This document shows, in pieces, positions 1 through 64,000 of a stretch of 64,000 nucleotides of DNA. Source of the stretch: an uncultured Holophagales bacterium (GTDB lineage Bacteria > Acidobacteriota > Thermoanaerobaculia > Multivoradales > UBA5704); contig CAWJGT010000014.1 of assembly GCA_963842525.1 (NCBI GenBank), positions 160,001 to 224,000 on the forward strand. The letters are read 5' to 3'. A program made the position numbers and the translations under genes. Position 1 is the first letter of the stretch; the number at the start of each line of letters is the position of its first letter. The notes beneath the pieces are model-generated. The model did not search any database and had not been told where the DNA came from. It saw nothing but the letters and a program-made list of their open reading frames with translations.

Positions 1-286
1 CCTTGCCTGCACACGCCCTGCGTGAGATCATCCTTCCCAAGAGAGATGGTCATGCTCCACGCAAGCCCCAGGAAAAAACCGTGCCAGTCAAAAATGATGC
101 CAACTCAAAAATGGCATTTTGTCAACGGGGTAACGGCGGAAGAGTCAACTGCTGGAAACACAAGGCTTGCAGCCATCAACGGAGCGGAAAAACGACGTCC
201 CGGAGGGCCCGCGCGAGGGCCAAAAAGGGGGGTAACGGCGAAGCACAGGTTAAGTGGCTTGGAATCAAGGGCTTGGAAAGGCGAGG
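1..286 (+). promoter_or_regulatory. CRISPR leader 1 (truncated by window start)
   Basis: Directly precedes the first repeat. Homologous to the leaders at 3238-3682 and 6558-7002 (shared blocks such as CCAGGAAAAAACCGTGCCAGTCAAAAATGATGCCAACTCAAAAATGGCA and GGAATCAAGGGC.TGGAAAGGCGAG). Confidence 0.85.
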
Positions 287-1534
287 GTCCCAATTGACCA
301 GAGCAGTACGGTGGGATTGCGACCAGCTCGACGCCCGAAGGATAGCCGTCATCCCCTAGAACGTCCCAATTGACCAGAGCAGTACGGTGGGATTGCGACT
401 AGACCTACAGATTCGGAGGAGACGCAGTTTGCGCCCGTCCCAATTGACCAGAGCAGTACGGTGGGATTGCGACGCACCAGTTCGCTAAATGAGGCACAAA
501 TGCTTTCTGCCGTCCCAATTGACCAGAGCAGTACGGTGGGATTGCGACCTGGCGGGCCGGCTGGTGGCTCTTGCTCCCCACGGCGTCCCAATTGACCAGA
601 GCAGTACGGTGGGATTGCGACGCGGTCAGACCGCCGGGGGTGCACTCTCCTGACCGTGCGGTCCCAATTGACCAGAGCAGTACGGTGGGATTGCGACTCG
701 CCGTGAGCCGGGGTCGCCAGATTGACGGGGATGGCCGTCCCAATTGACCAGAGCAGTACGGTGGGATTGCGACCTATCGCCCGTGAAACTCGGACATGCC
801 CAGGAGGTTCCGCGTCCCAATTGACCAGAGCAGTACGGTGGGATTGCGACTTCTTGAGAGTGAGCTTGCCGGCGGGCGCTCCCGCTGCCGTCCCAATTGA
901 CCAGAGCAGTACGGTGGGATTGCGACGCAAGTTGCGCAGCATCGCCACTCGTGCCTCGCGCCAAGTCCCAATTGACCAGAGCAGTACGGTGGGATTGCGA
1001 CCTGGTCGGCCACCGGGACGTTGGTCGTGGCGACGGTGGTCGTGTCCCAATTGACCAGAGCAGTACGGTGGGATTGCGACTTCTCGAGCGCCACTCCTAA
1101 GATAGGCTCCATTCCTGTCCCAATTGACCAGAGCAGTACGGTGGGATTGCGACTGAGCGGAGTCGGGCTTGAACGACGTCGACGAGAAACTCAGTCCCAA
1201 TTGACCAGAGCAGTACGGTGGGATTGCGACCCAAAGTCTTGCCGCAAGCAGACGGTGTTCCCTCAATGCGTCCCAATTGACCAGAGCAGTACGGTGGGAT
1301 TGCGACTTCTCGATCGGGGTCTCCTCGCCAGCCTCGAGAGGCAGTGCCGTCCCAATTGACCAGAGCAGTACGGTGGGATTGCGACTTCTACCATGGCTGC
1401 CGCCGGAACTGCGCTCGCCGCGCAGTCCCAATTGACCAGAGCAGTACGGTGGGATTGCGACTTCTCTGGGCCGGACGTCGATGACGGGCTCTGCGTAGTC
1501 CCAATTGACCAGAGCAGTACGGTGGGATTGCGAC
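287..1534 (+). CRISPR. CRISPR array 1: 17 repeats GTCCCAATTGACCAGAGCAGTACGGTGGGATTGCGAC (37 bp), 16 spacers
   Basis: Identical direct repeats with unique spacers of about 36-42 bp. Orientation from leader position and the ATTG-N-GAC 3' end. Confidence 0.98.
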
Positions 1535-1638
1535 GGGGCTTACGCCCCTCGCACGTCCTGTCGCCCCGAAGGGGCTCTCAGGTAAGGGTGGGCTCGCGTT
1601 GACGTAGATGGCGAGATCCCTCTCTGGCGGCACGGCGG

Positions 1639-1751
1639 CCCTGGGAGCGCGGGCGTCCCGCCCGCCCCACGGTCCTTGTACTTACGTTGGGCTGCCGGCA
1701 AGGCACCGGTCGATGAAAGTCCGGGCGGGCGGGACGCCCGCGCTCCCAGGG
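1639..1751. repeat. REP-like inverted pair (CCCTGGGAGCGCGGGCGTCCCGCCCGC ... GCGGGCGGGACGCCCGCGCTCCCAGGG)
   Basis: Long inverted repeat between the array and RT-cas1. Confidence 0.75.
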
Positions 1752-1858
1752 AAGAAACCCCGGCATTGCTTCCCGCAACCTGCTATACTTCTTTCCAGGC
1801 GAGGATTCTTTCTGGATACGACTGCTTCCCGTTGGAAGCGGAACAGGAGAGCCTTGCC

Positions 1859-2968
1859 ATGCTCGACACGATTGCCGAACGCTCCAACCTCCGGCGGGCG
1901 TTCGAACGGGTACGGGAAAACCACGGATGCCGTGGTGCCGACGGCATGACGGTCGGCCGGTTTGCCACAGACCTGGAGGTTGAGATCGACCGCCTCCAGG
2001 ACCGCCTGCTGCGCCGCTGCTACCACCCCTTCCCCCTGCTCCAGATCCCGGTTCCAAAACGCAGCGGCAACGGCACCCGGTATCTGTGCGTCCCGACGGT
2101 GCGTGACCGGGTGGTCCAGACCGCCGTGGACCTGGTCGTCCGCCCAACCTTCGAAGCCGAATTCGAGGACTGCAGCTATGCGTTCCGCAAGGGCCGCTCG
2201 GTGCGCGATGCGGTTCGCAAGGTGGCTGAGCTGCGCGATCAGGGCTACCGCTGGCTGGTCGACGCGGACATCGATGACTGTTTTGGCAGCATTCCCCATA
2301 CCCCTCTTCTCACACGGCTCGCGCGGCTGCCATTTTCGGAGGACGTGCTCGGCCTTTTCGAGCTCTGGGTGCGCACCGAGACGGAAAAAGGCGTTCCGCA
2401 AGGAGGATCGAAGCGTGCTCTACCCTGGATGCCCTGCGGGGTCTGGAAGGCAGCGCGGCCGCCGCCTACTTCCAGGCGCTGGAAGCGATGATCCCCCAAG
2501 GGCTCGGCTTTGAAGGCCGCCAGCGGCGACCGCCCCGCGATCCCGTCAACGCGCTGCTCTCCTTTGGTTATGTCCTGGTGGGCGACGAGCTTCCAGTCGC
2601 TGCTCGACGGCATCGGCTTCGATCCCTTCATCGGTTTCCTCCATCGGCTCGACTATGGCCGCCCGTCCCTGGCGCTCGATCTCCTGGAGGAATTCCGGCC
2701 AGCCCTGGTGGACCGCTTCACCGCAAGGCTTCTCAACAACCAGATCCTCGGCCGGAAGGATTTCTTCACCACCTCCGAAGGTGGCCTCAACCTGGGACGG
2801 GAGGGCAAGCACCGCTACTTCCTGGAGTATGAGAAGGAAATGAGCACGCCACTGGAGATCGAAGGACAGAGCCTCACCTTCCGCCAAATCTTCCGCCGCC
2901 AGGCCGACCGTCTTGCCGCAGCGTTGACAAAAGATGAGCCCTACGAGAGCTTCCGGCTGCCATGCTGA
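1859..2968 (+). pseudogene. cas1: RT-Cas1 fusion, internally deleted and frameshifted
   Basis: Group II intron-like RT N-half (GADG, PKRSG..R.LCVPTVRDRVVQ, SYAFRKGRS, DADIDDCF, GVPQG). At about 2404-2407 it jumps out of frame into the Cas1 C-half (LRGLEGSAAAAYF, RRPPRDPVNALLSFGY). A +1 shift at about 2591 then gives DPFIGFLH, SLALDLLEEFRP. The YxDD motif and Cas1 N-terminus are absent. Confidence 0.9.
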
Positions 2969-3237
2969 TCCTCATCTCCTACGACATCTCGGACGACCGC
3001 CGCCGCACCAAGCTGGCACACACCCTGAAGGACTTCGGGCAGAGGGTCCAGTACTCCGTCTTTGAGTGCCGGCTGAAGGAGGAACAGCTCACCCGTCTCC
3101 AGGCGAGGGTCACGGCCCTGATCGATACCGAGGAAGACAGTGTCCGTATCTACCGTCTCTGCGCCGAGTGCGCCGACCGCCTGGAGATCCTGGGCCTCGG
3201 CCGGCCCACCCAGGATCCGGATGTCTACATGCTCTAG
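2962..3237 (+). CDS. cas2: CRISPR-associated endonuclease Cas2
   Basis: ISYDISDDRRR ... GQRVQYSVFEC ... DSVRIY motifs, 91 aa, overlaps the cas1 stop. Confidence 0.97.
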   Translation: MLILISYDISDDRRRTKLAHTLKDFGQRVQYSVFECRLKEEQLTRLQARVTALIDTEEDSVRIYRLCAECADRLEILGLGRPTQDPDVYML

Positions 3238-3682
3238 GCTCCACCCGTCCAACAATTTCCCAACGAACCGTGTCATAGAGAGTAGAGGAGGGAAGATGGC
3301 ACCGCAGGACCGGCCTGCCGCCACCCTCCTCCGGCCGCGGCAATGGCCTGTCCTCGCCCGCCACCCGCGGCCGCTCTTTGACAAAAAGAACAACGGCGGC
3401 TCAGACCCTTGCACGCTGACGCTGGACATGAGATCATCCTGCCTCAGGCAAACAGGCGGTCACCCAGGAAAAAACCGTGCCAGTCAAAAATGATGCCAAC
3501 TCAAAAATGGCATTCTGTCAACGGGGTAACGGCGGAAGAGCCAAATACTGGAAACACAAGAGTTACGACCATGAACGGAGCTGAAAAACGACATCCCAGA
3601 GGGCCCGCGCGAGGGCCAAAAAGGGGGGTAACGGCGAAGCACAGGTTAAGTGGCCTGGAATCAAGGGCCTGGAAAGGCGAGG
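3238..3682 (+). promoter_or_regulatory. CRISPR leader 2
   Basis: Between cas2 and array 2; nearly identical to 6558-7002. Confidence 0.85.
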
Positions 3683-5880
3683 GTCCCAATTGACCAGAGC
3701 AGTACGGTGGGATTGCGACCATGGCCATTATTACGGGGGCGGGCGTGTCATTACAGCGGTCCCAATTGACCAGAGCAGTACGGTGGGATTGCGACGTCTG
3801 GGTGGTGGTAGTCATCGATCTGTCCTCCTGGTGGTCCCAATTGACCAGAGCAGTACGGTGGGATTGCGACTACCGGCCGCCAGAGAGGCGGGGATCGCCC
3901 CATGGAATTGTCCCAATTGACCAGAGCAGTACGGTGGGATTGCGACCTACAATAATGCGGCCCGCACCTTGGTGCCGACCGGGAAGTCCCAATTGACCAG
4001 AGCAGTACGGTGGGATTGCGACTTCTGATGCCTAGGGACGTCTTGACGGGCGTCATTGGTCAGTCCCAATTGACCAGAGCAGTACGGTGGGATTGCGACG
4101 AGAGTAGTGTCCATCTTATTTATTAAGTAGCATCTCTAGTCCCAATTGACCAGAGCAGTACGGTGGGATTGCGACTATCATCGTCTGGATTTCGACTAAT
4201 GTTGACTCTAAATCCGTCCCAATTGACCAGAGCAGTACGGTGGGATTGCGACTTTCTGCTGTAGAAACCCATCAGCGCGGCCAGGAACGTCAGGTCCCAA
4301 TTGACCAGAGCAGTACGGTGGGATTGCGACCAAACGTGAGTCTTGCTCGCCTGCCCTCCGTTGTCGCTCAAGTCCCAATTGACCAGAGCAGTACGGTGGG
4401 ATTGCGACGAGGACGGGCCGGCCGGGCCGGCCGGCGTCCTGTACCGGATCATCTCCGTCCCAATTGACCAGAGCAGTACGGTGGGATTGCGACCCTTTCT
4501 CTTCGAGCGGAACATCTGCAGCTTGATTTGCGTCCCAATTGACCAGAGCAGTACGGTGGGATTGCGACTAAGAGGACGGAGAGAGGATAGAGCAGTAGCA
4601 CGAGTCCCAATTGACCAGAGCAGTACGGTGGGATTGCGACTTTCTGATGAGACAGAAAACAATCAGAATCGTGTTCCACTTCCGTTCCGTCCCAATTGAC
4701 CAGAGCAGTACGGTGGGATTGCGACGATCCGGACCAGCGAGGGGAGGAACGGGCAGGGCCGGGTCCCAATTGACCAGAGCAGTACGGTGGGATTGCGACT
4801 TCTGGGCAGTAATAGGTGAGCATACAAAGAAAATAAGAGCGTCCCAATTGACCAGAGCAGTACGGTGGGATTGCGACGAACGACAGGTCGTCTGTCCAGA
4901 AGCGAAGAATGCAGCGGTCCCAATTGACCAGAGCAGTACGGTGGGATTGCGACGAGGACAGCAGGGCGATGATGATGCCCGGTGCCAGGTCCCAATTGAC
5001 CAGAGCAGTACGGTGGGATTGCGACTCATTGGTGAGGGTATCGTACCTCTGGCCGTAGACCTGCAGTCCCAATTGACCAGAGCAGTACGGTGGGATTGCG
5101 ACTTTTTTGCGATCGCCTTGAGGGTGCTGATGGTGTCGTCCCAATTGACCAGAGCAGTACGGTGGGATTGCGACTTCTGCGGCGGCCAGGACGACCAGGA
5201 TGATGGCGACGGCGACGTCCCAATTGACCAGAGCAGTACGGTGGGATTGCGACTCCGCTCCATGAGAGTAGATAGCCATGCTAGGAGGCATGGTCCCAAT
5301 TGACCAGAGCAGTACGGTGGGATTGCGACCACGCTCCTTGGAGGCGGCCGAGGCCACCGCCACCGCCCGGCCGAGTCCCAATTGACCAGAGCAGTACGGT
5401 GGGATTGCGACTTCTCTCCCATGAGCCTCCAAGACTTCTCCGTGGGTCGTCGTCCCAATTGACCAGAGCAGTACGGTGGGATTGCGACCTCAATGTCTCG
5501 AACCCGGGAACCCGCGACAACTTGAAGGTCGGGCCGTCCCAATTGACCAGAGCAGTACGGTGGGATTGCGACTTCTGGAACTCCGGGGCGTCGGCGTTGG
5601 TCGTGGTGGTGGTCGTCCCAATTGACCAGAGCAGTACGGTGGGATTGCGACGTCGCCGCGATACTGCTCCTGGTCGGCGGCGGTGCCGCGTTCGTCCCAA
5701 TTGACCAGAGCAGTACGGTGGGATTGCGACCTCCGGCTCTTCGATCCTGGGAATGTTCCAGTACCTGGTCCCAATTGACCAGAGCAGTACGGTGGGATTG
5801 CGACGCAGCCGATCTTGGCGAGCGCAGCCACAAGCGTCATGTCGTCCCAATTGACTAGAGCAGTACGGTGGGATTGCGAC
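3683..5880 (+). CRISPR. CRISPR array 2: 29 repeats, 28 spacers (about 35-48 bp)
   Basis: Same 37-bp repeat. The terminal repeat (5844-5880) carries a C>T change, which supports + orientation. Confidence 0.98.
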
Positions 5881-5909
5881 TTGCGGGTCTCCCCTTCGTC
5901 CAGGTCGGC

Positions 5910-6423
5910 CTGCGGTGACTTGCAGTGGTGCCGCGGGACCGACAGGATTCACCACGGTGCCATAGACGCTCACTGCGGTGGCGCGCAGTGGTCCCGCGGG
6001 ACCGGCAGGAGCCACCACGGTGCCATAGACGCTCACTGCGGTGGCGCGCAGTGGTCCCGCGGGACCGGCAGGAGCCACCACGGGACCATGGACGCTCACT
6101 GCGGTGGCGCGCAGTGGTCCCGCGGGACCGGCAGGAGCCACCACGGGACCATGGACGCTCACTGCGGTGGCGCGCAGTGGTCCCGCGGGACCGGCAGGAG
6201 CCACCACAGGACCATGGACGCTCACTGCGGTGGCGCGCAGTGGTCCCGCGGGACCGGCAGGAGCCACCACAGGACCATGGACGCTCACTGCGGTGGCGCG
6301 CAATGGTCCCGCGGGACCGGCAGGAGCCACCACGGGACCATGGACGCTCACTGCGGTGGCGCGCAGTGGTCCCGCGGGACCGGCAGGAGCCACCACGGGA
6401 CCATGGACGCTCACTGCGGTGAC
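5910..6423. repeat. 63-bp tandem repeat, about 8 copies, built of three related 21-bp subunits
   Basis: Unit CACTGCGGTGGCGCGCAGTGG-TCCCGCGGGACCGGCAGGAGC-CACCACGGGACCATGGACGCT; contains the palindrome GGTCCCGCGGGACC. Confidence 0.95.
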
Positions 6424-6557
6424 CGAGGGTCACGGCCTTGATCGACATCGAGGAGGACAGCGTCCGCATCTACCGTCTCTGCGCCGAGTGCGCCGACCGC
6501 CTGGAGATCCAAGGCCTCGGCCGGCCCACCCAGGATCCGGATGTCTACATGCTCTAG
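6424..6557 (+). pseudogene. cas2: Duplicated 3' fragment of cas2
   Basis: RVTALIDIEEDSVRIYRLCAECADRLEIQGLGRPTQDPDVYML*, a copy of 3104-3237 with a few substitutions; no 5' end. Confidence 0.92.
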
Positions 6558-7002
6558 GCTCCACCCGTCCAACAATTTCCCAACGAACCGTGTCATAGAG
6601 AGTAGAGGAGGGAAGATGGCACCGCAGGACCGGCCTGCCGCCACCCTCCTCCGGCCGCGGCAATGGCCTGTCCTCGCCCGCCACCCGCGGCCGCTCTTTG
6701 ACAAAAAGAACAACGGCGGCTCAGACCCTTGCAGGCTGACGCTGGACATGAGATCATCCTGCCTCAGGCAAACAGGCGGTCACCCAGGAAAAAACCGTGC
6801 CAGTCAAAAATGATGCCAACTCAAAAATGGCATTCTGTCAATGGGGTAACGGCGGAAGAGCCAAATACTGGAAACACAAGAGTTACGACCATGAACGGAG
6901 CTGAAAAACGACGTCCCAGAGGGCCCGCGCGAGGGCCAAAAAGGGGGGTAACGGCGAAGCACAGGTTAAGTGGCCTGGAATCAAGGGCCTGGAAAGGCGA
7001 GA
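6558..7002 (+). promoter_or_regulatory. CRISPR leader 3
   Basis: Near-identical copy of 3238-3682 at offset 3320. Confidence 0.85.
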
Positions 7003-8070
7003 GTCCCAATTGACCAGAGCAGTACGGTGGGATTGCGACATGGCTCAAGTGTGTGCCTCCCCTTTCAGGCTGATCTCGTCCCAATTGACCAGAGCAGTAC
7101 GGTGGGATTGCGACTCCACCATCGCGACCGGCGGCGTCGTCCTCAACATGGTGGTCCCAATTGACCAGAGCAGTACGGTGGGATTGCGACTCGATCTCCA
7201 CCGGCTGTCCCACTGTGGCGGGAGCGGTGCTCGCGTCCCAATTGACCAGAGCAGTACGGTGGGATTGCGACGTGATCAACCCCCAGGCGCCAGCCTCTGG
7301 AATGAGCTGGTCCCAATTGACCAGAGCAGTACGGTGGGATTGCGACGCCCCAGGCCTTCTTGTCCCCCCGGGAGCCGTAGGCTTCGTCCCAATTGACCAG
7401 AGCAGTACGGTGGGATTGCGACTCTGCTCCGGAAGATCGCTTGACTCGGTCTTGCAGGCCGAAGGTCCCAATTGACCAGAGCAGTACGGTGGGATTGCGA
7501 CTCTGTGAAAATCTTGGAGGCGGTTGCCATCTGGGCTTGCTCCTCGCCGTCCCAATTGACCAGAGCAGTACGGTGGGATTGCGACTTCTCAATTGACGTC
7601 GACGCTTTGCCCAGGAGCAAATCCCGGGACGGTCCCAATTGACCAGAGCAGTACGGTGGGATTGCGACTTCTGCGTTGTACATGTTCTGGAGGCTTCTTA
7701 CTGTTTCTGTTCCGAGTCCCAATTGACCAGAGCAGTACGGTGGGATTGCGACTATGATCCCCCTTATCCAGCTTTCCAGCTCTACACCCGGGAGAAAGTC
7801 CCAATTGACCAGAGCAGTACGGTGGGATTGCGACATCGTTCCCGGGTGCGCAGCCGGAAGGCGGGAAAGATCGGCCGTCCCAATTGACCAGAGCAGTACG
7901 GTGGGATTGCGACTTCTCCTGGACGGTGTCTCCGTCGAAAAGACCTTCGCTCGTCCCAATTGACCAGAGCAGTACGGTGGGATTGCGACGATGGTTTTGT
8001 CCGATCACATGGTTCAAACACACTCGGCCATGAGTCCCAATTGACCAGAGCAGTACGGTGGGATTGCGAC
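7003..8070 (+). CRISPR. CRISPR array 3: 14 repeats, 13 spacers
   Basis: Same 37-bp repeat. Confidence 0.98.
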
Positions 8071-8112
8071 GACCTCCTTTCTTCCCCTGAAGGGTCGCGA
8101 GGATTTTGCGCG

Positions 8113-8932
8113 GAGCTGCTGCCGCCCCTCCGGGGCTTGGAAATGTTTTTGGCTCTGTACCCGGGGTCGGCGCTCCTCCGTCGCGCCTGACCCCGGGCTA
8201 CACGCCGCCACCCCCTCCGGGGGTTCTCTTTTTTGCCAATGTAACGACCGTTGATCGAATTCACCAGAGCAGTACAGTGGGATTGCGACTACATTTTGAT
8301 CAGAGTGGTGTCTACGTCGAAGTCGCCGCCCTCCTCCCAATTGACCAGAGTAATTCGGTGGGATTGCGACATGGAGGCGGGACGGACTGGGGCGACGGCG
8401 AGGCGCTTGCTCTACGCACGAACGGGTGGCTGTGGAATGGCCCCGGAGGGGCCGCGGCGTGTAGCCCGGGGTCAGCCGCGACGAAGGAGCGGCGACCCCG
8501 GGTAGGGAGACGAAAACATTCTCAAGCCCCGTAGGGGCGGCAGCCGTTTCCGGACCGCGCCTCAGTCGAGCAGATACCGTTCGTCAAACTCGATCTTGTT
8601 CTTCCGCAGCAGTGCGATCAGCTCGTCCTTGAACGAGAGCCGCGCATGGTGCTCTTCCTGGGTCCGGATGTAACGGCGGATCGCCGGCACCTGAGAGTCC
8701 TGGATGAACGGTGCGCGGTGTTTCGTGCTGAAGATGATGTGGAAGAGGAGATTGGTGAAGGTGTTTGCCATGGGGGCGGATTATCTCAGATGCGAGGGCA
8801 CGCGCAAGAGGTGATTCCGAGCTGCTGCCGCCCCTCCGGGGCTTGGAAATGTTTTTGGCTCTGTACCCGGGGTCGGCGCTCCTCCGTCGCGCCTGACCCC
8901 GGGCTACACGCCGCCACCCCCTCCGGGGGTTC
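8113..8932. repeat. REP elements at 8113-8227, 8440-8544 (inverted) and 8819-8932
   Basis: GCCCCTCCGGGGC and ACCCGGGGTC...GACCCCGGGCTAC hairpin cassettes; copies 1 and 3 are near-identical. Confidence 0.85.
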
Positions 8933-8974
8933 TTTTGATCAATGTTGACCAGGGCAGTACGGTGGGATTGCGAC
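8253..8974 (+). CRISPR. Three degenerate trailer repeats (8253-8289, 8334-8370, 8938-8974) interrupted by REPs and a transposase remnant
   Basis: All keep the 3' GGGATTGCGAC, with mismatches in the rest of the repeat. Confidence 0.85.
8562..8771 (-). pseudogene. tnpA: IS200-like/REP-associated Y1 transposase, internally deleted
   Basis: N-terminus (FHIIFSTKHR) is joined directly to the C-terminus (SQV..IRRYIRTQEEHH). The HUH core is missing relative to the full homolog at 44224-44694. Confidence 0.85.
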
Positions 8975-9026
8975 TTTCTGACAGGAGAGGGAGTAGGCTG
9001 GCGCTGCGGCGCCTTCGTGGGCAGAG

Positions 9027-9392
9027 CTAGGCGCCAGGGCGCCGGATGCGGAGACCTTGGGGCGAGGCTACGGCGAGGAGGCCCGAGAGCGTCCGGAGAT
9101 CGGAGATGGTTCTCAAAACCTGATTGACGAGCTCGACCAAGGGACGGACTCCATCCTCGGAGGGACGTAGAAGCAAAATGCCGCCATGGCTCCCAGGTGG
9201 ATATTTCCTCACGTCGCCGAACCCTTTGTCTGCGGTGACCAGAAATTGCCGATGCTGCTGCACCCTCTCCCAAAGCTTGGGGTCCTTGAAGCCACCCATC
9301 CCTTGCTCCGAGACGGCGCTGCACTCATAGCCGCCCTCACGCAGCAGCACCGACACTGCCCGGGGAAGATCTTCGTCAACTTTGATGTGCAT
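9027..9392 (-). CDS. DUF5615/PIN-like toxin
   Basis: KVDEDLP...D..LW.....FLVTADKGFGD pattern; downstream of a DUF433 gene. Confidence 0.85.
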   Translation of the reverse strand: MHIKVDEDLPRAVSVLLREGGYECSAVSEQGMGGFKDPKLWERVQQHRQFLVTADKGFGDVRKYPPGSHGGILLLRPSEDGVRPLVELVNQVLRTISDLRTLSGLLAVASPQGLRIRRPGA

Positions 9393-9639
9393 CGGCAGCG
9401 GGCGCGGCCAGGGGGGCCACGATGTCCTGGCTCAAGACGGCGGCGGCATAGGCCAGCGCCGCCAACAGGTCTTCCTCCGCGAGTTGAGGGTAGGAGTCCA
9501 GGATCTCTTCGGGCCTCATGCCGTCGGCCAAGCTGCCGATCAGGGTTCTGACGGGGATGCGGGTCCCCTTGATGCAGGGATCTCCATGGTGGAGATCCTC
9601 GGCAACCACGATGCGATCCTGCCACCGGATACGACTCAT
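9376..9639 (-). CDS. DUF433 antitoxin
   Basis: HGDPCIKGTRIPV...EEILDSYPQL..EDL.AALAYA motif. Confidence 0.9.
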   Translation of the reverse strand: MSRIRWQDRIVVAEDLHHGDPCIKGTRIPVRTLIGSLADGMRPEEILDSYPQLAEEDLLAALAYAAAVLSQDIVAPLAAPAADAHQS

Positions 9640-9711
9640 CGAAGCACCTCCTAGAAGAGGCTATCACGGCGCCGCGTTCAGATGGGGCTTGACGGTCCGC
9701 GAGCGAGGGCT

Positions 9712-10107
9712 CTATTCCTGGGGAGACGGCTGGAAGAGATAGAGGGTGATGCCGTTGGGGTCCTGAACGCAGAAGGTGCGATGTCCCCAGCTCTGGGTCT
9801 TCAGCTCCTGGGAAATCTGCAGGCCGTTCTCGACGGACCGCCGGTGTTGCGCCTCGACGTCTTCGACCTCGATGACCATGAATGCGCCTTGGGGAGGCCT
9901 GTGATCCCAGAGGTGGGATGATGCGCCGCTCTCCGGCAGGGCCAGCACTTCGATGATCCCGGAGGCGGCGGCGAACAGGGTCCCGCGGTCGTCGCGATTG
10001 CGATCCCAGAATTCGAGGACGGGAAGCTCCAGGCCTTCGCGATAGAACACGACGGTCGCCTCGTACTTCGGCGTGAAATAGGCGAAACGGAACTCTCCTC
10101 GGCTCAT
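9712..10107 (-). CDS. VOC/glyoxalase family protein
   Basis: FYREGLEL, VEDVEA, WGHRTFCVQDPNG motifs. Confidence 0.9.
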   Translation of the reverse strand: MSRGEFRFAYFTPKYEATVVFYREGLELPVLEFWDRNRDDRGTLFAAASGIIEVLALPESGASSHLWDHRPPQGAFMVIEVEDVEAQHRRSVENGLQISQELKTQSWGHRTFCVQDPNGITLYLFQPSPQE

Positions 10108-10116
10108 AGGACAATC

Positions 10117-10708
10117 CTAGAACAAGTCGTGCGCGGGCCAGGCCGAGATGCCCTCGATGTCCTTGATCCCCGATTTGGTGGTCATTGCTGCATGTGAGCC
10201 CGCGCTGAGGATGTCGGGCTTGGTCGGCAGGCCATCCACGCGGACCATGAAGCGCAGGAGGTCGGTAGGGGTGGCGATCCACCCGCCGTGGGAATCGAAG
10301 CGCCGCACGTTTGGCTTGTAGGACCTCGCAGGATAGTAGACGACCTCGCCCGGCTTGCGTTCGGCGAGGCTGTTGCCGGCGATCTGCATGCGGGTGATGC
10401 CGGCCTGGCTCAAGATGTGGTCACGGACGTACGTCTCGTACGGTTGACCGGTCACCTGCTCGACGATCCGCCCCAGGACGAGGACCGCGGTGAAGGGCTT
10501 CGACACGGCCGTCCTTGGTCAGTGCGATCGAGAGCCCCGGGATGCGGTGCCTGCTCCGGAACGCTTCAATCTTGGTGCGGATCAGGCTCAGATCTTTTTG
10601 ATTCCAGCCCTCTGTGCTCGCGGCATGGGTGTTGCCGGCCGACGTTGCGATCCAGATCAGGCAAGCCAAAAGGAACAGGCGGAGGGAAACAGGCGACTGT
10701 CTTGTCAT
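10117..10708 (-). pseudogene. Beta-lactamase-family serine hydrolase remnant
   Basis: Signal peptide and IPGLSIALTKDGR, then out-of-frame SKPFTAV, then directly LGRIVEQVTGQPYE and DSHGGWIATPTDL. Two internal blocks and the C-terminus are missing. Confidence 0.8.
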
Positions 10709-10890
10709 GATGATGGGATCTTACCAGCAGGCGACGGCAAGCCGGCGAGATCCACGAAAGGACAGGATCAGACATGGAAGTCTCCTTGTCTCCAAAGTGG
10801 GCGCAAACGCGCCTTCCAGTCCCTCATCCCTGCCCACGAAATGGACGGTCCGGCTTCTCTCGCCGTATATCTGCCCGGGAGGTGGGAACG

Positions 10891-12318
10891 ATGCGTCGAA
10901 CCATTCTGGCCTGTTCCATCCTGGGTCTGGCCTTCGTGCCGCTCGCCGCACAGGCGGCCGTGCCGGCGAAGCCCAATATCGTCTTCATCACGTCGGACGA
11001 CCACCGGTGGGACGCTCTGGGAGCGGCGGGAAATCCCGCCATCCACACGCCGGTGCTCGACCGGCTGGCGGCGCGGGGGGTCTACTTCCGCCAGGCCACG
11101 ACGCACGTCTCCCAGTGCCTGCCGGTGCGGGCGACCCTGCTCACCGGCCTCACACCCCACCAGCACGGGGCCTACAGCAATCGGGGCCAGCGGCCGGAGG
11201 TGGCGCGGCCGGACGGCTTCCAAGGCCTGCCCACCGTGCCCGGGCTGCTGCGCGAGGCGGGGTACCGCACGCTGCTGGTGGGCAAATGGCACCTGGCCGC
11301 CGATCCGTGGCTCAGCGGCTTCTCCGAGGTCAAGACCTGGCTCCCCGCCGCCGGCGCTGACTACCGGAATCCCCTCCTGGCCCGCGGCAACAGCCGCAAG
11401 CTGGTCAAGACGAAAGGCCTCACCCAGCAGATCTTCGCCGACGACGCGGTGAGCTTCGTGCGCAGCCCCGCGGCGAAAGAGAAGCCGTTCTTCCTCTGGC
11501 TGGCCTTCACGGCTCCGCACATCCCCCTGGAGCCGAACTCGCCGGAGTCCAAGAAGCTCTATGCCGGCAAGGCCGCTGCCGACCTGCTGCCGCCGGGCTT
11601 CCCCAGGGGCATCCCCAGCGGCGACTGGCGCCACTACTACGAGGCGGTGAGCGAAATGGACCGGCAGGTCGGCCGCGTGGTGGCGGCGCTGGAAAAGGCC
11701 GGGCTCGCGGAGTCCACGGTGCTGGTCTTCCTGGGGGACAATGGCTTCATGATGGGCCAGCGAGGAGTCGGGGCCACCAAGGACGAACCCGGCAAGGTGG
11801 TGCCGTACGAGGGCTCGATCCGCGTCCCCCTGATCGTCCGGTCCCTTGGCAGGCAGGATCTCGCCGGCACGTCCGAGCTGCCGGCTTCGAGCCTGGACGT
11901 CCCCGCCACCCTGGTGGGGTTGGCCGGGGTCCGGCCGCCCGTCGCCTGGCCCGGCCGCGACCTCCTGGAGGCGCTGAGCCGTGATCCGAAGAACGGCCTG
12001 GAAGAGGCCTTCACCGAGTGGGCCGACGAGACGAGCGAGCGCTGGCCCGCCTACCGCCTGGTGCGCACGCCCCGGCACAAGCTCATCGTCTGGAAGGACC
12101 CCGCGAAGCCCGGCGAGCTTTACGACCTCACCGCCGATCCAGGCGAGGAGAAAAACCTTTTCGATCGCCCCGACGCCCAGGCGGTGCAGCGCGACCTCGA
12201 AGCTCGTCTGCGCGTCTGGATGGAGCGCACCCAGGACCCGGCCCGGCAGTGGCCGAAGCTCGCCGGCGCGAAGGCCGCGAGTGTAGAATTGCCCCATGAG
12301 CAATCCGATTGCCACTGA
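10891..12318 (+). CDS. Secreted sulfatase
   Basis: Signal peptide, KPNIVFITSDD, CxPxR motif CLPVRATLLTG, GKWH, DNG. Confidence 0.95.
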   Translation: MRRTILACSILGLAFVPLAAQAAVPAKPNIVFITSDDHRWDALGAAGNPAIHTPVLDRLAARGVYFRQATTHVSQCLPVRATLLTGLTPHQHGAYSNRGQRPEVARPDGFQGLPTVPGLLREAGYRTLLVGKWHLAADPWLSGFSEVKTWLPAAGADYRNPLLARGNSRKLVKTKGLTQQIFADDAVSFVRSPAAKEKPFFLWLAFTAPHIPLEPNSPESKKLYAGKAAADLLPPGFPRGIPSGDWRHYYEAVSEMDRQVGRVVAALEKAGLAESTVLVFLGDNGFMMGQRGVGATKDEPGKVVPYEGSIRVPLIVRSLGRQDLAGTSELPASSLDVPATLVGLAGVRPPVAWPGRDLLEALSRDPKNGLEEAFTEWADETSERWPAYRLVRTPRHKLIVWKDPAKPGELYDLTADPGEEKNLFDRPDAQAVQRDLEARLRVWMERTQDPARQWPKLAGAKAASVELPHEQSDCH

Positions 12319-13144
12319 AAGCTCCGCGATCGAAAAGTTTCGCGCCCTGCATACGTCCGGGTGCTTCGTCCTGCCGAATCCCTGGGACGTGGGAACGGCG
12401 CTGTTCCTCCAGCATCTCGGGTTCGAGGCGCTGGCCACGACGTCCGCGGGCTTCGCCTTCACACGGGGATTGCCCGATGAAGTCTCGGCAATCCCACGGG
12501 ACGACATGCTCGCCCACATCCGCGACCTCGTGACGGCGACGCCTCTGCCAGTGAATGCGGATTTTCAGAACGGTTATGCGGACGAGCCCCAGGGAGTCGC
12601 CGCGAACGTGGCGCTCTGCGTCGCCACGGGCGTCGCCGGCCTGTCGATCGAGGATGCGACAGGCGAGCCTGCCGCTCCGCTCTACGAGCCTGGCCTCGCA
12701 GTCGAACGCATCAAGGCGGCCCGCGCGGCGATCGATGCGACGGGGATCCCCGTGGTCCTCACGGCGCGTTGCGAAGCCTGGCTGGTTGGACACCCGAACC
12801 CTCTCCGCACGGCCGTCGAGCGGCTCGTCGCCTATGCCGAGGCAGGCGCCGATTGTTTATACGCCCCCCGCGTCCTCGAGCCTGAAGAGATTCAGGAGAT
12901 CGTGAAGGCGGTGTCGCCGAAGCCGGTCAACGTCCTGGTGTCCGCACCGAGCGAGGAGCTCTCCGTCGCCCGGCTCACCGACCTTGGCGTACGTCGAATC
13001 TCCGTCGGCTCCGCCTTGGCGCGTGCCGCCTGGGGGGCCTTCATTCGCGCCGCGCGCGGGATCGCCACGACCGGTACCTTCGACGATCTGGCGGGCGCGG
13101 CGTCGTTCGCCGAGCTGAATACCCTCTTCCAGAATCGCGACTGA
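12296..13144 (+). CDS. Isocitrate lyase/PEP mutase family protein
   Basis: LPNPWD, ATTSAG, PVNADFQNG, SIEDA, AYAEAGAD. Confidence 0.92.
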   Translation: MSNPIATESSAIEKFRALHTSGCFVLPNPWDVGTALFLQHLGFEALATTSAGFAFTRGLPDEVSAIPRDDMLAHIRDLVTATPLPVNADFQNGYADEPQGVAANVALCVATGVAGLSIEDATGEPAAPLYEPGLAVERIKAARAAIDATGIPVVLTARCEAWLVGHPNPLRTAVERLVAYAEAGADCLYAPRVLEPEEIQEIVKAVSPKPVNVLVSAPSEELSVARLTDLGVRRISVGSALARAAWGAFIRAARGIATTGTFDDLAGAASFAELNTLFQNRD

Positions 13145-13237
13145 GGCGGCCCCGTGGTACCATGGAGCGGCAAGAGTTGCGTCCCGGTGGGTGTTCGTGC
13201 TCTGATAGCGCGATCCGTCGGGGAAAGGCAGGCATCC

Positions 13238-13957
13238 ATGGCCGCGATTCCGCTCGAACAGGAGATCGACTACCCCACCTCCGACGGCCAGCCCATGGCC
13301 GAGACCACCCTCCACCGGAAGGTCATGTCCGACCTCATCGAAGGTCTGGAGACCCGCTACGCCGCGGTCCCGGACGTCTGGGTTGGGGGCAACCTCTTCC
13401 TCTACCACGAGAGGGGAAACCGCTCGGCTGTCGTCGCTCCGGACGTCCTGATGGTCAGGGGCGTCGCCAAGTGGGACCGCGACACCTACATGCTGTGGGA
13501 GGAGGGGGTGCCGCCCTGCCTGGTGATCGAGGTGACCTCCCGGAGCACCAAGGACGAGGACGAGGGGACGAAGAAGCGCAAGTATCAGGAGATCGCGGTG
13601 GAGGAGCTCGTGCTCTTCGATCCCTACGGCGAGTATCTCCGGCCGAACCGGCTCAAGGGCTACCGTCTTGAAAACGGGCGGTACCGGCCGATACGCCTCG
13701 AAAAGGACGGCTCGCTCGTCAGCCGCACCACTGGCCTGACGTTGCGGCCCGAGGGTTTGCGCTTGCGCCTGGTGGATACTGTCACAGGCGAGCGGTTGCC
13801 CTGGCACGAAGAGCTTGAAGAGGCCCGCATGCGGGCCGAGGAGCGCGCCCGAAACGCCCAGGAGCGCGCCGCAGAAGAGGCTGTGGCACGGCAGGCTGCG
13901 GAAGAGCGTCTTCGGGTCCTGGAACAGGAGCTGGACCGGCTCCGCCGCCAAGGCTGA
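13238..13957 (+). CDS. Uma2/DUF820 family endonuclease with coiled-coil tail
   Basis: YPTSDGQPMAET, VAPDV, VIEVTS.ST...D...KK..Y. Confidence 0.93.
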   Translation: MAAIPLEQEIDYPTSDGQPMAETTLHRKVMSDLIEGLETRYAAVPDVWVGGNLFLYHERGNRSAVVAPDVLMVRGVAKWDRDTYMLWEEGVPPCLVIEVTSRSTKDEDEGTKKRKYQEIAVEELVLFDPYGEYLRPNRLKGYRLENGRYRPIRLEKDGSLVSRTTGLTLRPEGLRLRLVDTVTGERLPWHEELEEARMRAEERARNAQERAAEEAVARQAAEERLRVLEQELDRLRRQG

Positions 13958-13969
13958 GCCGGTTTTCCC

Positions 13970-15958
13970 TCAAGCCGTCCCTTGCACCGGCACGCCGCGC
14001 TCCTGCGGCGACTCTTCCTGCGAAGCCCCGCAGAGATACGACCAGGAGAGCCCCAGGCCGAGCAGGAGGGCCGCCAGGCCTGTGAAGGCCGGCAGGAGGT
14101 GCACCAGGCTCCGGTAGCCGACCGTGTAGTGGATGCCGAGAGCGGCGGCATAGGCGGAGAGGCCGGCGATCAGCAGCGACCACCAGAGCCAGGCCGAGCC
14201 CTTTCGGAAGCCCCACAGCACGGGCAACAGGAAGACCCAGCCGCTCGCCAGGAGCATGCCGCCCAACGTCGCGCGGTCGTGGGCGACCAGCGGCACCAGG
14301 CGCGCATTGGCCTCCTCCAGCACCCGGGCGGTCGTGCCCATGAACTCCAGGTCCTGGATGACGAAGACCTCCGTGATGCCGATCGCCGAGATGAACACCC
14401 CGGCGCCGAGGAGGCCGCAGCCGTGGACGATCAGCAGGAGCTGCCCCCACAGGCTTCGCCGCCAGGCGCGGTCGCTACGCAGAGGGGGTGCGATGTCCGG
14501 CGTCCAGGTCCCCAGGCGGGAGTGGAGCCCAAGCAGGAGGAGCTGCAGGAGCACCGCGGTCACGAAGGCGTGGAACGTGTCCAGATAGCCGAACCCCAGG
14601 AAGAGGAAGAAGCTCAGAAACCCTGTAGCCGCCGACACGAACACCGACTGCTGCGCCCAATGATGGCCGCGGCGGACGCCAAAGAGCGACAGCCCGACGT
14701 ACATCACGCCGATGGCGATCATGGTGCCGGCCAGGCTCACGCGGTCGTGCGCCATGAAGTCGAGCAATCGATGATTGACTGCCGCCAGCTCGTGCCGGTG
14801 CATGCCGACGAAGGCTTCGTCGTACGGCAGCACGACCCGGGTCAGGGCGATGGCCAGGGCCAGAAGGCTGCCGAACAGCATCCCGGTGCCGAGCAGGGCG
14901 GTCCAGAACCAGGTCATCTCCGGCGCCCGCTCGGGAGGGGCCGGCACATCTGCGCCCCGCGTCGTTGCGAAGAGCAGGGCGTCGTTGATCCGCTTGGGCA
15001 GACCGGGGCCGGTATAGACCAGTCCGCTGTCCACCTGCACCAGGTCCGCTCCGGCGGCGCGCAAGGCCAGGGCTTCCGCCGGCTCGTGGACGCCGCCGGA
15101 CGCGATGAGAAACAGGCCCGGACCGAACCGCGCCCGCCAATGGCGAACCTGCTCCAGGGCGGGCTCGCGGGCCGGCCCGCCGATCATCCGACCGTCCGGC
15201 TCGGCCTTCACACTGCCATCGACGAGCAACCCTGCCAATCCCGCAGCCACGGCGGCCTCGACCAGCGGACCGACCCCGCTCCGGTCGAGGTCGGCCGGCA
15301 GGGCCAGCAGCACCGCCCGGGGCGGCGTGGCGGCCTGCGCGGCCTCGATCACGGTCCGCACATGAGCTTCCCATTCTTCGCCGGACCAGCCCGCAGCCAG
15401 GGCCGTCCCCAGGGTGTGCAGCGAAAAGAGAGAAACATGCGGTGCGAGCTCCTGGATCATCCGCCCTTGCCCCTGGGCGGATTGAGCCGCTGTGACCCCG
15501 TTCCCGGCGCCCAGCCGGGCGATCACAGGGAGCCCCAGACGGGACGCTTCGGCAAAACGCGGCGCCACCTCTGCAAGGCGCAGGCTTGCCGGCGGATCGG
15601 GGGACCAGAGGGCTTCCTGCTCCGCCCGCCGTGCGATGGGCCTGGCGGCGGACTGCCCCTCCATTGTGATCGGCCCGACCTCCAAGAAACCGAACCCGAA
15701 CCGCGCCAGCGCCGGCAGAGCGACCGCATTGGCGTCAAGCCCCGGCCCAAGACCCACCGTCGTGGGGAAGTCGATGCCAAGGAAGCTTTGCCGCAGCCGG
15801 GGATCGGCCCGCATGTGCCCCAGGAAGTCGATGACCGCCGGTCCGAACGGCAGCCGCGCGAGCCGGCCCAGGAAACCCAGGGTGAAGTTGCGCGCCGGGA
15901 CGGCCGGCACCCGGAAAAGCAGGGGTTGCGTCACGGTCCGATAAAACCAGTCCGGCAT
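13970..15958 (-). CDS. Dihydroorotate dehydrogenase-like FMN barrel fused to a multi-TM domain
   Basis: GFGFLEVGPIT, IASGGV, GADLVQVDSGLVYTGPGL, followed by about 8 TM helices. Confidence 0.85.
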   Translation of the reverse strand: MPDWFYRTVTQPLLFRVPAVPARNFTLGFLGRLARLPFGPAVIDFLGHMRADPRLRQSFLGIDFPTTVGLGPGLDANAVALPALARFGFGFLEVGPITMEGQSAARPIARRAEQEALWSPDPPASLRLAEVAPRFAEASRLGLPVIARLGAGNGVTAAQSAQGQGRMIQELAPHVSLFSLHTLGTALAAGWSGEEWEAHVRTVIEAAQAATPPRAVLLALPADLDRSGVGPLVEAAVAAGLAGLLVDGSVKAEPDGRMIGGPAREPALEQVRHWRARFGPGLFLIASGGVHEPAEALALRAAGADLVQVDSGLVYTGPGLPKRINDALLFATTRGADVPAPPERAPEMTWFWTALLGTGMLFGSLLALAIALTRVVLPYDEAFVGMHRHELAAVNHRLLDFMAHDRVSLAGTMIAIGVMYVGLSLFGVRRGHHWAQQSVFVSAATGFLSFFLFLGFGYLDTFHAFVTAVLLQLLLLGLHSRLGTWTPDIAPPLRSDRAWRRSLWGQLLLIVHGCGLLGAGVFISAIGITEVFVIQDLEFMGTTARVLEEANARLVPLVAHDRATLGGMLLASGWVFLLPVLWGFRKGSAWLWWSLLIAGLSAYAAALGIHYTVGYRSLVHLLPAFTGLAALLLGLGLSWSYLCGASQEESPQERGVPVQGTA

Positions 15959-16018
15959 GTCTCCTCCGTGGTCCGAATCTCCCGCAGCTCTATCCTGGAC
16001 TCATCCCTGGTGCCGCAT

Positions 16019-16438
16019 CTACTCCCATGGATTGATCAGCCTTACTCCGGAAGGCGCGAAATCGTCTTGATCTCGTGTCACGACCACAAGATCGTGGTGC
16101 AAGGCTGTGGCGGCAATCAGAGAGTCGATCAATGGCATCGGCGCTCCTTTCGCCTCCACCTTGCTGATCAAGGTGCCCCACGCCAGCATTTCCCCGATCT
16201 CTAGCGGCAACAGGCGGTCATGGAATCGGACGAGGAGATCCTCCTTCAGCCATGTCCGCAACGCTTCCTTCCGCTTGGAAGCGGGCAGCTTTTCAATTCC
16301 CTTCTGGATCTCGCCGAGTGTGACCACGCTGAGGAAGACCGTTTCAGGATCGAGCTTGGCGAGCCAGTTGACCACTTTTCCGGTGGGCTGCGGCGCGACA
16401 AACTCCGAGATGACGCAGGTGTCGAGCAGGTAATTCAT
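16019..16438 (-). CDS. vapC: PIN-domain toxin VapC
   Basis: YLLDTCVISE, SVVTLGEI, DSLIAATA...LVVVTRD.DDF. Confidence 0.93.
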   Translation of the reverse strand: MNYLLDTCVISEFVAPQPTGKVVNWLAKLDPETVFLSVVTLGEIQKGIEKLPASKRKEALRTWLKEDLLVRFHDRLLPLEIGEMLAWGTLISKVEAKGAPMPLIDSLIAATALHHDLVVVTRDQDDFAPSGVRLINPWE

Positions 16439-16689
16439 AAGGAAATATCGCGGCCGGCCAAACGACGGTCTCGTTTCAGATCGAGGTCCGAGCCCCGCAG
16501 CGGCGACTCCAGAAAGAATTGCGCGAGATTGGTCCGGCTCTTTTTCAGGGTGAGGTACTCTTCGTAGGAGAGGACGACCGCAACCTCGGCACCCCGCCGG
16601 GAAATGACTTGAGGGCCATGCTGGATCGCTTCCTCGACCACTTCGCTGAGCTTGTTCTTTGCTTCCTGGAGCTGCCACACTCGGGCCAT
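16435..16689 (-). CDS. Phd/YefM antitoxin
   Basis: WQLQEAKNKLSEVV...GPQVISRRG...AVVLS; overlaps the vapC start. Confidence 0.92.
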   Translation of the reverse strand: MARVWQLQEAKNKLSEVVEEAIQHGPQVISRRGAEVAVVLSYEEYLTLKKSRTNLAQFFLESPLRGSDLDLKRDRRLAGRDISL

Positions 16690-16786
16690 CGCATACCTCC
16701 TGTCCAGACGGTCTAGATTGTACCATGCCTAGGGAAACCGCCCCGCGGGCGAGATTCGAGCCAGACCGTCTACAATCCCCTGCGGT

Positions 16787-17641
16787 ATGTCGCCTCCGTC
16801 CAAACACCGCATCGCACTCCCTGATCCGCCCGTCCCCCCGTTCGAGACCCGCTGGCAGCGCTGGCGGCGCAAGCGCCGCACCTGGCTGCTCCGGCGGTTC
16901 GACCGCACCATCCTCTCGCTCTACCGGCTGATCCACTGGCTGGACCGCAAGGCACCGCTGGAGAAGCGCTATTTCCGGGTGGCGATCTTCGGGTCGAGCC
17001 GCATCCAGGAAAACGATGCCACCTATGCCAAGGTGCGCGAGCTGGCGCGCCAGCTCTCCTGGATGGGGTGCGACATCGTGACCGGCGGCGGTCCCGGCCT
17101 GATGCGCGCCGCCAACGAAGGGGCCCGCGATGGCGCCTACCGCCACAAGACCCGGTCCTTCGGCCTGACCATCCTCCTCCCCATGGAGGAGCAACCGAAC
17201 CCGTTCCTCGACGAGGTGGCCCAGCACTCGACGTTCTTCTCCCGCCTCCACCAGTTCCTCCGCCTGTCCCACGCCTACATCGTGGTGGACGGCGGCATCG
17301 GCACGACGCTCGAGGCGACCATGGTCTTTCAGCTCCTGCAGGTACGGATGCTGCGCGACCGGCCGCTGATCTTCGTGGGGCCGATGTGGCGCGGCCTGCG
17401 AACCTGGGTGGAATCCGAGATCGTCGGGCGGGGCCTGGCCTCCCCGGCCGACCTCGACGTCGCCGTCTGGGTCGATAACATCGAGCAGGCGCTGGAAGTG
17501 GTGCGCGAGGCCCGCGACGACTTCCTCCGGCGGCACAAGGTGATCCTCCCTCCGGTGCGCGAGACATCGGGCGAGGAGGAGGCCCCTCACCCCCAGCCCC
17601 TCTCCCCTCCGCCCTCGCAGACCGCCGGGAGAGGGGAGTGA
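16787..17641 (+). CDS. LOG/SLOG family protein
   Basis: VAIFGSSR, IVTGGGPGLMRAANEGA, GGIGTTLE. Confidence 0.9.
   Translation: MSPPSKHRIALPDPPVPPFETRWQRWRRKRRTWLLRRFDRTILSLYRLIHWLDRKAPLEKRYFRVAIFGSSRIQENDATYAKVRELARQLSWMGCDIVTGGGPGLMRAANEGARDGAYRHKTRSFGLTILLPMEEQPNPFLDEVAQHSTFFSRLHQFLRLSHAYIVVDGGIGTTLEATMVFQLLQVRMLRDRPLIFVGPMWRGLRTWVESEIVGRGLASPADLDVAVWVDNIEQALEVVREARDDFLRRHKVILPPVRETSGEEEAPHPQPLSPPPSQTAGRGE
17584..17640. repeat. CCCTCACCCC..CCTCTCCC..GGGAGAGGG palindromic repeat (single arm, inside the 3' end of the LOG gene)
   Basis: Same family as 52157-52363, 55178-55308 and 62961-63127. Confidence 0.7.
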
Positions 17642-17790
17642 CCGGCATGAAGCTTGCTGCGCGGGCGGCGGGGGGACGTGTATCCTCAAGAGCGGGCAAG
17701 CACCGTGCCAATATGGCCGGTCGATTGGCAGACGGAGCCGCATCATGACGCCTGCCCGGCACCGATCGTAGACGTTCACAGGGAGCGCGC

Positions 17791-18519
17791 ATGGGTCTGA
17801 TCTCGTTTCTGTTCTTCCAGTTGGGACCCGAGCCCCAGGGGCAGGGCCTGCTTCGTTTTTTCCTGGAGTCCGGGCCGATGGCGAAGTTCATCCTCGCCAT
17901 CCTGGCCCTGTTCTCGGTCGCCTCCTGGGCGATCATGATCGGCAAGCTCGTGCAGCTCCGCCGGGCCGACCAGCAGAACGAGAAGCTCCTCGAGGCCTTC
18001 CACCGCAGCCAGCGCTTCAGCGAGGTCAACTCGCAGGCCGGCAAGCTCCGCGCATCGCCTCTGGTGGGGATCTTCCAGGCCGGCTATGCGGAGATCGACA
18101 GCCAGATCAAGAACGCTCCCGAGCCGCCGGGCGGCGAGCGGAAGGTCTACAAGATCACCTCGCTGCCCGCCCTGCAGCGCACCTTGAACCGGGCCGCCGG
18201 CGTCGAGCTCCAGGGGATCACCCGCTGGATCCCGTTCCTCGCCACCACCGCGTCGGCGACGCCGTTCATCGGCCTATTCGGCACGGTCTGGGGAATCATG
18301 GTGGCCTTCGACACCATCGGCCTGACCGGCTCGACCTCGATCGTCGCGGTCGCTCCCGGCATTGCCGAGGCGCTGATCAACACGGCGGCAGGCCTGGGCG
18401 CGGCCATCCCCGCGCTCATCGGCTACAACTACTTCACACAGCGCATCCGCCGCATCCGCGCCCGCCTGGAGGACTTCATCCTCGAATTCTTGAACCTGGC
18501 GGAACGGAACTTCACCTAG
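17791..18519 (+). CDS. tolQ: TolQ (MotA/TolQ/ExbB family)
   Basis: TPFIGLFGTVWGIM, VAPGIAEALINTAAGL; first gene of the tol-pal operon. Confidence 0.95.
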   Translation: MGLISFLFFQLGPEPQGQGLLRFFLESGPMAKFILAILALFSVASWAIMIGKLVQLRRADQQNEKLLEAFHRSQRFSEVNSQAGKLRASPLVGIFQAGYAEIDSQIKNAPEPPGGERKVYKITSLPALQRTLNRAAGVELQGITRWIPFLATTASATPFIGLFGTVWGIMVAFDTIGLTGSTSIVAVAPGIAEALINTAAGLGAAIPALIGYNYFTQRIRRIRARLEDFILEFLNLAERNFT

Positions 18520-18531
18520 AGGGGGGCTGGA

Positions 18532-18990
18532 ATGGCGTTTCAGGTGGGTGATAGCAACGGCGGTACCGGCGGCATTGGCGGGGACGACGATCCGGTGATG
18601 GCCGACATCAACGTCACGCCGTTGGTCGACGTGATGCTGGTGCTGCTCATCATCTTCATGATCGCGGCCCCCATGCTCCACCAGGGGATCGAGGTGGCCC
18701 TGCCGCGCGCCGAGGCCGCCAACCTCCCCATGCGCGTCGAGGATCCGCTGGTGATCTCGATCAACCGCGACGGCGCCCTGTTCCTGCGCGAGACCCCCGT
18801 CGAGGTGGAAGACCTGGTCGACCAGGTGAAGGCCCAGGTCGAGGCACGGGAGGACGACTCGGTCTTCCTCAAGGGAGACCGGGAGGTCTCCTACGGCAAG
18901 GTGATCGAGGTGCTCGACGTCCTCCACCGCGGCGGCATCGTGCACGTCGGCATGGTCACGGACCGGCCGAAGAGGCGCGGCGGCGCATGA
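18532..18990 (+). CDS. tolR: TolR/ExbD
   Basis: DINVTPLVDVMLVLLIIFMI. Confidence 0.93.
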   Translation: MAFQVGDSNGGTGGIGGDDDPVMADINVTPLVDVMLVLLIIFMIAAPMLHQGIEVALPRAEAANLPMRVEDPLVISINRDGALFLRETPVEVEDLVDQVKAQVEAREDDSVFLKGDREVSYGKVIEVLDVLHRGGIVHVGMVTDRPKRRGGA

Positions 18991-19835
18991 GCCGCGAGGT
19001 CGATCGCATCCTGACCGCGCGCTCGCGGCGCGAAGGGCACCGGCCCGAGGCCGCGAGCTTTGGGGCGGCGCTGCTGCTCCACGCCCTGGTGGCGGCGACC
19101 GTCCTGCTCCTCCCCCGACTGCAGCCGCCGCCACCGCCGCTCGAGTTCGTGCCGGTGCAGATCATCCCGGCCCAGGCGCTGGGGGTGCGCCGCCCCGCCC
19201 CACCGCGCCGGCGCAAGCCTGAGCCGGTGGCCGAGGAACAGAAGGCCGCGGAACCAGAACCGCCTGCTCCCGAGCCCGAAAAGCCGGAGGTGAAGCCGCC
19301 CGAGCCCGCCCGCGAGGAGGCTCCGGTGCTGCCGGACGAGACCGAGAAGAAGCCGCCGAAGAAGCCAGAGCCGCCCCAGCCGGAGAATCCCCGGACAGGG
19401 AAGGCCGAGACCGGCACGAAGCCCGAGGCCGGCAAGCCGGGCTCCGAGGGCACTGCCGGGGTCGCCCCGGGCGAGACGGGCGACCAGCTCGGCCGGCGCG
19501 GCGCCGCGACCGGCAATCCCCTCGGCACCTCCGTCTTCGGCAACCGGATCGGGGTCGACAACCCGGACTTCACCTACGGCTACTACCTCGACCGCCTGTT
19601 GTCGCTGATCGACGCCAACTGGCAGCGGCCGTCCATGGGCAGCGGCGTGCGGACCGTCCTCTTCTTTCGCATCGAGCGGGACGGCACCGTGGCCGAGCTG
19701 CGGGTGGCCGAGTCCTCGGGCTACAATTCGTTTGATCTGGCGGCTCTGCGCGCGGTGCAGAACGCCGCTCCGTTTCCTCCCCTGCCGAGGGCGTACCGTA
19801 ACGACTCCCTCGGGGTCAACCTGATCGTGTACTAG
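18987..19835 (+). CDS. tolA: TolA/TonB family protein
   Basis: TM anchor with His, Pro/Glu/Lys-rich linker, TonB_C-type end (SSG...FD.AALRAV..AAPFPPLP); operon position. Confidence 0.85.
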   Translation: MSREVDRILTARSRREGHRPEAASFGAALLLHALVAATVLLLPRLQPPPPPLEFVPVQIIPAQALGVRRPAPPRRRKPEPVAEEQKAAEPEPPAPEPEKPEVKPPEPAREEAPVLPDETEKKPPKKPEPPQPENPRTGKAETGTKPEAGKPGSEGTAGVAPGETGDQLGRRGAATGNPLGTSVFGNRIGVDNPDFTYGYYLDRLLSLIDANWQRPSMGSGVRTVLFFRIERDGTVAELRVAESSGYNSFDLAALRAVQNAAPFPPLPRAYRNDSLGVNLIVY

Positions 19836-19875
19836 GCCCTGTAACAGATCGACCTGAAAGCTCGTCAGAGGTGAC

Positions 19876-21240
19876 ATGAAAGCGCGAGTCCTCTACCCTG
19901 CCGCCGCAACCCTCCTGCTCGCCGCCGGGCTGCTCCTGCCCGGGATCTTCGCCCAGGAGCCCCCTGCCGAGCCGCCTCCGAGCCAGCCGCCGCAGCCACC
20001 GAATATCACGCTGGAGCTGCGGCCGGGGCAGCGTCCGCCGATCAAGCTCGGCATCCCGCCGTTCCGCGTCGCCGGCACCCTGCCGGGCGATGCCGCGCGG
20101 GCAGCCCGAGAGCTCGAGGAGGTGGTCCGCCAGGACCTCCGGAATTCGGGCTATTTCGACATCCAGGGGCCCGAGGCGTTCCGCTCGCTGCCTCTGACCG
20201 GCGACATCCAGCGCGACCTGGAGCTCTACCGCTCGGCCGGCAGCCAGATCCTGCTGCTCGGCGACCTGCGGGCCGAAGGGGACAAGGTCGTGTTCGAGGG
20301 CCGGCTGTTCGACCTGTCGGGCGGCCAGGCGATCCTCGCCAAACGCTACCGCGGCGCCTTGCCGGTGGCGCGCCGCATCGGCCACACCTTCGCCGACGAG
20401 GTGATCAACTACCTGACCGGCGCCCAGGGGATCTCCCTGTCGAGCCTCGCCTTCACCAGCGACCGCACCGGGCAGAAGGAGATCTTCGTCATGGACTACG
20501 ACGGGCAGAGCCAGCGGCGGATCACCGGCCACCGCTCGACCTCGATGTCGCCGTCCTGGGCGCCGAACGGCGATGCGCTCGCCTACACCTCGTTCTTCAA
20601 CGGCCCGCCGTCGATCTACCTCGCCGAGCTGGCGAGCGGCCGCAAGCGCCCCCTGGTCACCTCGGGCTCGCTCAACACCACGCCGACCTTCTCGCCCGAC
20701 GGCAGCCGCATCGCCTTCGCCCGCTCGGTTGACGGCAACGTCGAGATCTTCACCACCGACAGGAACGGCGGCGGCCTCCGCCGGCTGACCCACTCGAACG
20801 CCATCGACACCAATCCGGCCTGGAGCCCGAAAGGCGGCGAGATCGCCTTCACCTCCAGCCGGGCCGGCAACCCGCACATCTACCTGATGGATTCCGAGGG
20901 GACGAACCAGCGCCGGCTGACCCACGAGGGCACCTACAACGACGGCGCGGCGTGGAGCCCCTCGGGCGACCTGATCGCCTTCACGAGCCGGCGGGACGGC
21001 CGGTTCCAGATCGCCGTCGCCAACGTGGTCACCCTGGCGAGCCGGGTCCTGACCTCCGGGGCCGGCGAGAACGAGTCGCCGACCTTCTCGCCGGACGGCC
21101 GCAAGATCGCCTTCGTGTCGCGCCGCGGGGGCACGAAACAGATCTACGTCATCGACCTGGACGGCGGCAACGCCCGCCAGCTCACCTCCGACGGGAACAA
21201 CGACATGCCGGACTGGTCGCGGCTGGCAGCGGAACGCTAG
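19876..21240 (+). CDS. tolB: TolB beta-propeller
   Basis: PD40 repeats (PSWAPNG, PTFSPDG, PAWSPKG). Confidence 0.95.
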   Translation: MKARVLYPAAATLLLAAGLLLPGIFAQEPPAEPPPSQPPQPPNITLELRPGQRPPIKLGIPPFRVAGTLPGDAARAARELEEVVRQDLRNSGYFDIQGPEAFRSLPLTGDIQRDLELYRSAGSQILLLGDLRAEGDKVVFEGRLFDLSGGQAILAKRYRGALPVARRIGHTFADEVINYLTGAQGISLSSLAFTSDRTGQKEIFVMDYDGQSQRRITGHRSTSMSPSWAPNGDALAYTSFFNGPPSIYLAELASGRKRPLVTSGSLNTTPTFSPDGSRIAFARSVDGNVEIFTTDRNGGGLRRLTHSNAIDTNPAWSPKGGEIAFTSSRAGNPHIYLMDSEGTNQRRLTHEGTYNDGAAWSPSGDLIAFTSRRDGRFQIAVANVVTLASRVLTSGAGENESPTFSPDGRKIAFVSRRGGTKQIYVIDLDGGNARQLTSDGNNDMPDWSRLAAER

Positions 21241-21306
21241 CCATCTATGATAGATTGCAGCTTGAAGAGCCATTTGACACGTCGTATCGGATCGAGGAGA
21301 AAACGC

Positions 21307-21900
21307 ATGAACCGCAAGTGGATAGTCTGGATCGTGGTCCCGGTTCTGTTGACCTTTGTCTATGGGTGCCCCAAGAAGAAGCCGGCAACGACGCAGCCGG
21401 TACTGGACGTGGAGACGACGACGGTGACCCCGCCGCCGCCCACCGAAGAAGTGACGCAGCCGACGGCGCCGACGGCGCCGGTCGACGAGGTGGAGCAGGA
21501 CCTGCTGGCCTCGCAGGATCTGCAGATCGTCAACGAAGAGCTGCGGCGCCGCGGCTTCAGCCCGGACGTCTATTTCAATTACGACGAGGACTCGCTCTCC
21601 GACGACACGCGGGACAAGCTGGCGCGCAACGCCGACCTGCTGAAGAGCAGCCCCCAGCTCGCGATCCTCATCGAGGGGCACGCCGACGAGCGGGGCACCA
21701 ACGAGTACAACCTCGCCCTGGGCGACCGCCGGGCCAACGCCGTCCGCGACTACCTCAGCTCGCTGGGCGTCAATGCCGACCGGCTCCGCACCCTGAGCTA
21801 CGGCGAGGAGCGGCCGGTCTGCACGCAGACCGAGGAGAGCTGCTGGTCACAGAACCGTCGCGCCCACATGATCGTCACCGGACGGTCCAACGTCGGGTGA
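21307..21900 (+). CDS. pal: Peptidoglycan-associated lipoprotein
   Basis: Lipobox YGC; IEGHADERGTNEYNLALGDRRA, SYGEERP, NRRA. Confidence 0.96.
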   Translation: MNRKWIVWIVVPVLLTFVYGCPKKKPATTQPVLDVETTTVTPPPPTEEVTQPTAPTAPVDEVEQDLLASQDLQIVNEELRRRGFSPDVYFNYDEDSLSDDTRDKLARNADLLKSSPQLAILIEGHADERGTNEYNLALGDRRANAVRDYLSSLGVNADRLRTLSYGEERPVCTQTEESCWSQNRRAHMIVTGRSNVG

Positions 21901-21905
21901 CGGCC

Positions 21906-22745
21906 ATGCGCAGGATGCTCAGAACACTCCCTCTGGCCGGATGCCTCGCGGCGGCGCTGATCGCCGCGGGGTGTGTCAGTCCCCAGGACATCGAGGGCAT
22001 CCAGTCGCAGCTCTCGGAGATCCAGCGGCAGATGCTCCAGCTCCAGAGGCAGTCCCCGAGCAAGCAGGAGGTGGAGAGCCTGGAGGCCAACTTCGGCCGC
22101 CAGATGGACTCGCTGCTCAAGACCGAAGCCGACATGCAGGTGAAGCTGCGGGAGCTCTCGAGCCAGATCGACGAGCTGCAGGCCAAGCTGGAAGACACCA
22201 ACTACCGGCTGGCCCAGCTCTCGCAGCAGATCGCCGTCACCAACCAGGAGCTCAAGAGCTTCCGCAGCATGCCGCCTCCCGCTGCGGTGCCCATGGATCC
22301 TTCCGCGGAGCCGCAGAGCCAGCCGCAGACGCCGTCCTCTCCTCCTTCGATCGGGGCGGTCGACCCGCAGGCGCTCTACAACGCCGCCTACAACGACTAC
22401 CTCAAGGGGAGCTACGACCTGGCCCTGCGGGCGTTTCAGGAGTACTTGAACAACTTCCCAGGGACCGACCTCGCCGACAACGCGACCTACTGGATCGGCG
22501 AGTGCTATTACCGGCAGAAGCGGTACCGCCAGGCCGCCGACCAGTTCCAGCAGGTGCTCTCCAAGTACCCGCGGAGCGACAAGTCGGCCAGCGCCCTGCT
22601 CAAGAAGGGGTATGCCTTCCTCGAGCTGGGCGACCGCCCGCAGGGAGTGACGCAGCTCCGGCAGGTGGTCCGCCAGTACCCGACCAGCGACGAGGCGAAC
22701 CTCGCCCGGCAGCGCTTGCGCGAGCTCGGGGTTGACGTCGGCTAG
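21906..22745 (+). CDS. cpoB: CpoB/YbgF coiled-coil and TPR protein
   Basis: Lipobox AAGC, coiled coil, TPR (A.YWIGE.YY); follows pal. Confidence 0.92.
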   Translation: MRRMLRTLPLAGCLAAALIAAGCVSPQDIEGIQSQLSEIQRQMLQLQRQSPSKQEVESLEANFGRQMDSLLKTEADMQVKLRELSSQIDELQAKLEDTNYRLAQLSQQIAVTNQELKSFRSMPPPAAVPMDPSAEPQSQPQTPSSPPSIGAVDPQALYNAAYNDYLKGSYDLALRAFQEYLNNFPGTDLADNATYWIGECYYRQKRYRQAADQFQQVLSKYPRSDKSASALLKKGYAFLELGDRPQGVTQLRQVVRQYPTSDEANLARQRLRELGVDVG

Positions 22746-22827
22746 CCCGGAGTGATATAAACCGCCGTCCCGTCGCACTGCGGTGCGACTTTCTCTTTTA
22801 AAGAGCACTTAGAGAGCACCGACGAAT

Positions 22828-23094
22828 ATGGCCAATACCAAGTCCGCCGAGAAGCGTCACCGCCAGAGCCTCGAGCAGCGGGAGCGCAACCGCGCCTCCC
22901 GTTCGCGCCTGCGCACCGCGATCAAGAAGCTCCGCACCGCCGTCGCCGGCGGGGATGCCGCCGCGGCGCAGCAACTCCTGCCCGAGACGCTGAGCGTCAT
23001 CGACAAGACCGCCCAGAAGGGCGTGATCCACGACAACGCCGCCGCGCGCTACAAGTCCCGCCTGGCCCACCAGGTCGCTTCGCTCCAGGGGTAA
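22828..23094 (+). CDS. rpsT: 30S ribosomal protein S20
   Basis: MANTKSAEKR ... KGVIH.NAAARYKSRL. Confidence 0.97.
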   Translation: MANTKSAEKRHRQSLEQRERNRASRSRLRTAIKKLRTAVAGGDAAAAQQLLPETLSVIDKTAQKGVIHDNAAARYKSRLAHQVASLQG

Positions 23095-23123
23095 AGGGGC
23101 GGTCCCGCAGATCGATGCCGTAG

Positions 23124-23267
23124 GTAAGAAAACGCGGCAGGCCCGTTGGGAAACTCCGACGGCGCGTCGGAGTTTCCGGCAGCCCGTTGGAAAATTCCGG
23201 CGGGCCGTCGGAGTTTCCGGCAGCTCGTCGGAAAACGCGGCGGGCCGTTGGAATTTTCCGACGAGCC
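23124..23267. repeat. Degenerate 20/21-bp tandem, self-complementary repeat
   Basis: CGT(T/C)GG at 23144, 23165, 23185, 23206, 23226 and 23246; includes the hairpin AAACTCCGAC-GGCGC-GTCGGAGTTT. Confidence 0.75.
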
Positions 23268-23883
23268 ACCCATCGAGCGCCGCAGGGCCCGGGAGCCCTT
23301 CGACAAAAACCGTCCGCGTCGAATTTGTCTCGCTACCACATTCTGGGGGAGGTGAAGAAGAGCATCCGGGAGGCCGACAATCTTTTGGGAGATTTATTAA
23401 GTTTTAGTCGTGGATCGAGCACTGCCGCAATTAGAGGCAATCCCCTGAAGAAGTGGAATGAGTTGCTCACCGCAAAGCCGCCAATACTTTGGATTGTCGG
23501 CCCTTCCGGCTACTCAAAGGTGATGACGGTTGCGTATCCGCCGCAGGGCATGGCAACCCTTGTCGACGAGATATCTGAGGTGCTCAAATTCAATGCAGCA
23601 GAACAGATGTAGAGGTTTCTTGGGTAGTCAACAGCCTGCTCGTTCATGGAGCTGCAGAAAGAGCACCCAGATAAATTGGTGCCGGCACCTTCGGCTGTCT
23701 CGGCGGCCTTGACCCAGGTTATGAAGAGGTGTAGAGTGCCGCTAAGCCGAAGAGGATAAGCATCTTGCACGCTCGACACCCTGGGACCGGCCGTGGAGTC
23801 AATCGGCAGGTTGTGTCGCATATGCCTGTCGACGAGGCCTCGGCGAATATGTGTGCTAGAGCTTAGTTCTACTTTGTCAGATT

Positions 23884-24108
23884 GAGCCCCTGGAGGGGGC
23901 GACGGCGTGTAGCCCAGGGCGTGAGCCCTGGGGAAGACGCCCGCCAACCCGACAAGCCCCGGCAGGGGCGACAGCGCGGGCGAGGGGCGCAAGCCCCGCA
24001 GGGCGTGGTGGAAGGTGCCGTCGCCCCGCTGGGGCTTGGGATTGAATTGGGGCCATAGACCCAGGGCTCACGCCCTGGGCTACACGCCGTCGCCCCCTCC
24101 GGGGGCTC
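23884..24108. repeat. REP doublet (inverted pair)
   Basis: GGGGGCGACGGCGTGTAGCCCAGGGCGTGAGCCCTGGG ... CCCAGGGCTCACGCCCTGGGCTACACGCCGTCGCCCCC. Confidence 0.85.
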
Positions 24109-24184
24109 GGAACATCCTCTCTCCGGCAATCTGACAAAGTAGAATTAGCAGCGTCACCAAACCCTCCGCCATCCAACCCAACCA

Positions 24185-24865
24185 ATGGAAAAACACACCA
24201 CACGACTCTGGGCCGTCGCGCTCGCACTGGCAGTTTGCTGGTGGCTTACCACTGGATGCCATACTGCTTCTCTTCAGCCCTCGGAGACGGTCGCGGATTC
24301 CATCAGTGGGTTTTCCGGCGAACAGGGAGCCAACGGTTGGTCATACGGATATTGGGACCGCACCGCCGATACCGACCAGAGCTATAGCCAGACAACAGAC
24401 TTTCAGTTGCTCAGGCACTTTGGCAACGACCCGATCAATCAAGTGAGCAATCACCCTGACTTCACCACTGGCAAACTGTGGACTCTACAGGACGGCCTCT
24501 ACTATACGGCCCTCTGGGCAGAGGGCGGCAGCGCCAACGGCACTACGATGGGGGCGCCACAGGCCAAGGTCGAGCACTGGGCGGTACGTCGCTGGGTCAG
24601 CACGGTCAATGGCCCCGTCACCATCAGCGGGCACGCTGCCAAGATCCTGAATTGGGGAGATGTAGATAGTGGCCAGGCGCGCATTGTCGTGGACGGTGCG
24701 ACGGTATTTTCCGCCGCCACCCACGGGCGCAGCACGAATTATTCAGTCAACGCCACGGTCCACATCGGCTCGCTGGTCGATTTCCTCATTACTGCAGGCC
24801 CGACCGAGACCGGCGGGGCATTCGGTCCTGTCAAGCTCACCGCCACCATACGAACCGCCCCATGA
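24185..24865 (+). CDS. Putative secreted or lipoprotein, beta-rich
   Basis: Signal peptide with possible lipobox TTGC; aromatic, beta-strand-rich body. Confidence 0.7.
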   Translation: MEKHTTRLWAVALALAVCWWLTTGCHTASLQPSETVADSISGFSGEQGANGWSYGYWDRTADTDQSYSQTTDFQLLRHFGNDPINQVSNHPDFTTGKLWTLQDGLYYTALWAEGGSANGTTMGAPQAKVEHWAVRRWVSTVNGPVTISGHAAKILNWGDVDSGQARIVVDGATVFSAATHGRSTNYSVNATVHIGSLVDFLITAGPTETGGAFGPVKLTATIRTAP

Positions 24866-25169
24866 CGCCACCACGGCGATGACGACACCAACGGGACTCC
24901 TCAGCTTCTTCCTCCGCGAGATCGACGCTGAGGAACAACGCAACTTCCCCCGACTGTCGCGCATCCCGGATTCACACGTCGAGAGGCAACTGGCATACTA
25001 CCGCTCGCTACTGCGTGGCGCTGCCGGATCGCATTCGGGCAGAACCGCATAACTGGGAGAGGAAGATCGGGACCATGCCGCGGACGAGCGCGAATGCCCG
25101 AGCCACATCCTCCGAGCCACATCCTTCTTGGCATCTGCGTATACTCTAGCGCGTCTGGAGGAGCATTCG

Positions 25170-25814
25170 ATGCTCAGAGCCCTTGCTGCCTTCGTGTGCG
25201 CTACGGCATGCCTGCTGCCGGCTCCGGCCGCGCAGGCGCAATCGCCAACGCCGCCGCAGATCCGCTTCGAGCCTCAGGCGGTGGTGGCCGAAGGGATCTC
25301 GCCCGGCAACAAGGTCGTCTTCTTCAGCGTCGCCCGGGAAGTCGCCGGCTATGCCACGACGACGGTACATCGCCAGGACGTCCTCTCCGATGCGGAGGGT
25401 ACCGGCATCGTGCGCTTCGAGCTCGACCGCGAAGTGCCTTTCAAATCGGTCTGGTTCGCCGTGGACCTGGACACCGGGCGGTTTGCCGTGGCGGCGCCGG
25501 AAGGCTTTCCGTTGCGCGAGGTGCCCTTCCCGGCTCGGTCCATCCCATCCGCGCTCAACCGGCTCGAGCTCGAACATCCGCTGGTCGAGATCGTGCTCGT
25601 GCGGCCGACCGTGGGGGCCTGGGCGGCGCGGGTTGGCGACGGCGGCGCCTTGGATGACGACGGCCAGGCCGATGGCACGCTCCGGGCCGCCCTTTCGGCC
25701 CTCACGCCCCTCGGCGAGAGCCCGCCTCCGCCCGAACGGCTGAGGCCGAACGATGTCCTGCTGGTCATTGATCCGCAGACCTTGACCTATCTGACCGCGC
25801 GGCTGCCGAGCTGA
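25170..25814 (+). CDS. Secreted hypothetical protein upstream of RHS
   Basis: GGAGGA RBS, Sec signal (AQA), host-like codon usage, 4 bp from the RHS start. Confidence 0.75.
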   Translation: MLRALAAFVCATACLLPAPAAQAQSPTPPQIRFEPQAVVAEGISPGNKVVFFSVAREVAGYATTTVHRQDVLSDAEGTGIVRFELDREVPFKSVWFAVDLDTGRFAVAAPEGFPLREVPFPARSIPSALNRLELEHPLVEIVLVRPTVGAWAARVGDGGALDDDGQADGTLRAALSALTPLGESPPPPERLRPNDVLLVIDPQTLTYLTARLPS

Positions 25815-25818
25815 GGAG

Positions 25819-28800
25819 ATGGATCTGGTGAGCCGGCACTGCTCCCTGGTTCCTGCCGCCCTGGCTTTCGTCCTTGCCGGGGCGCCGCTCCTGGCGGACA
25901 CCTATCCCACACAGCAGCGCGGCTTCGCGCCGGACAAGGTCTTCCAGGTCGGTGACATCGACAATGTCAATGTCTTCAACGGCAACCTGGTGGTGACGCT
26001 CCCTCTCGGCGGCAGCTATCCGGTGGGTGGCGGGCTCTCCTACAACCTGACGCTCGTCTACAACAGCACGGCCTGGGACTATGAATCCGTCGTCTGGGGC
26101 AACGAGGCCCTGACTCAGGCCCTGCCGGACCGGCGGTCCAATGCCGGGCTCGGCTGGCGGCTAGCGCTCGGCGAGCTCCTTGCGCCGGCCGACCCTTCCA
26201 ACGAGTGCGGCCCCTGGTGCTATATCGGCTCCGACGGTGGCGAGCACATTTTCTATCCGACCCTTCACGAAGGAGATGCGGACGATCCCGGAGATTCGGG
26301 GTTGGCCAACCAGAGCGTCACGTACACCCGGGATGGCAGCTACTTGCGGCAAAAGGTGGTCAGCGGCGGCCGCGAGGTGGAATTCCCCGATGGGACCATC
26401 CATCGCTTCAATCTGCTTGGCAAGCTGACCCAGATCAGGGATCGTTTCAATGATTCTCTCAACGTCGACCAGAGCGGCAATCCCTGGGTGCTGACCGATC
26501 AACACCAGCGCACCCACCGGATCACCTTCACCTCCGACCTTTCGGGGACCTACCCCGCGCTGGTGAGCCAGATCGATCTCCAGGCCTTCGGCGGTGCCCG
26601 GGCCATCACCACCTTGCAGTACAGCTATGCGAGCCTGCCGCGGCCTTGCCCGGACAACGATCCGGCGACCTCGGTCAACGTGACCGTGCCGCTGCTGACC
26701 GGCATCACCATGCCGGAGGGGCTGTCCTATGCCATGCCCCTCTCGGACCACTACCTGGATCAGAGCATCCACTGCCGTCTCCCCGGCGTCCTGAAAGGGC
26801 TCCGGCTGCCCACCTTGGGCCGCATCGAGTGGACCTTCGGCCAGTACAGCTTCCCGAGCGAAGATGCGGTGCGCGGCTGGCGCAGCGCCAACGTGGGAGT
26901 GTTCACACGCACGTTGCGCGACGCCAACGGCACGGCTCTCGGCACCTGGACCTACACACCGGCGCTCAATCCGGGCGGCTTCAATGAAGAGCCTTTAGAA
27001 GCGATCCGCACCGTCAAGACACCGCTCGGCGACAAAACCGAGCATTACTTCTCGGTGTCGCTGGAGAGCTCCTTGACCGGCTGGAGCCGGTTGGACTTCG
27101 GCCTGCCGTTTTCGCGTTTCGAGTCGGCCGGAGGATCGCCCGAGCGCTTCCGTTCGAACGAAGGTCTACGACTGTAATAGCGCGGGCAACAACTGCGTGC
27201 TGAAGCGCACGGCCTATGTGGCCTATGAGCGCGACGCCGTGGCGGCCATGGGATCTTCCCTGCAGGACGACAACAACCGCAACCGGCGCCTGGCAGCCTC
27301 CCGCATCGTCTATCATGATGATGGAGACCTCTTTGCGGACGAAGACCTGTCGAATTTCGACGGTCTGGGCCACTACCGGCAGCAGCAGACCGGCGGCAAC
27401 TTCCCGGGCAGCAACGTGCGCACGAGCTTCACCAACTTCAATCCTTCCCCGATGTCGGCGAGCTCGCCCTGGCTGCTCAACACTTTTTCCTTCGACTGGG
27501 AGTCCGAAGGCGGTACTACGATCTATCGCTTTTATTGCTGGGATGCCACGACCGGCGCGCTGCTGCGCAAGCGCGTGCATCAGGCCAACAGCTCCGGCGA
27601 GGGGACCAGCGACGTCGTCGAGGTCTACGGCTACACCTCCGGCAACCTGACCAGCGAATCCTGGTACGGCGGCGACACCCAGGCGGTGAACCTTTCGGGC
27701 ACCAATTTCTGCACCATGGCGCTGCCGGCCACACCGGCCTACCAGATCAATCACACCTATGCTTTTGGGGCACGCGCAACATCCCAGTATGCCGGAACGG
27801 CGTTCAAGACTCTGGATCTGGCCGTCGACGCCAGCACGGGACTGGCAAGGGAGAGCCGGGACACGGCGGGGCTCACGACCACCTACGATTACGATCTCCT
27901 TAGCCGGCTGTTGAGCGTCGATCCGACCGACGATGCAATGACCACCTACACCTGGCGCGTGCCGGTAAACGCAAGCACCCTGGCGCGGGTGACCATTGCA
28001 CGGGTGACCGCGCCGGGAGCCACGGCGCTCGCCGAAAGCCGCATCGATTTCGACGGCCTGGGCCGGCCGGTCAAAGAAGAAAAGCGCATGCCCGACGACT
28101 CCTGGTCGACCCGCACGACCGCCTACAATGCGATGGGCTGGAAGACCTATGTCTCCGAAGCGGGAACGAGCTTTGGCACCGAGTTTCTCAACCACGACCC
28201 GTTCGGCCGGCCGACGGTGATCCGGCCGGCTGACGGTGCGTCACACGAGATCTCGATCAGCTATCAAGGGGTGCGCCACCGCTCGCAGACCACCAAGGTC
28301 GCCACGAGCACAACGTCCGAAACCCCCTCCACGACCCACGAGTCCTACGACCGCCACGGCCGTCTCTACGAAGTGCTCGAGCCCACGGGAGTGACGACCC
28401 GTTACGAATACGACGCCGGCAACCGCCTCTCCAAGGTTTGCCAGGGCTGGACGCCGACCGCCTGCGGCCAGACGCGGCTTTTCACCTATGACAACCGCTA
28501 TCCTGGTGACAGTGATCGTCACTTCGCACTGGATCATCTCGGCACGCCGCGCCTGGTGACCGGTTCCGGGGGAGGTGGCGGTTTCTACACGCTGCCACCC
28601 TGCCGCCTGCTCGACACCCGCAATCAGTCGGCCCCGCTCAGCGCGGGCGAGACGCGAACGGTGCCCATGGCGGGCTCGTGCGGCATCCCGAGCGGCTCCT
28701 CCGCGGTTTCGGTCAACATCACCGTGGTCGACGCCTCGGCGCAGGGGGAAATGACCGCCTTTCCGGCCAACGCCTCCCGGCCAACGGCCTCAGCGATCTC

Positions 28801-29734
28801 GTATCGATCGGTTCTCGCCCGGGCCAACAATGCCATCCTGAAACTGGGAAACGGCGCCCTCGCGTTCTTCTGCAATCAACCCTCGGGCAGCGCTCACCTG
28901 ATCATCGACGTCAACGGCTATTTCATGGAAGGTGGAGCCACTGTCGTTGCCTACCACGCCTACTATCCCTTCGGGGAAGAGCTCACCTCACCGACGCAGG
29001 ATGTTGAGAGTAGGAAGTTCACTGGCCACGAAAGGGATTTCGCCAATCCGACTAGCGTGGCTGATGACTTGGATTACATGCACCAGCGATTCTGCTCACC
29101 TCTTACAGGGCGTTTCCTCAGCACCGACCTCGCAGAAGGGAAGCCAAAAAGTCCACAGAGCTGGAACCGCTACGCCTACGCGTTGGGCAATCCACTGAAG
29201 TACATCGATCCAGATGGCATGGCTGCTGCCTGTCCCAAAGAAGGCTGTCCTGACTGGCTTACGCCTACAACCTTCTGGCAGAAACTAAAGAAGGGCCTTC
29301 ACGAGGCTTCATTTTTGCCCGGACCATCGGCGATGGCAGTTGGGCCGCGAGTGGCTGGTCCTCTCCTCTCACGGGTCGGCCAGTTGTTCTCGCGAGCCTT
29401 TGGTTTCGGTTCGGCAGTCTCCGAAGGGTCCGTACTCGGACGTAGCGTGGTTACTCGTGACACGCTCTCGCACGCGCTTCAGGCCAACAAGATTAATCAT
29501 ATATTCGGCCGTGCTGAACATGGCTTGACTAGCCTCGTCGAAAGGTTTGGAAGCCAAGAGGGAGTGACTCGTGAAGTCGTTGGAGCCTTGAGTAAACTTG
29601 GTGCCATCGCTTTAGATAGCAAGGGATTGTTCTCGGCAGTCGTCAAGATAGGCGATCAAACCGTGAAGGTTGAAGGTGCCATCGTTAACGGTGTCTTGAA
29701 GATAGGGACCTTCTATGTGCCACTGACGCTCTAG
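25819..29734 (+). CDS. RHS/YD-repeat polymorphic toxin with Sec signal; +1 frameshift at about 27157 (pseudogene or sequencing error)
   Basis: VNVFNGNL N-terminus, YD repeats, DHLGTPR, YYPFGEE, KFTGHERD, PQSWNRYAYALGNPLKYIDPDG, then a lower-GC C-terminal tip. Confidence 0.9.
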
Positions 29735-29748
29735 TTGTGGAGTTTCCA

Positions 29749-30375
29749 ATGACTGGCCATGCTACTCCCGAAGTGCTAACTAAGATTGCTGAGCTTGAAA
29801 GCCAGCTTCGCGCGAGAAGAAGCTCGCCACAAGAAGATTTGGAGCTCGCACTCTACTACCTTGAACCATGCCATTCTGGTACTCAAGCTATGGAGCTCCT
29901 GCGAAACCTCGTTCGAGAACCAGAAGAACCCACGGCGCGTGTTTGGCTGGCTTACTGTGCCTTGCATTACACTATGGACCTTGAGTCACTAAAGCTTGCC
30001 AGGGCTCTCCTCCAGGAACGCATTGGTTCAAATGGACCTGTTGGGGCTGCAGCCTCGCTGCTCTTGCCCCAAGTGGAAAGGGAACTTGGAGTTGCTTCGC
30101 TGTCTCGAGAGATCGAACTGCTTGCGTGCTCGATCCGCCTTTGTCCTGATTGGGTCTTTAATCACCATTTACTAGCCTTGGCTTACGCGGCTGCCGGCAG
30201 GCGGGCCGAGGCCTTGGAACATCTCGAGAGGGCCACTTGCAACGTGGTTCCCCTGGATTCGGCATGGAGCCACGTGGAGAGGGAGTTCGAGATAGCGATT
30301 ACAGGTCGCGCTTCATATGGAGTGAAACAGCGCCTTGAGCAAGACCTTGAGAAGCTACGTACTGCCGCTTCGTAA
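29749..30375 (+). CDS. Putative immunity protein (helical, TPR-like)
   Basis: Immediately downstream of the RHS tip, with the same lower GC. Confidence 0.7.
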   Translation: MTGHATPEVLTKIAELESQLRARRSSPQEDLELALYYLEPCHSGTQAMELLRNLVREPEEPTARVWLAYCALHYTMDLESLKLARALLQERIGSNGPVGAAASLLLPQVERELGVASLSREIELLACSIRLCPDWVFNHHLLALAYAAAGRRAEALEHLERATCNVVPLDSAWSHVEREFEIAITGRASYGVKQRLEQDLEKLRTAAS

Positions 30376-30393
30376 AGCGACGCGTTCTGCAGC

Positions 30394-30921
30394 CTAGAAC
30401 CCTTCCAGCAGGTCGCTGACCATGGTCTCGGCGAAACGCTCGGCTGCGCGCTCGATCGCTTCGTCCTCTTGGTCGACGTAGCCCGCGCCGGTGGCGTTGA
30501 TCGGATAGGTCTCGCGGAAGGTGTAGTTGTCGTTGCTCCAGATCACCTGGTCGGTGCCCAGGCGTTTGAAGGCGATCTGGGCGGTGATCGCGATCTCGTA
30601 CTCCGTGGCACGCCCGGTGGGGTCGAAGGTCACCGGCGTGGCGCCGAAGCCGACCACGGCTCCGGAGAGCTCGGCATCCGCGCCTTCGGGGCCGGCGACG
30701 ACCGCGAAACGCTGGCGCGTCACCATCTCGTCCGCGATCGCCCGCGTCAGGGCCTGCTCGACCTGGGCTCGCGGGGTGCGGTTGTCCAGCGGGCGGATGT
30801 AGACCTCCCGGATCTCGGCCGGGATGTTGCTCCCCCGTCCCACCAGGGCGTATCCGCAGCCTCCCAGCGAAAGAGAGAGCGCAAGGAGAAGGGTGAGGGT
30901 CGAAATGCGTCGCCAGATCAT
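30394..30921 (-). CDS. lptE: LPS assembly lipoprotein LptE
   Basis: Lipobox GGCGY; directly downstream of leuS. Confidence 0.88.
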
Positions 30922-33401
30922 GCGGTCCTCCGGGTCACCAGGTTGATCAGCCGGCCGGGGACGAGGACGGCTTTTGCCACCTCCCGCCCGGCCATGTGCT
31001 CCCGCACCCGGGCGCTGGCCAGCGCCGCGGCGCGGATCTCCTTCTCGTCCGCCGCGGCATCGACCTCGACCCGGTCGCGCAGCTTGCCATCGACCTGCAC
31101 CACGAGCTCGATGCGGGCGCGGCGGAGCTTCCTCTCATCGTACTCCGGCCAGGTCGTGTCGAGGAGGGTCTCGACGTGGTCCCGCCGCTCCCAGAGCTCC
31201 TCGGTGATGTGGGGCGCCATGGGGTGCAGGAGCTGGAGCAGCGTGTCGTAGGTCTCCTCGCAGCAGAGCCGGGAGGCCGTCTTCTCGTCGATGGCGCGCG
31301 TCAGGGCGTTCGTGAGCTCCATCAGCGCGGCCACCGCCGCGTTCAGGTGGAAGCGCCGGATGCTGGCGGTCACCCGCTGGATCGCGGCGTGGCGCTCGCG
31401 CTCCAATTCCTGATCGGCCGGCGCGATCGGCGGCGTGTCGTGGAGGCGCTCGCCGATTCGCCAGACGCGCTGCAGGAAGCGGTGCGCGCCGGCGACCGCC
31501 TCGTCGCTCCACTCCGCCTCCTTCTCCGGCGGGCCGATGAACAGCGTGTAGACGCGTTCGGTGTCCGCCCCTACCTCCTCGATCAGGTCGTCCGGCGAGA
31601 CGGTGTTGCCGCGCGACTTCGACATCTTCTCCACGCGGCCGGACTTCTCCGAGTAGCGCGTGATCATGCCCTGGTTGAACAGGTTGCGGAACGGCTCCTC
31701 GAAGCCGGCCAGTCCGAAGTCGTGGAGCACCCGGCAGACGAAGCGGGCGTAGAGCAGGTGCAGGATGGCGTGCTCGATGCCGCCGATGTACTGGTCGACC
31801 GGGCACCAGCGGTTGGCCAGATCGGAGTCGAACATCCGGGTGCTGTCGCGCGGCGAGAGAAAACGAAAGTAGTACCAGGAGCTGTCGACGAAGGTGTCCA
31901 TGGTGTCGGTCTCGCGCCGGGATGGCTTGCCGCACTTCGGACAGGTCGTCTCGACGAAGCCCTGGCAGCTCTCCAGAGGGTTGCCGTCGCGGCCGGTGAG
32001 CTGGACGTCGTACGGCAGCTCGACCGGGAGCTGGTCGTCAGGCACCGGCACGACGCCGCACTTGGGGCAGTAAACAACCGGGATCGGCGTCCCCCAGTAG
32101 CGTTGGCGCGAGATCAGCCAGTCGCGCAGCCGATAGGTGACCTTGGAACAGCCGAACCCCTGCTCCTCCATCCAGGCGACGAAGCGCCGGATCGTCTCCG
32201 GCCCTTCGGCGAGGCCGTCGAAGGGGGGCGCGTTGCGGATCACCCCGCGGCCGAGCACCGGCTCCGTGAGGCCGGCCGGGGCCTGGTCCTCTTCAGGCCC
32301 CCCATCCGCACAATAGACGAGGCGGACCGGCAGCCCTTCCTGGCGGGCGAAGGCGAGGTCGCGGGCATCGTGGGCCGGGACCCCCATGATGGCGCCGGTG
32401 CCGTAGTCCGGCAGCACATAGTCCGCGAGCCAGACCGGGATCGTCTCCCCGGTCGCCGGGTTGACCGCCGTGCGGCCGGTGTCCCGCCCCTCTTTGACCT
32501 CCCCCTCGGCCTCCCGCTGGATGCGCGGCGTGTTGCGCACCTTCTCGATCCAGGCCTCGATCTCGGCCCTCTGAGGGTGCTTCGCGACCAGCTTGGCGAC
32601 CAGCGGGTGCTCGGGGGCCAGGGCCAGGAAGGTGGCGCCATGGATCGTGTCCGGCCGTGTGGTGAAGACGGTCAGCTTGTCCTTGAGGCCCTGGACCGGG
32701 AAGTCGACCTCGGCTCCCTCGGAGCGGCCGATCCAGTTGCGCTGCATCACCTTGACCTTCTCCGGCCAGCCGTCGAGGCCGTCCAGCCCGGCGAGCAGGC
32801 GGTCGGCGTAGCCGGTGATGCGCAGGAACCACTGCTCGAGGTCGCGCTGGACCACCGCGGTGCCGCAGCGCTCGCAGGCGCCGTCCACGACCTGCTCGTT
32901 GGCCAGCACCGTGCGGCAGCTCGGGCACCAGTTGACCGGCGCCTTCTTGCGGTAGGCCAGCCCCTTCTCCAGCATGCGCAGGAACAGCCACTGGTTCCAG
33001 CGGTAGTACTCGGGCGTGCAGGAGGCGATCTCCTTGCTCCAGTCGTAGAGGATTCCCCAGCGCCGGAACTGCCCCTTCATGACCTTGATGTTGCCGAGCG
33101 TCCAGTCCCGCGGATGCACGCCGCGCTGGATGGCGGCGTTCTCGGCGGGCAGGCCGAAGGCGTCCCAGCCCATCGGGTTGAAGGCCTTGCGGCCGTTCAT
33201 CCGGTGGAAGCGCCAGAGGGCGTCGCCCAGGATGTAGTTGCGTCCATGGCCGACGTGGAGGCGGTCGCCGGACGGATAGGGGAACATCATGAGCATGTAG
33301 TGCTTGCCCTGGGCGTGGCGGAGATCGACCTCGGCCACCCGCTGGCGCTCCCAGCGGTCCTGCCATTTGCCCTCGATGGCCTTCGGATCGTACGCGCTCA
33401 T
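30918..33401 (-). CDS. leuS: Leucine--tRNA ligase
   Basis: [45 protein letters not shown]. Confidence 0.98.
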
Positions 33402-33443
33402 GGATCTTCCCACTCTCTCATTCAACGGAGGGGTGCGGGCCGG

Positions 33444-33953
33444 TCAGGTCAGGCTGCCGGGAAAGGTGTGCTGCTTCAGGAGCCCGTCGAGCAGGCCGTT
33501 GACGAAGCGGCCCGACTGCTCGGAGCCGAACTTCTTCGCCAGCTCGATCGCTTCGTCCACGACGACGAGCTTCGGCGTGTCCTTCTCGTGGAGCATCTCG
33601 TACACCGCAAGGCGCAGGATATTGCGGTCCACGGGCGCCATTCGCTCCAGCCGCCAGTTGTCGGCCTGGCCGCGGATCAGGCCGTCGATCTTTTCGAGGT
33701 TGTCGACTGCGCCGCGTACGAGCTGCTGCGCGTACTGGAAGGCCTCCTCCACCCGCTTGCGGTTCCGGTCGACCTCGGCGCGCTCCTCCTGCGTCATCGG
33801 GCCCGTATGCTTCCTCTCGGGCATCTCGCGAGCGACGTACTCCGAGAGATCGAACGTATTGAAGATGTGAGGCAGCGGGCTGCCGCCCAGATCGCTCTGA
33901 TAGAGCATCTGGACCGCCATCTCCCGCGCCGTGCGCCGCTTGCCTGAGGTCAT
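33444..33953 (-). CDS. nusB: Transcription antitermination factor NusB
   Basis: RRTAREMAVQMLYQ, NWRLERM..VDRNILRLA, DEAIELAKKF, FVNGLLD. Confidence 0.96.
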   Translation of the reverse strand: MTSGKRRTAREMAVQMLYQSDLGGSPLPHIFNTFDLSEYVAREMPERKHTGPMTQEERAEVDRNRKRVEEAFQYAQQLVRGAVDNLEKIDGLIRGQADNWRLERMAPVDRNILRLAVYEMLHEKDTPKLVVVDEAIELAKKFGSEQSGRFVNGLLDGLLKQHTFPGSLT

Positions 33954-34062
33954 ACCGCGCCCTCGGAAAACATCAATCGAAAACGAGGGCCGCTCCTGGT
34001 CCAGGAACGGCCGCTGCAACGTCCGGCCGTGCCGGACCGTCAAAAACCTTCGCCTGCAAGAT

Positions 34063-34539
34063 TCAGGCGCGCAGGCGGGCGAAGAGGTCGGCCATCTCGA
34101 GCGCCGCCAGGGCCGCCTCCCACCCCTTGTTGCCGGCCTTGCCGCCGGCCCGGTCCTGCGCCTGCTCGGAAGTGTCGCAGGTGAGCACGCCGAACCCCAC
34201 CGGCAGACGGTGCCGCTCCGCCACCGCGGCGAGGCCGTGGCTGCAGGCGGAGCAGATGTAGTCGAAATGGGGCGTCTCGCCGCGGATCACCACGCCGACC
34301 GCCACCAGGGCGTCCACCCCGCCGGCAACCGCCAGCTCTGCCGCGGCCTGCGGGATCTCCCAGGCACCGGGTACCCGCACGAGGTGGATGTCCCCCGGCT
34401 CGACGCCGTGCCGCCGCAGGCAGTCCACGGCGCCGCTCACCAGCAGCTCGACGATCCGGGAGTTGAAGCGGGACGCAATGATCCCGAAGCGCCGCCCGGC
34501 GCCGCTCAGCCCCCCTTCAGTGTCCCGGATGTCGTTCAC
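34063..34539 (-). CDS. ribH: 6,7-dimethyl-8-ribityllumazine synthase
   Basis: [29 protein letters not shown]. Confidence 0.96.
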
Positions 34540-35270
34540 GCGAAAGCCCTGAGAGCGGCAGAGTATAGCTCGGCCATGGCGCCGCGCGCCATCTGGCGCA
34601 GGAAGAGGCCATATTCGGGCGCAAAGAAGGCTTTTATCAGGACATCCGCCAGGATGCCGCTCGCGGCCAGGGCCATCAGCTTGGTTTCGTCGCGCTCGAA
34701 CGGCCAGAGCCGGCGTACGAGCAGAGCCCGGGAGAAGACGGTCCCGAGCAGGACGAAGGCGAGGACCCGGATCACCGACCAGGGGACCCAGGCGGCGATC
34801 GAGCCGAGCAGGGCGTGGCCGCTCGCGTCGGCGTAGCTGCCGACGAAATAGCTCATGTAGCCGATCAGGAAAGCGCCCAGCACGAGGCCGAGATAGCCGC
34901 CGCTCGCCCAGGCCAGCAGGATGAAGACGCCGAGGTGGAGCAGGTGCGTCGGCAGGAATTGGCGCCAGTCGTTCTCGGAGCCGGTCCCGGTGGCGATCCA
35001 GTCGAACATCTCCCGCCGGTAGACCTCGCCATGGAGGATCCCGGTGCGGGCGGCATCCGGCAGCCAGAAGACCAGCAGGATCACACCAAGGCTGAGCAGA
35101 AAGGCCCAGAGGAGCCCGAGCTGCCAGGCGGCGAAATAGCTCCGCTCGCGCACCTTCCGCGCAAAGCTCGGGTAGAGGGTGAGCGGCGCCACGAACGGGA
35201 GCACCCAGCCGCCACCCGGCACGGCGGCGAGGAGCGGCAGGAGAGGGGTCAGGAGGATGAGATAGGTCAC
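34536..35270 (-). CDS. Integral membrane protein
   Basis: Multiple TM helices; GTG start overlaps the SDR stop. Confidence 0.75.
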
Positions 35271-35974
35271 AGCGCGCCTCCGGCCGGTCCCAGATGGATC
35301 TCCTCCACCAGGGCCGCGGGGTCGGCGTCGAGGGCGCTCTCGAGCATCCGCGCCACCTCGCGAGGGGGGATCATGCGCGAGCGGTCCCAGCCGGGCAGGC
35401 TGTCCCAGATCGGCGTGTCCGTGGCGCCCGGATAGACGGCGGTCAGCCGCACCCCGGTCCCCTGCAGCTCCTGGCGCAGCGCCGCGACCAGGCCCCGGAG
35501 CCCCCACTTGCTCGCGCAGTAGGCCGACCAGCCGGGGAAGCCCTGGCGAGCTGCCGTCGAGAGGATCGGCACAAGCCAGCCGCTCCCCCGCCGTTTCATG
35601 GCGGGCAGCAGGGCCCGGATGAGCAGGAAGGTGCCGGTGAGGTTCGTGTCGATCGTCTCCCTGAACTGGCCGGGGGTGATGTCCTCCAGCGGCGCGATCC
35701 AGGCCACGCCCGCGGCGGGCACCACGAAGGCGGCGCTCCCCCACCGCTCCTCGACGCGCCGGGTCGTCGCTTCGACGGCCTCGGCGTCGCGTACATCGCA
35801 CGGCAGGACGAGCCCGTCGCCACCGGCTGCCGCGAGGGTCTCCTCAAGGGGAGCCGCCCGCCGGCCGAAGAGGGCCAGGGGGTGCCCCCGGCGCGCCAGC
35901 ATCAGGGCGATCTCGCGTCCGATGCCGGTTCCGCCGCCGCTAACAACGGCCACGCCGTGCGGCTCAATGGTCAT
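35267..35974 (-). CDS. SDR family oxidoreductase
   Basis: SGGGTGIG and YCASK motifs. Confidence 0.93.
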
Positions 35975-36177
35975 CGCGACCCCCGGGAGGACGAGCGGCG
36001 TTCATTCGGTGGCGAGCATATCAGGCCGGCAGGGCTCGCCAAGCGTACACTCAGGGCCGGATTTCCATATCCTTCTTCTCGAATACGTCTCAAAGACCCG
36101 CCTTCCGGCTACCTTGGTTTTAGTGGGGCCGGCACGGCCATGGAGGCCGCGGAGCCGGAAAAACCCGGAGAGGAGAA

Positions 36178-36450
36178 ATGCCAATGCACTGTTCTCGACA
36201 ACGAGCCGTCGCCGTCTTCCTCCTCGTTCTCGCCATGGCCATGCCTGTGGCGGCCCTGCCGGAGGAGGGCCTCGACCCGGACCGGTCCCCCGGACCGTTC
36301 GCGGCGCTCTGGAACCGCCTGTCCTCCCTGCTTGGGCTCTCCGAGAGCGCCGGAGCCAGGAGCCCAGGCGAAGCCGTCGACGGAATCCTGAGCCTCCTTC
36401 CGTGGGATGCCGACTCACGATCCAGCATGGACCCCAACGGCGGCAGCTAG
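36178..36450 (+). CDS. Small secreted pro-peptide-like protein ending SMDPNGGS
   Basis: GAGGAG RBS, Sec signal, low-complexity spacer, followed by a terminator. Confidence 0.75.
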   Translation: MPMHCSRQRAVAVFLLVLAMAMPVAALPEEGLDPDRSPGPFAALWNRLSSLLGLSESAGARSPGEAVDGILSLLPWDADSRSSMDPNGGS

Positions 36451-36488
36451 CCCTCGGCTCCCCCTCCCTCCTCCACGCCTTTTTCGAG

Positions 36489-36515
36489 CGCCGGTCATGT
36501 GCCGGCGTTTTTTTT
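36489..36515 (+). terminator. Rho-independent terminator
   Basis: CGCCGG-TCATGTG-CCGGCG followed by T8. Confidence 0.75.
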
Positions 36516-36571
36516 GTCCCAAAAAAGCTCTCAGCGGCAACTTACTTGTTCAGGAGGGGTGAAAAAGGGTC

Positions 36572-37930
36572 ATGGCCGACGAACGAGATCATGCCTCGCG
36601 AGAGGTGATGCAGCGGTTCTTCCGGTCGGAGCTGTCCCGCCGCGACACGCGGCAGATCGTGCGACACCTTCTGGCCCGGTGCCCGGAGTGCCTGGATACG
36701 GCTCTGGAGATCGGGAGGGCGGAGGGCTTCAGCTCCGAGGAAGGAGACTTCCACAAAAGGCTGGACCCCGACCGCTATCACGAGAGCTTTCTCCGCATGT
36801 TCCGGAGCGCCGACCAGCTCGAGGAGGAGCTGGCGCGTGAGAAGCTGCGCGGTATCGGCCTCTGGGCCTGCCTGGAGAAGCACCCACAGGAACGACGTCT
36901 CCTGATGATCCACAACGACTCCCGGATGCAGACCTGGGGGCTCTATGAACGGCTTCTCGACAAGGCTCGCGAGACGGGTTTCCGCGACCCTGCCGAAGCC
37001 GTCGATATTGCACATCTGGCCCTCGCTGTCGTGGAAGAGCTCGATCCCGCGCAGCATGGCGAGGAGCGGCTCGCCGACTTTCGGGCGGCGGCTCTGGCGG
37101 CTCTCGGAAACTCCCAGAGGCTGGCCTCCGATTTCTCGGGCGCCGAGATGTCGCTCCGCCGAGCCCAGGAGGCCCTCTCCCTGGGAACCGGAGATCCGCT
37201 GGAGAAGGCGACGTTGATCTCATACAAGGCGAGTCTGCTCAAGGATCAGGGTGAATTCGAGCAGGCGGTGCGCCTCATGGATCACGCGATCACCATCTAC
37301 CGGGAGCTGCGGGATCCTCACCTGGAGGGACGTACTCTTCTCCAGCAGGCCGCGACGATCGGCTTCGTGCAACCCGAAAGGGGCGTCGAGCTGGCGGAGA
37401 CAGGGCTCGCGCTGATCGACTCCCTGCGCGAGCCCCGCCTGGAGCTCTGTGGTCGACATGCGCTGGCACATTTCCTCAACGATGCCGGCCAGTCCCGCGA
37501 GGCCCTCATGATGCTCGAGATGTCACGCCCCATCTATGCCCAGTTCCAGGACACGTGGACCAGAACCCGCCTGCACTGGCTAGAAGGCAAGATCGCCCGC
37601 AGCTTGGGTGACCTCGCCGAGGCAGAAGAGACGCTCCAGCAGCTCTGGCTTGAGTTGCAGGAGCCGTCCTATACCCATGAGCTCACCCTGGTCTCACTCG
37701 ATCTAGCCGATGTCTACGTTGCCCGGGGCAAGCATGACGACGCTGCACACCTTATAGCCGAGTTCCTTCCTATGCTGAGGAGTTGGGGGATGCACGCCGA
37801 AGGGCTGGCGATGTGGCTCCTCCTTCAGAAGGCGGTGCAGACCCGCACGGCCCACGCCGCCACGTTCCGCAGCATGACGGAGTACATGTACCGGGCGTGG
37901 TACCGGCCGCTCCGGGACAGGATGGGGTGA
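36572..37930 (+). CDS. TPR protein with an N-terminal H-x4-CxxC zinc-finger-like motif
   Basis: RHLLARCPEC, then TPR-like helices (A.LGNS.RL.SDF..AE, L.DQGEFEQA, L..AGQ.REA). Confidence 0.85.
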   Translation: MADERDHASREVMQRFFRSELSRRDTRQIVRHLLARCPECLDTALEIGRAEGFSSEEGDFHKRLDPDRYHESFLRMFRSADQLEEELAREKLRGIGLWACLEKHPQERRLLMIHNDSRMQTWGLYERLLDKARETGFRDPAEAVDIAHLALAVVEELDPAQHGEERLADFRAAALAALGNSQRLASDFSGAEMSLRRAQEALSLGTGDPLEKATLISYKASLLKDQGEFEQAVRLMDHAITIYRELRDPHLEGRTLLQQAATIGFVQPERGVELAETGLALIDSLREPRLELCGRHALAHFLNDAGQSREALMMLEMSRPIYAQFQDTWTRTRLHWLEGKIARSLGDLAEAEETLQQLWLELQEPSYTHELTLVSLDLADVYVARGKHDDAAHLIAEFLPMLRSWGMHAEGLAMWLLLQKAVQTRTAHAATFRSMTEYMYRAWYRPLRDRMG

Positions 37931-37940
37931 TCGGCAACAG

Positions 37941-38501
37941 CTATCCTGCTCGGCGGAGGATCTCCTGCCAGATGTCCACAAGCCCGAGGCGGTCGGCCCA
38001 ATCCTCGATGTAGGACCGATCCAAGTCCTTGCCGCTGATCTTTAGAACCCCTGCGATGTCCCGTAGATGCTTGTCGGATCCCCCTTCGCGGTAGGCCTCC
38101 ATCTTCTTGAGGATCACATCCTCCGGCGAGGCGAACGAGACCTCGTAGTCCGCGGCAGGCTTCACTCTCCGCATCCGGGCGAAACGACTGCGATCGAAAG
38201 GCGTGAGTGCCGGGACGATCAGATCCACTTTCAGCCCTGAGGCGGGATGAATGACATTGAATTGGCTACGGCGCCGAACCGCTCGCTGGACCGCCTCCTC
38301 GTCCAGATAGAAATCTGGCGACGGAAAGGCTCGGCAGAGCTCCTGGATGCGATTTGGAGGAAGATCGACGACGATGTCGATATCGTTTGTCAGACGTGGC
38401 TCCCCAAAGAAAATCGTCGCGGTCGAGCCGGTCACGAAATAGGCGAGCCCGAGTTGTTCGAGCACCCCGGCCACAAACCGGAGCAGCTCAGACTGCTCCA
38501 T
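37941..38501 (-). CDS. Nucleotidyltransferase-fold protein (putative toxin)
   Basis: TGS.A...GEPRLTNDIDIVV, SPEDVILKK, KHLRDI. Confidence 0.8.
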   Translation of the reverse strand: MEQSELLRFVAGVLEQLGLAYFVTGSTATIFFGEPRLTNDIDIVVDLPPNRIQELCRAFPSPDFYLDEEAVQRAVRRRSQFNVIHPASGLKVDLIVPALTPFDRSRFARMRRVKPAADYEVSFASPEDVILKKMEAYREGGSDKHLRDIAGVLKISGKDLDRSYIEDWADRLGLVDIWQEILRRAG

Positions 38502-38700
38502 GCGAGATCCTCCGGGACACCTCTCTCTGAACCTCCTCCTCGGTCCACTCGGAGTGCTCCGTCCGCAGATGGCTGGCCATCATCCGCCGTACTGACGAGA
38601 ACATGTCGCTGGCGATCTGCAGCCGTTCGGCTCCGGTCTTCTCCCGGAGCACGCGAGCCATGTCGTCATCCATGACTTCGAAGCGAAGCTCTCTGGCCAT
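38488..38700 (-). CDS. Small helical partner (putative antitoxin)
   Basis: 70 aa, overlaps the NTase start; ERLQIA...LR.EH.EW..EEV pattern. Confidence 0.72.
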   Translation of the reverse strand: MARELRFEVMDDDMARVLREKTGAERLQIASDMFSSVRRMMASHLRTEHSEWTEEEVQREVSRRISHGAV

Positions 38701-38719
38701 TCGTGGTCTCCTGAGAAGC

Positions 38720-39721
38720 CTACAGATCCAGTTCGATCCCCCGCCCTTCCGCCCGCGCCTTGCGGAGGACGTGGCGGGCGACGGCGAGATCCTCGACGGC
38801 AATGCCGAGGGACTTGAAGAGGGTGATCTCCTCGGGTGTCCGGCGGCCGGGGATGCGGCCCAGCAGAAGGTCGCCGATCTCGCCTTGGACGTGGTCCTCC
38901 CCTACCGCCCCTTCACGGAGAGGGATGAGGAAGTCTCCAGCCTCGTTGAGGGCCGACTCGCGGCGGTCGACGTACAGGCGTGCGCGGACCACCGCCGCCG
39001 TGTCGAGCTCGCGGGCGGCCGGGGTGCAGGCTCCCACCGCGTTGACGTGCGCGCCGGGCGCGAGCCACTCTCCGGCCAGAACGGGCTCTCGGGCCGAGGT
39101 GACGGTGCAGACCAGGTCGGCCCCGGCGACCGCTTCTCGCGCCGACGCGGCCGGCTCGACGGACAGATCGTAGCGGGCGGCGGCCTCCTCGGCGAAAAGG
39201 CGGGCGTACCCGGCGTCCCGGCTCCACACGCGGACGCGGCGCAGGGAGCGCACCTCCCGCAAGGCCGCGAGATGGCTGCGGGCCTGGACGCCCGTGCCGA
39301 GGAGAGCCAGGTCGCCGGCGTCCTCCCGCGCCAGCAGGCGCGTGGCGAGAGCGCTCGCGGCGGCAGTGCGGATCGCCGTCACGGAGGCGGCGTCCAGCAG
39401 GGCGATCGGACGTCCCAGATCCGCCTCGAAGAGCAGCACCACCCCGAGGTGGGACTCCACGCCCCGGGCGTGATTGCCCGGGAAGACGGTGATCACCTTG
39501 AGCCCGAGGACTTCCTCCTTCCCCTCCCCGCCGCCGGCCGTGAGGGCGCCCGGCATCACGCCCAGGAGGCCGCGGCGGTCGGGGAGCCAGCAGGCCGAGC
39601 GCAGCGGTTGCACGGCTTCGCCGCGGGCGAGCGCCGCAAGGGCCTCGGCGACGACATCGATGCACTCTCCATAGGGGAGGAGCGCCTCGACCTCGGTGCG
39701 ATTCAGGAAGAGGAGCGACAT
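38720..39721 (-). CDS. Ornithine cyclodeaminase/mu-crystallin family
   Basis: TAIRTAAASALAT, GTGVQA, FKSLGIAVED. Confidence 0.94.
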   Translation of the reverse strand: MSLLFLNRTEVEALLPYGECIDVVAEALAALARGEAVQPLRSACWLPDRRGLLGVMPGALTAGGGEGKEEVLGLKVITVFPGNHARGVESHLGVVLLFEADLGRPIALLDAASVTAIRTAAASALATRLLAREDAGDLALLGTGVQARSHLAALREVRSLRRVRVWSRDAGYARLFAEEAAARYDLSVEPAASAREAVAGADLVCTVTSAREPVLAGEWLAPGAHVNAVGACTPAARELDTAAVVRARLYVDRRESALNEAGDFLIPLREGAVGEDHVQGEIGDLLLGRIPGRRTPEEITLFKSLGIAVEDLAVARHVLRKARAEGRGIELDL

Positions 39722-39805
39722 GGGCAGGAGAAGTATAGACGCCGGGCGGAGTAGAATCCGCACCCGAGATCGACGCCGATCCCCTTTTCTGGAGGACTAT
39801 CCGCG

Positions 39806-41413
39806 ATGGCCCGAACCGTGCCTGCTCTGCTCGCCGCTCTCCTCGTCCTGGCGCCTGCCCTGCTACCGGCCGAAGAGCCGGTCGACTGGGCGGTCGTGAG
39901 CCGCATCCGCGCCGAGGGGTTCCACCGCTCGAAGATCGTGGAGACCGCCCGCTACCTCACCGACGACATCGGGCCGCGGCTGACCGGCTCGCCGCAGATG
40001 AAGGAGGCCAACGAGTGGACGCGGACCAAGCTCGCCGAGTGGGGCCTGTCCAACGCCCGCCTGGAGAGCTACTCGTTCGGCCGGGGCTGGGAGTTCACAC
40101 GGACCGCCGTCCATCTCCTGAAGCCACAGGCCATGCCACTCCAGGCCCTGCCCAAGGGGTGGACCCCAGGTACCGAAGGGCCGGTGCGCGGGTCGGTGGT
40201 CCACATCGAGGCGCTCGACTCCGAGGAGGACTTCGCCAAGGTCAAGGGCAAGCTGGCCGGCAAAGTCGTCCTGCTCGGCAAGGAGCGCGACCTGATGGAG
40301 GAAAAGGACCCGGCGGACATCGAGCCGCGGCGCTATTCGGAAGACGACCTCCGGAAGCTGGGCCAGTACGAGATCCCCGAGGACCGGAGCGAGGACTTCA
40401 GCCAGCGGGCCGGCGTGCGTGCGAAAAAGCGGCGGGCCCTCGGGAAGTTCCTGCGCGAGGAGAAGGTCCTCGCCATCCTTGAGCCGAGCGACCGCAACTG
40501 GGGAGTCCTCCGCGTAGGACGAGGGGCCGACTTCTCCGCCGACGGGGAGCCGGGCGTGACCGCCCTGGTTCTCGCGGCCGAGCAGTTCAACCGCCTTGCG
40601 CGCCTGGCCGCCGATGAGGGCAAGGAAATCGAGCTGGAGGTCGACGTCCAGGCCCGGTTCTTCGATGACGACAAGAACGCCTACAACACCGTCGCCGAGA
40701 TCCCCGGCACGGACAAGAAGGGTGAGGTCGTGCTCCTCGGGGCGCACCTGGATTCCTGGCACACCGGCACCGGAGCCACCGACAACGCCGCCGGCTGCGC
40801 CGTCGTCATGGAGGCGGTACGTATCCTCAAGGCGATCGGGGTGAAGCCACGCCGCACCATCCGGGTCGCGCTCTGGAGCGGCGAGGAGCAGGGCCTCCTC
40901 GGATCGACCGCCTACGTCACCGAGCACTATGGCACTTGGCCTGAACCGGCGGACGAGTCCCAGAAGGACACTCCTGCTTACCGGCGCAAAAACGGGCCGT
41001 TCAAGCCCAGCCCGGACCACGCCAAGCTCGCCGCCTATTTCAACCTGGACAACGGCAGCGGCAAGATCCGCGGCATCTACGCCCAGGAAAACGGAGCCGT
41101 GGTGCCGATCTTCGAAGGCTGGCTGCGCGCCGTCCGCGATCTGGGAGCCGACACCGTGACCTTCCGCAACACCAGCGCCACCGACCATGTCCCCTTCGAC
41201 GCCGCCGGCCTGCCCGCCTTCCAGTTCATCCAGGACGAGCTCGACTACTCCTCGCACACTCACCACACCGCCCTCGACGCGTACGACCATCTGGACAAGG
41301 AAGCCCTGAAGCAGGCGGCCGTCGTGATGGCGACGTTTGCCTACCAGGCCGCCATGCGCTCCGAGCCGTTGCCGCGCAAGCCGCTTGCCATCCCTGAGGA
41401 GAAAAGACCATGA
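39806..41413 (+). CDS. M28 family peptidase (carboxypeptidase Q-like)
   Basis: IGPRLTGS, GAHLDSW, GATDN, GEEQGLLGS, HHT..D. Confidence 0.93.
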   Translation: MARTVPALLAALLVLAPALLPAEEPVDWAVVSRIRAEGFHRSKIVETARYLTDDIGPRLTGSPQMKEANEWTRTKLAEWGLSNARLESYSFGRGWEFTRTAVHLLKPQAMPLQALPKGWTPGTEGPVRGSVVHIEALDSEEDFAKVKGKLAGKVVLLGKERDLMEEKDPADIEPRRYSEDDLRKLGQYEIPEDRSEDFSQRAGVRAKKRRALGKFLREEKVLAILEPSDRNWGVLRVGRGADFSADGEPGVTALVLAAEQFNRLARLAADEGKEIELEVDVQARFFDDDKNAYNTVAEIPGTDKKGEVVLLGAHLDSWHTGTGATDNAAGCAVVMEAVRILKAIGVKPRRTIRVALWSGEEQGLLGSTAYVTEHYGTWPEPADESQKDTPAYRRKNGPFKPSPDHAKLAAYFNLDNGSGKIRGIYAQENGAVVPIFEGWLRAVRDLGADTVTFRNTSATDHVPFDAAGLPAFQFIQDELDYSSHTHHTALDAYDHLDKEALKQAAVVMATFAYQAAMRSEPLPRKPLAIPEEKRP

Positions 41414-41643
41414 TCCGCAAACAGAGGCTGGTGACCGTGCGGGTGACAACCGGGAGCGCCGAAAAGGAGCCGAGCATCACGCCCCTGACCGGCGAGCCGC
41501 TCGACGAGCTCCTCCAGGGGTGGAGGATCCTTCAGATGGAAGGGCTCGGACCCCAGGGCGGTGATGGTTACGCCGCCCTCCTCCTGCTCGAGGAGCTGCC
41601 GGCGGAAAGCCGCGGCGGCCCGCTCGGGTTCGCCGTGGAATGA
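41410..41643 (+). CDS. Hypothetical protein
   Basis: ATGA overlap with the peptidase stop; host codon usage. Confidence 0.6.
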   Translation: MIRKQRLVTVRVTTGSAEKEPSITPLTGEPLDELLQGWRILQMEGLGPQGGDGYAALLLLEELPAESRGGPLGFAVE

Positions 41644-41646
41644 GCC

Positions 41647-42051
41647 ATGGAAGAGACCGAATTCGTCGAGCGGTTCGAGAGCTGTGCTCTGCCCGCCTCG
41701 GCCTTCCACCACCGGGACCACGTCCGCCTAGCCTGGATCTACCTGAAGAGGGAGCCTCCGCTCGTGGCGCTCACCCGGTTCGCCGAGGGGCTCCAGCGTT
41801 TCGCCCGGCATCATGGAAAGCACGGCCTCTACCACGAGACCATCACCTGGGCCTTCCTCTTCCTGATCCGGGAGCGGATGGAACGGATGGAACCGGATAC
41901 CATCTGGGAGGAGTTCGAGGCGGCCAACCCTGACCTCCTCACATGGAAGCCGTCGATCCTGGCGAGCTATTACCGCGAAGAGACGCTGGGCTCGGAGCTG
42001 GCGCGGCGGGTGTTCGTGATGCCGGACCGGAGCACGGCCTGCGCCGCGTGA
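41647..42051 (+). CDS. Conserved hypothetical protein (FHHRDH...YHETIT)
   Basis: Operonic; His-rich motifs; ends FVMPDR. Confidence 0.75.
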   Translation: MEETEFVERFESCALPASAFHHRDHVRLAWIYLKREPPLVALTRFAEGLQRFARHHGKHGLYHETITWAFLFLIRERMERMEPDTIWEEFEAANPDLLTWKPSILASYYREETLGSELARRVFVMPDRSTACAA

Positions 42052-43448
42052 AAGCCGCACATGCCGTGCACCCCGCCCGAAGGCGGCGTGCTCGATGAGC
42101 AGAGGAAGATCTTCGGGTCCGGCGTGGCGTAGGGTACGAGACGGGCGACCGGCCGCGTGAAGAGCTGGGTCAGGAGGGCGGCGCCGCCGTTGATGTCGCC
42201 GCCTACGAGGTTGGGATCGTAGGCCTCGAGCTGAGCCGTGTTCATGGTGTGGCGCGCCAGGATCAGGTCACGAAAGCCCGGTGCGAAGCGTTCCACCTGG
42301 TCTTCGATCGTCCGGGTCTTGTCCATGGTCGAGCCGTTGGGAACGTGGCAGTAGGCCCAGGCCGTGTGCGAGCCGGCGGGTGCCCGGGACGGATCGAACA
42401 GGCTGGCCTGGCCGAGCAGGACGAAAGGCCGATCGGCCTCGCGGCCCTCCCAGGCGGCGCGCTCCGAGGCCGCGATCTCTTCCAGCGTCCCGCCCAGATG
42501 GATCGTCCCGGCCCGCCGACAGGCTTCGGCCCGCCAGGGGATCGGCCCCTTCAGGGCCCAGTCGACCTTGAATACGCCCGGGCCGTAGCGGTAGCGCTCC
42601 AACCGGTGCCGGTAGCCGGACGGCCAGCGGGTCCCACCGAGCCGCAGGAGCTGCGCCGGCGTGAGGTCGAGGAGGCGGACCCGCGAGGACGGCAGCTCGT
42701 CGAGGGAGCGCACCTCCCATCCGGTCTGGATCTCACCGCCGAGCTCGCGCAACAGGCTCGCCATGGCATCCGGGATGTGCTGGGCGCCTCCCGCGGGCTG
42801 AGGCCAGCCTACCGCGTGCCCGGTCGTGGCGAGCACCAGGCCGAAGGCCCCAGTCGGGACAAGCTCAAGAGGCAAGAATGCATGGCCGGCAATGCCGGCG
42901 ATAAGGCCGCGGGCGCGGAATCCCCGAAACCGTCGGCGGGCCAGCCGATCCGCCGGCTGGAGGGCGATCAGGCCGAAGCGAGCCATCAAGAGCGGATGTC
43001 GCGGGAACCGCAGCGGCCCCAGGAATTCGGCGGCGAGCTGCCACCACGCCGACGACAGCGGAGAGAAGAGACGCGTCCAGGCCTGCCCATCAGCCGGCTC
43101 GCCGAAGCTCTCTCCCGTCTCGTCGATGTCCTGAGAGAGCACCGCAGCCGTGCCGTCGTCAAACGGATGGGCCAGCGCCAGCGGCTGGAAAATCCACCGG
43201 AGGCCGTGACGCTTGAGAGGGAGCCGGGAGAGGAACGGCGATCCGACCGCCATGGGGTAGATGGCCGAGCAGGTGTCGTGCACGAAGCCCGGCAGCGTCC
43301 ACTCCGCCGACCGCGCCGCGCCACCCACGGAGTCCCGGGCCTCGACGACCAGGACCGAGCGCCCCTCCTGCGCCAGCGCAATGGCGGCCGCGAGGCCGTT
43401 CGGTCCGGCCCCGACGACGATGGCATCCCGCTCTGTCATCTCCGCCAT
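41970..43448 (-). CDS. Phytoene desaturase-family FAD oxidoreductase
   Basis: VGAGPNGL, HDTCSA, GGDINGG, SSTPPSGGVHGMCG. Confidence 0.92.
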   Translation of the reverse strand: MAEMTERDAIVVGAGPNGLAAAIALAQEGRSVLVVEARDSVGGAARSAEWTLPGFVHDTCSAIYPMAVGSPFLSRLPLKRHGLRWIFQPLALAHPFDDGTAAVLSQDIDETGESFGEPADGQAWTRLFSPLSSAWWQLAAEFLGPLRFPRHPLLMARFGLIALQPADRLARRRFRGFRARGLIAGIAGHAFLPLELVPTGAFGLVLATTGHAVGWPQPAGGAQHIPDAMASLLRELGGEIQTGWEVRSLDELPSSRVRLLDLTPAQLLRLGGTRWPSGYRHRLERYRYGPGVFKVDWALKGPIPWRAEACRRAGTIHLGGTLEEIAASERAAWEGREADRPFVLLGQASLFDPSRAPAGSHTAWAYCHVPNGSTMDKTRTIEDQVERFAPGFRDLILARHTMNTAQLEAYDPNLVGGDINGGAALLTQLFTRPVARLVPYATPDPKIFLCSSSTPPSGGVHGMCGFHAAQAVLRSGITNTRRASSEPSVSSR

Positions 43449-43502
43449 GGCAGACGCGAGTCTGTAGCATCTGGCCCAATCGGGTCTAGGTCGGCCCCGA
43501 AT

Positions 43503-43551
43503 CGCCCGGCGATAAATCGCCGGGCTAGAAACAGCGCCCCATGAATGGGGC
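43503..43551. repeat. REP-like hairpins (GCCCGGCGATAAATCGCCGGGC; GCCCCATGAATGGGGC)
   Basis: Two adjacent hairpins at the 5' edge of the orphan FGE fragment. Confidence 0.7.
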
Positions 43552-43572
43552 TTGAAGCCGGGTTCACCGGAA

Positions 43573-43926
43573 GCCGATCCGGAGCGGGCGAGCTACGATG
43601 AAACAGGCATTGATGAGCCGAGCACGGTAGGCTGTTTCCCAGGCGGCGCCAGTCCTTGTGGGTGCGAGGAGATGAGCGGCAACGTGTGGGAATGGACGCG
43701 GAGCCTGTGGGGGAAAAGTGGGGATAAGCCGATCGGGTACCCATACGACCCTCGGGACGGCCGTGAGGACCCGACATCCTCCGGTCCCCGTGTGTTGCGG
43801 GGCGGCGCTTGCTACCTCGATTCTTCGAATGTGCGTTGCGCCATCCGCGGCGGGGCCGATCCTGCGGTCCGTAACAGGAACCTAGGATTTCGGGTCGTGC
43901 TGCTCCCATTCTCCTCTGATCTCTGA
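43573..43926 (+). pseudogene. Orphan C-terminal FGE-sulfatase (C-type lectin fold) cassette with DGR variable region VR-A (43792-43926)
   Basis: [16 protein letters not shown]...GFRVV; inverted paralog of 44948-45300; no N-terminus. Confidence 0.85.
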
Positions 43927-43971
43927 ACCCTCTGGCCTCTGATCTCTCTGGACCATGCGATCGGCCATCCT

Positions 43972-44876
43972 CGCCCAGGGTTCACACCCTGGGCTACCCA
44001 ATGGCGCCCTCCGGGCTCAGAAGCCTCCACCACACCAGCCAGAAGAGCGGGTTTCCAGAGCCCGGAGGGCGGCACCCGGTAGCCCAGGGTGTGAACCCTG
44101 GGCGCTGGACGGGGCGCTGGCTGGAAACTCGGCGCTACGTTAAGCTCCCCATCCGATAAAAGGAGTCATCGGAAGACACGACATGCCCCCAACAGCCTCC
44201 GGGGCTCAAGGAGAGGACGTACCATGGCGCACAGCTATACAAACCTGAAGTATCACGTCGTCTTCAGCACCAAGCTCCGTCTGCCTTGGATCTCCGCAGA
44301 GCTGGAACCGGCTCTGTACGGCTACATCGGCAACGTCATTCGCAACAAGGGCGGACAGAGCATCGAGATCGGCGGGATCGAGGATCATGTCCACATCCTG
44401 GCGGGTTTTCCGCAGAGCCGCTCGGTGGCCGCCATGGTGGGCGCGATCAAGTCAAATTCATCGAGCTTCGGCAAGGAGGAGAGCAGTAACACAGCCTTCA
44501 GTTGGCAGGAGGGCTACGCAGCCTTCACAGTGAGCGAATCGCAGGTTTCCCGAGTAAGGCGGTACATCCAGCGCCAGAAAGAGCATCATCGCGTACAGAG
44601 CTATGAAGACGAGGTCCGCGAGCTTTGCCGCCGTCACGGCATCAAGCTCGAGGACTCCTTTTTTGAGGACGACCCGGACGGCGGTATTGGGTGAGGCGAT
44701 GGGGCCGACGGCGGTAACGAACAATAATGCCTGGCCCATCCCCACCCAGGGTTTACACCCTGGGCTACCCAATGGCGCCCTCCGGGCTCAGAGGCCATCC
44801 ACCCCGCCAGCCTGAAGCGAGGGTTCCCAGAGCCCGGAGGGCGGCACTCGGTAGCCCAGGGTGTGAACCCTGGGCG
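43972..44876. mobile_element. REP-flanked Y1 transposase unit (REP pairs at 43972-44104 and 44745-44876)
   Basis: CCCAGGGTT(C/T)ACACCCTGGGCTACCCAATGGCGCCCTCCGGGCTC inverted doublets on both sides of tnpA. Confidence 0.85.
44224..44694 (+). CDS. tnpA: IS200/IS605-family (RAYT-like) Y1 transposase
   Basis: YHVVFSTK, HUH motif DHVHIL, WQEGY.AF.VS, YI..Q.EHH. Confidence 0.93.
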   Translation: MAHSYTNLKYHVVFSTKLRLPWISAELEPALYGYIGNVIRNKGGQSIEIGGIEDHVHILAGFPQSRSVAAMVGAIKSNSSSFGKEESSNTAFSWQEGYAAFTVSESQVSRVRRYIQRQKEHHRVQSYEDEVRELCRRHGIKLEDSFFEDDPDGGIG

Positions 44877-44947
44877 ATGGCGGGCTGGAGGCCCCCCTCG
44901 GCTCCCCCTCCCATCTCATGGTCCAGAGAACCCAGAGGCCAGAGAGT

Positions 44948-47016
44948 TCAGAGATCAGAGGAGAATGGGAGCAGCACGACCCGAAAGCCTATGAGCCTGA
45001 AACGGTCCGAAGGATCGTTCCTGAAGCGGATGGCGCAACGCACATACGTAGAATCGTAGAGGTAAGCGCCGCCCCGCAACACACGGGGGCCGGAGGATGT
45101 CGGATCCTCGCGGCCATCCAGCGGATCGTATGGGTAACCGATCGGCTTGTTCCACGCTTTTCCCCACAAGCTCCGCGTCCACTCCCACACGTTGCCGCTC
45201 ATCTCCTCGCAGCCGTACGGACTGGCCCCACCTGGGAAACAACCGACCGGGCTCGGCTCCCCGATCCGGGTTTCGTCGTAATTCGCCCGCTCCGGGTCCG
45301 CCTTCTCGCCCCATGGATACCTGCTCCCCTCTGCCCCCCTTGCTGCCTTCTCCCACTCCGCTTCTGAAGGCACTGCCGCGGTCAGCTCACCGCGGGCGAG
45401 CCGTTCCCGGAATGCTTCACCGCAACATCGTCGACCACGCGCGACTGCGCCAGCTCGCGCAGCCTCCCGGTCAGCCACCGGCCGTAAGCCAGGGCGTCGT
45501 GCCAGGAAACGCCGACAATAGGATGGTTCACCACCCCCTCCAGAGCCTCCGGCGGAACCTCGTGCCCGCTCTGCACCACGAAGGCCCGAAACTGCTCCAC
45601 CGTCACCGGATAGCGAGCCATACCAGAACGCACCGGCGGGCACCTCCACGAAACCCATGAAGGGGTCCCGCGGCAGGAACCACCGCTCCGGATCGAACCG
45701 CGAATCGCCCAGCCTCGCCAGCGTCTTGCCGGCCAGCGCCCGCCGTGCCAGGACGGTCCCCCTGGGCGGCGTGGACTTCGAAGGCCAGCTCTTCCAACGC
45801 CTGCCGCAGCTTTTCCTTGCCTACGTCCAGGTACTGCGCCAGGCTTGGCTGGAGCGCCGGCCGGCCCTGGGCGTCGTGGATCACCCGGTGGCGCTCCCAG
45901 CGGTCGAGGAGCAGCTCGACGGTCTCGGCGTAGAGCTCCTCACGTTCTCCGGCAGGTCCGCGCCCCGCCAGGCGTGGAGGCACGCCATCAGCGTCAACAG
46001 GAGAGGCCGGCCGGCCAGCTCGCGCAGGTGCTCGCGGCTGAAGATCGCCTGCCGCAAGTGCGCGGCCTTCCCCTCGACGTCCGCCCGGAGCCTTCCCACC
46101 TGCGCGGAGTGTGCGTACCAGCGGGCGACGAAGCGCTGGATCTGGCCGTCGCTGAACGGGGCGAGCACCGCCTCGGCGAAGCCGCGCAGTTTCCAGTCCT
46201 GCTTCTGGTAGGCATAGGTACGGCTGGTGAGGAGCACCCGGCACTTCCCGAAGCTCCGTGCAAAGTCCTCCACCGCCTCGCGGATCTGCTCCCGGCGTTG
46301 CTCTGCCTCTGGAACCTCGTCGAGGCCGTCCAGCAGGATGAGGCCGCCCGTCTCCTGGAGATGCTTGTACAGGAGGCCGGTACAGCCGCCGAGACTCGCT
46401 TTCGCCAGCGTCCCTGCAACGAAGTCCCACAGATGGCTCGCGGTGGCCTTGACTCCGACCGTCGGCAGGCCCTCGGCCGCGAAGTCCCGCAACACCACAC
46501 GTACAGGGAGAAGAGGCCCGTGATCCCAAGGCTGGGGCTCCTTCTCATCCTCCCCCTGGTTGTCCGGCAGCGGTGCCCGCAGGAGGTCGAGCCCAACCTG
46601 CGGCGGGCCCAACGCCTCGCCTGCCAGGCACAGCGCCACAAAGTTGACGAACGTGCTCTTGCCGCTGCCGGGATCGCCCAGCAGCACCAGGCGGGGGTGC
46701 CGGTTGAGCTGCTCCAAGGCCGAGAGGTTCCGCTGCCCACGCTCGAAAGAGGCGGGCAACTCGCGGTCCTCGCGCGGCGCGAGCGTGAGCAGGGCCGTAT
46801 ATACGGCGTCGAGGCTCATGCCGGCCTCCCCGTCTCCGCCGGCCGAGGCCTTGTCGATCCCGGCGAGCGACAGCGCCGCGGTCTCCTGGTAGAGGCGGGT
46901 GAGATAGGCCCGGCGCAGCGCCGCGGGATCGACGGCCGAGCCCCGGCCCTCCCGGGGTGCGACGACGAGATCGCCGTGGACGTCTCCGCGGACGATCACG
47001 CTCCCCGCGCCGCAGG
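44948..47016 (-). pseudogene. NACHT NTPase-FGE/CLec fusion (DGR target, VR-B at 44948-45082); 5'-truncated, frameshifted, internally deleted
   Basis: Walker [10 protein letters not shown], Walker [20 protein letters not shown]; then ARYPVTV.QF, SEAEWEKAARG, GNVWEW and RVLRGG spread over several frames. Confidence 0.88.
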
Positions 47017-47017
47017 A

Positions 47018-47355
47018 ACCATCAAGGAGTGGATCAAGATCCGGGCGCGGCAACAGCAGATCGGGGAGCTCCACCCGGGAGATCGAGAGGACGGTGGCGC
47101 GGCTGGAGGCGCGGGAGCAGGAGCTGCTTGATCGGATCCAGAACCTGGAGACCATCGTCGTCGAGCCAGACGTGGAACGCGCTGCATGACACGGGGCTCT
47201 CCGCAGCGGACCGGGAGCTGAAGGTCGCCTCCACGGCCCGGCGCGAGCTGAAGCCCGTGGAGTCCGACGACGCCAACCGCCAGAGGGCCGAGCAGCTCGC
47301 CCGCCGTCTGCAGGGATGAGGCGGCTCTCCCAAGAACCTCACCCCCTGTCCCCCT
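47018..47355 (+). pseudogene. 5'-truncated, frameshifted copy of gene 51788-52138 with downstream DNA
   Basis: Near-identical to 51839-52175; extra G at about 47163. Confidence 0.88.
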
Positions 47356-47409
47356 CGGTCCCAGGCGCCCTTCCGTACCCCCTCGACGTTACGGTAAGCT
47401 CCCCCTCCG

Positions 47410-48600
47410 ATGAAACAGCACCGTCGGAAGACACGACGCCGGGACCGATTCTCACCGCAACAGGAGAGAAAGAACCGACCACCCGAGACATCAAGCGAGC
47501 CCCTGCCGGAGGGCGAGGAATGGGTGGATTGGGGCGGCCAGTTGATCTGGGCCGTCGACTTCACCTCGGGCGGCGCCCCCTACGGTCTGTCCTTCGAAGA
47601 ACACCGCGAGATGGAGACCGATTACGGGTATCGACAGGGCGCCGGGTGGGCCCGGGCGCGGCGGCTTCTCCAGGATGTGTTTGCGCATCCGCCCGGCGAC
47701 AGGACCAGGGTCGAAATCGGCCGGGTGAGCTACTTGGGCGAGGGGATCTGGCGCAGGGCCTATACCGCCGAGGTGAACCTCGTGCCAGACCCGGGCCGCC
47801 TCAGCGGACCCTACGTCGTGCTGCTGACCAAGGCGGACGCCGAGCCCTCGTTCGATGACCGGGTGCGGTTCGAAGCCCGGCTGCTCCTCCGCCTCCCTTC
47901 TCTGCGCCTGCCGTTGCGGACACCCCGGCTCCTGGGCCTCCTTCCCAATGCGGGCCGGCCGGCGATCCTGGAATCTGGAGTGGCCGGCGTTCCGCTGGAC
48001 CTGCGGGCCGGGCGGCAAGGCGGCGTCCGTCCCTGGGAGGTCGTGGCCCATGTGGCGGCGGCCGTGCACTCCGCCGATCTCCAGCCCCTCGCATCCACGG
48101 AGACTCCCGCCTGGAGCATGCCGGGGTATCCGACCCGCAGAGAGCACGCGCTGGCGGAGCTCACGGCTTTCGAGGATCTGTCCGAGCCTCTGGTCCAAAA
48201 GGCTCATGCCTGGGCCCTGGAGCACCTTCCGCCGGCGGAGCCCTCTGCCCTCATCCACGGCGACCTCCTCGGCCAGAACATCCTGCTCGCTCCGGGACAA
48301 CCTACGGGGCTCATCGACTGGGAAAATGCGCGGCTGGGCGATCCGGCCTATGACCTGGCGATCATCACAAGAGGAGGCCGGCAGCCTTTCAAGATCGACC
48401 GCGGGCTCGACCGGCTGCTGGAAGCCTATGCCACCGGTGCCCCGGAGGTCCGGAAAGAGCACGTGCGTGTCTACGAGCTCTGCCTGCTGACGCGCTGGTA
48501 CCGGGAATCCCTCGACCCGCGCGTCCGCAGCCATCCTCCCGAGGAGCTGCTCGGTCGTCTTCGCAGACACTTCTGCAGAGTGACGGAAGCTCGATCGTAG
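47410..48600 (+). CDS. Aminoglycoside phosphotransferase (APH)-family kinase
   Basis: HGDLLGQNI, IDWE, GDPAYDLA. Confidence 0.88.
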   Translation: MKQHRRKTRRRDRFSPQQERKNRPPETSSEPLPEGEEWVDWGGQLIWAVDFTSGGAPYGLSFEEHREMETDYGYRQGAGWARARRLLQDVFAHPPGDRTRVEIGRVSYLGEGIWRRAYTAEVNLVPDPGRLSGPYVVLLTKADAEPSFDDRVRFEARLLLRLPSLRLPLRTPRLLGLLPNAGRPAILESGVAGVPLDLRAGRQGGVRPWEVVAHVAAAVHSADLQPLASTETPAWSMPGYPTRREHALAELTAFEDLSEPLVQKAHAWALEHLPPAEPSALIHGDLLGQNILLAPGQPTGLIDWENARLGDPAYDLAIITRGGRQPFKIDRGLDRLLEAYATGAPEVRKEHVRVYELCLLTRWYRESLDPRVRSHPPEELLGRLRRHFCRVTEARS

Positions 48601-48693
48601 GGTGGTTCCCGGGGTGCTACCATTCTCCTCAGCAAAATCAGGAGCCCGGAATGACCCGAGCCTCCAAATCCGGTTCAACGAAAAGGAGCCGTC

Positions 48694-48876
48694 ATGAAGA
48701 AGAACGTCAAGAAGCTGCGCCTTCATCGCGACACCTTGGCTCTCCTTGATCCCAAGGTCGTCGCCGCCCACGTCGGAGGCGCCGCGGCGGTCGTGACCAG
48801 TTGCACCTATCCCTGCAACTGCCCGACCGGCTGTTCGGACGAGCAGATGTGCATCGAGACAGGCCTCCTCGATTAG
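48694..48876 (+). CDS. RiPP (lanthipeptide-like) precursor peptide
   Basis: AAGGAG RBS; leader KKLRLHRDTL..L, GG motif, Cys/Ser/Thr-rich core with 5 Cys. Confidence 0.8.
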   Translation: MKKNVKKLRLHRDTLALLDPKVVAAHVGGAAAVVTSCTYPCNCPTGCSDEQMCIETGLLD

Positions 48877-48937
48877 CGGACCAGGGGCACCGTCCGGGCT
48901 TCCGACGGCGGCGCTCGGGATCAGGCTGGCCTTGGAT

Positions 48938-49546
48938 GCTCCGCGGGTCTCACGGGAGGCGATCCGCGACTCGATAGACGGAAACGGCGTCACACGGAAG
49001 GTGCTGAGGATCTCGCGGTCCGCGATCCGGATGGCATTGACCACGTTCGAGGTCACGTCGTCCGTGGTCCGGCCCGCGGTGCTCGCGTTCCGCAGGGCAC
49101 TGCCTGCGGTCAACGGCTCAGGGTACGCGGTCACTGCCACATGGTACGCGAACAACGGCGTGCTGGATGCGTTCCGAGGCCCGTTGTTCGCGGTCCGTGT
49201 GACGCTGAACGCGATCTGAGGCTCGTTGTCGGCGTCCAAGGGCTCGCGCAACGCGGTCAGCGTCCCGTTGTCCGCGATCCGTGCTCCGTGCGATGCATCC
49301 AACGAGCCGTTGAACGCGGTCCGCGGCTTGTTGTTCACGGACAACGGCTTGTTGAACACGGTCAGCGTCTCGTGGAACGCGAGCAATGGCTCATTGTCCG
49401 GTGCCGGAGCCTCGTCGCTCGCGGACGGCGGCACGTGGAACACGGTCAGCGTCTCTTGGAACGCGGTCAATGCCTTCCGTAAGATGGGAAACAACGCTCT
49501 GATCGCGGTCCGGGTCGAGCGGAGGGCGTCCCGTGGCTCTCTGGAA
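48938..49546. repeat. Degenerate 21-bp tandem array, about 29 units
   Basis: Unbroken 21-bp phase (e.g. 49106, 49127, 49190, 49253, 49316); consensus about GCGGTC-NRC-GKC-YCG-TTG-AAC. Confidence 0.88.
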
Positions 49547-49590
49547 GGAGACGGAGCCGGGTGGAAGCGAGCCGGTGAGATGAGGAGAGG

Positions 49591-49625
49591 AAAAAGGGAG
49601 GGGGCGTATGGCAGCACGCCCCCTC
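49591..49625 (-). terminator. Rho-independent terminator of gene 49636-50046
   Basis: 10-bp stem GAGGGGGCGT/ACGCCCCCTC followed by CCTTTTT on the minus strand. Confidence 0.8.
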
Positions 49626-49635
49626 GGAAGAGGAT

Positions 49636-50046
49636 CTACTTCGCGCCGTCAGGAGCAGGGGTCGAGCTGGTCGTTTCGGTGGCCGCCGTAGGCGGGGTCT
49701 CAGGCTGTTCCGGCTTCTTCTTCTTGATCCGGCCGCGGAAGGGCTGTATGCCAAACTCCACCAGCTTCTCGCTGCGGTTGCCGTAGTGCTCCCGCGCCGC
49801 GGTCCGCACGAGATCCGACAGCGCTTCCCCTTCTCGCAGGATCTGCTGCAGCCTCCTGGTCGCCTCCTGTTTGCTCGCCGTCAGAGCACTCTGCTCGGCG
49901 ATGAGGCTGCGCGCCTCCCCCAGCCGGCTCGTCAGCTTCGCAACCGGCGCCCCCAGGTGCGGCAGGTCGGCCGCATTGGCGATTGCCGCTGCGCACGACT
50001 GCTCCCAGCCATTCGTCACGTTCATATACCGGCGTACACGGGCCAT
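49636..50046 (-). CDS. Small helical protein (YG.RSEKLVEFG..P motif, basic/Pro tail)
   Basis: GGAAGG RBS, coiled-coil body, own terminator. Confidence 0.8.
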   Translation of the reverse strand: MARVRRYMNVTNGWEQSCAAAIANAADLPHLGAPVAKLTSRLGEARSLIAEQSALTASKQEATRRLQQILREGEALSDLVRTAAREHYGNRSEKLVEFGIQPFRGRIKKKKPEQPETPPTAATETTSSTPAPDGAK

Positions 50047-50351
50047 ACCTTCCTTCCTTTCTCTCCGTTTCCGGAGAGGAATCCGGCACCCGGAATGGAC
50101 GCCGGAAGATACACACCTCGTTCGACAGTGCCCCATCTGTCGAATGAATTCATTCTACGCAGATGTGCGGACTATGTCAACACTCTAGATGCACGACATG
50201 CATGGATACAGGTGGACACACCTGGACTCGGGTGGCAAGGCGTTGTCAGACGGCGATCCTTCGCGGCGAATCTCTCTTTGGACCTGAGAGGGCGAGGCAA
50301 TGTAACGATTGCATCCCTCGCCTCGCCTGATTCAGGGGCAAGGAGAACATC

Positions 50352-51657
50352 GTGAACGCAACAACTGTCAGACTCCCGGAGCGGTCCGCAAACATCTTCA
50401 TCAACTACCGCCGCGAGGACAGCGCGGGCCACGCGGGGCGGCTCTTCGATGGCCTGAGCGATCACTTCCCCGGCCGCCTGTTCATGGACGTCGATACTCT
50501 GGAGCCCGGCGTCGATTTCGTCGACGCCATCGAGAAGGCGGTCGGCTCGTGCGAGGTGCTGATCGTGGTCATCGGCAGCGAATGGCTGACCCTCACGGAT
50601 GCGACCGGGAAACGGCGCCTCGACGATTCCGGAGACTTCGTGCGCCTGGAAGTCGAGTCCGCCCTCGCGCGCAACATCCGGGTCATCCCCGTGCTGGTGC
50701 AGGACACCCCCATGCCGCGTGCCGGGGAGTTGCCGGCTTCTCTCGCCCGGCTGGCCCGGCGCAACGCCATCGAGCTGCAGCGATGCCCGGTGGGCCTACG
50801 ACGTGGACCGCCTCGCACAGACGATCCGGGAGATCCTGCGAGGGAAGGATGACCCGCACCCCGTACTTGAACAGCGGTTGGAGGCGCCACCCCCGGTGCC
50901 GCCTGAAGGTAACGCGAGACCGAGACCCCGGAGGTTCGTCCTCGCCGCCGCCTTGTTGCTATCGGTGGTCGCGCTGGCGTCCGGCGGGTGGATTGGGGGA
51001 AAGACCCTGACGAGCGACGGCGGATCCGCGGAGATCCGCACGGAGGGCGGCGCTAGTAGCGTTAGCGTTCCAGCTCAGCCCGCGACGGTCGATCCCGGCC
51101 CGAGCCCCGAGACCGGCGAACCGATCGGGAATCCCGTCCTCCCCGAAGCCACGGAGCCTGCTCCAAAACGGCGGCCCGCCGAGAAGCCCTATAACCCTCC
51201 ACCTGTTGTGGTTCGCGTTCCTACCGAGCCCACCGGGATCCTTGTGACCGATCCGCCTGTTGCGCCGCCCGTTCACGCTGAGGACGTGCAACCGCCGCAG
51301 GCCACGATCACTTCGCCACGCAACGGAGCCAAGGTCGGCAAGCAGATCCTGGTCGAAGGCGTCCTCTCCGGGCTGAGTACCGGCCAGAGGGTCTTCCTTT
51401 GCGTCAAGTCGATCCAGGACGTCTACTACCCTCAGGGGGAGCTGCCGCCAGCCGATGGCCCATGGTCGATGAAGGCCAACAGCTCGGACCAGGCCTACGA
51501 AATCTCTGTCGTGCTCGCCACCAGTCCGCAAGCGGTCGCGGCCTTGAACGATCGGAGCAATCGGGAGCAAGGCCTGCGCAACCTGCCCGAGGATGCATCC
51601 ATCCTGCGTGTCGTCAAGGTGGAACGGAAGTGGTGGACGCGAATGAAACCCGCCTGA
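50352..51657 (+). CDS. TIR domain-TM-extracytoplasmic beta-domain protein; +1 frameshift at about 50778
   Basis: IFINYRRED, FMDVD.LEPG.DF, DFVRLEV..AL, VIPVLV; continues SDARW.YDV.RL in the next frame, then a TM helix and ITSP.NG. Confidence 0.85.
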
Positions 51658-51787
51658 GCGGCAGGCTTCTGGAGTGAAGGGAACGCCCCCCAATGCGATC
51701 GAACGGAGACGGTTTGTGATGCGAGCTCTCTGAAACGGGCGCCATGCCGCGCCGGGAGATACAATGTCCCTCGGGAGGTAGACGACC

Positions 51788-52138
51788 ATGGGCCAATGGG
51801 TGTGGGTGTTGATCCCGATCGTGGCCATCCTGGCGGGCACCATCAAGGAGTGGATCAAGATCCGGTCGCGGCAGCAGCAGATCGGGAGCTCCACCCGGGA
51901 GATCGAGAGGATGGTGGCGCGGCTGGAGGCGCGGGAGCAGGAGCTGCTTGATCGGATCCAGAACCTGGAGACCATCGTCGTCAGCCAGACGTGGGACGCG
52001 CTCCATGACAAGGGGCTCTCCACGGCGGATCGGGAGCTGAGGGTCGCCTCCACGGCCCGGCGCGAGCTGAAGCCTGTGGAGTCCGACGACGCCAACCGCC
52101 AGAGGGCCGAGCAGCTCGCCCGCCGTCTGCAGGGATGA
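51788..52138 (+). CDS. Small single-TM coiled-coil protein (PspB-like)
   Basis: GGAGG RBS, N-terminal [11 protein letters not shown] coiled coil. Confidence 0.75.
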   Translation: MGQWVWVLIPIVAILAGTIKEWIKIRSRQQQIGSSTREIERMVARLEAREQELLDRIQNLETIVVSQTWDALHDKGLSTADRELRVASTARRELKPVESDDANRQRAEQLARRLQG

Positions 52139-52156
52139 GGCGGCTCTCCCAAGAAC

Positions 52157-52363
52157 CTCACCCCCTGTCCCCCTCTCCCATCGCCCCCCCGCCGGCCGGG
52201 AGAGGGGGGACGCATGCGAAGCGTTCGAGGCAAGGACGTTCCGATTTCTCCTCCGCCAACTTGCCCGATCGCACTCTGCCAGGTTCGCCGTATATTGCCT
52301 CCTCTACGTCCCCCCTCTCCCGGGGGAAGGGGGGGCGATGGGAGAGGGGGACAGGGGGTGAGG
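52157..52363. repeat. CCTCACCCCCTGTCCCCCTCTCCC inverted doublet
   Basis: Long inverted arms; related copies at 55178-55308 and 62961-63127. Confidence 0.85.
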
Positions 52364-52448
52364 CCCCAAAACCCCCGACCCTCCTCGTCCGTATGGGTAT
52401 ACTCGAAGAGACCCCCGGGCGCCCGGGGATGTCCGAAGGAGCCGACGA

Positions 52449-53282
52449 GTGGCCAATGAGAGCGCGACCGGGCGGGACATCATCCTCGCCATCGCGGACA
52501 ACATGCGACAGAGCCTCGAGCCGCTGGTCACCGAGACCATCGCGCCGAGCCTGTACCAGGTCTACCTCCACGGTGAGGACTACGACCGCCTGCGCACCCT
52601 CTTCTCCAAGCTGGAGGCCGAGGCCCAGAAGCTGCTCGACGCCGAGCTCGAGCGGCTGAATCACGGCTCGACCCCGGTCTTCAAGCGCCTCCTGGGCCGC
52701 AAGGAGACAGGCGAGCCGTCCATGCGCTACCTGAGCGCCGAAGGCCGGTGGTACATCCGATTCCAGGAGGACCCGAACGGCCGGCTCAACCCGGGCGACG
52801 TCGAGGTGGTCTCCGAGTTTGCCCAGCTCCCGTCGGAGGGCTACGGGTCCGGCTCCAAGACCCGCCGCATCTCGACCACCCGCCGCCTCGGCCAGACGGT
52901 CAGCCGGCGGGAGATGACCGACACGCAGACGGCCTGGGCCCGCATCAATTATCAGGACAACCGCGGGCCGCAGACCTATCTGATGACCAAGGACGAGATC
53001 GTCATCGGCCGCGAGGCTCCGGACGTCTGGGTCGACCTCCGCCTCGACACGCTGCCGGACGTCTCGCGCGAGCACGCCCGCCTGCAGCGCCTCCCTACGG
53101 GTCAGTTCCGCTTGAAGGACCTCTCCAAGCTGGGCACCACGGTGGACCGCGCGCCCATCCCGCGCAGCCTGGAGACGGTGAGCGGCGAGGCGCGCGACCT
53201 GGACCGCTGGCAGGACCTCCCGGGCAAATGCCGCATCGGCCTCGCCGGGGTCGTCTATCTGGACTTCGAGAAGCTGGCATGA
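52449..53282 (+). CDS. FhaA-like protein (N-terminal DUF3662-like and FHA domains)
   Basis: IVIGR, VSREHARL, KDLSKLGTTV. Confidence 0.88.
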   Translation: MANESATGRDIILAIADNMRQSLEPLVTETIAPSLYQVYLHGEDYDRLRTLFSKLEAEAQKLLDAELERLNHGSTPVFKRLLGRKETGEPSMRYLSAEGRWYIRFQEDPNGRLNPGDVEVVSEFAQLPSEGYGSGSKTRRISTTRRLGQTVSRREMTDTQTAWARINYQDNRGPQTYLMTKDEIVIGREAPDVWVDLRLDTLPDVSREHARLQRLPTGQFRLKDLSKLGTTVDRAPIPRSLETVSGEARDLDRWQDLPGKCRIGLAGVVYLDFEKLA

Positions 53283-53395
53283 CGACGCTCTATTACGCCC
53301 GCTGGGCGTTCCTGCTCGTCCTCCTGGTCCTGGCGGTGGTGCTCGTCGGCCTGGCGGTCTTGGAACGCGGCGGGAGGAACGGGACACGGCTTTGA
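53279..53395 (+). CDS. 38-aa single-TM peptide
   Basis: ATGA and TTGA overlaps with both neighbours; one hydrophobic helix. Confidence 0.65.
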   Translation: MTTLYYARWAFLLVLLVLAVVLVGLAVLERGGRNGTRL

Positions 53396-55158
53396 GCCCG
53401 CGGGGTCCGATCGCCGCGGCCGGCTCGGATGCGGGACGCGAGCGCGACATCAACGAGGACCGCGTCCTCGCCGAGACCGACAAGGGGATCTTCGCGGTCA
53501 TCGACGGCGTGGGCGGCGAGTCCGGCGGCGAGGTGGCCGCGCAGACCGCCCTCGACGTGCTCCGTGCCCGGCTCTCCCGGCGCACCACCGAGGTGGAACG
53601 GCTGGTGCGCGAAGCGATCGCCCAGGCCAACAAGCAGATCTGGGAGCGCGCGCAGGCCGAGCCCGAGCTCGCCGGCATGGCCTGCGTCCTGACCGTCGCG
53701 GTGCTCGACGGCACGGAGGCGACGGTCGGCCACGTCGGCGACAGCCGGCTCTACCTGCTGCGGCGCGGTGAGATCCGCAAGATGACCCGCGACCACTCCC
53801 CGGTGGGCATGCGCGAGGACGCCGGCGAGATCTCCGAGGCCGAGGCCATGCGCCACCCGCGGCGCAACGAGATCTTCCGCGACGTCGGCTCCGCCCCTCA
53901 CGAGCCGGACGAGGAAGGTTTCATCGACGTCCTGCGCGTGCCCTTCGATCCCGAGAGCGCGCTCCTGCTGTGCAGCGACGGCCTTTCCGACCTGGTGCCG
54001 TCGTCCCGCATCCTGGAGGTCGTGGAGCGCCGGGCCGGCAATCCCAAGGCCGCGGTGAAAGAGCTCCTCGCGGACGCCAACGAGGCGGGCGGCAAGGACA
54101 ATATTTCGATTGTGCTGGTCGAAGGGGAGCGCTTCGCCGACAGCATCCGGCGGGGCTCCGGTGATCGCAGAAAAGAAGTGAGCGCCGACACCCGGCGGCT
54201 GGGAGGAGACGACACCGCGGTGACCCCAGGAGTGTCCGGCTCGTCGGGGCCGCGGCCGGTGATCCGCGGCGCGGGGCGGGCCAAGCTCTCGGCAGGGGAG
54301 CGCTGGATCGAGGCGCTCACCGGCCGGACCGCCATCCTCCTCTACATCCTGATCCTGGTGGCCGCGGCCCTGTTCCTCCTGCGCGAGCCGCTGCGGGATG
54401 TAGTGAGCCGCTGGTGGCTCGGCGGTCCAGGCGCGCCGGACGCCCCGGCGCTCCTCCGCATCGGCCCGGGCGCCGCCGACCTGTCCATCACGGATGCCCT
54501 GGCGCAGGCGCAGCCGGGGCAGACGATCCAGGTCATGCCGGGCGAATACCGCGAGACGATCCAGCTCAAGGACGGGGTGCGGCTGGAGAGCGCGACGCCG
54601 CGCGGCGCGGTGATCCGGACCCCGCCGGGCGTCGCCCTGCCCGCGGTCTCGGCCGAGGGGGTCCAGCAGGCCCGCTTCGCCGGGTTCCGCATCGTGGGCA
54701 ATGCCGAGGCCCCGCTCACCGTCGGGCTGCGGCTGGCCGGCTCGGCCGTCGAGGTCGAGGACGTGGAGATCAGCGGGGCCACGACCGCGGGGGTCGAGGT
54801 CTCCGGCGCCGACCGGTCTGCCGTCCAGTTCTCCTTCATCCACGACAACCCCGGGACCGGCGTGATCGTCCGCGACCAGGCGGCACCGCGCCTGCAAAGG
54901 AACCTGATCGCGAGCAACGGTGGCGGGCAGGGCGCGCAGGGCGATCCGCGGCCGGGTGTCGAAGTCCGCGGTGCGGCCCGGCCGCAGCTCATCGACAACC
55001 GGATCGAGGCCAACGCCGCCGCGGGGGTGTGGGTGCCCTCGGCCGACCGCGTGGACGAGATCTTCGGCTTCAATGCGTTCGGCTCGCTGACCAAGGAAAA
55101 GGCCGTGCGCGTCGCGCCGAAGCCGGGAGAGACGCCGCCGAGGAGGCCAGGACGATGA
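53392..55158 (+). CDS. PP2C phosphatase-TM-right-handed beta-helix
   Basis: NED, DGVGG, HVGDSR, CSDGL, GGKDN; TM; beta-helix repeats. Confidence 0.92.
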   Translation: MSPRGPIAAAGSDAGRERDINEDRVLAETDKGIFAVIDGVGGESGGEVAAQTALDVLRARLSRRTTEVERLVREAIAQANKQIWERAQAEPELAGMACVLTVAVLDGTEATVGHVGDSRLYLLRRGEIRKMTRDHSPVGMREDAGEISEAEAMRHPRRNEIFRDVGSAPHEPDEEGFIDVLRVPFDPESALLLCSDGLSDLVPSSRILEVVERRAGNPKAAVKELLADANEAGGKDNISIVLVEGERFADSIRRGSGDRRKEVSADTRRLGGDDTAVTPGVSGSSGPRPVIRGAGRAKLSAGERWIEALTGRTAILLYILILVAAALFLLREPLRDVVSRWWLGGPGAPDAPALLRIGPGAADLSITDALAQAQPGQTIQVMPGEYRETIQLKDGVRLESATPRGAVIRTPPGVALPAVSAEGVQQARFAGFRIVGNAEAPLTVGLRLAGSAVEVEDVEISGATTAGVEVSGADRSAVQFSFIHDNPGTGVIVRDQAAPRLQRNLIASNGGGQGAQGDPRPGVEVRGAARPQLIDNRIEANAAAGVWVPSADRVDEIFGFNAFGSLTKEKAVRVAPKPGETPPRRPGR

Positions 55159-55177
55159 TGCACTGGCGCCGCGAGAG

Positions 55178-55308
55178 CCCCTCACCCCCCTGGCCCCCCT
55201 CTCCCATCCGCACTCCCGCCCGCACGGGAGAGGGGGGAAGGGATCTGTCAAAGCTCCCCTCTCCCGGGGGTTGGGGAGTGCGGATGGGAGAGGGGCCGGG
55301 GGTGAGGG
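55178..55308. repeat. CCCCTCACCCC/CCTCTCCC inverted doublet
   Basis: Intergenic inverted arms. Confidence 0.8.
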
Positions 55309-55339
55309 GTCTGCCCCCACAGGACGAGGTAGAGACGAC

Positions 55340-57643
55340 GTGTTGACGCAGCATCAGGTCGGCCGGTTCGAGATCCGGGACTTCCTCGGCCGCGGAGCCA
55401 TCGGCGACGTCTATCTCGCCTGGGACCCGCAGCGGCAGGGGGAGGTCGCGATCAAGCTCGTCCGCCTCCGCGGGACCGATCCCGAGATGCTGGACGCTGA
55501 GAAGAACGGCCTCCTCCTCCAGCGGCAGCTCGCCGAGGTGGCCTCCCAGGTCGCTTGCGTCTATGAGCAGGGGGAGGACGGTCCGTATTTCTGGGCCTCG
55601 ATGGAGTACGTGGCCGGAACCGATCTCTCGGACATCCTGGAGAATGGACCGCTGCCCGAGGAGCGCGCCGCCCGCATCGCCCACCAGATCTGCAGCCTCC
55701 TGGAGGTCACCCATCAGTTCTCCACCGAAGTTGGCGGGCGCCCGTCCGCGGGAGTGGTCCACGGCGACATCAAGCCGGAGAACATCCGCCTCCAGGACGG
55801 CGACCTAGTGCGCGTCCTGGACTTCGGGATCGCCAAGCACCTCTCGCAGACCCGGAAATTCACGGTCAACCTCTTCGGGAGCCTTCCCTACACGCCGCCC
55901 GAGCGCCTCGACCGCGGCGCGGTGGACTATCACTCGGACCTCTGGGCCGTCGGGGTCGTCCTCTACCGGATGGTGGCCGGGCGGTCGCCCTACTCCGGCA
56001 CCGATCCAGAGGAGCTGGAGAACCGCATCCGGCGCGGCGAGGCCCCCGAGCCGCTGCCGCGCGACGTGGCGCCGGGGCTGCGCCGGATCGTCCAGAAGTG
56101 CCTCGCCTTCCGGGTCGAGAACCGCTATCCCACGGCCGCGGCCTTCCGGGCCGACCTGGAGGCGTGGTTGGAGGGCCGGCCGCTGGCCGCCGAAGCCACT
56201 CCCGCCGAGACGGCCGAGGACCTGAACCTCACCCGCCGGACGGTCCGGCCGCTGGACGACGGCGACCGGACCCATTCGACCGTGGGCAGCGAGACGCGCA
56301 GGACCGACCTCCCGCCGGTCCCCATGGGCCGCGAGGTCGAGACCACCCGCCGCACCGGCGATCCGGACGCCGTGCCGCCGCCTCCTCCGATCCCGTTCTC
56401 TGAACCGGGAGACGCCGCGCCCGTGGAGGAAGCCGCTGCCCCGGAGCCCCGCCGGTACCGGCCCCGCAAGCGATGGCTCGTCGTCGCCGGCGTGCTGCTG
56501 ATGCTGTTCGGCGTTTCGCAGCTCTGGGTGCGCGGCGAGGCGCGGGAGATCCGGCAGATCCTCACGACCGAGAGGGACCCGGACCTCGACGGGCTTCTCG
56601 CCCGGTATCAGGGGATCGCCCGCTGGGACCCGTTCGGCCTGGGCCTCGGCGCCGCACGAGAGGAGCTGCGGGACGCCTTCGTCCGCGCGAGCGAGACCAC
56701 GATGGCCGCCTATCGGGGGGACAGCCCGACGACCACCGAACGCGGCTGGCAGCGCGCCTACGAATATCTGCAAGCGGCGCAGAACATCTCCTATACCGGA
56801 GGGACCCGGACCCATCTGCTCTACATCCGGGCCCAACTCGACCGCATCGAAGCCCAGGCGCTGCGGGCACGCGGCGAGACCGATCCGGCGCAGAAACGGA
56901 GCGAGGAGGCGATCTCCGGCTTCCGCACGGCGGCGCGACGGGACAAGGCCTTCGCCGACCCCTTCCTCGGCCTGGCACGGATTTACGCGTATGACCGCTT
57001 CGACCTCGACAAGCTGCGGGAGTCGCTCACCGAGCTCGAGCGCCGCGGCTACAAGCCCGGCCGGCGCGAGAAGGCCATGCTCGCCGACGGCTACCGCATG
57101 AGGGGGATCGAGATCCAGAACCGGGCCCTCCGCGAGCCGGAGCCCGACGACCAGATCAGCTCCCTGGAGTCGGCGCGCGACCACCTGGTGAAGGCGGTGG
57201 ACCAGTACGACGAGATCGGCGGCTATGCCAACGTCCGCACCAACCGCGCCGATGCCGAGCGGCGGATCGCCGCCATCGACCGGCGGCTCAACGAGCTCGG
57301 CCATCCCGACGTCTGGGACCGTTTCCGCGGCGTTCTCGAAGACCAGATCCTGCCCCAGATCGAAAAGGGGATGCGCAATGGCAGGGTGAAGATGGACACG
57401 AACGAGAGCAACGACGACCTCGAACGGGAACGCAAGGCGGTCGAGGAGGAAAGGCAGGCGATCGACCGCGAGCGGAGAGCGCTCCAGCAGGCCCGGAGGA
57501 GACAGCAGAGACAACAGGACCAGAGGCAGCAGCGGCAGGGCGAGGAAGCGGAGATCCCGGACGTCGAGGTCCAGGACGAGACGGGGACCGAAGGGACTCC
57601 CCCGCCTCCCTCGTCGCCGGGACGGGCGATGGCGGCATGCTGA
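55340..57643 (+). CDS. Membrane Ser/Thr protein kinase 1
   Basis: LGRGAIGDVY, VAIK, HGDIKPEN, DFGIA, TM, helical extracellular domain. Confidence 0.93.
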   Translation: MLTQHQVGRFEIRDFLGRGAIGDVYLAWDPQRQGEVAIKLVRLRGTDPEMLDAEKNGLLLQRQLAEVASQVACVYEQGEDGPYFWASMEYVAGTDLSDILENGPLPEERAARIAHQICSLLEVTHQFSTEVGGRPSAGVVHGDIKPENIRLQDGDLVRVLDFGIAKHLSQTRKFTVNLFGSLPYTPPERLDRGAVDYHSDLWAVGVVLYRMVAGRSPYSGTDPEELENRIRRGEAPEPLPRDVAPGLRRIVQKCLAFRVENRYPTAAAFRADLEAWLEGRPLAAEATPAETAEDLNLTRRTVRPLDDGDRTHSTVGSETRRTDLPPVPMGREVETTRRTGDPDAVPPPPPIPFSEPGDAAPVEEAAAPEPRRYRPRKRWLVVAGVLLMLFGVSQLWVRGEAREIRQILTTERDPDLDGLLARYQGIARWDPFGLGLGAAREELRDAFVRASETTMAAYRGDSPTTTERGWQRAYEYLQAAQNISYTGGTRTHLLYIRAQLDRIEAQALRARGETDPAQKRSEEAISGFRTAARRDKAFADPFLGLARIYAYDRFDLDKLRESLTELERRGYKPGRREKAMLADGYRMRGIEIQNRALREPEPDDQISSLESARDHLVKAVDQYDEIGGYANVRTNRADAERRIAAIDRRLNELGHPDVWDRFRGVLEDQILPQIEKGMRNGRVKMDTNESNDDLERERKAVEEERQAIDRERRALQQARRRQQRQQDQRQQRQGEEAEIPDVEVQDETGTEGTPPPPSSPGRAMAAC

Positions 57644-59640
57644 CACAGCCGAAGGTCGGCCGGTTCGAGGTCCTGGGCCTCCTCGGCCGTGGGGCGGTCG
57701 GGGACGTCCACCTCGCCCGCGACCCCCTGACGGGCTCCGAGGTCGCCCTCAAGCTGATCCACATCGCCGCCGCCGATCCCGAGATGCTACAGGCCGAGAA
57801 GAACGGCGCCGTGCTGCAGAGGCAGCTCGCGGAGGCGGTCCCCCAGGTCGCCGCCGTCTACGACCTGGGCGAGGACGATCCGTACTTCTGGGTCGCCATG
57901 GAGCACGTCTCCGGCGTCGACCTCTCGATGTTGACCGCGGCCGGCCCCGTGCCCGAGGAGCGGGCGGTCCGCATCGCGCTCCAGCTCTGCGCGATCCTCG
58001 ACGCCGCGCACCGCTTCTCCGCCGAGATCGAGGGGGGCCGCGTAGCCTGTATCATCCACGGCGACATCAAGCCGGAGAACATCCGCCTCCAGGACGGCGA
58101 TCGCGTCCGCATCCTCGATTTCGGGATCGCCAAGCAGCTCTCCCAGACCCGCAAGTTCACGGTCAACCTCTTCGGCAGCCTCCCCTACACGTCGCCGGAG
58201 CGGCTGGAGCGCGGGGTGGTCGATCAGGCCTCGGACCTATGGGCCACGGGGGTCGTCCTCTACTGCCTGGTGAGCGGACGGCCTCCCTATGCCGGCCGTA
58301 CCGGCGAGGAGCTGGAGGTGAAGATCCGCCGCGGCGAGCCGATCGAGCCGGTGCCGGAGGCCTCTCCCGAGCTCGGCCGCATTCTCCGCAAGAGCCTCGC
58401 CTTCCGGCCGGAAGACCGCTATCCGACCGCGGCCGCCTTTGGCGCCGACCTCGAGGCCCTCCTCGCAGACCGCCCGGACATGCCCGCGGCCGACCCGGTC
58501 CCGGTCGAGGACCTTCATGCGACGCGGTACACCGCCAAGCCGCCGGAGGCCGCGGCCGGCGTCGAGACCCGCCGGACCGTCCCGCCTGCCGCACCTGCCG
58601 CACCTGCCACAATGAACGCGGCATCACCCTGGGCCCGCGGAGGCCGGAGACTCTGGGGGTCCGCCCTTCTCCTGCTGCTCCTCGGCCTTGCGGGCACGCA
58701 GGCCTGGGTCCGTAGCGAAACACGGAACATCGAGCGCGAGCTCGCGGTCGAGCCTGTCGCCGATCTCGACGCGACCCTGGCGCGCTATCGCAACGCCGCC
58801 CGGCTCTCCCTCTTCGGCCTGGGCCTCGGTCCGGTGAGCGAGGAGCTCCGGCAGGAGCTGGTCCGAAGCGCCGAGGGGATCTTCGCCGGCTACCGGGGCG
58901 ACGCGCCGACCACGACCGACCGCGATTGGCAGCGGGCCCACGACTATCTGCGGACGGCCCTCGACATCGGCTATGACGATACCGAGGGCAACGCCCGCCT
59001 GACCTATGTGCGCGCGCACCTCGACCGCCTGGAGGCACAGGCGCTGCGAACGCGCGGCGAGGCCGCAAAGGCCCGTGCAGCGAGCGAGCGGGCGGTCCAG
59101 GGTTTCCAGCAGGCGGCGCAGGCCGACAAGGATTGGCCGGACCCTCACCTGGCCCTGGCGTGGATCTACACCTACGACCGCTTCGACCTCGACCGGCTCC
59201 AGCAGACGATCGGCCATCTCGCGCGCCGCGGCTACCCGCTCGGCAAGCGGGAGACCGAGATGCTCGCCGACGGCTTCCGGACGAGAGGGATCGAGCTCCA
59301 GGAGCACGCCAGTCAGGTGACGAAGCCGGAAGACCGGAAAGCCGACCTCGCCATGGCGCGGGCCTTCCTCGGCCAGGCGCTGGAGTACTACGCCCGCATC
59401 CGCGGCTATTCGAACAGTGAGGCCAACCGCGACGACGCCGCGCGCCGGCTGGCCGAGGTGCGGCGGCGGCTCGCGTCGGGAGCCGCGGACAGGATCCGGA
59501 ACGCGCCTGGGGTTGAAACCCCAGGCTGGGCAGCGTCGCCTCCTCTGGAGGCGAGGGGTGGGCAGGGGGAGTCGCCCGGAGGGGCGAAGTTATCCAGCCT
59601 GGGGTTTCAACCCCAGGCGAGGAGAGATGCATGGGTGTGA
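57637..59640 (+). CDS. Membrane Ser/Thr protein kinase 2 (tandem paralog)
   Basis: Same motifs and architecture as kinase 1. Confidence 0.93.
   Translation: MLTQPKVGRFEVLGLLGRGAVGDVHLARDPLTGSEVALKLIHIAAADPEMLQAEKNGAVLQRQLAEAVPQVAAVYDLGEDDPYFWVAMEHVSGVDLSMLTAAGPVPEERAVRIALQLCAILDAAHRFSAEIEGGRVACIIHGDIKPENIRLQDGDRVRILDFGIAKQLSQTRKFTVNLFGSLPYTSPERLERGVVDQASDLWATGVVLYCLVSGRPPYAGRTGEELEVKIRRGEPIEPVPEASPELGRILRKSLAFRPEDRYPTAAAFGADLEALLADRPDMPAADPVPVEDLHATRYTAKPPEAAAGVETRRTVPPAAPAAPATMNAASPWARGGRRLWGSALLLLLLGLAGTQAWVRSETRNIERELAVEPVADLDATLARYRNAARLSLFGLGLGPVSEELRQELVRSAEGIFAGYRGDAPTTTDRDWQRAHDYLRTALDIGYDDTEGNARLTYVRAHLDRLEAQALRTRGEAAKARAASERAVQGFQQAAQADKDWPDPHLALAWIYTYDRFDLDRLQQTIGHLARRGYPLGKRETEMLADGFRTRGIELQEHASQVTKPEDRKADLAMARAFLGQALEYYARIRGYSNSEANRDDAARRLAEVRRRLASGAADRIRNAPGVETPGWAASPPLEARGGQGESPGGAKLSSLGFQPQARRDAWV
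59503..59619. repeat. REP-like inverted pair inside the kinase 2 3' end
   Basis: CGCCTGGGGTTGAAACCCCAGGCTGG ... CCAGCCTGGGGTTTCAACCCCAGGCG. Confidence 0.8.
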
Positions 59641-62600
59641 CCCTCAGCACCGCCGCCGAGCGCCGGCGGCGGCAGGCGCCGGCCGGCGTCCCGGGCCTCG
59701 GGCCCGCTCCCCGCGACCGCGAGACCCTGTTGCTCGCCGGCGCCCTGGTGGTCCTCCTCCTGGGCCTGGTCCTGGTCTATAAGGCGGTCACCCACCCGTT
59801 CGCCGAGGCCCAGGCGGCGATCGCCCGGGGGGACATCGTCGACCTCCAGACGCTCCGCCAGCCCGAGCAGCTCCTGCCGCTCCTCGCCTTCCTCGACGAG
59901 CCGGCCGAGCGGACCTTCGTGGCCCGCCGCATCTTCCGCCGCCTCCAGGAAGGGCCGGTGCCCAACGCCGGCGAGCTGGCGAAGATCCGGGTCCCCCTCT
60001 CCGAGATCGCAGACGCATCGAGCCTGCCGGTCCTGAGCAGGCGGGCCGAGGGGGTGCAGGCCCCGACCATTTCCCTGCTCACCTACGCGCAGCTCCGCGA
60101 GCTGAAGCCGCACGTCGTCGTGCGCAGCCCCGGGACCTTCAAATCCCGGTTCTGGCTCTGGGCTCTTCTGCTGCTGGCCGGCTTCCTCGTCCTCCATGTG
60201 GTCTGGCGGGTGAAGCGCTACCCAGGGGACGAGCTGCTGCTGCCGATCGTCTTCATCCTCTCCGGGCTCGGCCTGCTGCTGATGGCGAGCATCCGCGATC
60301 CGCTGCGCGACACCCTCCTCTTCCGGACCTTCGCGCAGGGCGTCCTCGCCGGCTGCGCGCTGCTGCTCGCCGGCAGCTTCCTCGACGTCGAGCGCTCGCC
60401 GCTGCGCCGGACGACTTTCGCCCCCCTCGGCCTGGCCGTCCTCCTCTCCATTCTTCTGATCCTCTTCGGCTCGGGCCCCGGAGGGAGCGACGCCAAGGTC
60501 AACCTGTTCGGGTTCCAGCCGGTCGAGGCGGTCAAGATCCTGGTCGTCCTCTTCCTCGCGGGCTACTTCTTCGACCGCTGGGAGCTCCTGCGCGAGCTGA
60601 CCGAGCGGCGGGCCGGCCTCTCGGTGCTCCGGCGCTGGGTGCAGGTCCCGAAGATCGAGTACGCGGCGACGCCCATCGCCGCCATCGGCCTGGTGCTCGT
60701 CTTCTTCTTCCTGCAGAAAGACCTGGGCCCGGCGCTGGTGCTCTCGTTCCTCTTCCTCATCCTCTGGACCGTGGCGCGCGGCCGGGGACTGATGTTGGCC
60801 GTCGGAGCCGCCCTGGTGGCCTCGGCCTTCTGGATCGGCTACAAGCTCAACATCCCGCGCACGGTGAGCGGCCGCCTGGCCATGTGGGTTTCGCCGTGGG
60901 ACAACAGCTTCCGAGGCGGCGACCACCTGGCGCAATCGCTCTGGGCCATGGCGACCGGATCGCTGACCGGGACAGGCCTCGGCCTCGGCCAGCCCGGCGT
61001 GGTGCCGGAGGTCCACACCGACATGGTCCTGGCCGCGGTGGGCGAAGAGCTGGGGTTCGTGGGCGTCCTCACGATCCTCGCCCTCTACGTCGTGCTGATC
61101 TGGCGCGGCTTCCGGGCGGCCTACCGGGCGAGCGGGCTCTACAGCTTCTTCCTCGCGCTGGGCCTCACCCTGCTCCTGGCCCTCCAGATGCTGCTGATCG
61201 CGGGCGGCGTCCTCGGGGTCTTCCCGCTCTCGGGCGTGGTCTCGCCGTTCCTGAGCTCCGGCCGGTCGGCCATGCTCGCCAACTTCCTGATCGTGGGCCT
61301 CCTCCTGGCCATCTCGGCGCGGCCCGGCGACGGCTCGGCGGCCCGGCGGTTCCACGGCGCCGTGCGCTGGGTGGCTGTGGGCCTAAGCGTGCTGGCCGTG
61401 GGGATCGTGCTCAAGGCAGCCTTCGTCCAGGTCGTCCGGCCGAACAACTACCTCGTCCGCGGTGCCCTGACCCTGCAGGCGGACGGCTGGCGGCGCTTCC
61501 AGTACAACCCGCGGCTGGCCGAGATCGCGGACACCATCCCGCGCGGCTCGATCCTCGACCGCAACGGCATCCCGCTGGCGACCAGCGAGCCCAAGGAGCT
61601 GGACCGCCACCGGGCGACCTACGAGCGGCTGGGCAGCTCCCTCGAGCGGATCTCCGGCCGGCCGGGCACGCGGCTCTACCCCTTCGGCGGCAAGACCTTC
61701 CATCTCCTGGGGGACCTCCGCAACCGGGTCAACTGGGCGGCGAGCAACACCTCCTACGCCGAGCGGGACTCGCGCATCCGGCTCCAGGGCTGGGACGACT
61801 ACGCCGCGGTCGTCGAGGTGCGGCAGCCCACGGGCGAGATGTCCGAGCTGGTGCAGGTCGACTACAGCGAGCTGATCCCCCTCATGCGGCACCGCCACCA
61901 GCCCGAGCACCCGGACGTGCAGAAGGTCCTCAAGCGCGACCGCAACCTCCGGATGTCGATCGACATCCGGCTGCAACTGCGGGCCGCCGCGATCCTGGAA
62001 CGCTACGCCGAGCAGTCCGGCCACGGCGCCGCGGCGGTGGTCCTCGACGCCGGCACCGGCGACCTCCTGGCCAGCGTGAGCTATCCCTGGCCGGAGCGGC
62101 TGCCGGTCAAGGCTTCCGAGGACCCGAAGGAGGGGGTCATCGACCGCGCGCGTTACGGTATCTATCCGCCGGGCTCGACCTTCAAGCTCGTCACGGCCAT
62201 GGCGGCCTTGCGCAAAGATCCGGCGCTGGCAAGCCAGGTCTTCGAGTGCGTGCCGCTGCCGGACGGACGGGTCGGCAACCGGGTCCGCGGCTTCGGCAAG
62301 CCGATCCGGGACGATCCCAACGTCCATGCGGCGCACGGACGGGTGGACCTGGAGAAGGGCATCCGGGTCTCGTGCAACGCCTACTTCGCACAGCTCGGCA
62401 CCCTGGAGGTGGGCCCCGAGCCGCTCCTGGAGACGGCGAAGCTCTTCGGCATCTCGGTGGCGCAGCCGAACAGCGCGGAGCAGCTCGCGAAGTCGCTCCC
62501 CCAGTCCTCCTACGGCCAGGGGCAGGTGACCGCCACGCCGTTCCAGATGGCGCGGGTGGCCGCGACCGTGGCGAACGGAGGCCGGATGCCGCAAGGCCGC

Positions 62601-62960
62601 TGGGTGATCGACGACAGTAACGAGAGGAAAGCCGAGCCGATCGACGTGCTGACCGGTCCGCCCATCCGCCTCATCGCCCGTTCCATGCGCGGGGTGGTGA
62701 CCACCGGAACGGCCGCCGCTCTGGCGGGCATCCAGCCGCCGGTCGCCGGCAAGACCGGGACCGCCGAAGTGCAGGACAAGCGCTCCCACTCCTGGTTCGT
62801 GGCCTTCGCGCCCTTCGGAGCCTCCACCGAAGGCCAGCCGCCGGGGCGGAAGATCGCGGTGGGCGTGATCGTCGAGCACGGAGGCTATGGCGGCAGGCTC
62901 GCCGTGCCCGCGGCCGGAGAAATCATTCGTGCCGCGGCGGACCTGGGGTTGATACAGTGA
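59631..62960 (+). CDS. FtsW/RodA SEDS glycosyltransferase fused to a class B PBP transpeptidase
   Basis: FQPVEAVK, QKDLG, PEVHTD, GEELG, PLSG..PFLS.G; then PGSTFK (SxxK), SCN, KTG. Confidence 0.94.
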   Translation: MGVTLSTAAERRRRQAPAGVPGLGPAPRDRETLLLAGALVVLLLGLVLVYKAVTHPFAEAQAAIARGDIVDLQTLRQPEQLLPLLAFLDEPAERTFVARRIFRRLQEGPVPNAGELAKIRVPLSEIADASSLPVLSRRAEGVQAPTISLLTYAQLRELKPHVVVRSPGTFKSRFWLWALLLLAGFLVLHVVWRVKRYPGDELLLPIVFILSGLGLLLMASIRDPLRDTLLFRTFAQGVLAGCALLLAGSFLDVERSPLRRTTFAPLGLAVLLSILLILFGSGPGGSDAKVNLFGFQPVEAVKILVVLFLAGYFFDRWELLRELTERRAGLSVLRRWVQVPKIEYAATPIAAIGLVLVFFFLQKDLGPALVLSFLFLILWTVARGRGLMLAVGAALVASAFWIGYKLNIPRTVSGRLAMWVSPWDNSFRGGDHLAQSLWAMATGSLTGTGLGLGQPGVVPEVHTDMVLAAVGEELGFVGVLTILALYVVLIWRGFRAAYRASGLYSFFLALGLTLLLALQMLLIAGGVLGVFPLSGVVSPFLSSGRSAMLANFLIVGLLLAISARPGDGSAARRFHGAVRWVAVGLSVLAVGIVLKAAFVQVVRPNNYLVRGALTLQADGWRRFQYNPRLAEIADTIPRGSILDRNGIPLATSEPKELDRHRATYERLGSSLERISGRPGTRLYPFGGKTFHLLGDLRNRVNWAASNTSYAERDSRIRLQGWDDYAAVVEVRQPTGEMSELVQVDYSELIPLMRHRHQPEHPDVQKVLKRDRNLRMSIDIRLQLRAAAILERYAEQSGHGAAAVVLDAGTGDLLASVSYPWPERLPVKASEDPKEGVIDRARYGIYPPGSTFKLVTAMAALRKDPALASQVFECVPLPDGRVGNRVRGFGKPIRDDPNVHAAHGRVDLEKGIRVSCNAYFAQLGTLEVGPEPLLETAKLFGISVAQPNSAEQLAKSLPQSSYGQGQVTATPFQMARVAATVANGGRMPQGRWVIDDSNERKAEPIDVLTGPPIRLIARSMRGVVTTGTAAALAGIQPPVAGKTGTAEVQDKRSHSWFVAFAPFGASTEGQPPGRKIAVGVIVEHGGYGGRLAVPAAGEIIRAAADLGLIQ

Positions 62961-63127
62961 CCTCACCCCCTGTCCCCCTCTCCCATCGCCCCCCCTTCCC
63001 CCGGGAGAGGGGGAACGTAGTTGGTGCTCTCTCACAAAAAGCCTCGACCTCGCCTGTAAGCCCGAGCTACGTCCCCCCTCTCCCGGGGGAAGGGGGGGCG
63101 ATGGGAGAGGGGGACAGGGGGTGAGGT
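62961..63127. repeat. CCTCACCCCCTGTCCCCCTCTCCC inverted doublet
   Basis: Near-identical arms to 52157-52363. Confidence 0.85.
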
Positions 63128-63144
63128 TCAGATAGGATCAAGCC

Positions 63145-63939
63145 ATGGACAGTTGGATCGACAGAATCCGCGACATCAAAGACCGCGCCCTGCGCCCCTG
63201 GGACCGCGGGACCGAGCCCCTGGAGATCCGCAGGGCCGTCCTGGAGGATGCCGCCTCGCACGTCGTCGCGGCCGGCGGCGGCAAGAGGGTCTTCCCCTTC
63301 AACCGGGTGCGAGTCCACGTCCTGGCCGGCAGCCCGCAGGAACGCGAAGAGCTCGAAGCCGTCCTCCAGGAAGCCTGGGACCTGCGGACCGACCTGGTCG
63401 AAAGGCTCCGCGAGCGCGACTGCCGTTTCCCTCCGGACCTGGACGTCACCGTCCATGTCGCGGACCAACCGACCGACGCCTTCGGCGACCGACGCTTCCG
63501 GATCGAGTATCAGAGAGCCGAAGGCGAGCCCGCTCCCGGAGGCGGAGCCCCCCGCTCCGGCCGGCCCATCCTGGAGCTGACCGTCCTCAAAGGGACGGCA
63601 GGCCAGCACGTCTACACCTTCGAGTCGGCCGACCGCGTGACGTTGGGACGCCTCGAAGAGGTCCTGGACGAAGACGGCCGCCTCAAGCGCCGCAACGACG
63701 TGGCCTTCCTCGACGAGGGGGAAGTGAGCGCCACCGTCTCCCGCGAGCACGCCCGCATCCTCTGGGACGAGGACGCCCGCGAATACCGCATCCGCCGCGA
63801 GCCCGGAGCCTCGGGCACCCGCATCCTCCGCGACGGCCGCTCGATCGACGTCAGCGGCCAGGACCGCCGGGGCGTCAGGCTCCAGGCGGGGGACGAGGTG
63901 TGGCTGGGCAAAGCGTGTGTGAAGGTGGGGGTGCGGTAG
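63145..63939 (+). CDS. FHA domain protein
   Basis: VTLGR, TVSREHARI, GDEVWLG. Confidence 0.88.
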   Translation: MDSWIDRIRDIKDRALRPWDRGTEPLEIRRAVLEDAASHVVAAGGGKRVFPFNRVRVHVLAGSPQEREELEAVLQEAWDLRTDLVERLRERDCRFPPDLDVTVHVADQPTDAFGDRRFRIEYQRAEGEPAPGGGAPRSGRPILELTVLKGTAGQHVYTFESADRVTLGRLEEVLDEDGRLKRRNDVAFLDEGEVSATVSREHARILWDEDAREYRIRREPGASGTRILRDGRSIDVSGQDRRGVRLQAGDEVWLGKACVKVGVR

Positions 63940-64000
63940 GGCATCGAGGCCCGACCGCAGCCCGCCTCAGGGGTTGACGATCGTATTGCCCGGCTTGCGC

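Follow-up and report, generated by a model that had tools for sequence, protein, structure and literature searches.

How type III CRISPR-Cas systems choose their spacers and bring them into the useful orientation is an open question in the field. Type III-A modules that have been studied show neither a motif nor an orientation bias (PMC8860593), and in studied RT-Cas1 modules the end biases are merely compositional and the preference for one strand is slight (PMC6821258). A survey found a PAM in only 8% of those type III repeat clusters that have a cas1-cas2 pair of their own (Vink et al. 2021, PMC8482600). The locus described here lies in a window of 64,000 nucleotides of DNA from an uncultured Holophagales bacterium. 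Many spacers in its three arrays start with the same four bases, TTCT, and we asked where this word comes from. The arrays, with 57 spacers in total, were delimited by exact and fuzzy searches of the window with the 37-nt repeat:

67..286, plus strand: leader of array 1 (copy 67-325, 100% identity, running into the first repeat)
287..1534, plus strand: array 1, 17 repeats (37 nt), 16 spacers; TTCT starts at 851, 1081, 1307, 1386 and 1462
3463..3682, plus strand: leader of array 2 (copy 3463-3721, 94% identity, running into the first repeat)
3683..5880, plus strand: array 2, 29 repeats (the last with one change), 28 spacers; TTCT at 4023, 4800, 5175, 5412 and 5573, TTTCT at 4253 and 4641
6783..7002, plus strand: leader of array 3 (copy 6783-7041, 93% identity, running into the first repeat)
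7003..8070, plus strand: array 3, 14 repeats, 13 spacers; TTCT at 7586, 7669 and 7914, TCTG at 7423 and 7502

We read the arrays with the leader upstream and ATTGCGAC as the 3' end of the repeat. This orientation is based on the three 259-nt leader copies (93-100% identical) upstream of the arrays, on the mutated repeats at the far ends, and on the other strand, where the exact and fuzzy search of the window found no repeat. Recounted by repeat matching, 13 of the 57 spacers started with TTCT (5/16, 5/28 and 3/13 by array). The first-pass annotation had counted the same numbers by eye, including the two TTTCT and two TCTG starts, and its chance estimate of about 1 in 256 was close to the internal rate in the window spacers (9 of 2324 positions, 0.39%). 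When 7 further spacers of this repeat from other places in the genome are added, the motif opens 14 of 64 (binomial p 6.8e-21). As the first-pass annotation noted, the motif lies inside the spacer and is not a PAM, which would lie outside: TTCT occupies spacer positions 1-4. A misplaced repeat boundary, duplicated spacers or base composition might mimic such a bias. No point in support of this artefact was found and we regard its probability as negligible, since the repeat always has GCGAC at its 3' end and the base following it is variable, all TTCT spacers are distinct (one duplicate pair in 744 spacers), TTCT occurs internally at merely 0.39-0.45%, and the type I-C control described below is flat.

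The first-pass annotation had named a lack of enrichment in a larger spacer set as a refutation; the enrichment persisted in a larger set of 1030 unique spacers with the same repeat family, taken from 33 genomes of one family. TTCT opened 123 of them against 4.6 expected (27-fold, p 3.5e-129), and 26 of the 33 genomes had at least one such spacer; TTTCT (44) and TCT (63) starts were seen in addition. The motif class was absent from 78% of the spacers and therefore reflects a preference, not a requirement. In type III arrays, here and in related soil-type bacteria, the TTCT share was about 1/8 to 1/5. All four letters were specified, with every single-base variant near background at the start of the 1030 spacers: TTCA 10, TTCC 8, TTCG 9, ATCT 3, GTCT 7, CTCT 6, TACT 1, TGCT 8, TCCT 5, TTAT 2, TTGT 6 and TTTT 9. 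No pile-up was present at the opposite spacer end, where AGAA occurred in 2 and TTCT in 6 of the 1030 spacers. Like a PAM with respect to orientation, the motif thus marks one defined end. In a set of 738 spacers, TTCT was found 89 times at offset 0, 33 times at offset 1, 8 times at offset 2 and 5 times at offset 3, and TTTTCT starts were not seen. Positions 1-2 were AT-rich in the 1030-spacer set, and the base after a start-TTCT was G in 50, T in 37, C in 28 and A in 8 of the 123 cases. The bias is a real and strong spacer-end signature confined to one end, and looks like a previously undescribed mark of the machinery that captures and orients new spacers.

Type I-C arrays of the same family served as control. 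Only 2 of 839 I-C spacers (16 genomes) started with TTCT (Fisher p 9e-31 versus type III), and in the source genome alone the counts were 14/64 for type III and 0/54 for type I-C. As the I-C arrays of the same genomes are flat, the bias belongs to the type III-D arrays and not to host or phage composition. The comparison with arrays of an RT-less Cas1, as proposed in the first-pass annotation, thus gave no sign of the bias, with type I-C rather than type III arrays as the control. The I-C genes could nevertheless be the source of the motif, if I-C Cas1-Cas2-Cas4 filled the type III arrays in trans and left the TTC PAM untrimmed. The only intact Cas1 of the source genome is indeed the I-C one, the text of Vink et al. 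(2021, PMC8482600) names TTC as the I-C PAM, the Cas1 linked to type III comes close in score to the Cas1 models of types I-C, I-D and I-G, and a codon lock described below is common to type III and I-C spacers. This origin would, however, leave TTC plus any base and need I-C genes. The fourth base was fixed instead (TTCT 123 versus 27 for TTCA, TTCC and TTCG together), and genome G050, a single contig whose only Cas1 is of the type III-linked kind with none of I-C type, still had 13 TTCT starts among 64 spacers. In addition, the first base of I-C spacers shows no T preference (T 0.31), spacer lengths are 32-36 nt in I-C but broadly 35-48 nt in type III arrays, the repeats differ, and in relatives the type III arrays have their own Cas1-Cas2. 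We consider a carried-over PAM very improbable.

Between arrays 1 and 2 lie remnants of RT and Cas1 together with cas2:

1859..2404, plus strand: remnant of a CRISPR-associated RT, residues 1-190 of a 309-residue intact homologue, YxDD (residue 219) missing
2380..2965, plus strand: Cas1 remnant, residues 137-207 and 204-331 of a 331-residue homologue in two frames, the first 136 residues absent
2962..3177, plus strand: cas2, apparently whole (TIGR01573, 77 bits)

RT and Cas1 of the window are fragments in three frames; the Cas1 lacks profile positions 1-135 and is frameshifted near 2585-2592. A working type III adaptation module with full-length Cas1 and RT was not found in the source genome, where the full-length Cas1 is the I-C one on contig C3 and the other RT matches are multi-copy elements of at most 41% identity. 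At three intact loci of relatives (L046, L050, L016) a stop codon closes the RT frame (312 aa), which is followed by a second frame for Cas1 (331 aa), so that RT, Cas1 and Cas2 are separate genes rather than parts of an RT-Cas1 fusion. A family-wide search likewise gave open frames of 331-332 aa around type III-linked Cas1. The RT of L046 matches TIGR04416 with 269 bits, below the cut-off of 300, and has YSDD at residue 219. A group II intron-like RT with YxDD beside cas1-cas2 is therefore seen in the relatives only, the window copy ending at residue 190. Just upstream of the window, locus L011 encodes Cas6 (PF10040), Csx7 (above cut-off with 119 bits) and other RAMPs, with weak matches to Cas10/Csm1 (37 bits) and Csx10 (53 bits), as well as SAVED-CHAT, TPR-CHAT and TIR-SAVED proteins. 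Cas10, Csx10/Csx7-type RAMPs and Cas6 beside the arrays assign the system to type III-D, a subtype call based partly on these two matches below cut-off.

The first-pass annotation attributed the bias to "this RT-Cas1". The end signature stood, whereas a fused or intact RT-Cas1 did not, the genes being separate in intact relatives and fragmentary in the window. The TTCT share was also similar whether the RT is intact or dead: 10/60 in the five leader-nearest spacers and 24/177 in the rest for genomes with an intact RT, 27/115 and 36/163 for those with a dead one. Arrays are historical records, so that this similarity is compatible with RT dependence.

Is the motif copied from the target? Repeated searches for spacer targets yielded no protospacers, and templating as well as RT dependence are therefore inferred, the former from codon periodicity. 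From spacer position 7 onward, GC content in the TTCT class was 0.513, 0.589 and 0.647 at positions 1, 2 and 0 mod 3 (n = 121), a spread that was matched in 0 of 1000 phase rotations. Internal TTCT, which is certainly templated, peaked in the same phase (0.504, 0.516 and 0.646; n = 102), and in the TTTCT class the low-GC phase shifted along with the motif. A was rare right after a start-TTCT (8/123 versus 19% background, p 6e-5), which would follow if CTN is complementary to an in-frame NAG codon other than TAG. The start-to-codon lock of the TTCT class equals that of the other spacers only if the word is read as fully templated, and a lock of the same kind is seen in I-C arrays, where the flank motif (the I-C PAM) is known to be templated. 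Spacers lean antisense to genes: antisense patterns of a ribosome site plus ATG occurred in 31 spacers versus 9 for the reverse complement (p 7e-4). Periodicity locked to the motif speaks for end selection at a templated word (AGAA-3' of the target-sense strand) rather than for an untemplated tail. Three observations count against templating. The periodicity is a statistical signal, and the predicted antisense frame was stop-free in only 82-86% of TTCT spacers, little above the other frames, which places many spacers outside a simple NAG|AA picture. The base after internal TTCT (T 61, C 36, G 26, A 15) differed from that after start-TTCT. Finally, the extra base of the +1 class was T in 44 of 47 cases, although a templated wobble base in GC-rich genes should be mostly G or C; this base may be added, or the motif may be longer.

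Another possibility is that the RT makes the motif, by adding an AGAA purine tail to captured RNA or DNA at its 3' end before integration, as described for Marinomonas RT-Cas1, or by copying a fixed template; TTCT would then be no part of the target. The T-rich +1 base is what an added A would give. As described in the available text of Mohr et al. (2024, PMC11014452), RT-Cas1/Cas2 extends 3' ends by non-coded tails with a preference for purines (A >> G) and a pause after about 4 nt, and 1-6 non-coded bases occur at a junction of RNA-derived spacers. AGAA likewise has four bases, all of them purines, and the start series spans 3 to 5 nt. A transferase preferring A so strongly should, however, yield mostly TTTT, which was seen 9 times against 123 TTCT, with single-base variants near background; the variable, A-dominated tail of the MMB-1 type does not have this appearance. 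The rest of the spacer keeps a codon phase to the motif that is the same as for internal TTCT, and if the copy began at position 5, positions 7, 10 and 13 should be GC-richest whereas they are the poorest (0.513). The TTCT share does not track the present RT state, and no fixed template having 5' TTCT was seen in repeat and leader. An RT-made motif therefore appears unlikely. Of the three mechanisms named in the first-pass annotation, prespacer end selection, cDNA initiation and nucleotide addition, plain untemplated addition fits worst.

The motif might also arise after acquisition, if crRNAs in which UUCU follows the 5' tag are more effective or persist longer, so that their spacers become enriched. 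Acquisition bias and later selection are inseparable in natural arrays, which according to the text of Vink et al. (2021, PMC8482600) mix both; moreover, the motif lies in the crRNA stretch adjoining the tag, and selection can also give a bias to the functional antisense strand. A 27-fold enrichment of four specified bases would nonetheless presuppose a very strong fitness advantage, although the motif is missing from 78% of the kept spacers. The -1/0/+1 offset series with its nearly constant T at +1 resembles a cutting or joining step rather than a pairing optimum. The TTCT share is flat from leader to far end (19/139, 16/125, 23/130 and 18/121 by array quarter), so there is no sign of enrichment with age. 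We think such later selection quite unlikely.

The reading that we favour, at slightly better than even chance, is a templated end-selection motif of an adaptation module with a separate small group-II-intron-like RT, Cas1 and Cas2, serving a type III-D system. Prespacers would be preferred at sites with 5'-(N)AGAA-3' on the target-sense strand, and this strand would be cut or end just past the last A, to within one base, producing the TCT / TTCT / TTTCT series. The four bases would thus be copied from the target, and selected at acquisition rather than later. The AGAA 3' end would invariably be attached to the repeat strand destined to become the leader-near repeat, a fixed joining side that leaves the motif wholly within the spacer, adjoining the crRNA 5' tag. 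Spacer orientation would be set by the motif, much as by the PAM-side end in type I systems, and the reader of the motif may be Cas1-Cas2 or the start site of the RT. In type I-E, the PAM AAG supplies the last G of the repeat, and a similar origin has been suggested for the C of the I-C repeat. The text of Vink et al. (2021, PMC8482600) likewise has the acquisition motif of type I mark the leader-near-repeat end, set the orientation and partly stay in the array. Unlike there, the whole motif stays within the spacer here, and the effector is of type III, for which a PAM is not needed.

Alternatively, the end may be defined on RNA. The small RT would start its cDNA opposite AGAA, or the module would take mRNA pieces with an in-frame end behind the second codon base, and this end would always be joined at the same repeat side. 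The mRNA-piece option draws on the start-to-codon lock of all spacer classes, if this stems from ribosome-linked cleavage rather than base preference. We see an RNA-defined end as rather doubtful. If true, it would mean a type III system with a built-in insertion that gives crRNA complementary to the transcript; to our knowledge, no studied RT-Cas1 system orients its spacers by RNA so strictly. A CRISPR-associated RT is described to start DNA copies on RNA at preferred template sites, the copy then being integrated (Zabrady et al. 2023, PMC10415136). A start opposite AGAA would give a cDNA beginning with TTCT, on the correct end and strand. De novo priming in that account prefers template CC and starts with G; a T start is not described in the text available from it.

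The templated motif of our favoured reading has both parallels and differences among known modules. RT-Cas1/Cas2 modules of Marinomonas mediterranea (III-B), Vibrio vulnificus (III-D) and Fusicatenibacter saccharivorans share a group II intron-type RT beside Cas1, Cas2 and type III arrays, and a broad spacer length range; their RT and Cas1 are fused, unlike the separate frames here. The account of V. vulnificus reports a lean to the antisense strand of genes, as here, AT-rich spacer ends, which fit the AT-rich positions 1-2, and a GC-rich first flank base (PMC6821258). In contrast to the fixed four-base word at one end, that bias is symmetric and compositional, with "no conserved PAM" in the words of the same source. 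In M. mediterranea, protospacers showed no sequence preference according to the accessible text (PMC10415136). Its RT-Cas1 tails resemble our motif in that additional bases stand at a single spacer-repeat junction, are rich in purines on the RNA-sense strand and number about four, but are described as variable and A-dominated, as opposed to a fixed word in codon phase in which TTTT is rare (Mohr et al. 2024, PMC11014452).

TTCT, confined to the leader-near end and conserved in this set of 33 genomes, would be the first acquisition signature of a type III module with its own Cas1-Cas2 that is defined by sequence and linked to orientation, and is a concrete target for testing with two or three small genes. 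A spacer-orienting module would benefit RT-Cas1 recorders of the Record-seq type. If the bases were untemplated, mapping of spacers to targets would need end trimming for these arrays.

Another observation concerned the region beyond array 3, with the following feature:

8253..8974, plus strand: three degenerate orphan repeats (about 8253-8289, 8334-8370 and 8938-8974)

Directly 3' of the last orphan repeat, the sequence reads TTTCTG.

Three type III-D CRISPR arrays lie in the window, with 57 spacers together. They share an identical 37-nt repeat, one copy of the same 259-nt leader precedes each array, and no repeat copy was found on the minus strand of the window. The arrays, delimited by repeat matching, are:

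287-1534, plus strand: array 1, 17 repeats
3683-5880, plus strand: array 2, 29 repeats
7003-8070, plus strand: array 3, 14 repeats

The first-pass annotation had counted TTCT at spacer positions 1-4 in 13 of the 57 spacers (5/16, 5/28 and 3/13), besides two TTTCT and two TCTG starts, and all these counts were correct. At internal positions of the window spacers TTCT occurred 9 times in 2324. The window corresponds to C14:160001-224000 of a genome (9.95 Mb, 34 contigs) that has the same repeat in a small array of 8 repeats on contig C22 and as orphan copies on C3, C12 and C14; all the genome's spacers with this repeat taken together, 14/64 start with TTCT (p = 6.8e-21). A 31-nt pattern allowing up to 3 mismatches detected the repeat family in 26 of 92 genomes from the same taxonomic family, and further genomes hold more diverged copies. 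To delimit the arrays we matched a 14-nt repeat core, allowing up to 2 or 3 mismatches, and applied a spacing filter; a 37-nt repeat was assumed for the spacer 3' ends, an assumption of which the spacer starts are independent. This gave 1037 spacers, 1036 of them unique, from 33 genomes. We kept 1030 and dropped 6 outside 30-52 nt; an array at locus L066 whose repeat differs (21 spacers, 0 TTCT) was left out.

The bias held in this larger set: 123 of the 1030 spacers start with TTCT where the internal rate of 0.45% predicts 4.6 (p = 3.5e-129), and such starts are present in 26 of the 33 genomes. The TTCT start is a real, very strong and conserved feature, most interesting for its strict placement at one end; the opposite spacer end carries AGAA in 2 and TTCT in 6 cases. 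Single-base variants of the word were all about background (TTTT, for instance, 9). Starts with TCT numbered 63 and those with TTTCT 44, TTCT after an initial A, C or G was seen 3 times, and TTTTCT was absent from the first 738 spacers. All-against-all comparison of 744 spacers yielded one duplicate pair and no overlaps, and the spacers can therefore be taken as independent events. An untrimmed piece lengthening the TTCT spacers was rejected, since their mean length is 40.8 nt versus 40.4 nt for the others. Along the arrays the TTCT share is flat. In the window itself the 16 leader-nearest spacers had none (0/16 vs 13/41 in the remainder; Fisher p = 0.012 with a boundary picked post hoc); these 16 are also narrower in length, 36-40 nt plus one of 44.

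A co-resident type I-C system (Cas3, Cas5d, Cas7, Cas4, Cas1, Cas2 and a 54-spacer array on contig C3) provided the control. Together with 20 fetched regions it made a sample of 21, of which 16 had arrays, with 839 unique spacers. The suspicion that TTCT starts would be peculiar to RT-linked acquisition agreed with this comparison to arrays of an RT-less Cas1, where only 2/839 spacers start with TTCT (Fisher p = 9e-31 against the type III set), 2 with TTTCT and 15 with TCT. Since I-C spacers of the same genomes lack the bias, it belongs to the type III-linked arrays, and it is due neither to general host nucleases nor to target composition. Filling of the type III arrays in trans by I-C adaptation was dropped as well, because the fourth base is fixed (TTCT 123 vs 27 for TTCA, TTCC and TTCG together). 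Internal TTCT has a rate of 0.45% in type III spacers, 3.4 times that in the I-C spacers of the same genomes (0.13%), and the two systems therefore sample different composition or a different strand.

The bias had been credited to the RT-Cas1 of the window, an attribution which the local genes do not sustain. The RT there stops at residue 190 of a 309-residue homologue, in which YSDD is at residue 219, and Cas1 starts at residue 137 and has a frame change near 2585-2592. Only cas2 is apparently whole, and the sole full-length Cas1 of the genome is that of the I-C system. With its module dead, the window keeps its spacers as a record of past activity. In relatives an RT of about 310 aa is separated by a stop codon from Cas1 (331 aa), and Cas2 follows. 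Full-length RT and Cas1 alignments were obtained for genomes G032, G056, G051, G041, G043 and G002 and nearly full ones for G086 and G084; in G000, G050, G074, G072, G057, G071, G015 and G047 the RT has internal deletions, is truncated or is missing altogether. The TTCT share does not track the present state of the module: it was 10/60 in the five leader-nearest spacers and 24/177 in the remainder for genomes with an intact module, and 27/115 and 36/163, respectively, for those with a dead RT. With these 27/115 and no trend across all arrays, a leader-near loss of TTCT following RT decay was dropped. The RT may be required for the bias, which is confined to arrays belonging to a type III-D system with a separate small RT in its adaptation module.

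Decay of RT-Cas1-Cas2 was seen at 1859-3177 of the window and at loci L040, L036, L047, L066, L070, L052 and L079. In many relatives it arose independently, by differing internal RT deletions, a fusion of the RT to mid-Cas1 and frameshifts in Cas1. The repeats stay perfect in arrays beside decayed modules. An RT of the group II intron type, with 40% identity to the CRISPR-linked enzyme, is present in at least six near-identical copies in the genome (C12, C6, C19, C9, C34, C1 and others).

Protospacers were sought at several levels. In the own genome, blastn-short of 744 spacers gave two imperfect matches only (34/37 and 31/35), neither from a TTCT spacer; the first pairs the spacer at 7115-7153 with a host gene at C25:295460-295496, with the first and last spacer bases mismatched. 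The 7.8-kb array region had no blastn match at E <= 1 among 50,697 phage records, viral and metagenome contigs scanned for exact matches gave none, and a scan of genome contigs returned the source array only. Two spacer patterns at up to 3 mismatches found just the source arrays in the 92 family genomes. A BLAST with the entire array region across the family, which scores 3 candidates per genome and is therefore blind to protospacers, listed only arrays and cas genes. Nor did the all-against-all comparison contain overlapping spacers able to reveal an end. Because no protospacer was found, templating was examined through the spacers themselves.

Host genes have a GC of 0.90 at codon position 3, and the GC periodicity of the spacers exceeds that of shuffles (0.27 vs 0.17); phase tests used spacers of 34-52 nt. 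From position 7 onward, the TTCT spacers have GC of 0.513, 0.589 and 0.647 at positions 1, 2 and 0 mod 3, a spread matched by 0/1000 random phase rotations. This phase places the C of TTCT on the wobble complement. The 102 internal TTCT, which are certainly templated, lie in the same phase as the start TTCT, and the low-GC phase of the TTTCT class is displaced by one together with the motif. After a start TTCT, A occurs in only 8/123 spacers (p = 6e-5), which fits CTN being complementary to an NAG sense codon, never to the stop TAG. The other spacer classes are codon-locked at the start, even when beginning with two G/C bases, and not at the end. An AT preference at positions 1-2 as the only source of this lock was rejected, since spacers with a two-G/C start are still locked (p = 0.004). 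I-C spacers, with their templated flank motif, have the same lock at the start. The TTCT class would share the lock of the other spacers only if TTCT was copied from the target, and we infer that its four bases were. Two findings speak against templating: the predicted frame is without stops in only 82-86% of the TTCT spacers, and the extra base of the class with one base before TTCT is T in 44/47, while a copied wobble base should seldom be T.

In type III and I-C arrays of the family alike, third-position GC lies at spacer positions 3, 6, 9 and so on. The I-C start lock is explained by the TTC PAM; the type III lock hints at a further flank preference of the type III module. A pattern of ribosome site plus ATG was found antisense in 31 and sense in 9 of the 1030 type III spacers, which thus lean towards an orientation antisense to genes. 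In the frame defined by the ATG, the spacer start falls after codon position 2 in 14/21 such non-motif spacers. An antisense example lies at window 7502-7548, and several of these spacers stop 2-17 nt beyond the start codon. Translation start regions are therefore among the targets.

During integration by Cas1-Cas2, each strand of the prespacer uses its 3' OH to attack one repeat strand at its 5' end. The captured piece would end on the target-sense strand in ...(N)AGAA-3', and this strand would have to join the bottom repeat strand, which would put TTCT beside the leader-near repeat copy. In type I-E the PAM-side end occupies that position. The motif may act as such a PAM-side end, with the recognition word retained whole. 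Possible readers of the word are Cas1-Cas2 itself, or a trimming nuclease halting there, and an RT initiating cDNA opposite AGAA, for which strand and end would be right. An RT start opposite AGAA would differ from the CC preference given for CRISPR-associated RTs in the available part of PMC10415136.

We found no description of a TTCT spacer-start word in full-text searches on RT-Cas1 acquisition, type III spacers and acidobacterial RT/Cas1, and a term search of Silas et al. 2017 gave no text on spacer end motifs. As far as the accessible sections go, the type III-A modules studied have neither motif nor orientation bias (PMC8860593), and a PAM is seldom present in type III clusters with their own cas1-cas2 (8%; PMC8482600, in part). 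Excerpts on the V. vulnificus RT-Cas1 describe spacers that are AT-rich at both ends and slightly biased to antisense, with a GC-rich first base in the flank and no PAM (PMC6821258), and those on the M. mediterranea enzyme describe added purines, mostly A, in tails about 4 nt long (PMC11014452). TTCT is best read as a new, sequence-defined form of the known preferences that RT-linked adaptation has at spacer ends.

The type III effector cluster lies directly upstream of the window, with Cas6, a weak Cas10 match and Csx10- and Csx7-type RAMPs. The same cluster (L011, C14:140001-160000) includes three signalling-type accessory proteins, a SAVED-CHAT, a 1135-aa TPR-CHAT and a TIR-SAVED. Between arrays 2 and 3, at 5847-6539, about eight 63-nt units stand in tandem, and they are 91-92% identical to tracts on C23 and C34; tandem tracts of 62/63 nt occur at dozens of sites in the genome. 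A 118-nt direct repeat (8113-8230 and 8819-8936, 99% identical) lies on both sides of a short minus-strand ORF, and degenerate CRISPR repeats come after each copy, suggesting that an array tail was duplicated.

Follow-up and report, generated by a model that had tools for sequence, protein, structure and literature searches.

The question raised by this locus is how a CRISPR adaptation module that retains cas2 and serves three arrays came to have a reverse transcriptase (RT) gene running out of frame into the back part of cas1, and whether its arrays can still be extended. The locus lies at the start of the window, the whole 64,000-nt stretch of DNA that was analysed; coordinates below are those of the window, and all genes, leaders and arrays are on the forward strand. 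A sequence-only reading made earlier had taken it for a broken RT-Cas1 fusion. We suggest, with good confidence, that this module acquired spacers for a type III-D locus and was disabled by one deletion of ~0.8 kb across separate RT and cas1 genes.

The remnant of the RT gene (1859–2404) comprises the N-terminal 182 codons up to and including the GVPQG motif. In profile searches, the frame opening with ATG at 1859 matched positions 1–123 of the 205 in Pfam RVT_1 (E 8.5e-16), positions 2–184 of 353 in the NCBIfam group II RT/maturase model and positions 2–181 of 263 in the PADLOC RT model (E 7e-53); the PADLOC Cas1_IIIb (RT-Cas1) model also matches the remnant (E 2.5e-27). The last homologous stretch is GVPQG itself, at 2390–2404, and an out-of-frame tail of 28 codons follows before the TGA at 2489–2491 (tail 2405–2491). 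When aligned with the intact RT of genome G034 (327 aa, GVPQG at residues 196–200 and YADD at 229–232), the window retains residues 10–200, where the alignment stops, and lacks residues 201–327, YADD among them. A further in-frame loss of nine codons (27 nt) is visible inside the remnant at ~2381–2389; these codons are present in each of the relatives aligned there (G034, L069 and G001). The remnant is 55–72% identical to CRISPR-linked RTs adjoining cas1, and only 31–37% identical to the majority of the 14 further RT matches from its own genome, which by sequence identity makes it a member of the CRISPR-linked clade and not one of the genome's own intron RTs.

Cas1 homology resumes almost immediately after the RT remnant. 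The junction reads GGAGGA (2402–2407), with the last RT codon at 2402–2404 and the first Cas1-homologous codon at 2407. From there the cas1 remnant continues in two pieces. The first (2407–2590, in the frame of 2401) encodes Cas1 residues ~144–205, covers positions 141–209 of the 283 in Pfam Cas_Cas1 (E 7.5e-24) and is 68% identical to residues 148–206 of the G034 Cas1; the second (2591–2968, in the frame of 2570, with its stop at 2966–2968) encodes residues ~206–330, covers Pfam positions 201–283 (E 5.7e-23) and shares its frame with the RT remnant. They are separated by a one-base insertion, CT[T]CCA (2587–2592), which shifts the cas1 frame and may be real or an assembly error: the window has GAG CT[T]C CAG at a place where two relatives have GAG CTC CAG or GAG ATC CAG. 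Should it be an error, the ATG at 2488 could yield a 160-aa C-terminal Cas1 fragment. In total, residues ~144–330 of the 330-aa G034 Cas1 are retained and residues 1 to ~143 are lost, so that Pfam positions 1–140 are absent, the rest is spread over two frames, and there is no native start. The stump still encodes the stretches LRGLEG, GFLH and DLLEEF; LEG, GFLH and DLLEE are the presumed motifs of the Cas1 catalytic region, as in the E. coli protein. Neither stump is interrupted by a stop codon in its own frame. No RT-Cas1 fusion is encoded at this locus, as the RT open frame ends at 2491 and the Cas1 pieces lie in other open frames.

The cas2 gene (2962–3237, 91 aa), whose ATG overlaps the cas1 stop, is intact. 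It matches positions 1–72 of the 74 in Pfam CRISPR_Cas2 (PF09827) with 96 bits and TIGR01573 with 84 bits against a cut-off of 24.5. Full-length matches to it, at 55–81% identity, were found in 16 of 18 related cas2-bearing loci, the gene being split or partial in the other two. Frames, near full-length cas2 matches and alignment to the G034 proteins thus bear out much of what had been read from the sequence alone: the RT ends after GVPQG and joins the Cas1 C-half out of frame, YxDD, the downstream part of the RT and the Cas1 N-domain are gone, and cas2 is intact. Sizing the deletion by homologs, as that reading had proposed, gave ~794 nt absent from the window relative to the RT and cas1 of G034, which are separate genes. 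A single loss of this size would have cost the RT gene 40% of its length at the 3' end and cas1 43% at the 5' end, taking YADD and all beyond it from the RT and the N-terminal domain from Cas1, and would have joined the stumps out of frame. The RT frame is now predicted to give 182 RT residues and 28 nonsense residues, and the cas1 stump to be left without a proper start. As far as can be predicted, no product encoded at the RT-cas1 remnant is able to reverse-transcribe or to integrate spacers.

Was the ancestor one gene or two? In the nearest relatives examined, RT (~310–330 aa) and cas1 (~330 aa) are distinct genes, closely spaced or overlapping. Reading of the open frames showed them to be separate in G034, G007 and G010, and the closest DNA relative, metagenome locus L069 (72% amino acid identity), has an intact 309-aa RT, a stop, and a cas1 start in another frame. 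Across a survey of 300 genomes of the same bacterial order, the open frames of full-length RT matches measured 325–508 aa in 16 of 16 cases, none reaching fusion length (≥640 aa), and in all 13 of these loci with cas1 present it was a separate gene, which began within ~25 nt of the point where the RT match ends and in many cases overlapped that match. The best 25 matches in a representative protein library were 128–603 aa long, and only one contained Cas1 sequence; this exception is P0014 (271 aa), a chimera that was also made by deletion, and RVT_1 alone was found in each of 11 sampled shorter or non-Cas1 matches from ranks 1–24. True RT-Cas1 fusions begin at rank 26, at 41–48% identity, and all eight sampled matches of 649–800 aa were such fusions, in the same identity range.

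That the fusions are the next-nearest relatives of the window RT (41–48% identity), and that the final cas1 piece happens to be in frame with the RT remnant, could be taken as signs of one ancestral RT-Cas1 fusion gene that underwent an internal deletion. We consider this highly improbable. In relatives at 55–72% identity, a full-length RT is closed by a stop codon and any cas1 present has a start of its own; no full-length RT match of the order has a fusion-length frame; and clades of unfused CRISPR-linked RTs have been published, as a part of Toro et al. 2018 (PMC6013744) describes. The sequence-only reading had itself named separate RT and cas1 genes in homologs as the observation that would overturn its fusion, and this is what the homologs have. 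We conclude that, to judge from these comparisons, the ancestor is a pair of separate RT and cas1 genes. Since the two are separate in the nearest relatives examined, the RT-cas1 junction was made by deletion: the window keeps the order RT, cas1, cas2, array, and the boundary between the first two is what has been lost. Two members of the same genus could not supply the ancestral sequence: the RT of G001 shares just 55% identity across 218 aligned columns and is cut off by a contig end, and G005 has cas1-cas2 and no RT within the fetched locus.

The deletion is seen in one assembly (96.4% complete, 34 contigs, 3.4% contamination), and this assembly contains base-level errors. The secA gene on contig C23 is broken over three frames, at least one of the breaks being a plain +1 insertion; and a second secA-like gene, on contig C21, is broken at two places. 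For rpoB, model positions 1–69 sit in a separate 88-aa open frame, which may be a frameshift. A +1 insertion like the one at ~2590 is thus present in secA, and another in the Cas7-Csx10 gene of the neighbouring effector locus, so the one-base frameshift at ~2590 may be an assembly error. The second lesion, at 2591, therefore stands as a change of frame, but its reality is doubtful, and single-base frameshifts in this genome should not be taken as biology. As a gauge of indel noise, four group II intron copies, aligned over ~1.9 kb or less, each showed 5–16 mismatches and 0–6 gap positions; the secA breaks were the more telling of the two comparisons. One public soil-metagenome run (0.06 of sampled words), searched at ≥80% likeness, returned only pieces of 37–51 nt with 3–8 differences, none of them across 2404 or 2591, which are uninformative on the junction or on expression.

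Could the 0.8-kb gap itself have come from the assembler, or from a minority variant, in an organism that has an intact RT and cas1? The errors in essential genes would allow for this, as would the possibility that the genome comes from a mixed sample (3.4% contamination). However, the errors examined at sequence level are single-base insertions and not kilobase losses. The stretch 1859–3103 has no other genomic copy and the junction is not within repeated DNA, so a collapse by the assembler has no substrate; nor is the missing segment found on any other contig. Comparable deletions are present in assemblies of other species (G240, G024 and G017), and the extra 27-nt in-frame loss in the RT stump fits real decay. 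An artefact is therefore quite unlikely, and the 0.8-kb deletion, although it rests on one assembly, is probably real. Given 96.4% completeness and 34 contigs, an intact copy could lie in unassembled sequence.

Deletions running from RT to cas1 were found in four of the 25 related species surveyed. Losses across the two genes occurred independently in G240, G024, G017 and the metagenomic protein P0014, and all three adaptation genes are uninterrupted in only 10 of the 25 species, so RT-linked adaptation modules seem to be lost often in this bacterial order. Such loss would be relevant to the costs and benefits of carrying the RT. In G240 and P0014 the product is again a chimera of an RT N-part and a Cas1 C-part, joined in frame in P0014. 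Five RT-side breakpoints fall within residues 187–211, around motif 4, and Cas1 codons 205–207 contain the Cas1-side junctions of G240 and P0014 and also the +1 insertion of the window. The window and G240 are only 56–64% identical, which makes their lesions independent. Microhomology was considered as a cause: an 8-nt match (GCTCGACG or CCTCGACG) links the RT stretch 'LFLD' with the Cas1 stretch 'LLDG' in five of eight intact loci processed. The observed junctions lie off this match, so it fails to explain the deletions.

From these coincidences one could take the chimera to be more than debris and to arise repeatedly, either because the site is fragile or because selection favours a truncated protein that is tolerated. 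The repeated RT-front, Cas1-back architecture, the clustered breakpoints on both sides and the independence of the window and G240 lesions all speak for it. Against it, the window and G240 junctions are both out of frame, so no common protein can come from them; the window's +1 is perhaps an assembly error; deletions of this kind were found in none of 49 broader metagenome loci; and the pattern was seen post hoc, in few cases. We regard a recurrent product as very unlikely. Somewhat less doubtful, though still no better than a tentative idea, is that deletions joining the front of the RT to the back of cas1 are non-random, through site-specific fragility or through repeated selection to switch off a self-sampling module. 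In the first version, breaks would occur at a particular sequence and be repaired by end joining with small insertions; in the second, an adaptation module sampling host genes would be switched off repeatedly, for which one may compare the three spacers of the window that are perfect matches to the host chromosome.

The leader of array 1 (47–286), which extends upstream beyond the window, has a conserved core of ~240 nt. Its alignment with five further leader copies from the genome has a mean column identity of 84%, and it shares 93% identity with leaders 2 and 3 across 220 nt. It is followed by array 1 (287–1534), with 17 identical 37-nt repeats and 16 spacers. Between this array and the RT remnant, outside the module, is a self-complementary hairpin (MITE/REP-like dispersed repeat, 1639–1751) with >40 copies at 72–88% identity on other contigs. 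Downstream of cas2, a leader that aligns with the other copies (3238–3682) precedes array 2 (3683–5880; 29 repeats, the final one with one mismatch, and 28 spacers). After 8.1 copies of a 63-nt minisatellite of a genome-dispersed family (5910–6421), a duplicated segment (6424–7002) repeats the final 134 nt of cas2 and leader 2 and acts as the leader of array 3. It is 98.1% identical to 3104–3681 over 578 nt (cas2 part 94%, leader part 99.3%). Array 3 itself (7003–8070) has 14 repeats and 13 spacers, with degenerate repeats 3' of it at ~8253, 8334 and 8938.

Counted over the window at ≤3 mismatches, the 37-nt repeat has 60 copies, where 100 shuffles gave an expectation of 0, and 59 of the 60 are identical. 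The three arrays hold 57 spacers of 35–48 nt, in agreement with the earlier count. The predicted 8-nt crRNA tag of the 37-nt-repeat arrays is ATTGCGAC. With the arrays (287–8070) as query in distant mode, nothing in a phage collection matched at E up to 0.01, and no Rfam family scored above threshold in window positions 1–10000.

The type III assignment of these arrays is supported by the genes directly upstream, where the proposed search for cas10 and cas6 found both. The locus there encodes Cas6, Cas10, a Cas7-Csx10 RAMP protein, Csm2, three Cas7 and a TIR-SAVED protein. The Cas10 (589 aa, with a GGDE motif) is matched by the palm domain model PF22335 (Cas10 palm2) and by the PADLOC Cas10/Cas10d models, and subtype III-D is indicated by matches to TIGR02674 (Csx10), TIGR02581 (Csx7) and PADLOC Cas5_IIId, Csm2 and Cas6, the Csx10 matches being below the NCBIfam cut-off. 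The module thus served three arrays of a type III system, as had been read. The Cas7-Csx10 gene is broken by a +1 insertion in the assembly, at ~153,847 of contig C14. Because leaders, arrays and upstream effector genes remain, the 57 spacers should still be transcribable, processable and usable, and interference probably still works.

Can the arrays still grow? A Pfam Cas1 search of the whole assembly returned, besides the two window pieces, one type I-C cas1 only (TIGR03640, 505 bits against a cut-off of 385), 35% identical to the window Cas1 over 86 aa. Searches for the lost 3' part of the RT and the lost N-domain of Cas1 matched only intron RTs (≤46%) and the I-C Cas1 (34%) in the rest of the assembly, and relocation of the segment was rejected on this ground. 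The suggestion that an intact paralog elsewhere had filled the arrays is likewise weakened, the sole other cas1 in a 96%-complete assembly being type I-C.

That type I-C module, on contig C3, looks complete (cas3, cas5c, cas8c, cas7, cas4, cas1c, cas2); apart from it and that of the window, the assembly has no adaptation module. Its Cas1-Cas2-Cas4 might add spacers to the window arrays in trans, with which the uniform window repeats, as in active arrays, would agree. However, the repeats are unrelated (32 against 37 nt, alike only in ATTG and a final AC at the 3' end), spacer lengths differ (32–38 against 35–48 nt), the 240-nt type III leader was not found beside the I-C array, the Cas1 proteins share only 35% identity, and a TTCT bias at the 5' end of window spacers is missing from I-C spacers. 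Acquisition in trans by this module is therefore unlikely.

The TTCT bias (13 cases) was also considered in its own right. It could not be a retained type I-C 'TTC' PAM, as the fourth base is T in 13 of 13 and the motif is absent from I-C spacers. Nor is it a mark of RT-dependent acquisition, as it also occurs in arrays whose fetched loci have no RT gene (G005, 2 of 19 spacers; G009, 6 of 46) as well as in loci with one (G007, 4 of 25; G034, 2 of 28; G010, 1 of 10; G020, 0 of 10). None of the 12 leader-proximal spacers (four per array) starts with TTCT, a weak, post hoc observation with no such rule in the relatives.

With the genome's only other cas1 being type I-C with a different repeat, the three arrays are most likely a frozen record, in keeping with the earlier proposal that the spacers were recorded before the breakage. 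We infer that they were filled before the deletion. The near-uniform repeats (59 of 60), the 99% identity of leaders 2 and 3 and the stop-free stumps point to a recent loss. An ancestral module of a group-II-intron-related RT, cas1 and cas2, in close or overlapping order, would thus have been cut by a single event, while cas2, leaders, arrays and effector genes persist and the CRISPR memory would no longer be extendable by its own machinery. The outcome would be a naturally 'write-protected' type III memory that keeps its arrays, leaders, cas2 and effectors (Cas7-Csx10 being frameshifted in the assembly), and the locus could serve to ask how long such a memory stays useful and whether the integrase of another system takes over.

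Type III CRISPR-Cas loci without working adaptation genes occur, and the present locus is like them in having effectors and arrays and no functional cas1 of its own; it differs in still having both stumps and an intact cas2, with the loss in mid-course. Compared to the RNA-spacer-acquiring RT-Cas1 fusions that are described, in part, in PMC6821258 (Marinomonas mediterranea, type III-B; Vibrio vulnificus, type III-D), it has in common the related RT and Cas1 families and a type III system. Those fusions, however, are single polypeptides of ~650–800 aa with YADD and Cas1 intact, whereas the window lineage has separate genes and, here, an out-of-frame scar. The closest likeness is to unfused CRISPR RTs (~305–345 aa). 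Group-II-intron-like RTs encoded as genes adjacent to cas1 appear in a section of Silas et al. 2017 (PMC5513706), and clades 9 and 13 are termed 'RTs not fused to Cas1' in a section of Toro et al. 2018 (PMC6013744). The window shares with these the order RT, cas1, cas2, array beside a type III effector locus, and differs in that its RT lacks motif 5 (YADD) onward and its cas1 the N-terminal domain. It is an ordinary decayed example of the known unfused RT, Cas1 and Cas2 arrangement linked to type III-D.

A reading frame that starts at ATG 1859 codes for the N-terminal portion of a reverse transcriptase (RT) akin to group II intron RTs, matching positions 1-123 of 205 in Pfam RVT_1 and 2-184 of 353 in TIGR04416. 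Its last homologous motif is GVPQG (2390-2404), after which the frame runs through 28 unrelated codons to a TGA at 2489-2491. Cas1 coding resumes at 2407 in a frame different from that of the RT (Pfam positions 141-209 of 283), and positions 201-283 are found in a third reading, in the phase of the RT, from ~2590 to the stop at 2966-2968; cas2 is complete (2962-3237) by Pfam and TIGR models. The sequence-only reading, which had described the truncated RT, the out-of-frame Cas1 half, the arrays and the intact cas2, proved accurate in every particular that could be tested. Its deletion was sized by alignment to the intact genes of G034, a relative from the same order. In G034 numbering (GVPQG 196-200, YADD 229-232), the window retains RT residues 10-200 of 327 and Cas1 residues ~144-330 of 330; ~794 nt are lost in the coordinates of G034, where RT and cas1 overlap by 16 nt, and YADD and the N-terminal part of Cas1 have gone with them. 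The junction lies within GGAGGA (2402-2407). Just upstream of it the RT stump also lacks 9 codons (~2381-2389) that are kept in G034, G001, the metagenome locus L069 and the eight intact loci processed. The second frame change in cas1 consists of one extra base, the window having GAG CT[T]C CAG against GAG CTC CAG in G034 and GAG ATC CAG in G007.

These stumps had been taken for a broken RT-Cas1 fusion, and this the relatives contradict. In G034, G007 and G010 the RT closes at a stop and cas1 starts within a few bases of it, in a frame of its own. With the G034 RT as query against 300 genomes from the order, we found an RT at 55% identity or higher in at least 25 species (170 further, weaker matches lie beyond those listed). 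Among the matches listed, the open frames of all 16 full-length RTs span 325-508 aa, which is not long enough for an RT-Cas1 fusion. RT, Cas1 and Cas2 were mapped onto 23 of the loci; in the 13 with both a full-length RT match and cas1, the start of cas1 lies no more than ~25 nt from where the RT match ends, and the two often overlap. The closest DNA relative found, the 1.3-kb metagenome contig L069 (72% protein identity, 77% DNA identity over 447 nt), carries an uninterrupted 309-aa RT that closes at a stop, with cas1 starting after it in a different frame. When the RT stump was scored against 1.84 billion representative proteins, the best 25 were 128-603 aa long and only one contained Cas1 sequence, a protein that is again a chimera made by deletion; fusions of RT and Cas1 (649-800 aa) first appeared at rank 26, with 41-48% identity. 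Pfam searches of a sample agreed with this division: RVT_1 alone in 11 of 11 shorter or non-Cas1 proteins from ranks 1-24, and RVT_1 plus Cas_Cas1 in 8 of 8 long ones. Since RT and cas1 are separate genes in the relatives, the RT-Cas1 junction in the window appears to have been created by deletion rather than by the breaking of a fusion gene. Of the earlier interpretation, the internal deletion stands and the fusion ancestor does not.

Decay of this gene pair seems to be common in the order. RT, cas1 and cas2 are uninterrupted in 10 of the 25 species listed (G290 was outside this examination). Losses spanning both RT and cas1 occur in four: the source genome G000; G240, where residue 211 of the RT meets residue ~205 of Cas1 (L058, 1020-2312); G024, with nearly all of cas1 gone (L055); and G017, with cas1 gone and RT and cas2 partial (L059). 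Smaller lesions comprise an in-frame deletion inside the RT of G010 (L019/L031), one in-frame stop in the RT of each of G276 and G299, a frame change in the RT of G279 and one in cas1 of each of G007, G022, G269 and G042; in G272 no cas1-cas2 lies within 1.5 kb of the RT, and the locus of G001 is cut by a contig end. Assembly errors may account for some of these lesions. Further cases come from two proteins of metagenomic origin, P0014 being an RT-to-Cas1 chimera and P0008 carrying an internal RT deletion; no RT-to-cas1 deletion was seen in 49 broader metagenome loci, mostly from fusion clades. Breakpoints on the RT side fall at residues 187, 200, 201, 203 and 211 of 327, with one further at 236, and Cas1 codons 205-207 are the site of the G240 junction, the P0014 junction and the extra base of the window. 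Protein identity between the window and G240 is only 56-64%, and the deletions in this gene pair in other species are independent; the clustering, noticed after the fact in few cases, is a coincidence for which we have no explanation.

The one public sequencing run found, a soil metagenome containing 6% of the sampled words, aligned to the window only as short mismatched pieces (37-51 nt, 3-8 differences), none of which crossed 2404 or 2591; the reliability of the assembly was gauged on housekeeping genes. rpoC and two dnaE-type genes each matched in a single open frame; secA on contig C23 (G000:C23:266680-268993) is spread over three frames, the first shift being an additional G (GAC[G]GTC) that lies between LDV and VIPTN, both conserved, and a second secA-like gene (G000:C21:94846-96648) is split twice. 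Upstream of the window, one extra G (GAG[G]CTC, L012:13840-13850) breaks a Cas7-Csx10 gene that is a single 666-aa frame in G005, of the same genus. Single-base insertions are a feature of this assembly, and single-base frameshifts in it are unreliable. Given the insertions in secA and Cas7-Csx10, the extra base at ~2590 is doubtful, and we regard a real mutation and assembly noise as about equally probable. The 0.8-kb deletion is very probably real, because it lies in unique sequence, the missing RT/cas1 DNA was found on no other contig when the assembly was searched, and other species have similar deletions.

The interference side of the locus lies just upstream of the window, where a type III-D effector module and the genes preceding it occupy ~2948-19728 of L012 (G000:C14:140001-160000); the cas10 and cas6 that the sequence-only reading had proposed seeking are both there. 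The order is Cas6, a 589-aa Cas10 (GGDE), the Cas7-Csx10 fusion, a Csm2-like small subunit, three Cas7/Csx7, an unknown 275-aa protein and TIR-SAVED, whose gene ends ~270 nt before the window; ahead of the module are a CHAT-SAVED protease, an ECF-type sigma factor, an unknown 277-aa ORF and a 1133-aa TPR-CHAT protein. After the effectors come array 1 behind its leader, the RT/cas1 stumps, cas2, array 2 behind its own leader, a minisatellite with a 63-nt unit, the duplicated end of cas2 with its leader, and array 3. The array 3 leader (6424-7002) duplicates 3104-3682, that is, the last 134 nt of cas2 and the whole leader (98% over 578 nt), so array 3 came from a segmental duplication spanning the junction between cas2 and its leader. 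The minisatellite (5910-6421, 8.1 copies, 96% matches), between array 2 and the cas2 fragment, has a unit that is also found in tandem on many more contigs, C23, C34, C9, C6 and C1 among them. Dispersed short repeats lie beside the arrays (1639-1751; 8113-8290, 8441-8544 and 8819-8975); one is self-complementary, ~113 nt long and present in >40 genome copies, and another family, of ~105-180 nt, lies downstream of array 3. A 69-aa ORF without a Pfam match (8562-8771, minus strand) has ends that we take to resemble the two termini, N and C, of a REP-associated tyrosine transposase whose middle is missing.

The 37-nt repeat, GTCCCAATTGACCAGAGCAGTACGGTGGGATTGCGAC, occurs in 60 copies against none expected in shuffles, and the three arrays of 17, 29 and 14 repeats hold 57 spacers. 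A leader core of ~240 nt has six copies in the genome, three of them in the window; one heads an 8-repeat array on C22 (G000:C22:91142-91940) and two are orphans (C3:978972-979223 and C12:85974-86194), each with a single or degenerate repeat. A degenerate pair of repeats also occurs at C3:808875-808990. The spacers had been ascribed to this module before it broke or to an intact paralog elsewhere. A search of the 9.95-Mb assembly (96.4% complete) with the Pfam Cas1 model gave only one other cas1, in a type I-C locus on C3 (L015, G000:C3:1736001-1756000). That locus looks complete (Cas1c at 505 bits, Cas4, Cas7c, Cas8c, Cas5c, Cas3, Cas2), and might in principle serve the window arrays in trans; its own array has 53 repeats of 32 nt, differing in sequence from the window repeat, with spacers of 32-38 nt, and we consider such service very improbable. 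The type I-C cas3 is read as a 602-aa ORF and a separate 205-aa ORF, a split that may be another assembly frameshift. The simplest reading has all 57 spacers written before the deletion occurred, which would leave the arrays read-only today.

The spacers are 35-48 nt long (mode 39). Directly after the repeat, 13 of the 57 start with TTCT, 2 more with TTTCT and 2 with TCTG; at all remaining spacer positions TTCT occurs only 7 times. In related arrays (L029-L034) TTCT starts 4 of 25 spacers in G007, 2 of 28 in G034, 1 of 10 in G010, 2 of 19 in G005, 0 of 10 in G020 and 6 of 46 in G009. As the bias appears in relatives with and without an RT gene in the retrieved locus, it is a property of the repeat and Cas1-Cas2 family and not of the RT. 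For the V. vulnificus RT-Cas1 module, spacer ends with an AT-rich bias have been described (PMC6821258). The phage collection gave no spacer matches. Three spacers are 100% identical to the cell's own chromosome. One (4409-4456) matches C34:52749-52796, 46-93 nt upstream of a ParB-HTH gene, in ambiguous orientation; the others (5652-5693 and 7115-7153) match C19:378256-378297 and C19:377607-377645, both within one outer-membrane-receptor-like gene and in the sense of its coding strand. Spacers in this sense would not direct a type III complex to mRNA, so their survival is unsurprising. The assembly breaks this C19 gene, too, across several frames.

Unfused CRISPR-linked RTs are among those published by Toro et al. 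2018 (PMC6013744) and Silas et al. 2017 (PMC5513706). The locus appears to belong to this known class of type III adaptation modules with unfused RT, Cas1 and Cas2, as a member inactivated by deletion.

Follow-up and report, generated by a model that had tools for sequence, protein, structure and literature searches.

A candidate peptide-signaling module of secreted DPxG peptides and TPR proteins in the Thermoanaerobaculia

Organization of the locus

The window, a stretch of 64,000 nt, comes from the 9.95 Mb genome of a soil bacterium of the Thermoanaerobaculia (Acidobacteriota). It carries two genes on the same strand, separated by 121 nt, for a short pro-peptide and a soluble zinc-binding anti-sigma (ZAS)-TPR protein (Table 1). 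Both had been singled out in the original prediction. A 90-aa gene with a ribosome binding site, a Sec-type signal, a spacer and its own terminator was confirmed at 36178-36450, the signal being judged by eye, and the adjacent 452-aa cytoplasmic TPR protein was confirmed by a TPR_12 match above the cut-off and by the lack of any hydrophobic segment.

Table 1. Coordinates of the peptide and TPR genes and their features in the window
Feature	Position	Strand	Remarks and basis
Pro-peptide gene	36178..36450	+	90 aa from first ATG, 88 aa from 36184; ORF list
Shine-Dalgarno-like GGAGAGGAG	36167..36175	+	8 nt 5' of second ATG (36184); sequence reading
Sec-type signal peptide, residues 1-26	36178..36255	+	Cleavage predicted after VAA; features by eye
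Amphipathic Trp-containing helix FAALWNRLSSLLG, residues 40-57	36295..36348	+	Low-confidence model; common to the whole peptide family
C-terminal unit DSRSSMDPNG, residues 79-88	36412..36441	+	Candidate mature signal; conserved in orthologs
Terminator-like hairpin	36486..36517	+	10 pairs (6 G-C), then T run; between peptide and TPR genes
ZAS-TPR protein gene	36572..37930	+	452 aa, soluble; ORF list, AF2 model
Zinc-binding anti-sigma (ZAS) domain, residues 1-50	36572..36721	+	Ligands H7, H32, C37, C40; invariant alignment columns
TPR superhelix, residues ~82-445	36815..37906	+	Candidate peptide-binding sensor; TPR_12 and model

The pro-peptide and its orthologs

Translation of the pro-peptide probably starts at the second ATG, since the orthologs and the 88-aa database protein P0179 begin at the second Met. 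By eye, the signal consists of the n-region MPMHCSRQR, the hydrophobic core AVAVFLLVLAMAMPVAA and an AxA site with the cut between VAA and LP, and the same n-region, h-region and AxA layout was seen in an alignment of 13 family peptides. A helix was predicted for residues 5-21 within the signal region. Farther downstream, an LW..L column block is kept in the family alignment within the region of the Trp-containing helix, and the identity of residues 40-54 to the orthologs is 0.63. The C-terminus reads DSRSSMDPNGGS. The GC content of the gene by codon position is 0.71/0.56/0.80. No Pfam or NCBIfam family matched the pro-peptide.

Ten orthologs of the window peptide were found, with 58-72% identity and in-frame gaps only. 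Compared to the window peptide, their identity averages 0.89 in the signal and 0.81 in the tail, and only 0.30 in the spacer, a pattern of conserved signal and tail around a variable spacer that is typical of a pro-peptide. The DPNG tail was kept in 10 of 10 orthologs, as the original prediction had expected, and residues D79, S80, R81, M84, D85, P86 and G88 are invariant across all 11 sequences. Conservation is highest in the signal peptide, a fact that a model with the tail as sole ligand leaves unexplained.

Long spurious ORFs are numerous in high-GC genomes, including in the ORF list of the window, and the 90-aa frame could in principle be one of these, lying in GC-rich DNA 5' of an ordinary TPR gene. 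The probability of this is negligible. The reading is contradicted by the 10 orthologs that keep the frame with in-frame gaps only, by the 112 database proteins matching the peptide profile, by the 71 paralogs sharing the architecture, and by the ribosome binding site and terminator-like site.

A terminator-like feature was present 3' of 7 of 33 peptide genes. Among random windows it was seen in 18 of 2000, and at TPR ORF ends in 2 of 96. When the intergenic RNA of the window was folded as a whole its stability was no greater than that of shuffled sequences (z = -0.77), and only the local hairpin is counted here.

Structure of the ZAS-TPR protein and predicted peptide binding

The AF2 model of the 452-aa protein is all-helical with a pLDDT of 87.1 and shows paired helices at 82-442. 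TPR_12 scored 40.3 bits, compared to a Pfam cut-off of 30.1; the Pfam and NCBIfam searches otherwise returned generic TPR models only, along with sub-threshold matches to TPR_MalT and NsdA_fam. Foldseek matched the TPR model, among others, to the LGN TPR, RapF, a Rap in complex with the competence and sporulation factor (4gyo), NprR and MalT domain III. The top matches were eukaryotic LGN TPRs (3sf4_C, E 4.4e-07; 4wnd_A, TMq 0.51) at 16-19% identity. Since LGN rather than the RRNPP receptors gave the best structural matches, the fold of the TPR protein does not discriminate between them.

The N-terminus carries the zinc motif H32-x4-C37-x2-C40 together with H7, four residues that do not vary among the 12 family members aligned. 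Pfam zf-HC2 was found in 2 of the 12 (best E 3e-07), whereas the window's own protein gave no match to it at E<=1. A profile of the domain matched ChrR (E 0.003), 3hug_B and DdvA, and the ligand positions align with those of ChrR. Of 102 family rows, 66 have the zinc motif, with x4 spacing in 50, as in the window protein, and x3 in 16. The N-terminus, previously described as an anti-sigma-like H-x4-CxxC segment, is on these sequence grounds a true ZAS domain.

Prediction of a complex between the TPR protein and residues 27-90 of the peptide gave a score of 0.51 (runs 0.60, 0.48 and 0.51), against 0.00 for the best of three controls. At least 77% of the contacts were shared between runs, and the pLDDT of the partner was at least 51. 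In calibration the score mark was passed by 58 of 80 solved complexes and by 2 of 110 mismatched pairs; passes at or below 0.60 comprised just 7 of the 80 solved complexes, yet both of the passing mismatches. The prediction thus lends weak support to the binding that had been proposed earlier. A score of 0.51 lies in a band where passes are mostly wrong unless there is a strong prior.

Pairing of peptide and TPR genes within the genome

The genome contains 96 TPR-family ORFs and 71 small ORFs matching the peptide profile. These counts were obtained by longest-ORF calling and include fragments and frameshifted copies; at least three of the peptides are exact duplicates on different contigs, and 68 of the 71 are unique. 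A TPR-family ORF was found within 1 kb of 62 of the 71 peptide ORFs, although only 2.7% of the genome lies within this distance of TPR-family ORFs, and 75 of the 96 TPR-family ORFs have a profile-positive peptide inside 1 kb. A crude motif rule gave 36 peptide ORFs, of which 33 were no more than 1 kb from a TPR-family ORF, and in 26 of these 33 near pairs the peptide gene was upstream on the same strand. The pairing of peptide and TPR genes is far beyond chance. With the tail conserved and the small ORFs co-occurring with the TPR family both here and at 24 of 28 loci in relatives, neither of two outcomes named in advance as speaking against the pair was observed.

A sequence logo of 125 units showed that the peptide family is built on the repeat unit [GS]-[DE]-x-G-x-x-[ILM]-D-P-x-G, present in 1-4 copies. 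The DPNG tail of the original prediction therefore stands as a motif, but not as a feature of the tail only: it is the end of a repeated 11-residue unit closing with D-P-x-G. A paralog at C9:601195-601476, for example, has a tail of the type DGRSTIDPNG. In one subclass of peptides the units are flanked by Cys pairs, which may form periplasmic disulfide loops.

The proposed co-variation of peptides and TPR proteins was found to be modest. In 12 of 29 pairs the nearest TPR paralog was also the one with the nearest peptide, and the Spearman coefficient was 0.20, a value matched by 50 of 2000 permutations. From these sequence comparisons the peptide-TPR modules appear to duplicate as units, and co-duplication alone would also give co-variation of this size.

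When the ORFs lying up to 6 kb from 62 merged loci were clustered all-vs-all, the recurrent groups were the TPR family itself (46 loci), small XRE HTH proteins (12 loci) and a few small unannotated proteins. No modifying-enzyme, transporter or protease gene recurred around these loci; radical-SAM, cyclodehydratase, lanthipeptide synthetase and peptidase-transporter genes were each absent from the recurrent set. This result bears on the RiPP-like alternative raised in the original prediction. In such a reading the peptide would be a RiPP precursor whose repeated core peptides are enzymatically modified, with the TPR protein as a recognition or regulatory partner. The peptides have 1-4 core-like units, as in multi-core RiPP precursors, and the conserved helix ahead of the units might serve as a leader. 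We nevertheless consider this very improbable, because a precursor clustered with a modifying enzyme, as expected of a RiPP locus, was not found within 6 kb of the 62 merged loci. Moreover, bacterial RiPP precursors do not usually carry a Sec signal peptide, and none of 11 family peptides tested was matched by an NCBIfam or Pfam precursor family.

Upstream of the peptide genes, CACT[CT]T occurred at -110 to -40 in 13 of 67 cases; for background genes the figure was 28 of 3000. The motif is missing from the region upstream of the window's own peptide gene. Two-box promoter patterns, written post hoc, matched just 2 of the 67.

Distribution in relatives and databases

The TPR family was detected in 28 of 31 related genomes (E<=1e-10) and in 3,775 clusters of a representative library at E<=1e-30. 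The 24 of 28 loci mentioned above, at which a TPR gene was accompanied by a peptide match, had been fetched from 9 genomes belonging to six families, and in another set of loci from relatives a peptide was present in 8 of 11 by profile and in 2 more by eye. A phylum-wide survey found at least 6 of 151, which is a lower bound with 11 candidates scored per genome at E<=1e-30 and does not imply that the others lack the module. In the most distant members of the class, the adjoining small secreted proteins lack DPxG but have kept the signal and the helix.

In the sources examined all family members were labeled "hypothetical" or generic "TPR", and the matching clusters in the ESM Atlas, with the same labels, were all from Acidobacteriota. 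No plasmid was matched when the TPR protein was used as a tblastn query, and a related-loci scan with a single TPR protein as query gave no confirmed relative. The sequencing-run search returned no RNA run and one soil DNA run with a share of 0.21. Full-text literature searches yielded no description of the family; the supplementary tables of PMC10075063 might list candidates.

Output domains and linkage to sigma factors

In 20 of the 96 TPR-family members of the genome an XRE-type HTH, matched by Pfam HTH_3 within the ORF, stands in place of the ZAS domain, and a peptide lies inside 1 kb for 17 of these 20. One such member is C7:90941-92413, with its Cys-loop peptide at C7:92476-92769. The peptide thus stays with the TPR domain when HTH takes over from ZAS as the output domain. 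Sigma genes are a less regular neighbor. A tree of 102 TPR proteins was built with FastTree and midpoint-rooted; 66 of its members have a peptide without a sigma gene, 10 have both, and 17 are sigma-linked by an ECF neighbor. In the genome of the window, 3 of 96 TPR ORFs have a sigma gene inside 2 kb. Operons in which a peptide gene, an ECF sigma gene and a ZAS-TPR gene follow each other with overlapping stop and start codons were found at four loci (L123, L102, L147 and L144), and a related sigma-linked arrangement, with two sigma factors, occurs on contig C34 of the genome itself. The genome has 47 proteins with a Sigma70_r2 domain. Near the window copy there is no sigma gene, the single Sigma70_r2 match of the contig lying ca. 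51 kb away (C14:145128), and the clade of the window protein (16 rows) has no sigma-linked member. Judged from these arrangements, the TPR receptor family seems to descend from, or to be mixed with, ECF sigma/anti-sigma operons.

ECF sigma operons often contain their own output genes, and the presence of the peptide gene inside sigma/anti-sigma operons of several genomes fits such a role. The TPR protein, with a sigma factor, would then control transcription of its neighbor while sensing something else, and the secreted product would act outside the cytoplasm, for instance as an antimicrobial or competition peptide, as an acidic hairpin that binds Ca2+ or metal, or as part of the envelope or matrix. 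The units are acidic and turn-forming (D-x-G-x-x-I-D-P-N-G), with Cys-pair brackets in one subclass; neither an importer nor a protease is linked to the loci; and the distant members retain signal and helix and lack the DPxG unit. We take this to be a serious alternative, but a clearly less probable one than peptide recognition by the TPR domain. Some 70 regulators for some 70 cargo peptides, paired through duplication, are hard to explain without pair-specific recognition, and the peptide tracks the TPR domain through the replacement of ZAS by HTH. The conserved tail and variable spacer, together with the weak complex prediction (0.51 against a control of 0.00), also favor peptide recognition.

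Comparison with known systems

A five-point signature of RRNPP systems, applied to Firmicutes and viruses in the RRNPP_detector study, is given in the accessible part of PMC10075063 and includes a small propeptide (10-100 aa), Sec secretion (SignalP), a TPR receptor of ~250-500 aa and neighboring genes. The window pair agrees with the computational points as worded there, that of Sec secretion probably, as judged by eye from n-region, h-region and AxA site: the propeptide has 90 aa (88 from the second ATG), the TPR receptor has 452 aa, and the genes are direct neighbors on the same strand with the 121-nt gap. As in the Rap-Phr, NprR-NprX, PlcR-PapR, Rgg-SHP and AimR-AimP systems of Bacillota, phages and plasmids, a Sec-type propeptide gene adjoins that of a cytoplasmic TPR protein, the candidate signal lies in a conserved C-terminal end, and the pairs have multiplied into paralogs. 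The TPR model resembles Rap and NprR structures, though no better than LGN, and the sister members with XRE-HTH and TPR have the classic receptor architecture of PlcR, NprR and AimR.

The RRNPP-like analogy of the original prediction is thus partly supported, by the neighboring pair, the signature and the HTH sisters. The window receptor has no detectable family link to Rap, Rgg or PlcR, does not qualify as a homologous member of the Rap/Rgg/NprR/PlcR/PrgX family, and has a ZAS domain instead of an HTH or Rap N-terminal domain. Other differences are the diderm acidobacterial host, the position of the peptide gene, which precedes the receptor gene, the DPxG-ended unit of 11 residues repeated 1-4 times, and the ~70 pairs in one genome.

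With the ZAS anti-sigma factors ChrR, RslA, RsrA and DdvA the window protein shares the N-terminal H...H-x3/4-C-x2-C zinc site in a helical domain, aligned to ChrR, and some family members lie directly 3' of an ECF sigma gene whose stop codon overlaps their start codon. Unlike these factors, it is a soluble protein with a 350-residue TPR sensor in place of a cupin or a transmembrane/periplasmic domain, and its zinc site has the spacing H-x4-C instead of the classic H-x3-C. Most copies, including that of the window, are orphans with no adjoining ECF sigma gene, and the constant neighbor is a small secreted peptide gene. The accessible part of the ECF re-classification in PMC7826278 describes 10 ECF groups with soluble anti-sigma factors, and sigma factors of ECF42 that are extended by TPRs; a ZAS-TPR architecture is not mentioned in that part.

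The TPRs of LGN/Pins and the Hop-type TPR carboxylate clamps are likewise superhelical and wrap extended peptides in the inner groove, but the resemblance is one of fold alone, at 16-19% identity and without a functional link. Recognition of a free acidic C-terminus is a known mode of TPR binding.

Proposed mechanism

Taken together, the DPxG peptide/TPR module looks like a large, undescribed peptide-signaling system in a two-membrane bacterium. Our main reading, to which we assign a probability of about 0.5, is that the two genes of the window are one copy of a signaling module that is specific to the Thermoanaerobaculia lineage and heavily expanded in it, and that the processed peptide is a ligand of the TPR domain that gates the anti-sigma or DNA-binding output. 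The pro-peptide would be exported and cut by signal peptidase, and the C-terminal DPxG unit or units would be released from it. The product would then re-enter the cytoplasm, for which three Opp/Dpp-type binding proteins (SBP_bac_5) encoded in the genome are candidates, and bind its cognate TPR domain on the concave side, thereby switching the N-terminal output domain. For the window copy the switch would be the release or capture of a sigma factor that is not encoded nearby. The scheme as a whole would resemble the peptide quorum sensing of RRNPP systems, except that the output would be anti-sigma activity and the host is a diderm. It counts against the scheme that, with a cytoplasmic receptor in such a host, a mature peptide of ~10 residues must cross the outer membrane twice.

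Re-import would not be needed if the TPR domain bound the unexported pre-protein, through its signal and helix, or cleaved fragments of the signal peptide, so that output is coupled to export of the partner. Such sensing inside the cytoplasm might be likened to that of enterococcal pheromones, which are cut from lipoprotein signal peptides, or to the TPR chaperone-regulators of type III secretion. It would agree with the cytoplasmic location of the receptor and with loci that lack a linked importer. Furthermore, the signal peptide and the segment that follows it are the best preserved parts among the orthologs (0.89 and 0.81), and signal and helix are what the remotest relatives have kept. The repeated and strongly conserved DPxG units would be left without a role, however, and the signal peptides of the paralogs look alike and would therefore provide little specificity across ~70 pairs. 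We consider this reading unlikely. The complex prediction, made with residues 27-90, is silent on the signal peptide.

A more far-reaching version of the main reading, in which sensing of the processed peptide is extended to the whole lineage, is somewhat more tentative. In it, Thermoanaerobaculia would operate dozens of private channels per genome (~70 here), each with a DPxG-ended, decapeptide-like signal and a ZAS or XRE-HTH output, and the channels would have originated from an autoregulated peptide/ECF sigma/anti-sigma operon.

Peptide signaling through cytoplasmic TPR proteins is viewed as a hallmark of Bacillota and mobile elements. If the more far-reaching version is correct, RRNPP-like peptide quorum sensing would be seen for the first time in a diderm phylum, and no earlier case would be known of a secreted peptide gating a soluble anti-sigma factor. 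A module with the RRNPP signature in an abundant, uncultured class of soil acidobacteria would extend peptide communication to diderms and bring a new input mechanism to sigma/anti-sigma control, and the same TPR sensor and peptide combined with an anti-sigma or a DNA-binding output would allow modularity to be studied as a natural experiment. Since the peptides are short and look unmodified, they can be synthesized and tested. Even if binding fails, ~70 co-inherited pairs of secreted peptide and regulator per genome would be an unexplained, lineage-defining feature. Of the tol-pal and lptE genes to which the original prediction had pointed, the window encodes LptE at ~30409-30810 and TolB_N at ~20008-20331.

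The gene pair in the window

The two ORFs of the original prediction, encoding a small Sec-type pro-peptide (window peptide) and a neighbouring TPR protein (window TPR protein), are both present where they had been placed, and the observation could be extended. The second ATG of the peptide gene (36184) is the start in the orthologues and in the database copy of the window peptide, and the spacing of GGAGAGGAG suits this start. As read from the sequence, the peptide begins with a basic n-region, followed by a hydrophobic core of 17 residues and the site VAA|LP, and the C-terminus is DSRSSMDPNGGS. The peptide has no family in Pfam or NCBIfam, and a low-confidence structural model (pLDDT 58.5) shows helices at residues 5-21 and 40-57 with coil elsewhere. 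Terminator-like sites followed 7 of 33 peptide genes as against 18 of 2000 random windows. The lptE and tol-pal genes claimed earlier were recovered in the window as genes for LptE and TolB_N. By its LeuRS the organism falls among uncultured MAGs of the Thermoanaerobaculia (Acidobacteriota), the best hit having 84% identity.

Features of the window and selected peptide/TPR loci elsewhere in the same genome (C-numbers are contigs)
Feature	Position	Strand	Remark
Window peptide ORF	36178-36450	+	90 aa
Window TPR protein ORF	36572-37930	+	452 aa
GGAGAGGAG	36167-36175	+	read from sequence
Terminator-like hairpin	36486-36510		10 pairs and T run; between peptide and TPR genes
421-aa ORF	34536-35801	-	C-terminal half hydrophobic; no Pfam family at E≤1
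Short-chain dehydrogenase ORF	35267-35974		overlaps the 421-aa ORF
Probable toxin-antitoxin pair	37941-38802	-	convergent with the TPR gene
Tandem array	C9:424154-438475		at least six peptide/TPR pairs
Identical copies, peptide gene and TPR neighbour	C9:4004-4408 = C18:2594-2998		two contigs
Identical copies, peptide gene and TPR neighbour	C10:32938-33213 = C8:904-1179		two contigs
Identical copies, peptide gene and TPR neighbour	C18:42535-42825 = C19:528567-528857		two contigs
CACT[CT]T, examples	C9:580460, C9:1446856, C33:23116		upstream of peptide genes
Sigma operon (L110/L005)	C34:42606-46922		order sigma-TPR-peptide-sigma-TPR
HTH-TPR ORFs, examples	C14:51570-57768, C7:90941-94388		15 other places
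Small XRE-type HTH genes, examples	C24:109131-109583, C4:251090-251581, C9:210412-210831		

The upstream part of the 421-aa ORF is probably non-coding because the short-chain dehydrogenase ORF overlaps it in a different frame. The probable toxin-antitoxin pair consists of a 186-aa AbiEii-like nucleotidyltransferase (PF08843, 25.3 bits with a cut-off of 22.5) and a 104-aa protein that overlaps its start and carries an Rv0078B-related antitoxin domain (PF18993, E 5.3e-10).

A paired family in the genome and its relatives

A search of its own genome (9.95 Mb) with the window TPR protein gave 117 matches, and 96 of the 21,579 ORFs of at least 150 aa belong to its family at E≤1e-5. A crude rule for the peptides, which asked for a hydrophobic N-terminus and for DP[ND]G no more than 12 residues from the end of the frame, picked out 36 small ORFs. 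A profile built from these, applied at E≤1e-3 to 74,597 small ORFs, detected 71, 68 of them unique. The predicted co-location of such ORFs with TPR paralogues was borne out: 62 of the 71 have a TPR-family ORF no more than 1 kb away, a distance that takes in only 2.7% of the genome, and 75 of the 96 TPR-family ORFs have a profile-positive peptide within that distance. Co-variation of the partners, also proposed, was found as a positive correlation of TPR and peptide similarity (Spearman 0.20, reached by 50 of 2000 permutations), but the modules duplicate as units and co-duplication alone could account for it. In 12 of 29 pairs the closest TPR paralogue is also the one with the closest peptide.

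The tandem array encodes basic peptides with a single unit, G-x-C-I-D-P-x-G-x-x-x-P-C, and its third-position GC is below that of the rest of the family. Recent duplication could explain the identical copies on two contigs, as could redundancy in the assembly of this genome, whose contamination is rated at 3.36%.

All family peptides share a plan of signal peptide, helix LW..L..(L/W), variable spacer and one to four 11-residue units ending in D-P-x-G, although two of the 68 unique peptides have no unit; one unit occurs in 26, two in 22, three in 17 and four in one. The consensus of 125 units is [GS]-[DE]-x-G-[CSG]-x-[ILM]-D-P-[NDH..]-G, and the Gly of the final unit is the last residue of the protein in 21 of 66 unit-bearing peptides. 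In one subclass the units are bracketed by cysteines, C-x-[ILM]-D-P-x-G-x-C.

The hexamer CACT[CT]T occurs upstream of 13 of 67 peptide genes of this genome and of 28 of 3000 background regions, mostly 68-84 nt 5' of the start codon. It may be a promoter element common to some peptide genes; the region upstream of the window peptide gene does not contain it.

The TPR family was found in 28 of 31 related genomes (the window's own included) at E≤1e-10, with up to at least 54 copies in the window's genus and none in three genomes from the window's order. An even sampling of the phylum, with 11 candidates scored per genome, gave matches at E≤1e-30 in at least 6 of 151 genomes, all in the window's class; a representative library held 3,775 family clusters at the same threshold. 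In relatives a peptide gene stands beside the TPR gene at 8 of 11 loci by profile and at two more by eye, the eleventh lying at a contig end, and at 24 of 28 further loci from nine genomes of six families. The peptide profile matched 112 small public proteins, almost all of them annotated as hypothetical, the named ones being from Thermoanaerobaculia MAGs. Among the 112 are ten orthologues of the window peptide (58-72% identity), and the probability that the peptide gene is a chance ORF is negligible. In these ten the DPNG tail is conserved as originally predicted, with D79, S80, R81, M84, D85, P86 and G88 invariant.

The closest orthologue of the window TPR gene (65% identity; locus L009, G004:C217:53748-58094, in a related genome) contains a single in-frame TGA. 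The peptide encoded upstream of it has two units, RSRSSADPDG and DSRSGADPDG; in the window peptide one unit is intact and the other is a degenerate copy.

The TPR protein and known systems

The anti-sigma-like N-terminus proposed for the window TPR protein was substantiated. Residues H7, H32, C37 and C40 are invariant across 12 diverse family members, of which two match Pfam zf-HC2 (best E 3e-07), and a PDB search with a profile of the first ~100 residues matched anti-sigma factors, namely ChrR (E 0.003), 3hug_B and DdvA, with zinc ligand positions aligned to those of ChrR. By its sequence features the N-terminus is therefore assigned as a zinc-binding anti-sigma (ZAS) domain. Of 102 family rows, 66 have the zinc motif, spaced H-x4-C in 50 of them and H-x3-C in the other 16.

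The protein has no hydrophobic segment and scores above the Pfam cut-off for TPR_12. Its model (pLDDT 87.1) comprises a small helical N-terminal domain, a disordered linker (58-72) and paired helices (82-442). LGN was the best structural match of the TPR part, and the matches also include RapF, Rap with competence and sporulation factor (4gyo, TMq 0.54), phage Rap with pheromone, NprR, MalT domain III and DdvA. The modeled TPR part thus resembles peptide-wrapping superhelices, and its fold fits a peptide receptor without singling one out.

The window pair matches the five-point signature of RRNPP systems, in which a TPR receptor is paired with a small exported pro-peptide, as worded in PMC10075063, the Sec-secretion point being putative, with the signal peptide judged by eye. 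Because the TPR protein has no detectable sequence kinship to Rap, Rgg, NprR and PlcR and lacks their N-terminal domains, the pair is classed as working like RRNPP systems and not as a member of that family. Within the ZAS class it is a member by motif and profile but lacks an adjacent sigma gene. In the passages covered, the ECF re-classification (PMC7826278) names 10 groups with soluble anti-sigma factors and notes that ECF42 sigma factors have TPR extensions, and it makes no mention of the present architecture. A search of the main text of papers found no description of the family. The pair would be a new form of peptide/TPR-receptor signalling and is at the least a gene pair that is new and defines its lineage.

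A possible peptide-sensor module

By analogy with RRNPP systems, we give about even odds (roughly 50%) that the pair is a peptide-sensor module. The pro-peptide would be exported and cleaved, releasing the tail; the DPxG-ended product would re-enter the cytoplasm and bind the TPR domain, and binding would switch the output domain. In the window copy this would be the anti-sigma domain, acting on a sigma factor encoded elsewhere. The anatomy, the co-location, the pattern of conservation, the ZAS and HTH domains and the sigma-linked operons are established, and the original RRNPP-like reading is partly supported. Against it stand the weak complex score, the diderm envelope of the host and the lack of transporter genes at the loci; three Opp/Dpp-type binding-protein genes occur in the genome.

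Complex prediction for the TPR protein with peptide residues 27-90, proposed earlier as a check, gave a score of 0.51 (runs 0.60, 0.48 and 0.51) against 0.00 for the best of three controls; the mark used is passed by 58 solved complexes out of 80 and by 2 mismatches out of 110, and those that pass it at 0.60 or under are only seven of the 80 solved complexes and both of the passing mismatches. The runs shared at least 77% of contacts, with a partner pLDDT of at least 51. The predicted complex lends weak support to binding.

One feature of the conservation profile of the peptide also counts against a sensor of its tail. Mean identity of the ten orthologues to the window peptide is 0.89 in the signal peptide, 0.81 in the next segment, 0.63 in the helix, 0.30 in the spacer and 0.81 in the tail, so that the signal peptide is the best-conserved part. 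The TPR protein might instead sense the precursor or a signal-peptide remnant in the cytoplasm, a route that involves no re-entry; we regard this as rather improbable. DPxG is moreover lost in the most distant relatives. A TPR regulator that controls the neighbouring secreted-peptide gene is the strongest rival to the peptide sensor, though we still hold it to be unlikely.

Neighbouring genes and output domains

Clustering of the ORFs up to 6 kb from 62 merged loci revealed no recurrent enzyme, protease or transporter, and a RiPP precursor is very improbable. The recurrent neighbours were the TPR family itself, at 46 loci, and, at 12 loci, small XRE-type HTH proteins, often encoded convergently and directly 3' of the TPR gene; in the window's genome two more clusters of small, unannotated proteins are seen repeatedly, at 5-6 loci.

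A sigma gene lies within 2 kb of 3 of the 96 TPR ORFs, and the window copy is an orphan in this respect, a further point against the peptide-sensor reading. Elsewhere in the family, also in genomes that have only 1-3 copies, an ECF-type sigma gene (with Sigma70_r2 and r4) ends at or overlaps the ZAS-TPR start, and a family peptide gene precedes or follows (loci L123, L102, L147 and L144, and C34 in the window's own genome). Of 102 TPR proteins in the tree set, 66 are linked to a peptide only, 10 to sigma and peptide, 7 to sigma only and 19 to neither, of which at least two are missed detections. The clade of the window TPR protein (16 rows, two families) has no sigma-linked member. Peptide/ECF sigma/ZAS-TPR operons with overlapping sigma stop and TPR start also occur at L120 and L131, and several sigma-operon peptides end in RIDGNG or RIDDNG in place of DPxG.

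In the TPR clade paired with Cys-bracketed peptides, Pfam HTH_3 (above cut-off) replaces the ZAS domain. HTH_3 lies inside 20 of the 96 TPR ORFs, 17 of them with a peptide within 1 kb, and a separate HTH_3 gene lies within 1.5 kb of a further 26. The TPR domain therefore keeps its peptide partner across a change of output domain, as expected if it senses the peptide or a product of it. The HTH-TPR ORFs carry an N-terminal XRE-type HTH_3, and their genes are mostly convergent or divergent with those of their peptides. At ~11 loci of the window's genome XRE-type HTH proteins of 95-197 aa are encoded convergently just after a ZAS-TPR gene; these could be split-off DNA-binding partners.

What the first reader, a model, noticed from the sequence alone, without database searches (positions are those of the whole stretch)
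43792..45082. Two DGR variable regions with an adenine-mutagenesis signature but no local RT or template
VR-A (43792-43926, +) and VR-B (44948-45082, -) differ at 20 positions in 14 codons, 19 of them at codon positions 1-2 (e.g. TAC/CTC, GGC/TTC, GCC/AAC, AAC/TTC, AAC/CTC). All are compatible with an AAC-rich template, and the flanks and post-stop CTCTGGCCTCTG tail are conserved. Established: DGRs mutate adenines and often target FGE/C-type-lectin C-termini, including NACHT-linked sensors. No TR, avd or DGR RT is visible here, so these are remote targets.
Basis: partly seen in the sequence, partly recalled or inferred. Interest (0 to 1): 0.82.

Follow-up and report, generated by a model that had tools for sequence, protein, structure and literature searches.

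The report
Orphaned DGR variable regions, cassette lost
Two neighbouring gene ends carry the clear scars of targeted hypermutation by a diversity-generating retroelement, but the retroelement itself is missing from the genome and both genes are decaying, so this looks like a known system caught just after its engine was lost.

Summary
VR-A and VR-B differ at 20 positions in 14 codons, 19 of them at codon positions 1-2. It is far more than chance. The 73 flank codons carry 21 purely synonymous differences; the 47 codons from the VR to the stop carry one (Fisher p=1.6e-4). Both VRs were therefore rewritten from one adenine-rich template after the genes had diverged.

They are FGE/C-type-lectin ends of NACHT sensor genes. 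In relatives these genes are targets of an avd-TR-RT cassette.

"Remote targets" is not supported. The 34-contig assembly holds no matching TR. Its only Avd and DGR RT, on contig C3, serve an unrelated TR.

Metagenome contig L201 has the same convergent pair of targets with an intact cassette between them. L179 has the pair with only Avd and RT stubs. In the window that space holds an IS200-like transposase between two palindromic repeats. VR-A is a 3' gene fragment and VR-B sits on a pseudogene.

Most likely these are recently orphaned local targets. A cassette that escaped assembly is not excluded. This is a new member of a known kind, of moderate interest.

The parts
43503..43562 (.). Copy of a dispersed 60-nt repeat that abuts the 5' truncation point of the VR-A gene fragment.
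   Evidence: The blastn returned 37 alignments for this repeat, most at 88-97% identity (three at about 78%). Homology of fragment A to gene B starts at about 43573.
43552..43926 (+). VR-A ORF fragment of 124 aa. It is only the C-terminal part of an FGE-sulfatase/C-type-lectin domain, that is, a 3' remnant of a NACHT-FGE sensor gene.
   Evidence: Pfam PF03781, E=2.8e-17, covers profile positions 159-254 of 255 only. tblastn with the intact paralog C28 matches only its residues 851-964.
43786..43928 (+). VR-A tract homogenised with VR-B. The 20 variable positions lie at 43811-43887. The six sites with A in both copies are 43820, 43829, 43843, 43859, 43876 and 43884.
   Evidence: The 5' edge coincides with where TR homology starts in the DGR of relative G029.
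43927..43957 (+). Post-stop tail of CTCTGR repeats after VR-A. No GC hairpin follows it.
   Evidence: This kind of tail follows VRs but followed none of the 9 TRs examined in complete DGRs.
43965..44106 (.). REP-like palindromic element of about 140 nt, left copy.
   Evidence: 91% identical to the right copy, with dozens of further copies in the genome (92 alignments, many loci hit on both strands). It folds on itself.
44224..44694 (+). IS200-like Y1 (tyrosine) transposase gene of 156 aa. It occupies the space where relatives carry avd-TR-RT.
   Evidence: Pfam PF01797 Y1_Tnp, E=1e-22. The genome has 20 Y1_Tnp matches in all.
44737..44878 (.). REP-like palindromic element, right copy.
44880..44916 (-). 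Left arm only of the GC-rich hairpin that normally follows the tail. The right arm is replaced by the REP-like element.
   Evidence: Compare the intact hairpins of C9a, C9b, C23b and L179 with VR-B.
44917..44947 (-). Post-stop CTCTGR tail after VR-B.
44948..45090 (-). VR-B tract homogenised with VR-A. It includes the stop codon at 44948-44950.
44948..47155 (-). VR-B gene: a NACHT-FGE sensor pseudogene in at least three ORF pieces (45881-47155, 45603-46529, 44948-45658). Lesions: a frameshift near 45945; a deletion of about 500 nt near 45742; an 80-nt deletion plus a 1-nt deletion inside the FGE domain.
   Evidence: Pfam NACHT, E=6.8e-11, and FGE-sulfatase, E=4.1e-28. tblastn with the intact paralogs C28 and C9b changes frame -1/-3/-1 and skips C28 residues 514-679. 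Nucleotide alignment. L179 has 508 nt where the window has none.

Best explanation
VR-A and VR-B are the 3' ends of the two convergent target genes of a former diversity-generating retroelement. The inferred ancestral layout is: target A, then avd, TR and RT, then target B pointing back toward them.

The RT copied an adenine-rich template RNA, misreading adenines. The cDNA replaced the last ~140 nt of each target. This erased ordinary divergence there and left random bases at about 26 template adenines, mostly the first two positions of AAC-type codons.

The post-stop CTCTGR tail, and normally a GC hairpin after it, mark the recipient copy and are absent from the template.

The cassette was later lost. 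Its place is now held by an IS200-like transposase between two palindromic repeats. Target A is cut down to its last 124 codons, and target B has frameshifts and deletions. The two VRs are therefore recently frozen fossils.

Shown: the mutation signature, the homogenisation, the absence of a cognate cassette from the assembly, the gene decay, and the intact and half-deleted versions of the layout in relatives.

Inferred: that the cassette lay between these two VRs, that the tail is the homing signal, and that diversification has stopped.
For: 1. Signature and homogenisation. There are 20 differences, 19 at codon positions 1-2. Synonymous differences are 21 in 73 flank codons against 1 in 47 VR codons. 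The site classes fit a binomial model. The third copy, C28, differs preferentially at sites where A and B both keep A.

2. Relative G029 carries target, bAvd, TR, RT, target on homologous NACHT-FGE genes. Its TR has AAC codons at the codons that vary here. TR homology starts at the same position as the homogenised tract.

3. Of 54 metagenome loci encoding relatives of the VR-B NACHT part, 15 have a G029-type RT, 18 an Avd and 21 at least one of them.

4. L201 has the same convergent arrangement with an intact cassette: g1 VR 8011-8137 (+), RT 8467-9504 (-), TR 9789-9898 (-), Avd 10053-10382 (-), g2 VR (-).

5. L179 matches the VR-B gene at 76% nucleotide identity over 1287 nt. It has the convergent VR pair with only Avd residues 2-44 joined to RT residues 312-399 between them, and no TR.

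6. In this genome there is no TR-like copy. There is one Avd and one DGR-type RT, both on C3, with an unrelated TR.

7. The interval between the two tails is filled by REP, Y1 transposase, REP.

8. Published precedent: incomplete DGR loci degraded by transposons, and clade 5D DGRs with two STAND-CLec targets (PMC10907252, passages read).
Against: 1. The two VRs show no substitution at 94 non-adenine sites. Yet the VR-B gene carries at least four indel lesions and VR-A is truncated. If homing had stopped before that decay, a few ordinary substitutions might be expected. Homing may therefore have continued on dead genes, which leaves room for a cassette that still exists.

2. The assembly is a 34-contig genome estimated 96% complete, so a 2.5-kb cassette on an unbinned element cannot be excluded.

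3. L179 and L201 are not strict orthologs. L179 matches the VR-B gene at 69-76% nucleotide identity; L201 matches its NACHT part at 53% protein identity. In the 3' region both VR-A and VR-B are slightly closer to L179 g2 than to g1. The layout argument is therefore by analogy.

4. In genus relative G001 a homologous gene lies on the other side of the amine-oxidase ortholog, so local synteny is not conserved.

5. No reads could be examined.
Confidence: 0.58

Rival explanations
1. Live remote targets. A cognate avd-TR-RT cassette still exists in this organism. It could be on an unassembled or unbinned replicon, or in a structural variant of this locus carried by part of the population. It would still rewrite VR-A, VR-B and the C28 copy in trans, even though two of the three sit on broken genes.
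For: There are no ordinary substitutions between the two VRs despite several indel lesions in their genes. A third VR of the same template family lies on another contig on an intact 964-aa gene. Completeness is 96%. Homing needs only elements at and downstream of the VR, not the upstream gene (abstract of PMC3240598). Variants with intact RT and TR were found by long reads at a disrupted locus in Thiohalocapsa (PMC10907252, passage).
Against: No TR, no second Avd and no second DGR RT was found in any of the 34 contigs. With the C3 RT as query (E<=1e-20), RT matches came up in only 2 of the 5 other genomes of the genus, G001 and G002. The repeat pairs beside both lack the tail. The pattern scans of two public collections found nothing. 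The GC hairpin is missing after VR-A and C28 and is halved after VR-B; in the Bordetella phage the equivalent structure is needed for efficient homing (abstract).
Confidence: 0.3
2. No retroelement was involved. Two paralogous lectin-fold ends diverged by ordinary mutation under diversifying selection on ligand-contact residues, while gene conversion between the inverted copies kept the rest identical.
For: The variable codons coincide with the naturally variable loops of FGE-type domains in all paralogs. The copies are inverted repeats about 1 kb apart, which favours conversion. In the near-complete genome G024, three tandem paralogs vary at the same codons without any TR.
Against: Gene conversion would also have erased the 20 differences. 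Six codons changed at both of the first two positions with no synonymous change anywhere in 47 codons. The site classes fit adenine loss, and the third copy changes preferentially at conserved adenines. Both genes are non-functional, so selection on binding residues is implausible. Homologs in relatives are demonstrably DGR targets.
Confidence: 0.04
3. The DGR on contig C3 diversifies these VRs in trans.
For: It is the only Avd and DGR-type RT in the assembly. Its own VR differs from its TR at adenines, so it has been active.
Against: Its TR does not resemble VR-A/B (no blastn match). Its VR has no CTCTGR tail. Its RT is only 41% identical to the RT type linked to tailed VRs. Its RT reading frame is interrupted before the YVDD motif in this assembly.
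Confidence: 0.02

Closest known systems
Incomplete DGR loci and remote targets of Thiohalocapsa sp. PB-PSB1; clade 5D DGRs with two STAND NTPase-CLec targets (Doré et al., PNAS 2024, PMC10907252; passages read)
   Same: The targets are NACHT/STAND NTPases ending in a C-type-lectin/FGE domain, often two per cassette. Some loci lack an RT or TR. Some VRs have no perfect template elsewhere in the genome. Transposons and MITE-like repeats degrade the loci.
   Different: Here no cognate template exists anywhere in the assembly, both targets are themselves broken, and no read data were available to test for ongoing diversification or intact variants.
Remote variable proteins and 'VP homologs' of cyanobacterial DGRs (Vallota-Eastman et al., BMC Genomics 2020, PMC7517822; passages read)
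   Same: They are CLec paralogs dispersed in the genome with the VR at the 3' end, with transposases nearby. Paralogs without TR homology are recognised as a class.
   Different: Those remote targets are defined by homology to a TR present in the same genome. That criterion fails here.
Bordetella phage BPP-1 DGR target recognition: IMH plus hairpin/cruciform (Guo et al., PLoS Genet 2011, PMC3240598; abstract read)
   Same: A cis element immediately downstream of the VR, including a GC stem with a 4-nt loop, accompanies the targets. The upstream gene sequence is dispensable, which would explain rewriting of a gene fragment.
   Different: In BPP-1 the TR carries a near-copy of IMH (my recollection, not from the abstract). 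In this clade the CTCTGR-repeat tail is absent from all 9 TRs examined. The role of the tail here is untested.
Canonical DGR of relative G029 (L071) and metagenome loci L201 and L179
   Same: The target family, the tail and the positions of the template AAC codons are the same. L201 and L179 share the convergent two-target layout.
   Different: G029 and L201 have intact avd-TR-RT and L179 has stubs. The window has none; it has a Y1 transposase unit instead.

Membership tests
Complete diversity-generating retroelement (DGR) | A template repeat whose differences from the VR are confined to template adenines. | tested here: not met
   Word-7 blastn over all 34 contigs finds only VR-A, VR-B and C28 above 72% identity. 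Among the 20 sites where VR-A and VR-B differ, A has adenine at 7, B at 8, and neither at 5, so neither can be the template of the other. C28 also differs at non-adenine sites.
Complete diversity-generating retroelement (DGR) | A DGR-clade reverse transcriptase near the TR. | tested here: not met
   The window's only RT domain is an RT-Cas1 remnant. The only DGR-type RT in the genome is on C3, next to an unrelated TR. Recognising the C3 RT as DGR-type by its IGxxxSQ-like motif rests on my recollection of that motif.
Complete diversity-generating retroelement (DGR) | The accessory protein Avd. | tested here: not met
   The G029 Avd (Pfam bAvd, E=1.5e-16) finds one match in the genome, on C3.
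DGR variable region / target | The VR lies at the 3' end of an ORF encoding a C-type-lectin/FGE fold. | tested here: met
   PF03781 runs to the end of both ORFs. The variable codons lie within the last 39 codons before the stop.
DGR variable region / target | Adenine-specific substitutions concentrated at codon positions 1-2, with non-adenine sites copied faithfully. | tested here: met
   19 of 20 differences are at codon positions 1-2. 94 non-A sites are identical. The site classes fit a binomial model of adenine loss. The C28 test gives p=0.006. This is indirect, because no template is available.
DGR variable region / target | Cis recognition elements downstream of the VR (IMH-like sequence and hairpin). 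| tested here: inconclusive
   The tail is present after both VRs. The GC hairpin is absent after VR-A and only half present after VR-B. That the tail is the recognition element is inferred from its presence after VRs and its absence after 0 of 9 TRs.
STAND (NACHT) NTPase sensor with C-terminal CLec domain | A NACHT NTPase domain and a C-terminal FGE/CLec domain in one intact protein. | tested here: not met
   Both domains are present on the VR-B gene, but they are split by a frameshift and deletions. VR-A lacks everything except the last 124 codons. Intact paralogs exist: C28 964 aa, C4 987 aa and a roughly 1009-aa ORF on C34.
IS200/IS605-type Y1 transposase unit | A Y1_Tnp domain protein flanked by palindromic elements. 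| tested here: met
   PF01797, E=1e-22. The flanking ~140-nt palindromes are 91% identical to each other and dispersed through the genome. The catalytic residues were not examined.

The most novel reading that the evidence does not exclude
It may be the recipient-specific homing signal of a whole clade of cellular DGRs that target STAND-lectin sensors.

The tail follows VRs in several phyla and is absent from every template examined. It would then set the direction of transfer by a rule different from the IMH/IMH* near-repeat of the Bordetella phage. It would also make any DNA carrying it, including dead gene fragments such as VR-A, a substrate for rewriting.
Probability: 0.45. Interest if true: 0.55.

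Novelty: new member of a known kind. Interest (0 to 1): 0.36.

Why it matters
The locus shows how a hypermutation system dies. The engine (avd-TR-RT) goes first, displaced by mobile repeats. The written regions remain as a readable record from which the lost template can be inferred.

With L201 (intact), L179 (stubs) and this window (replaced), there is a three-step decay series for one locus architecture.

There is also a practical point for annotation. DGR finders that require an RT or a TR will miss such orphan VRs. A test based on synonymous-site homogenisation combined with adenine-site statistics can recognise them.

The VR-specific tail, if it is the homing signal, would be a compact handle for predicting or engineering targets of this DGR clade.

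Tried and rejected
1. Template search in public collections. I used an IUPAC pattern of the VR with N at every variable or adenine site. Genome contigs gave 0 matches. A shorter pattern in metagenome contigs gave 0 matches. Exact-match patterns would miss diverged templates, and records of the window's own genome may be left out.

2. Sequencing runs: none was listed for window:43000-46000. Read-level variation could not be examined and read laying was not used.

3. Relatives. A DNA search with the VR in 61 genomes matched 16, counting this genome. All the matches I aligned are gene ends with the tail, not templates. Only 12 candidates per genome were scored there, so a template could have been missed in relatives. 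For the window's own genome I ran a complete blastn.

4. A first regular expression for the tail was wrong and returned only noise. It was replaced by blastn.

5. Synteny by tblastx was too noisy to use beyond the amine-oxidase and FGE matches.

6. Earlier notes of this scan: nothing returned.

7. Taxon name: the search for related loci returned only distant named relatives, up to 63% identity, from Chloroflexota, Pseudomonadota, Nitrospirota and others. I did not name the organism.

8. I considered VR-A as the template, because it is a non-functional gene fragment. I rejected this: it keeps the VR-type tail, and VR-B has adenine at 8 of the sites where VR-A does not.
Full report
**1. The observation**

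Window 43552-43926 (+) and 44948-45658 (-) are ORFs. Their last ~130 codons align without gaps.

Anchored on the stop codons, 14 codons between 43810 and 43887 differ at 20 nucleotides. 19 of these are at codon position 1 or 2, and one is at position 3 (GGA/GGC).

From 43786 to 43928 nothing else differs. The 31-nt post-stop tail differs at 4 bases.

**2. More than chance**

The upstream flank is 73 aligned codons. It has 21 purely synonymous and 9 non-synonymous codon differences. The two genes are therefore old paralogs that evolved under purifying selection.

The next 47 codons have one synonymous difference (Fisher p=1.6e-4). Something reset this tract in both copies after the genes diverged, yet left 20 differences at first and second codon positions.

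In the first 120 nt of the tract:
- 6 sites have A in both copies.
- 15 sites have A in one copy.
- 5 sites differ without A.
- 94 sites are identical non-A.

This matches independent retention of a template adenine with probability 0.52 (expected 7/13/6).

A third copy lies at the end of an intact 964-aa NACHT-FGE gene on contig C28. It differs from A/B at 3 of the 6 both-A sites but at only 5 of the 94 non-A sites (p=0.006). That test of adenine specificity does not use the sites on which the finding was made.

Neither VR-A, VR-B nor C28 can be the template of the others.

**3. What the genes are**

VR-A's ORF matches only the last part of the FGE-sulfatase profile, positions 159-254 of 255. 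It matches only residues 851-964 of the intact paralog. Homology to gene B starts at about 43573, right after a copy of a 60-nt repeat that gave 37 blastn alignments in the genome. VR-A is a 3' fragment.

The VR-B gene has NACHT and FGE domains, but it is broken:
- The frame changes -1/-3/-1 near 45945.
- About 166 residues (about 500 nt) are missing near 45742.
- An 80-nt and a 1-nt deletion put about 75 codons of the FGE domain out of frame.

The genome has nine FGE gene ends with the same tail. Three are long open reading frames: C28, C4 and C34. C9b (920 aa) is open, but part of its FGE domain looks frame-shifted. The remaining five, including both window copies, are visibly degenerate.

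**4. The retroelement is missing**

A complete word-7 blastn of both VRs against all 34 contigs finds only the three copies above 72% identity.

A Pfam RVT_1 search finds group-II-like RTs in several copies, an RT-Cas1 remnant at window 1676-2832, and one DGR-type RT on contig C3.

The C3 locus is a canonical DGR: an FGE target, Avd, a TR 89% identical to its VR, and an RT. Its TR is unrelated to VR-A/B. Its VR has no tail. Its RT frame is interrupted before YVDD in this assembly.

The Avd and RT of relative G029 find nothing else in the genome.

Pattern scans of two public collections found nothing, and no sequencing run was listed.

**5. Relatives show what is missing**

In G029 (same family, another genus) two NACHT-FGE genes flank bAvd, a TR and an RT.
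- Its TR carries AAC codons exactly where VR-A/B vary.
- TR homology begins at the position where the A/B homogenised tract begins.
- The VRs, but not the TR, are followed by the CTCTGR tail and a GC hairpin.

The same holds in nine complete cassettes examined: G029, two genome loci (L141, L092) and six metagenome loci (L211, L174, L210, L189, L177, L201). In each, the adenine-rich copy has no tail: 0 of 9 TRs.

A metagenome search with the NACHT part of the VR-B gene returned 54 loci. 15 have this RT type, 18 the Avd and 21 at least one of the two. Many of these contigs are short, so those are minimum figures.

**6. The layout**

L201 has a convergent pair of targets with RT, TR and Avd between them on the strand of the second target.

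L179 is a 4.9-kb contig that matches the VR-B gene at 76% nucleotide identity over 1287 nt. It has the same convergent pair, each with tail and intact hairpin. Between them lie only Avd residues 2-44 (84% to the G029 Avd) joined to RT residues 312-399 (47%). The rest of Avd, the TR and most of the RT are deleted.

In the window the corresponding interval holds a REP-like palindrome, an IS200-like Y1 transposase and a second palindrome. The hairpin is gone after VR-A and halved after VR-B.

The simplest reading is a decay series: intact (L201), cassette gutted (L179), cassette replaced and targets decaying (this window). C28 would then have been a genuine remote target of the lost cassette. Its VR carries a few extra non-adenine differences, so it was last written earlier, or from a slightly different version of the template.

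**7. What remains open**

The perfect identity of the two VRs at non-adenine sites sits oddly with the number of indel lesions in their genes. Rewriting may have continued on dead genes, which homing mechanics allow (abstract of PMC3240598).

A cassette on an unassembled element, or in a population variant, is therefore a real alternative. Such a variant was found at a disrupted Thiohalocapsa locus (PMC10907252). I give this alternative about 0.3.

With the C3 RT as query (E<=1e-20), RT matches came up in only 2 of the 5 other genomes of the genus, G001 and G002. The repeat pairs beside both lack the tail. Those genomes are fragmented MAGs.

In G024, a 4-contig genome, three tandem tailed paralogs have no template at all. 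Orphan tailed genes are therefore a real state in this bacterial family, not only an assembly artefact.

**8. Comparison with what is known, and verdict**

The following are all described:
- STAND-CLec targets, two-target cassettes, incomplete loci, trans-diversified remote targets and transposon damage (PMC10907252, passages).
- Remote variable proteins and VP homologs (PMC7517822, passages).
- Downstream recognition elements (PMC3240598, abstract).

This locus fails the membership test for a complete DGR: no TR, RT or Avd. It passes for a DGR-written variable region. It is a new member of a known kind.

One element may be new: the VR-specific CTCTGR tail as a candidate homing signal. I found no description of it in the passages I read. 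My two literature searches were not designed to exclude one, so I make no claim that it is unpublished.

Noticed in passing
window 1676-2832 (+): An RT domain ORF (RVT_1 positions 1-123) runs straight into a Cas1 fragment in another frame. It looks like a broken CRISPR-associated RT-Cas1 fusion. It is the only RT domain in the window and is not of DGR type.
   Followed up: partly
G000 contig C3:958000-962300 (locus L036 6084-10230): A canonical DGR: a 412-aa FGE target with its VR at L036 7152-7296, an Avd-like ORF, a TR at 8647-8791 (89% identical; the differences I inspected are at template adenines), and an RT. The RT frame breaks between ...FVKRE and ...LKVPGYLRYVDD. This is either a real frameshift or an assembly indel.
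   Followed up: partly
Nine loci in G000: C14 x2, C28:6203, C9:1916740, C9:1921038, C4:105106, C23:396779, C23:2038, C34:146338. Also L075, L077, L079, L081, L083, L092, L099, L126, L141, L143.: A post-stop tail of three to six (C/T)TCTGR words, often followed by a GC hairpin with compensatory stem changes (CCGAGGGGGG.../CCAGAGGGGG...), follows NACHT-FGE genes. In one search a simple pattern (three TCTGR words close together) hit 10 of 80 named loci from several phyla. Across genera of this family the tail is better conserved than the adjacent coding sequence.
   Followed up: partly
G000 C23:2038-2232 (-): An FGE gene remnant in which the whole VR is cleanly missing: ...WEWTRS joined directly to AFSSEL-stop. 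It is still followed by an intact tail and hairpin.
   Followed up: no
G000 C9:1916740-1923900 (locus L160): Two tailed NACHT-FGE genes lie in tandem. The upstream one is split into at least three frames. A second VR family (C9a, C9b, C4) differs among its members mainly at first and second codon positions, again without a template in the genome. Between the two genes lies a 176-aa ORF that looks like a REP-associated tyrosine transposase. It was not among the Pfam Y1_Tnp matches.
   Followed up: partly
window 43965-44106 and 44737-44878; window 43503-43562: Two dispersed repeat families. One is a ~140-nt self-complementary element (92 blastn alignments in the genome, many loci hit on both strands). 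The other is a 60-nt element (37 alignments, most at 88-97% identity), also seen downstream of an FGE gene in relative G002.
   Followed up: partly
G024 C4:859378-865965 (locus L158): Three tandem NACHT-FGE paralogs with tail-type VR-like ends, with no template copy anywhere in a 4-contig, 99%-complete genome. A tail-less DGR lies 33-39 kb away.
   Followed up: partly
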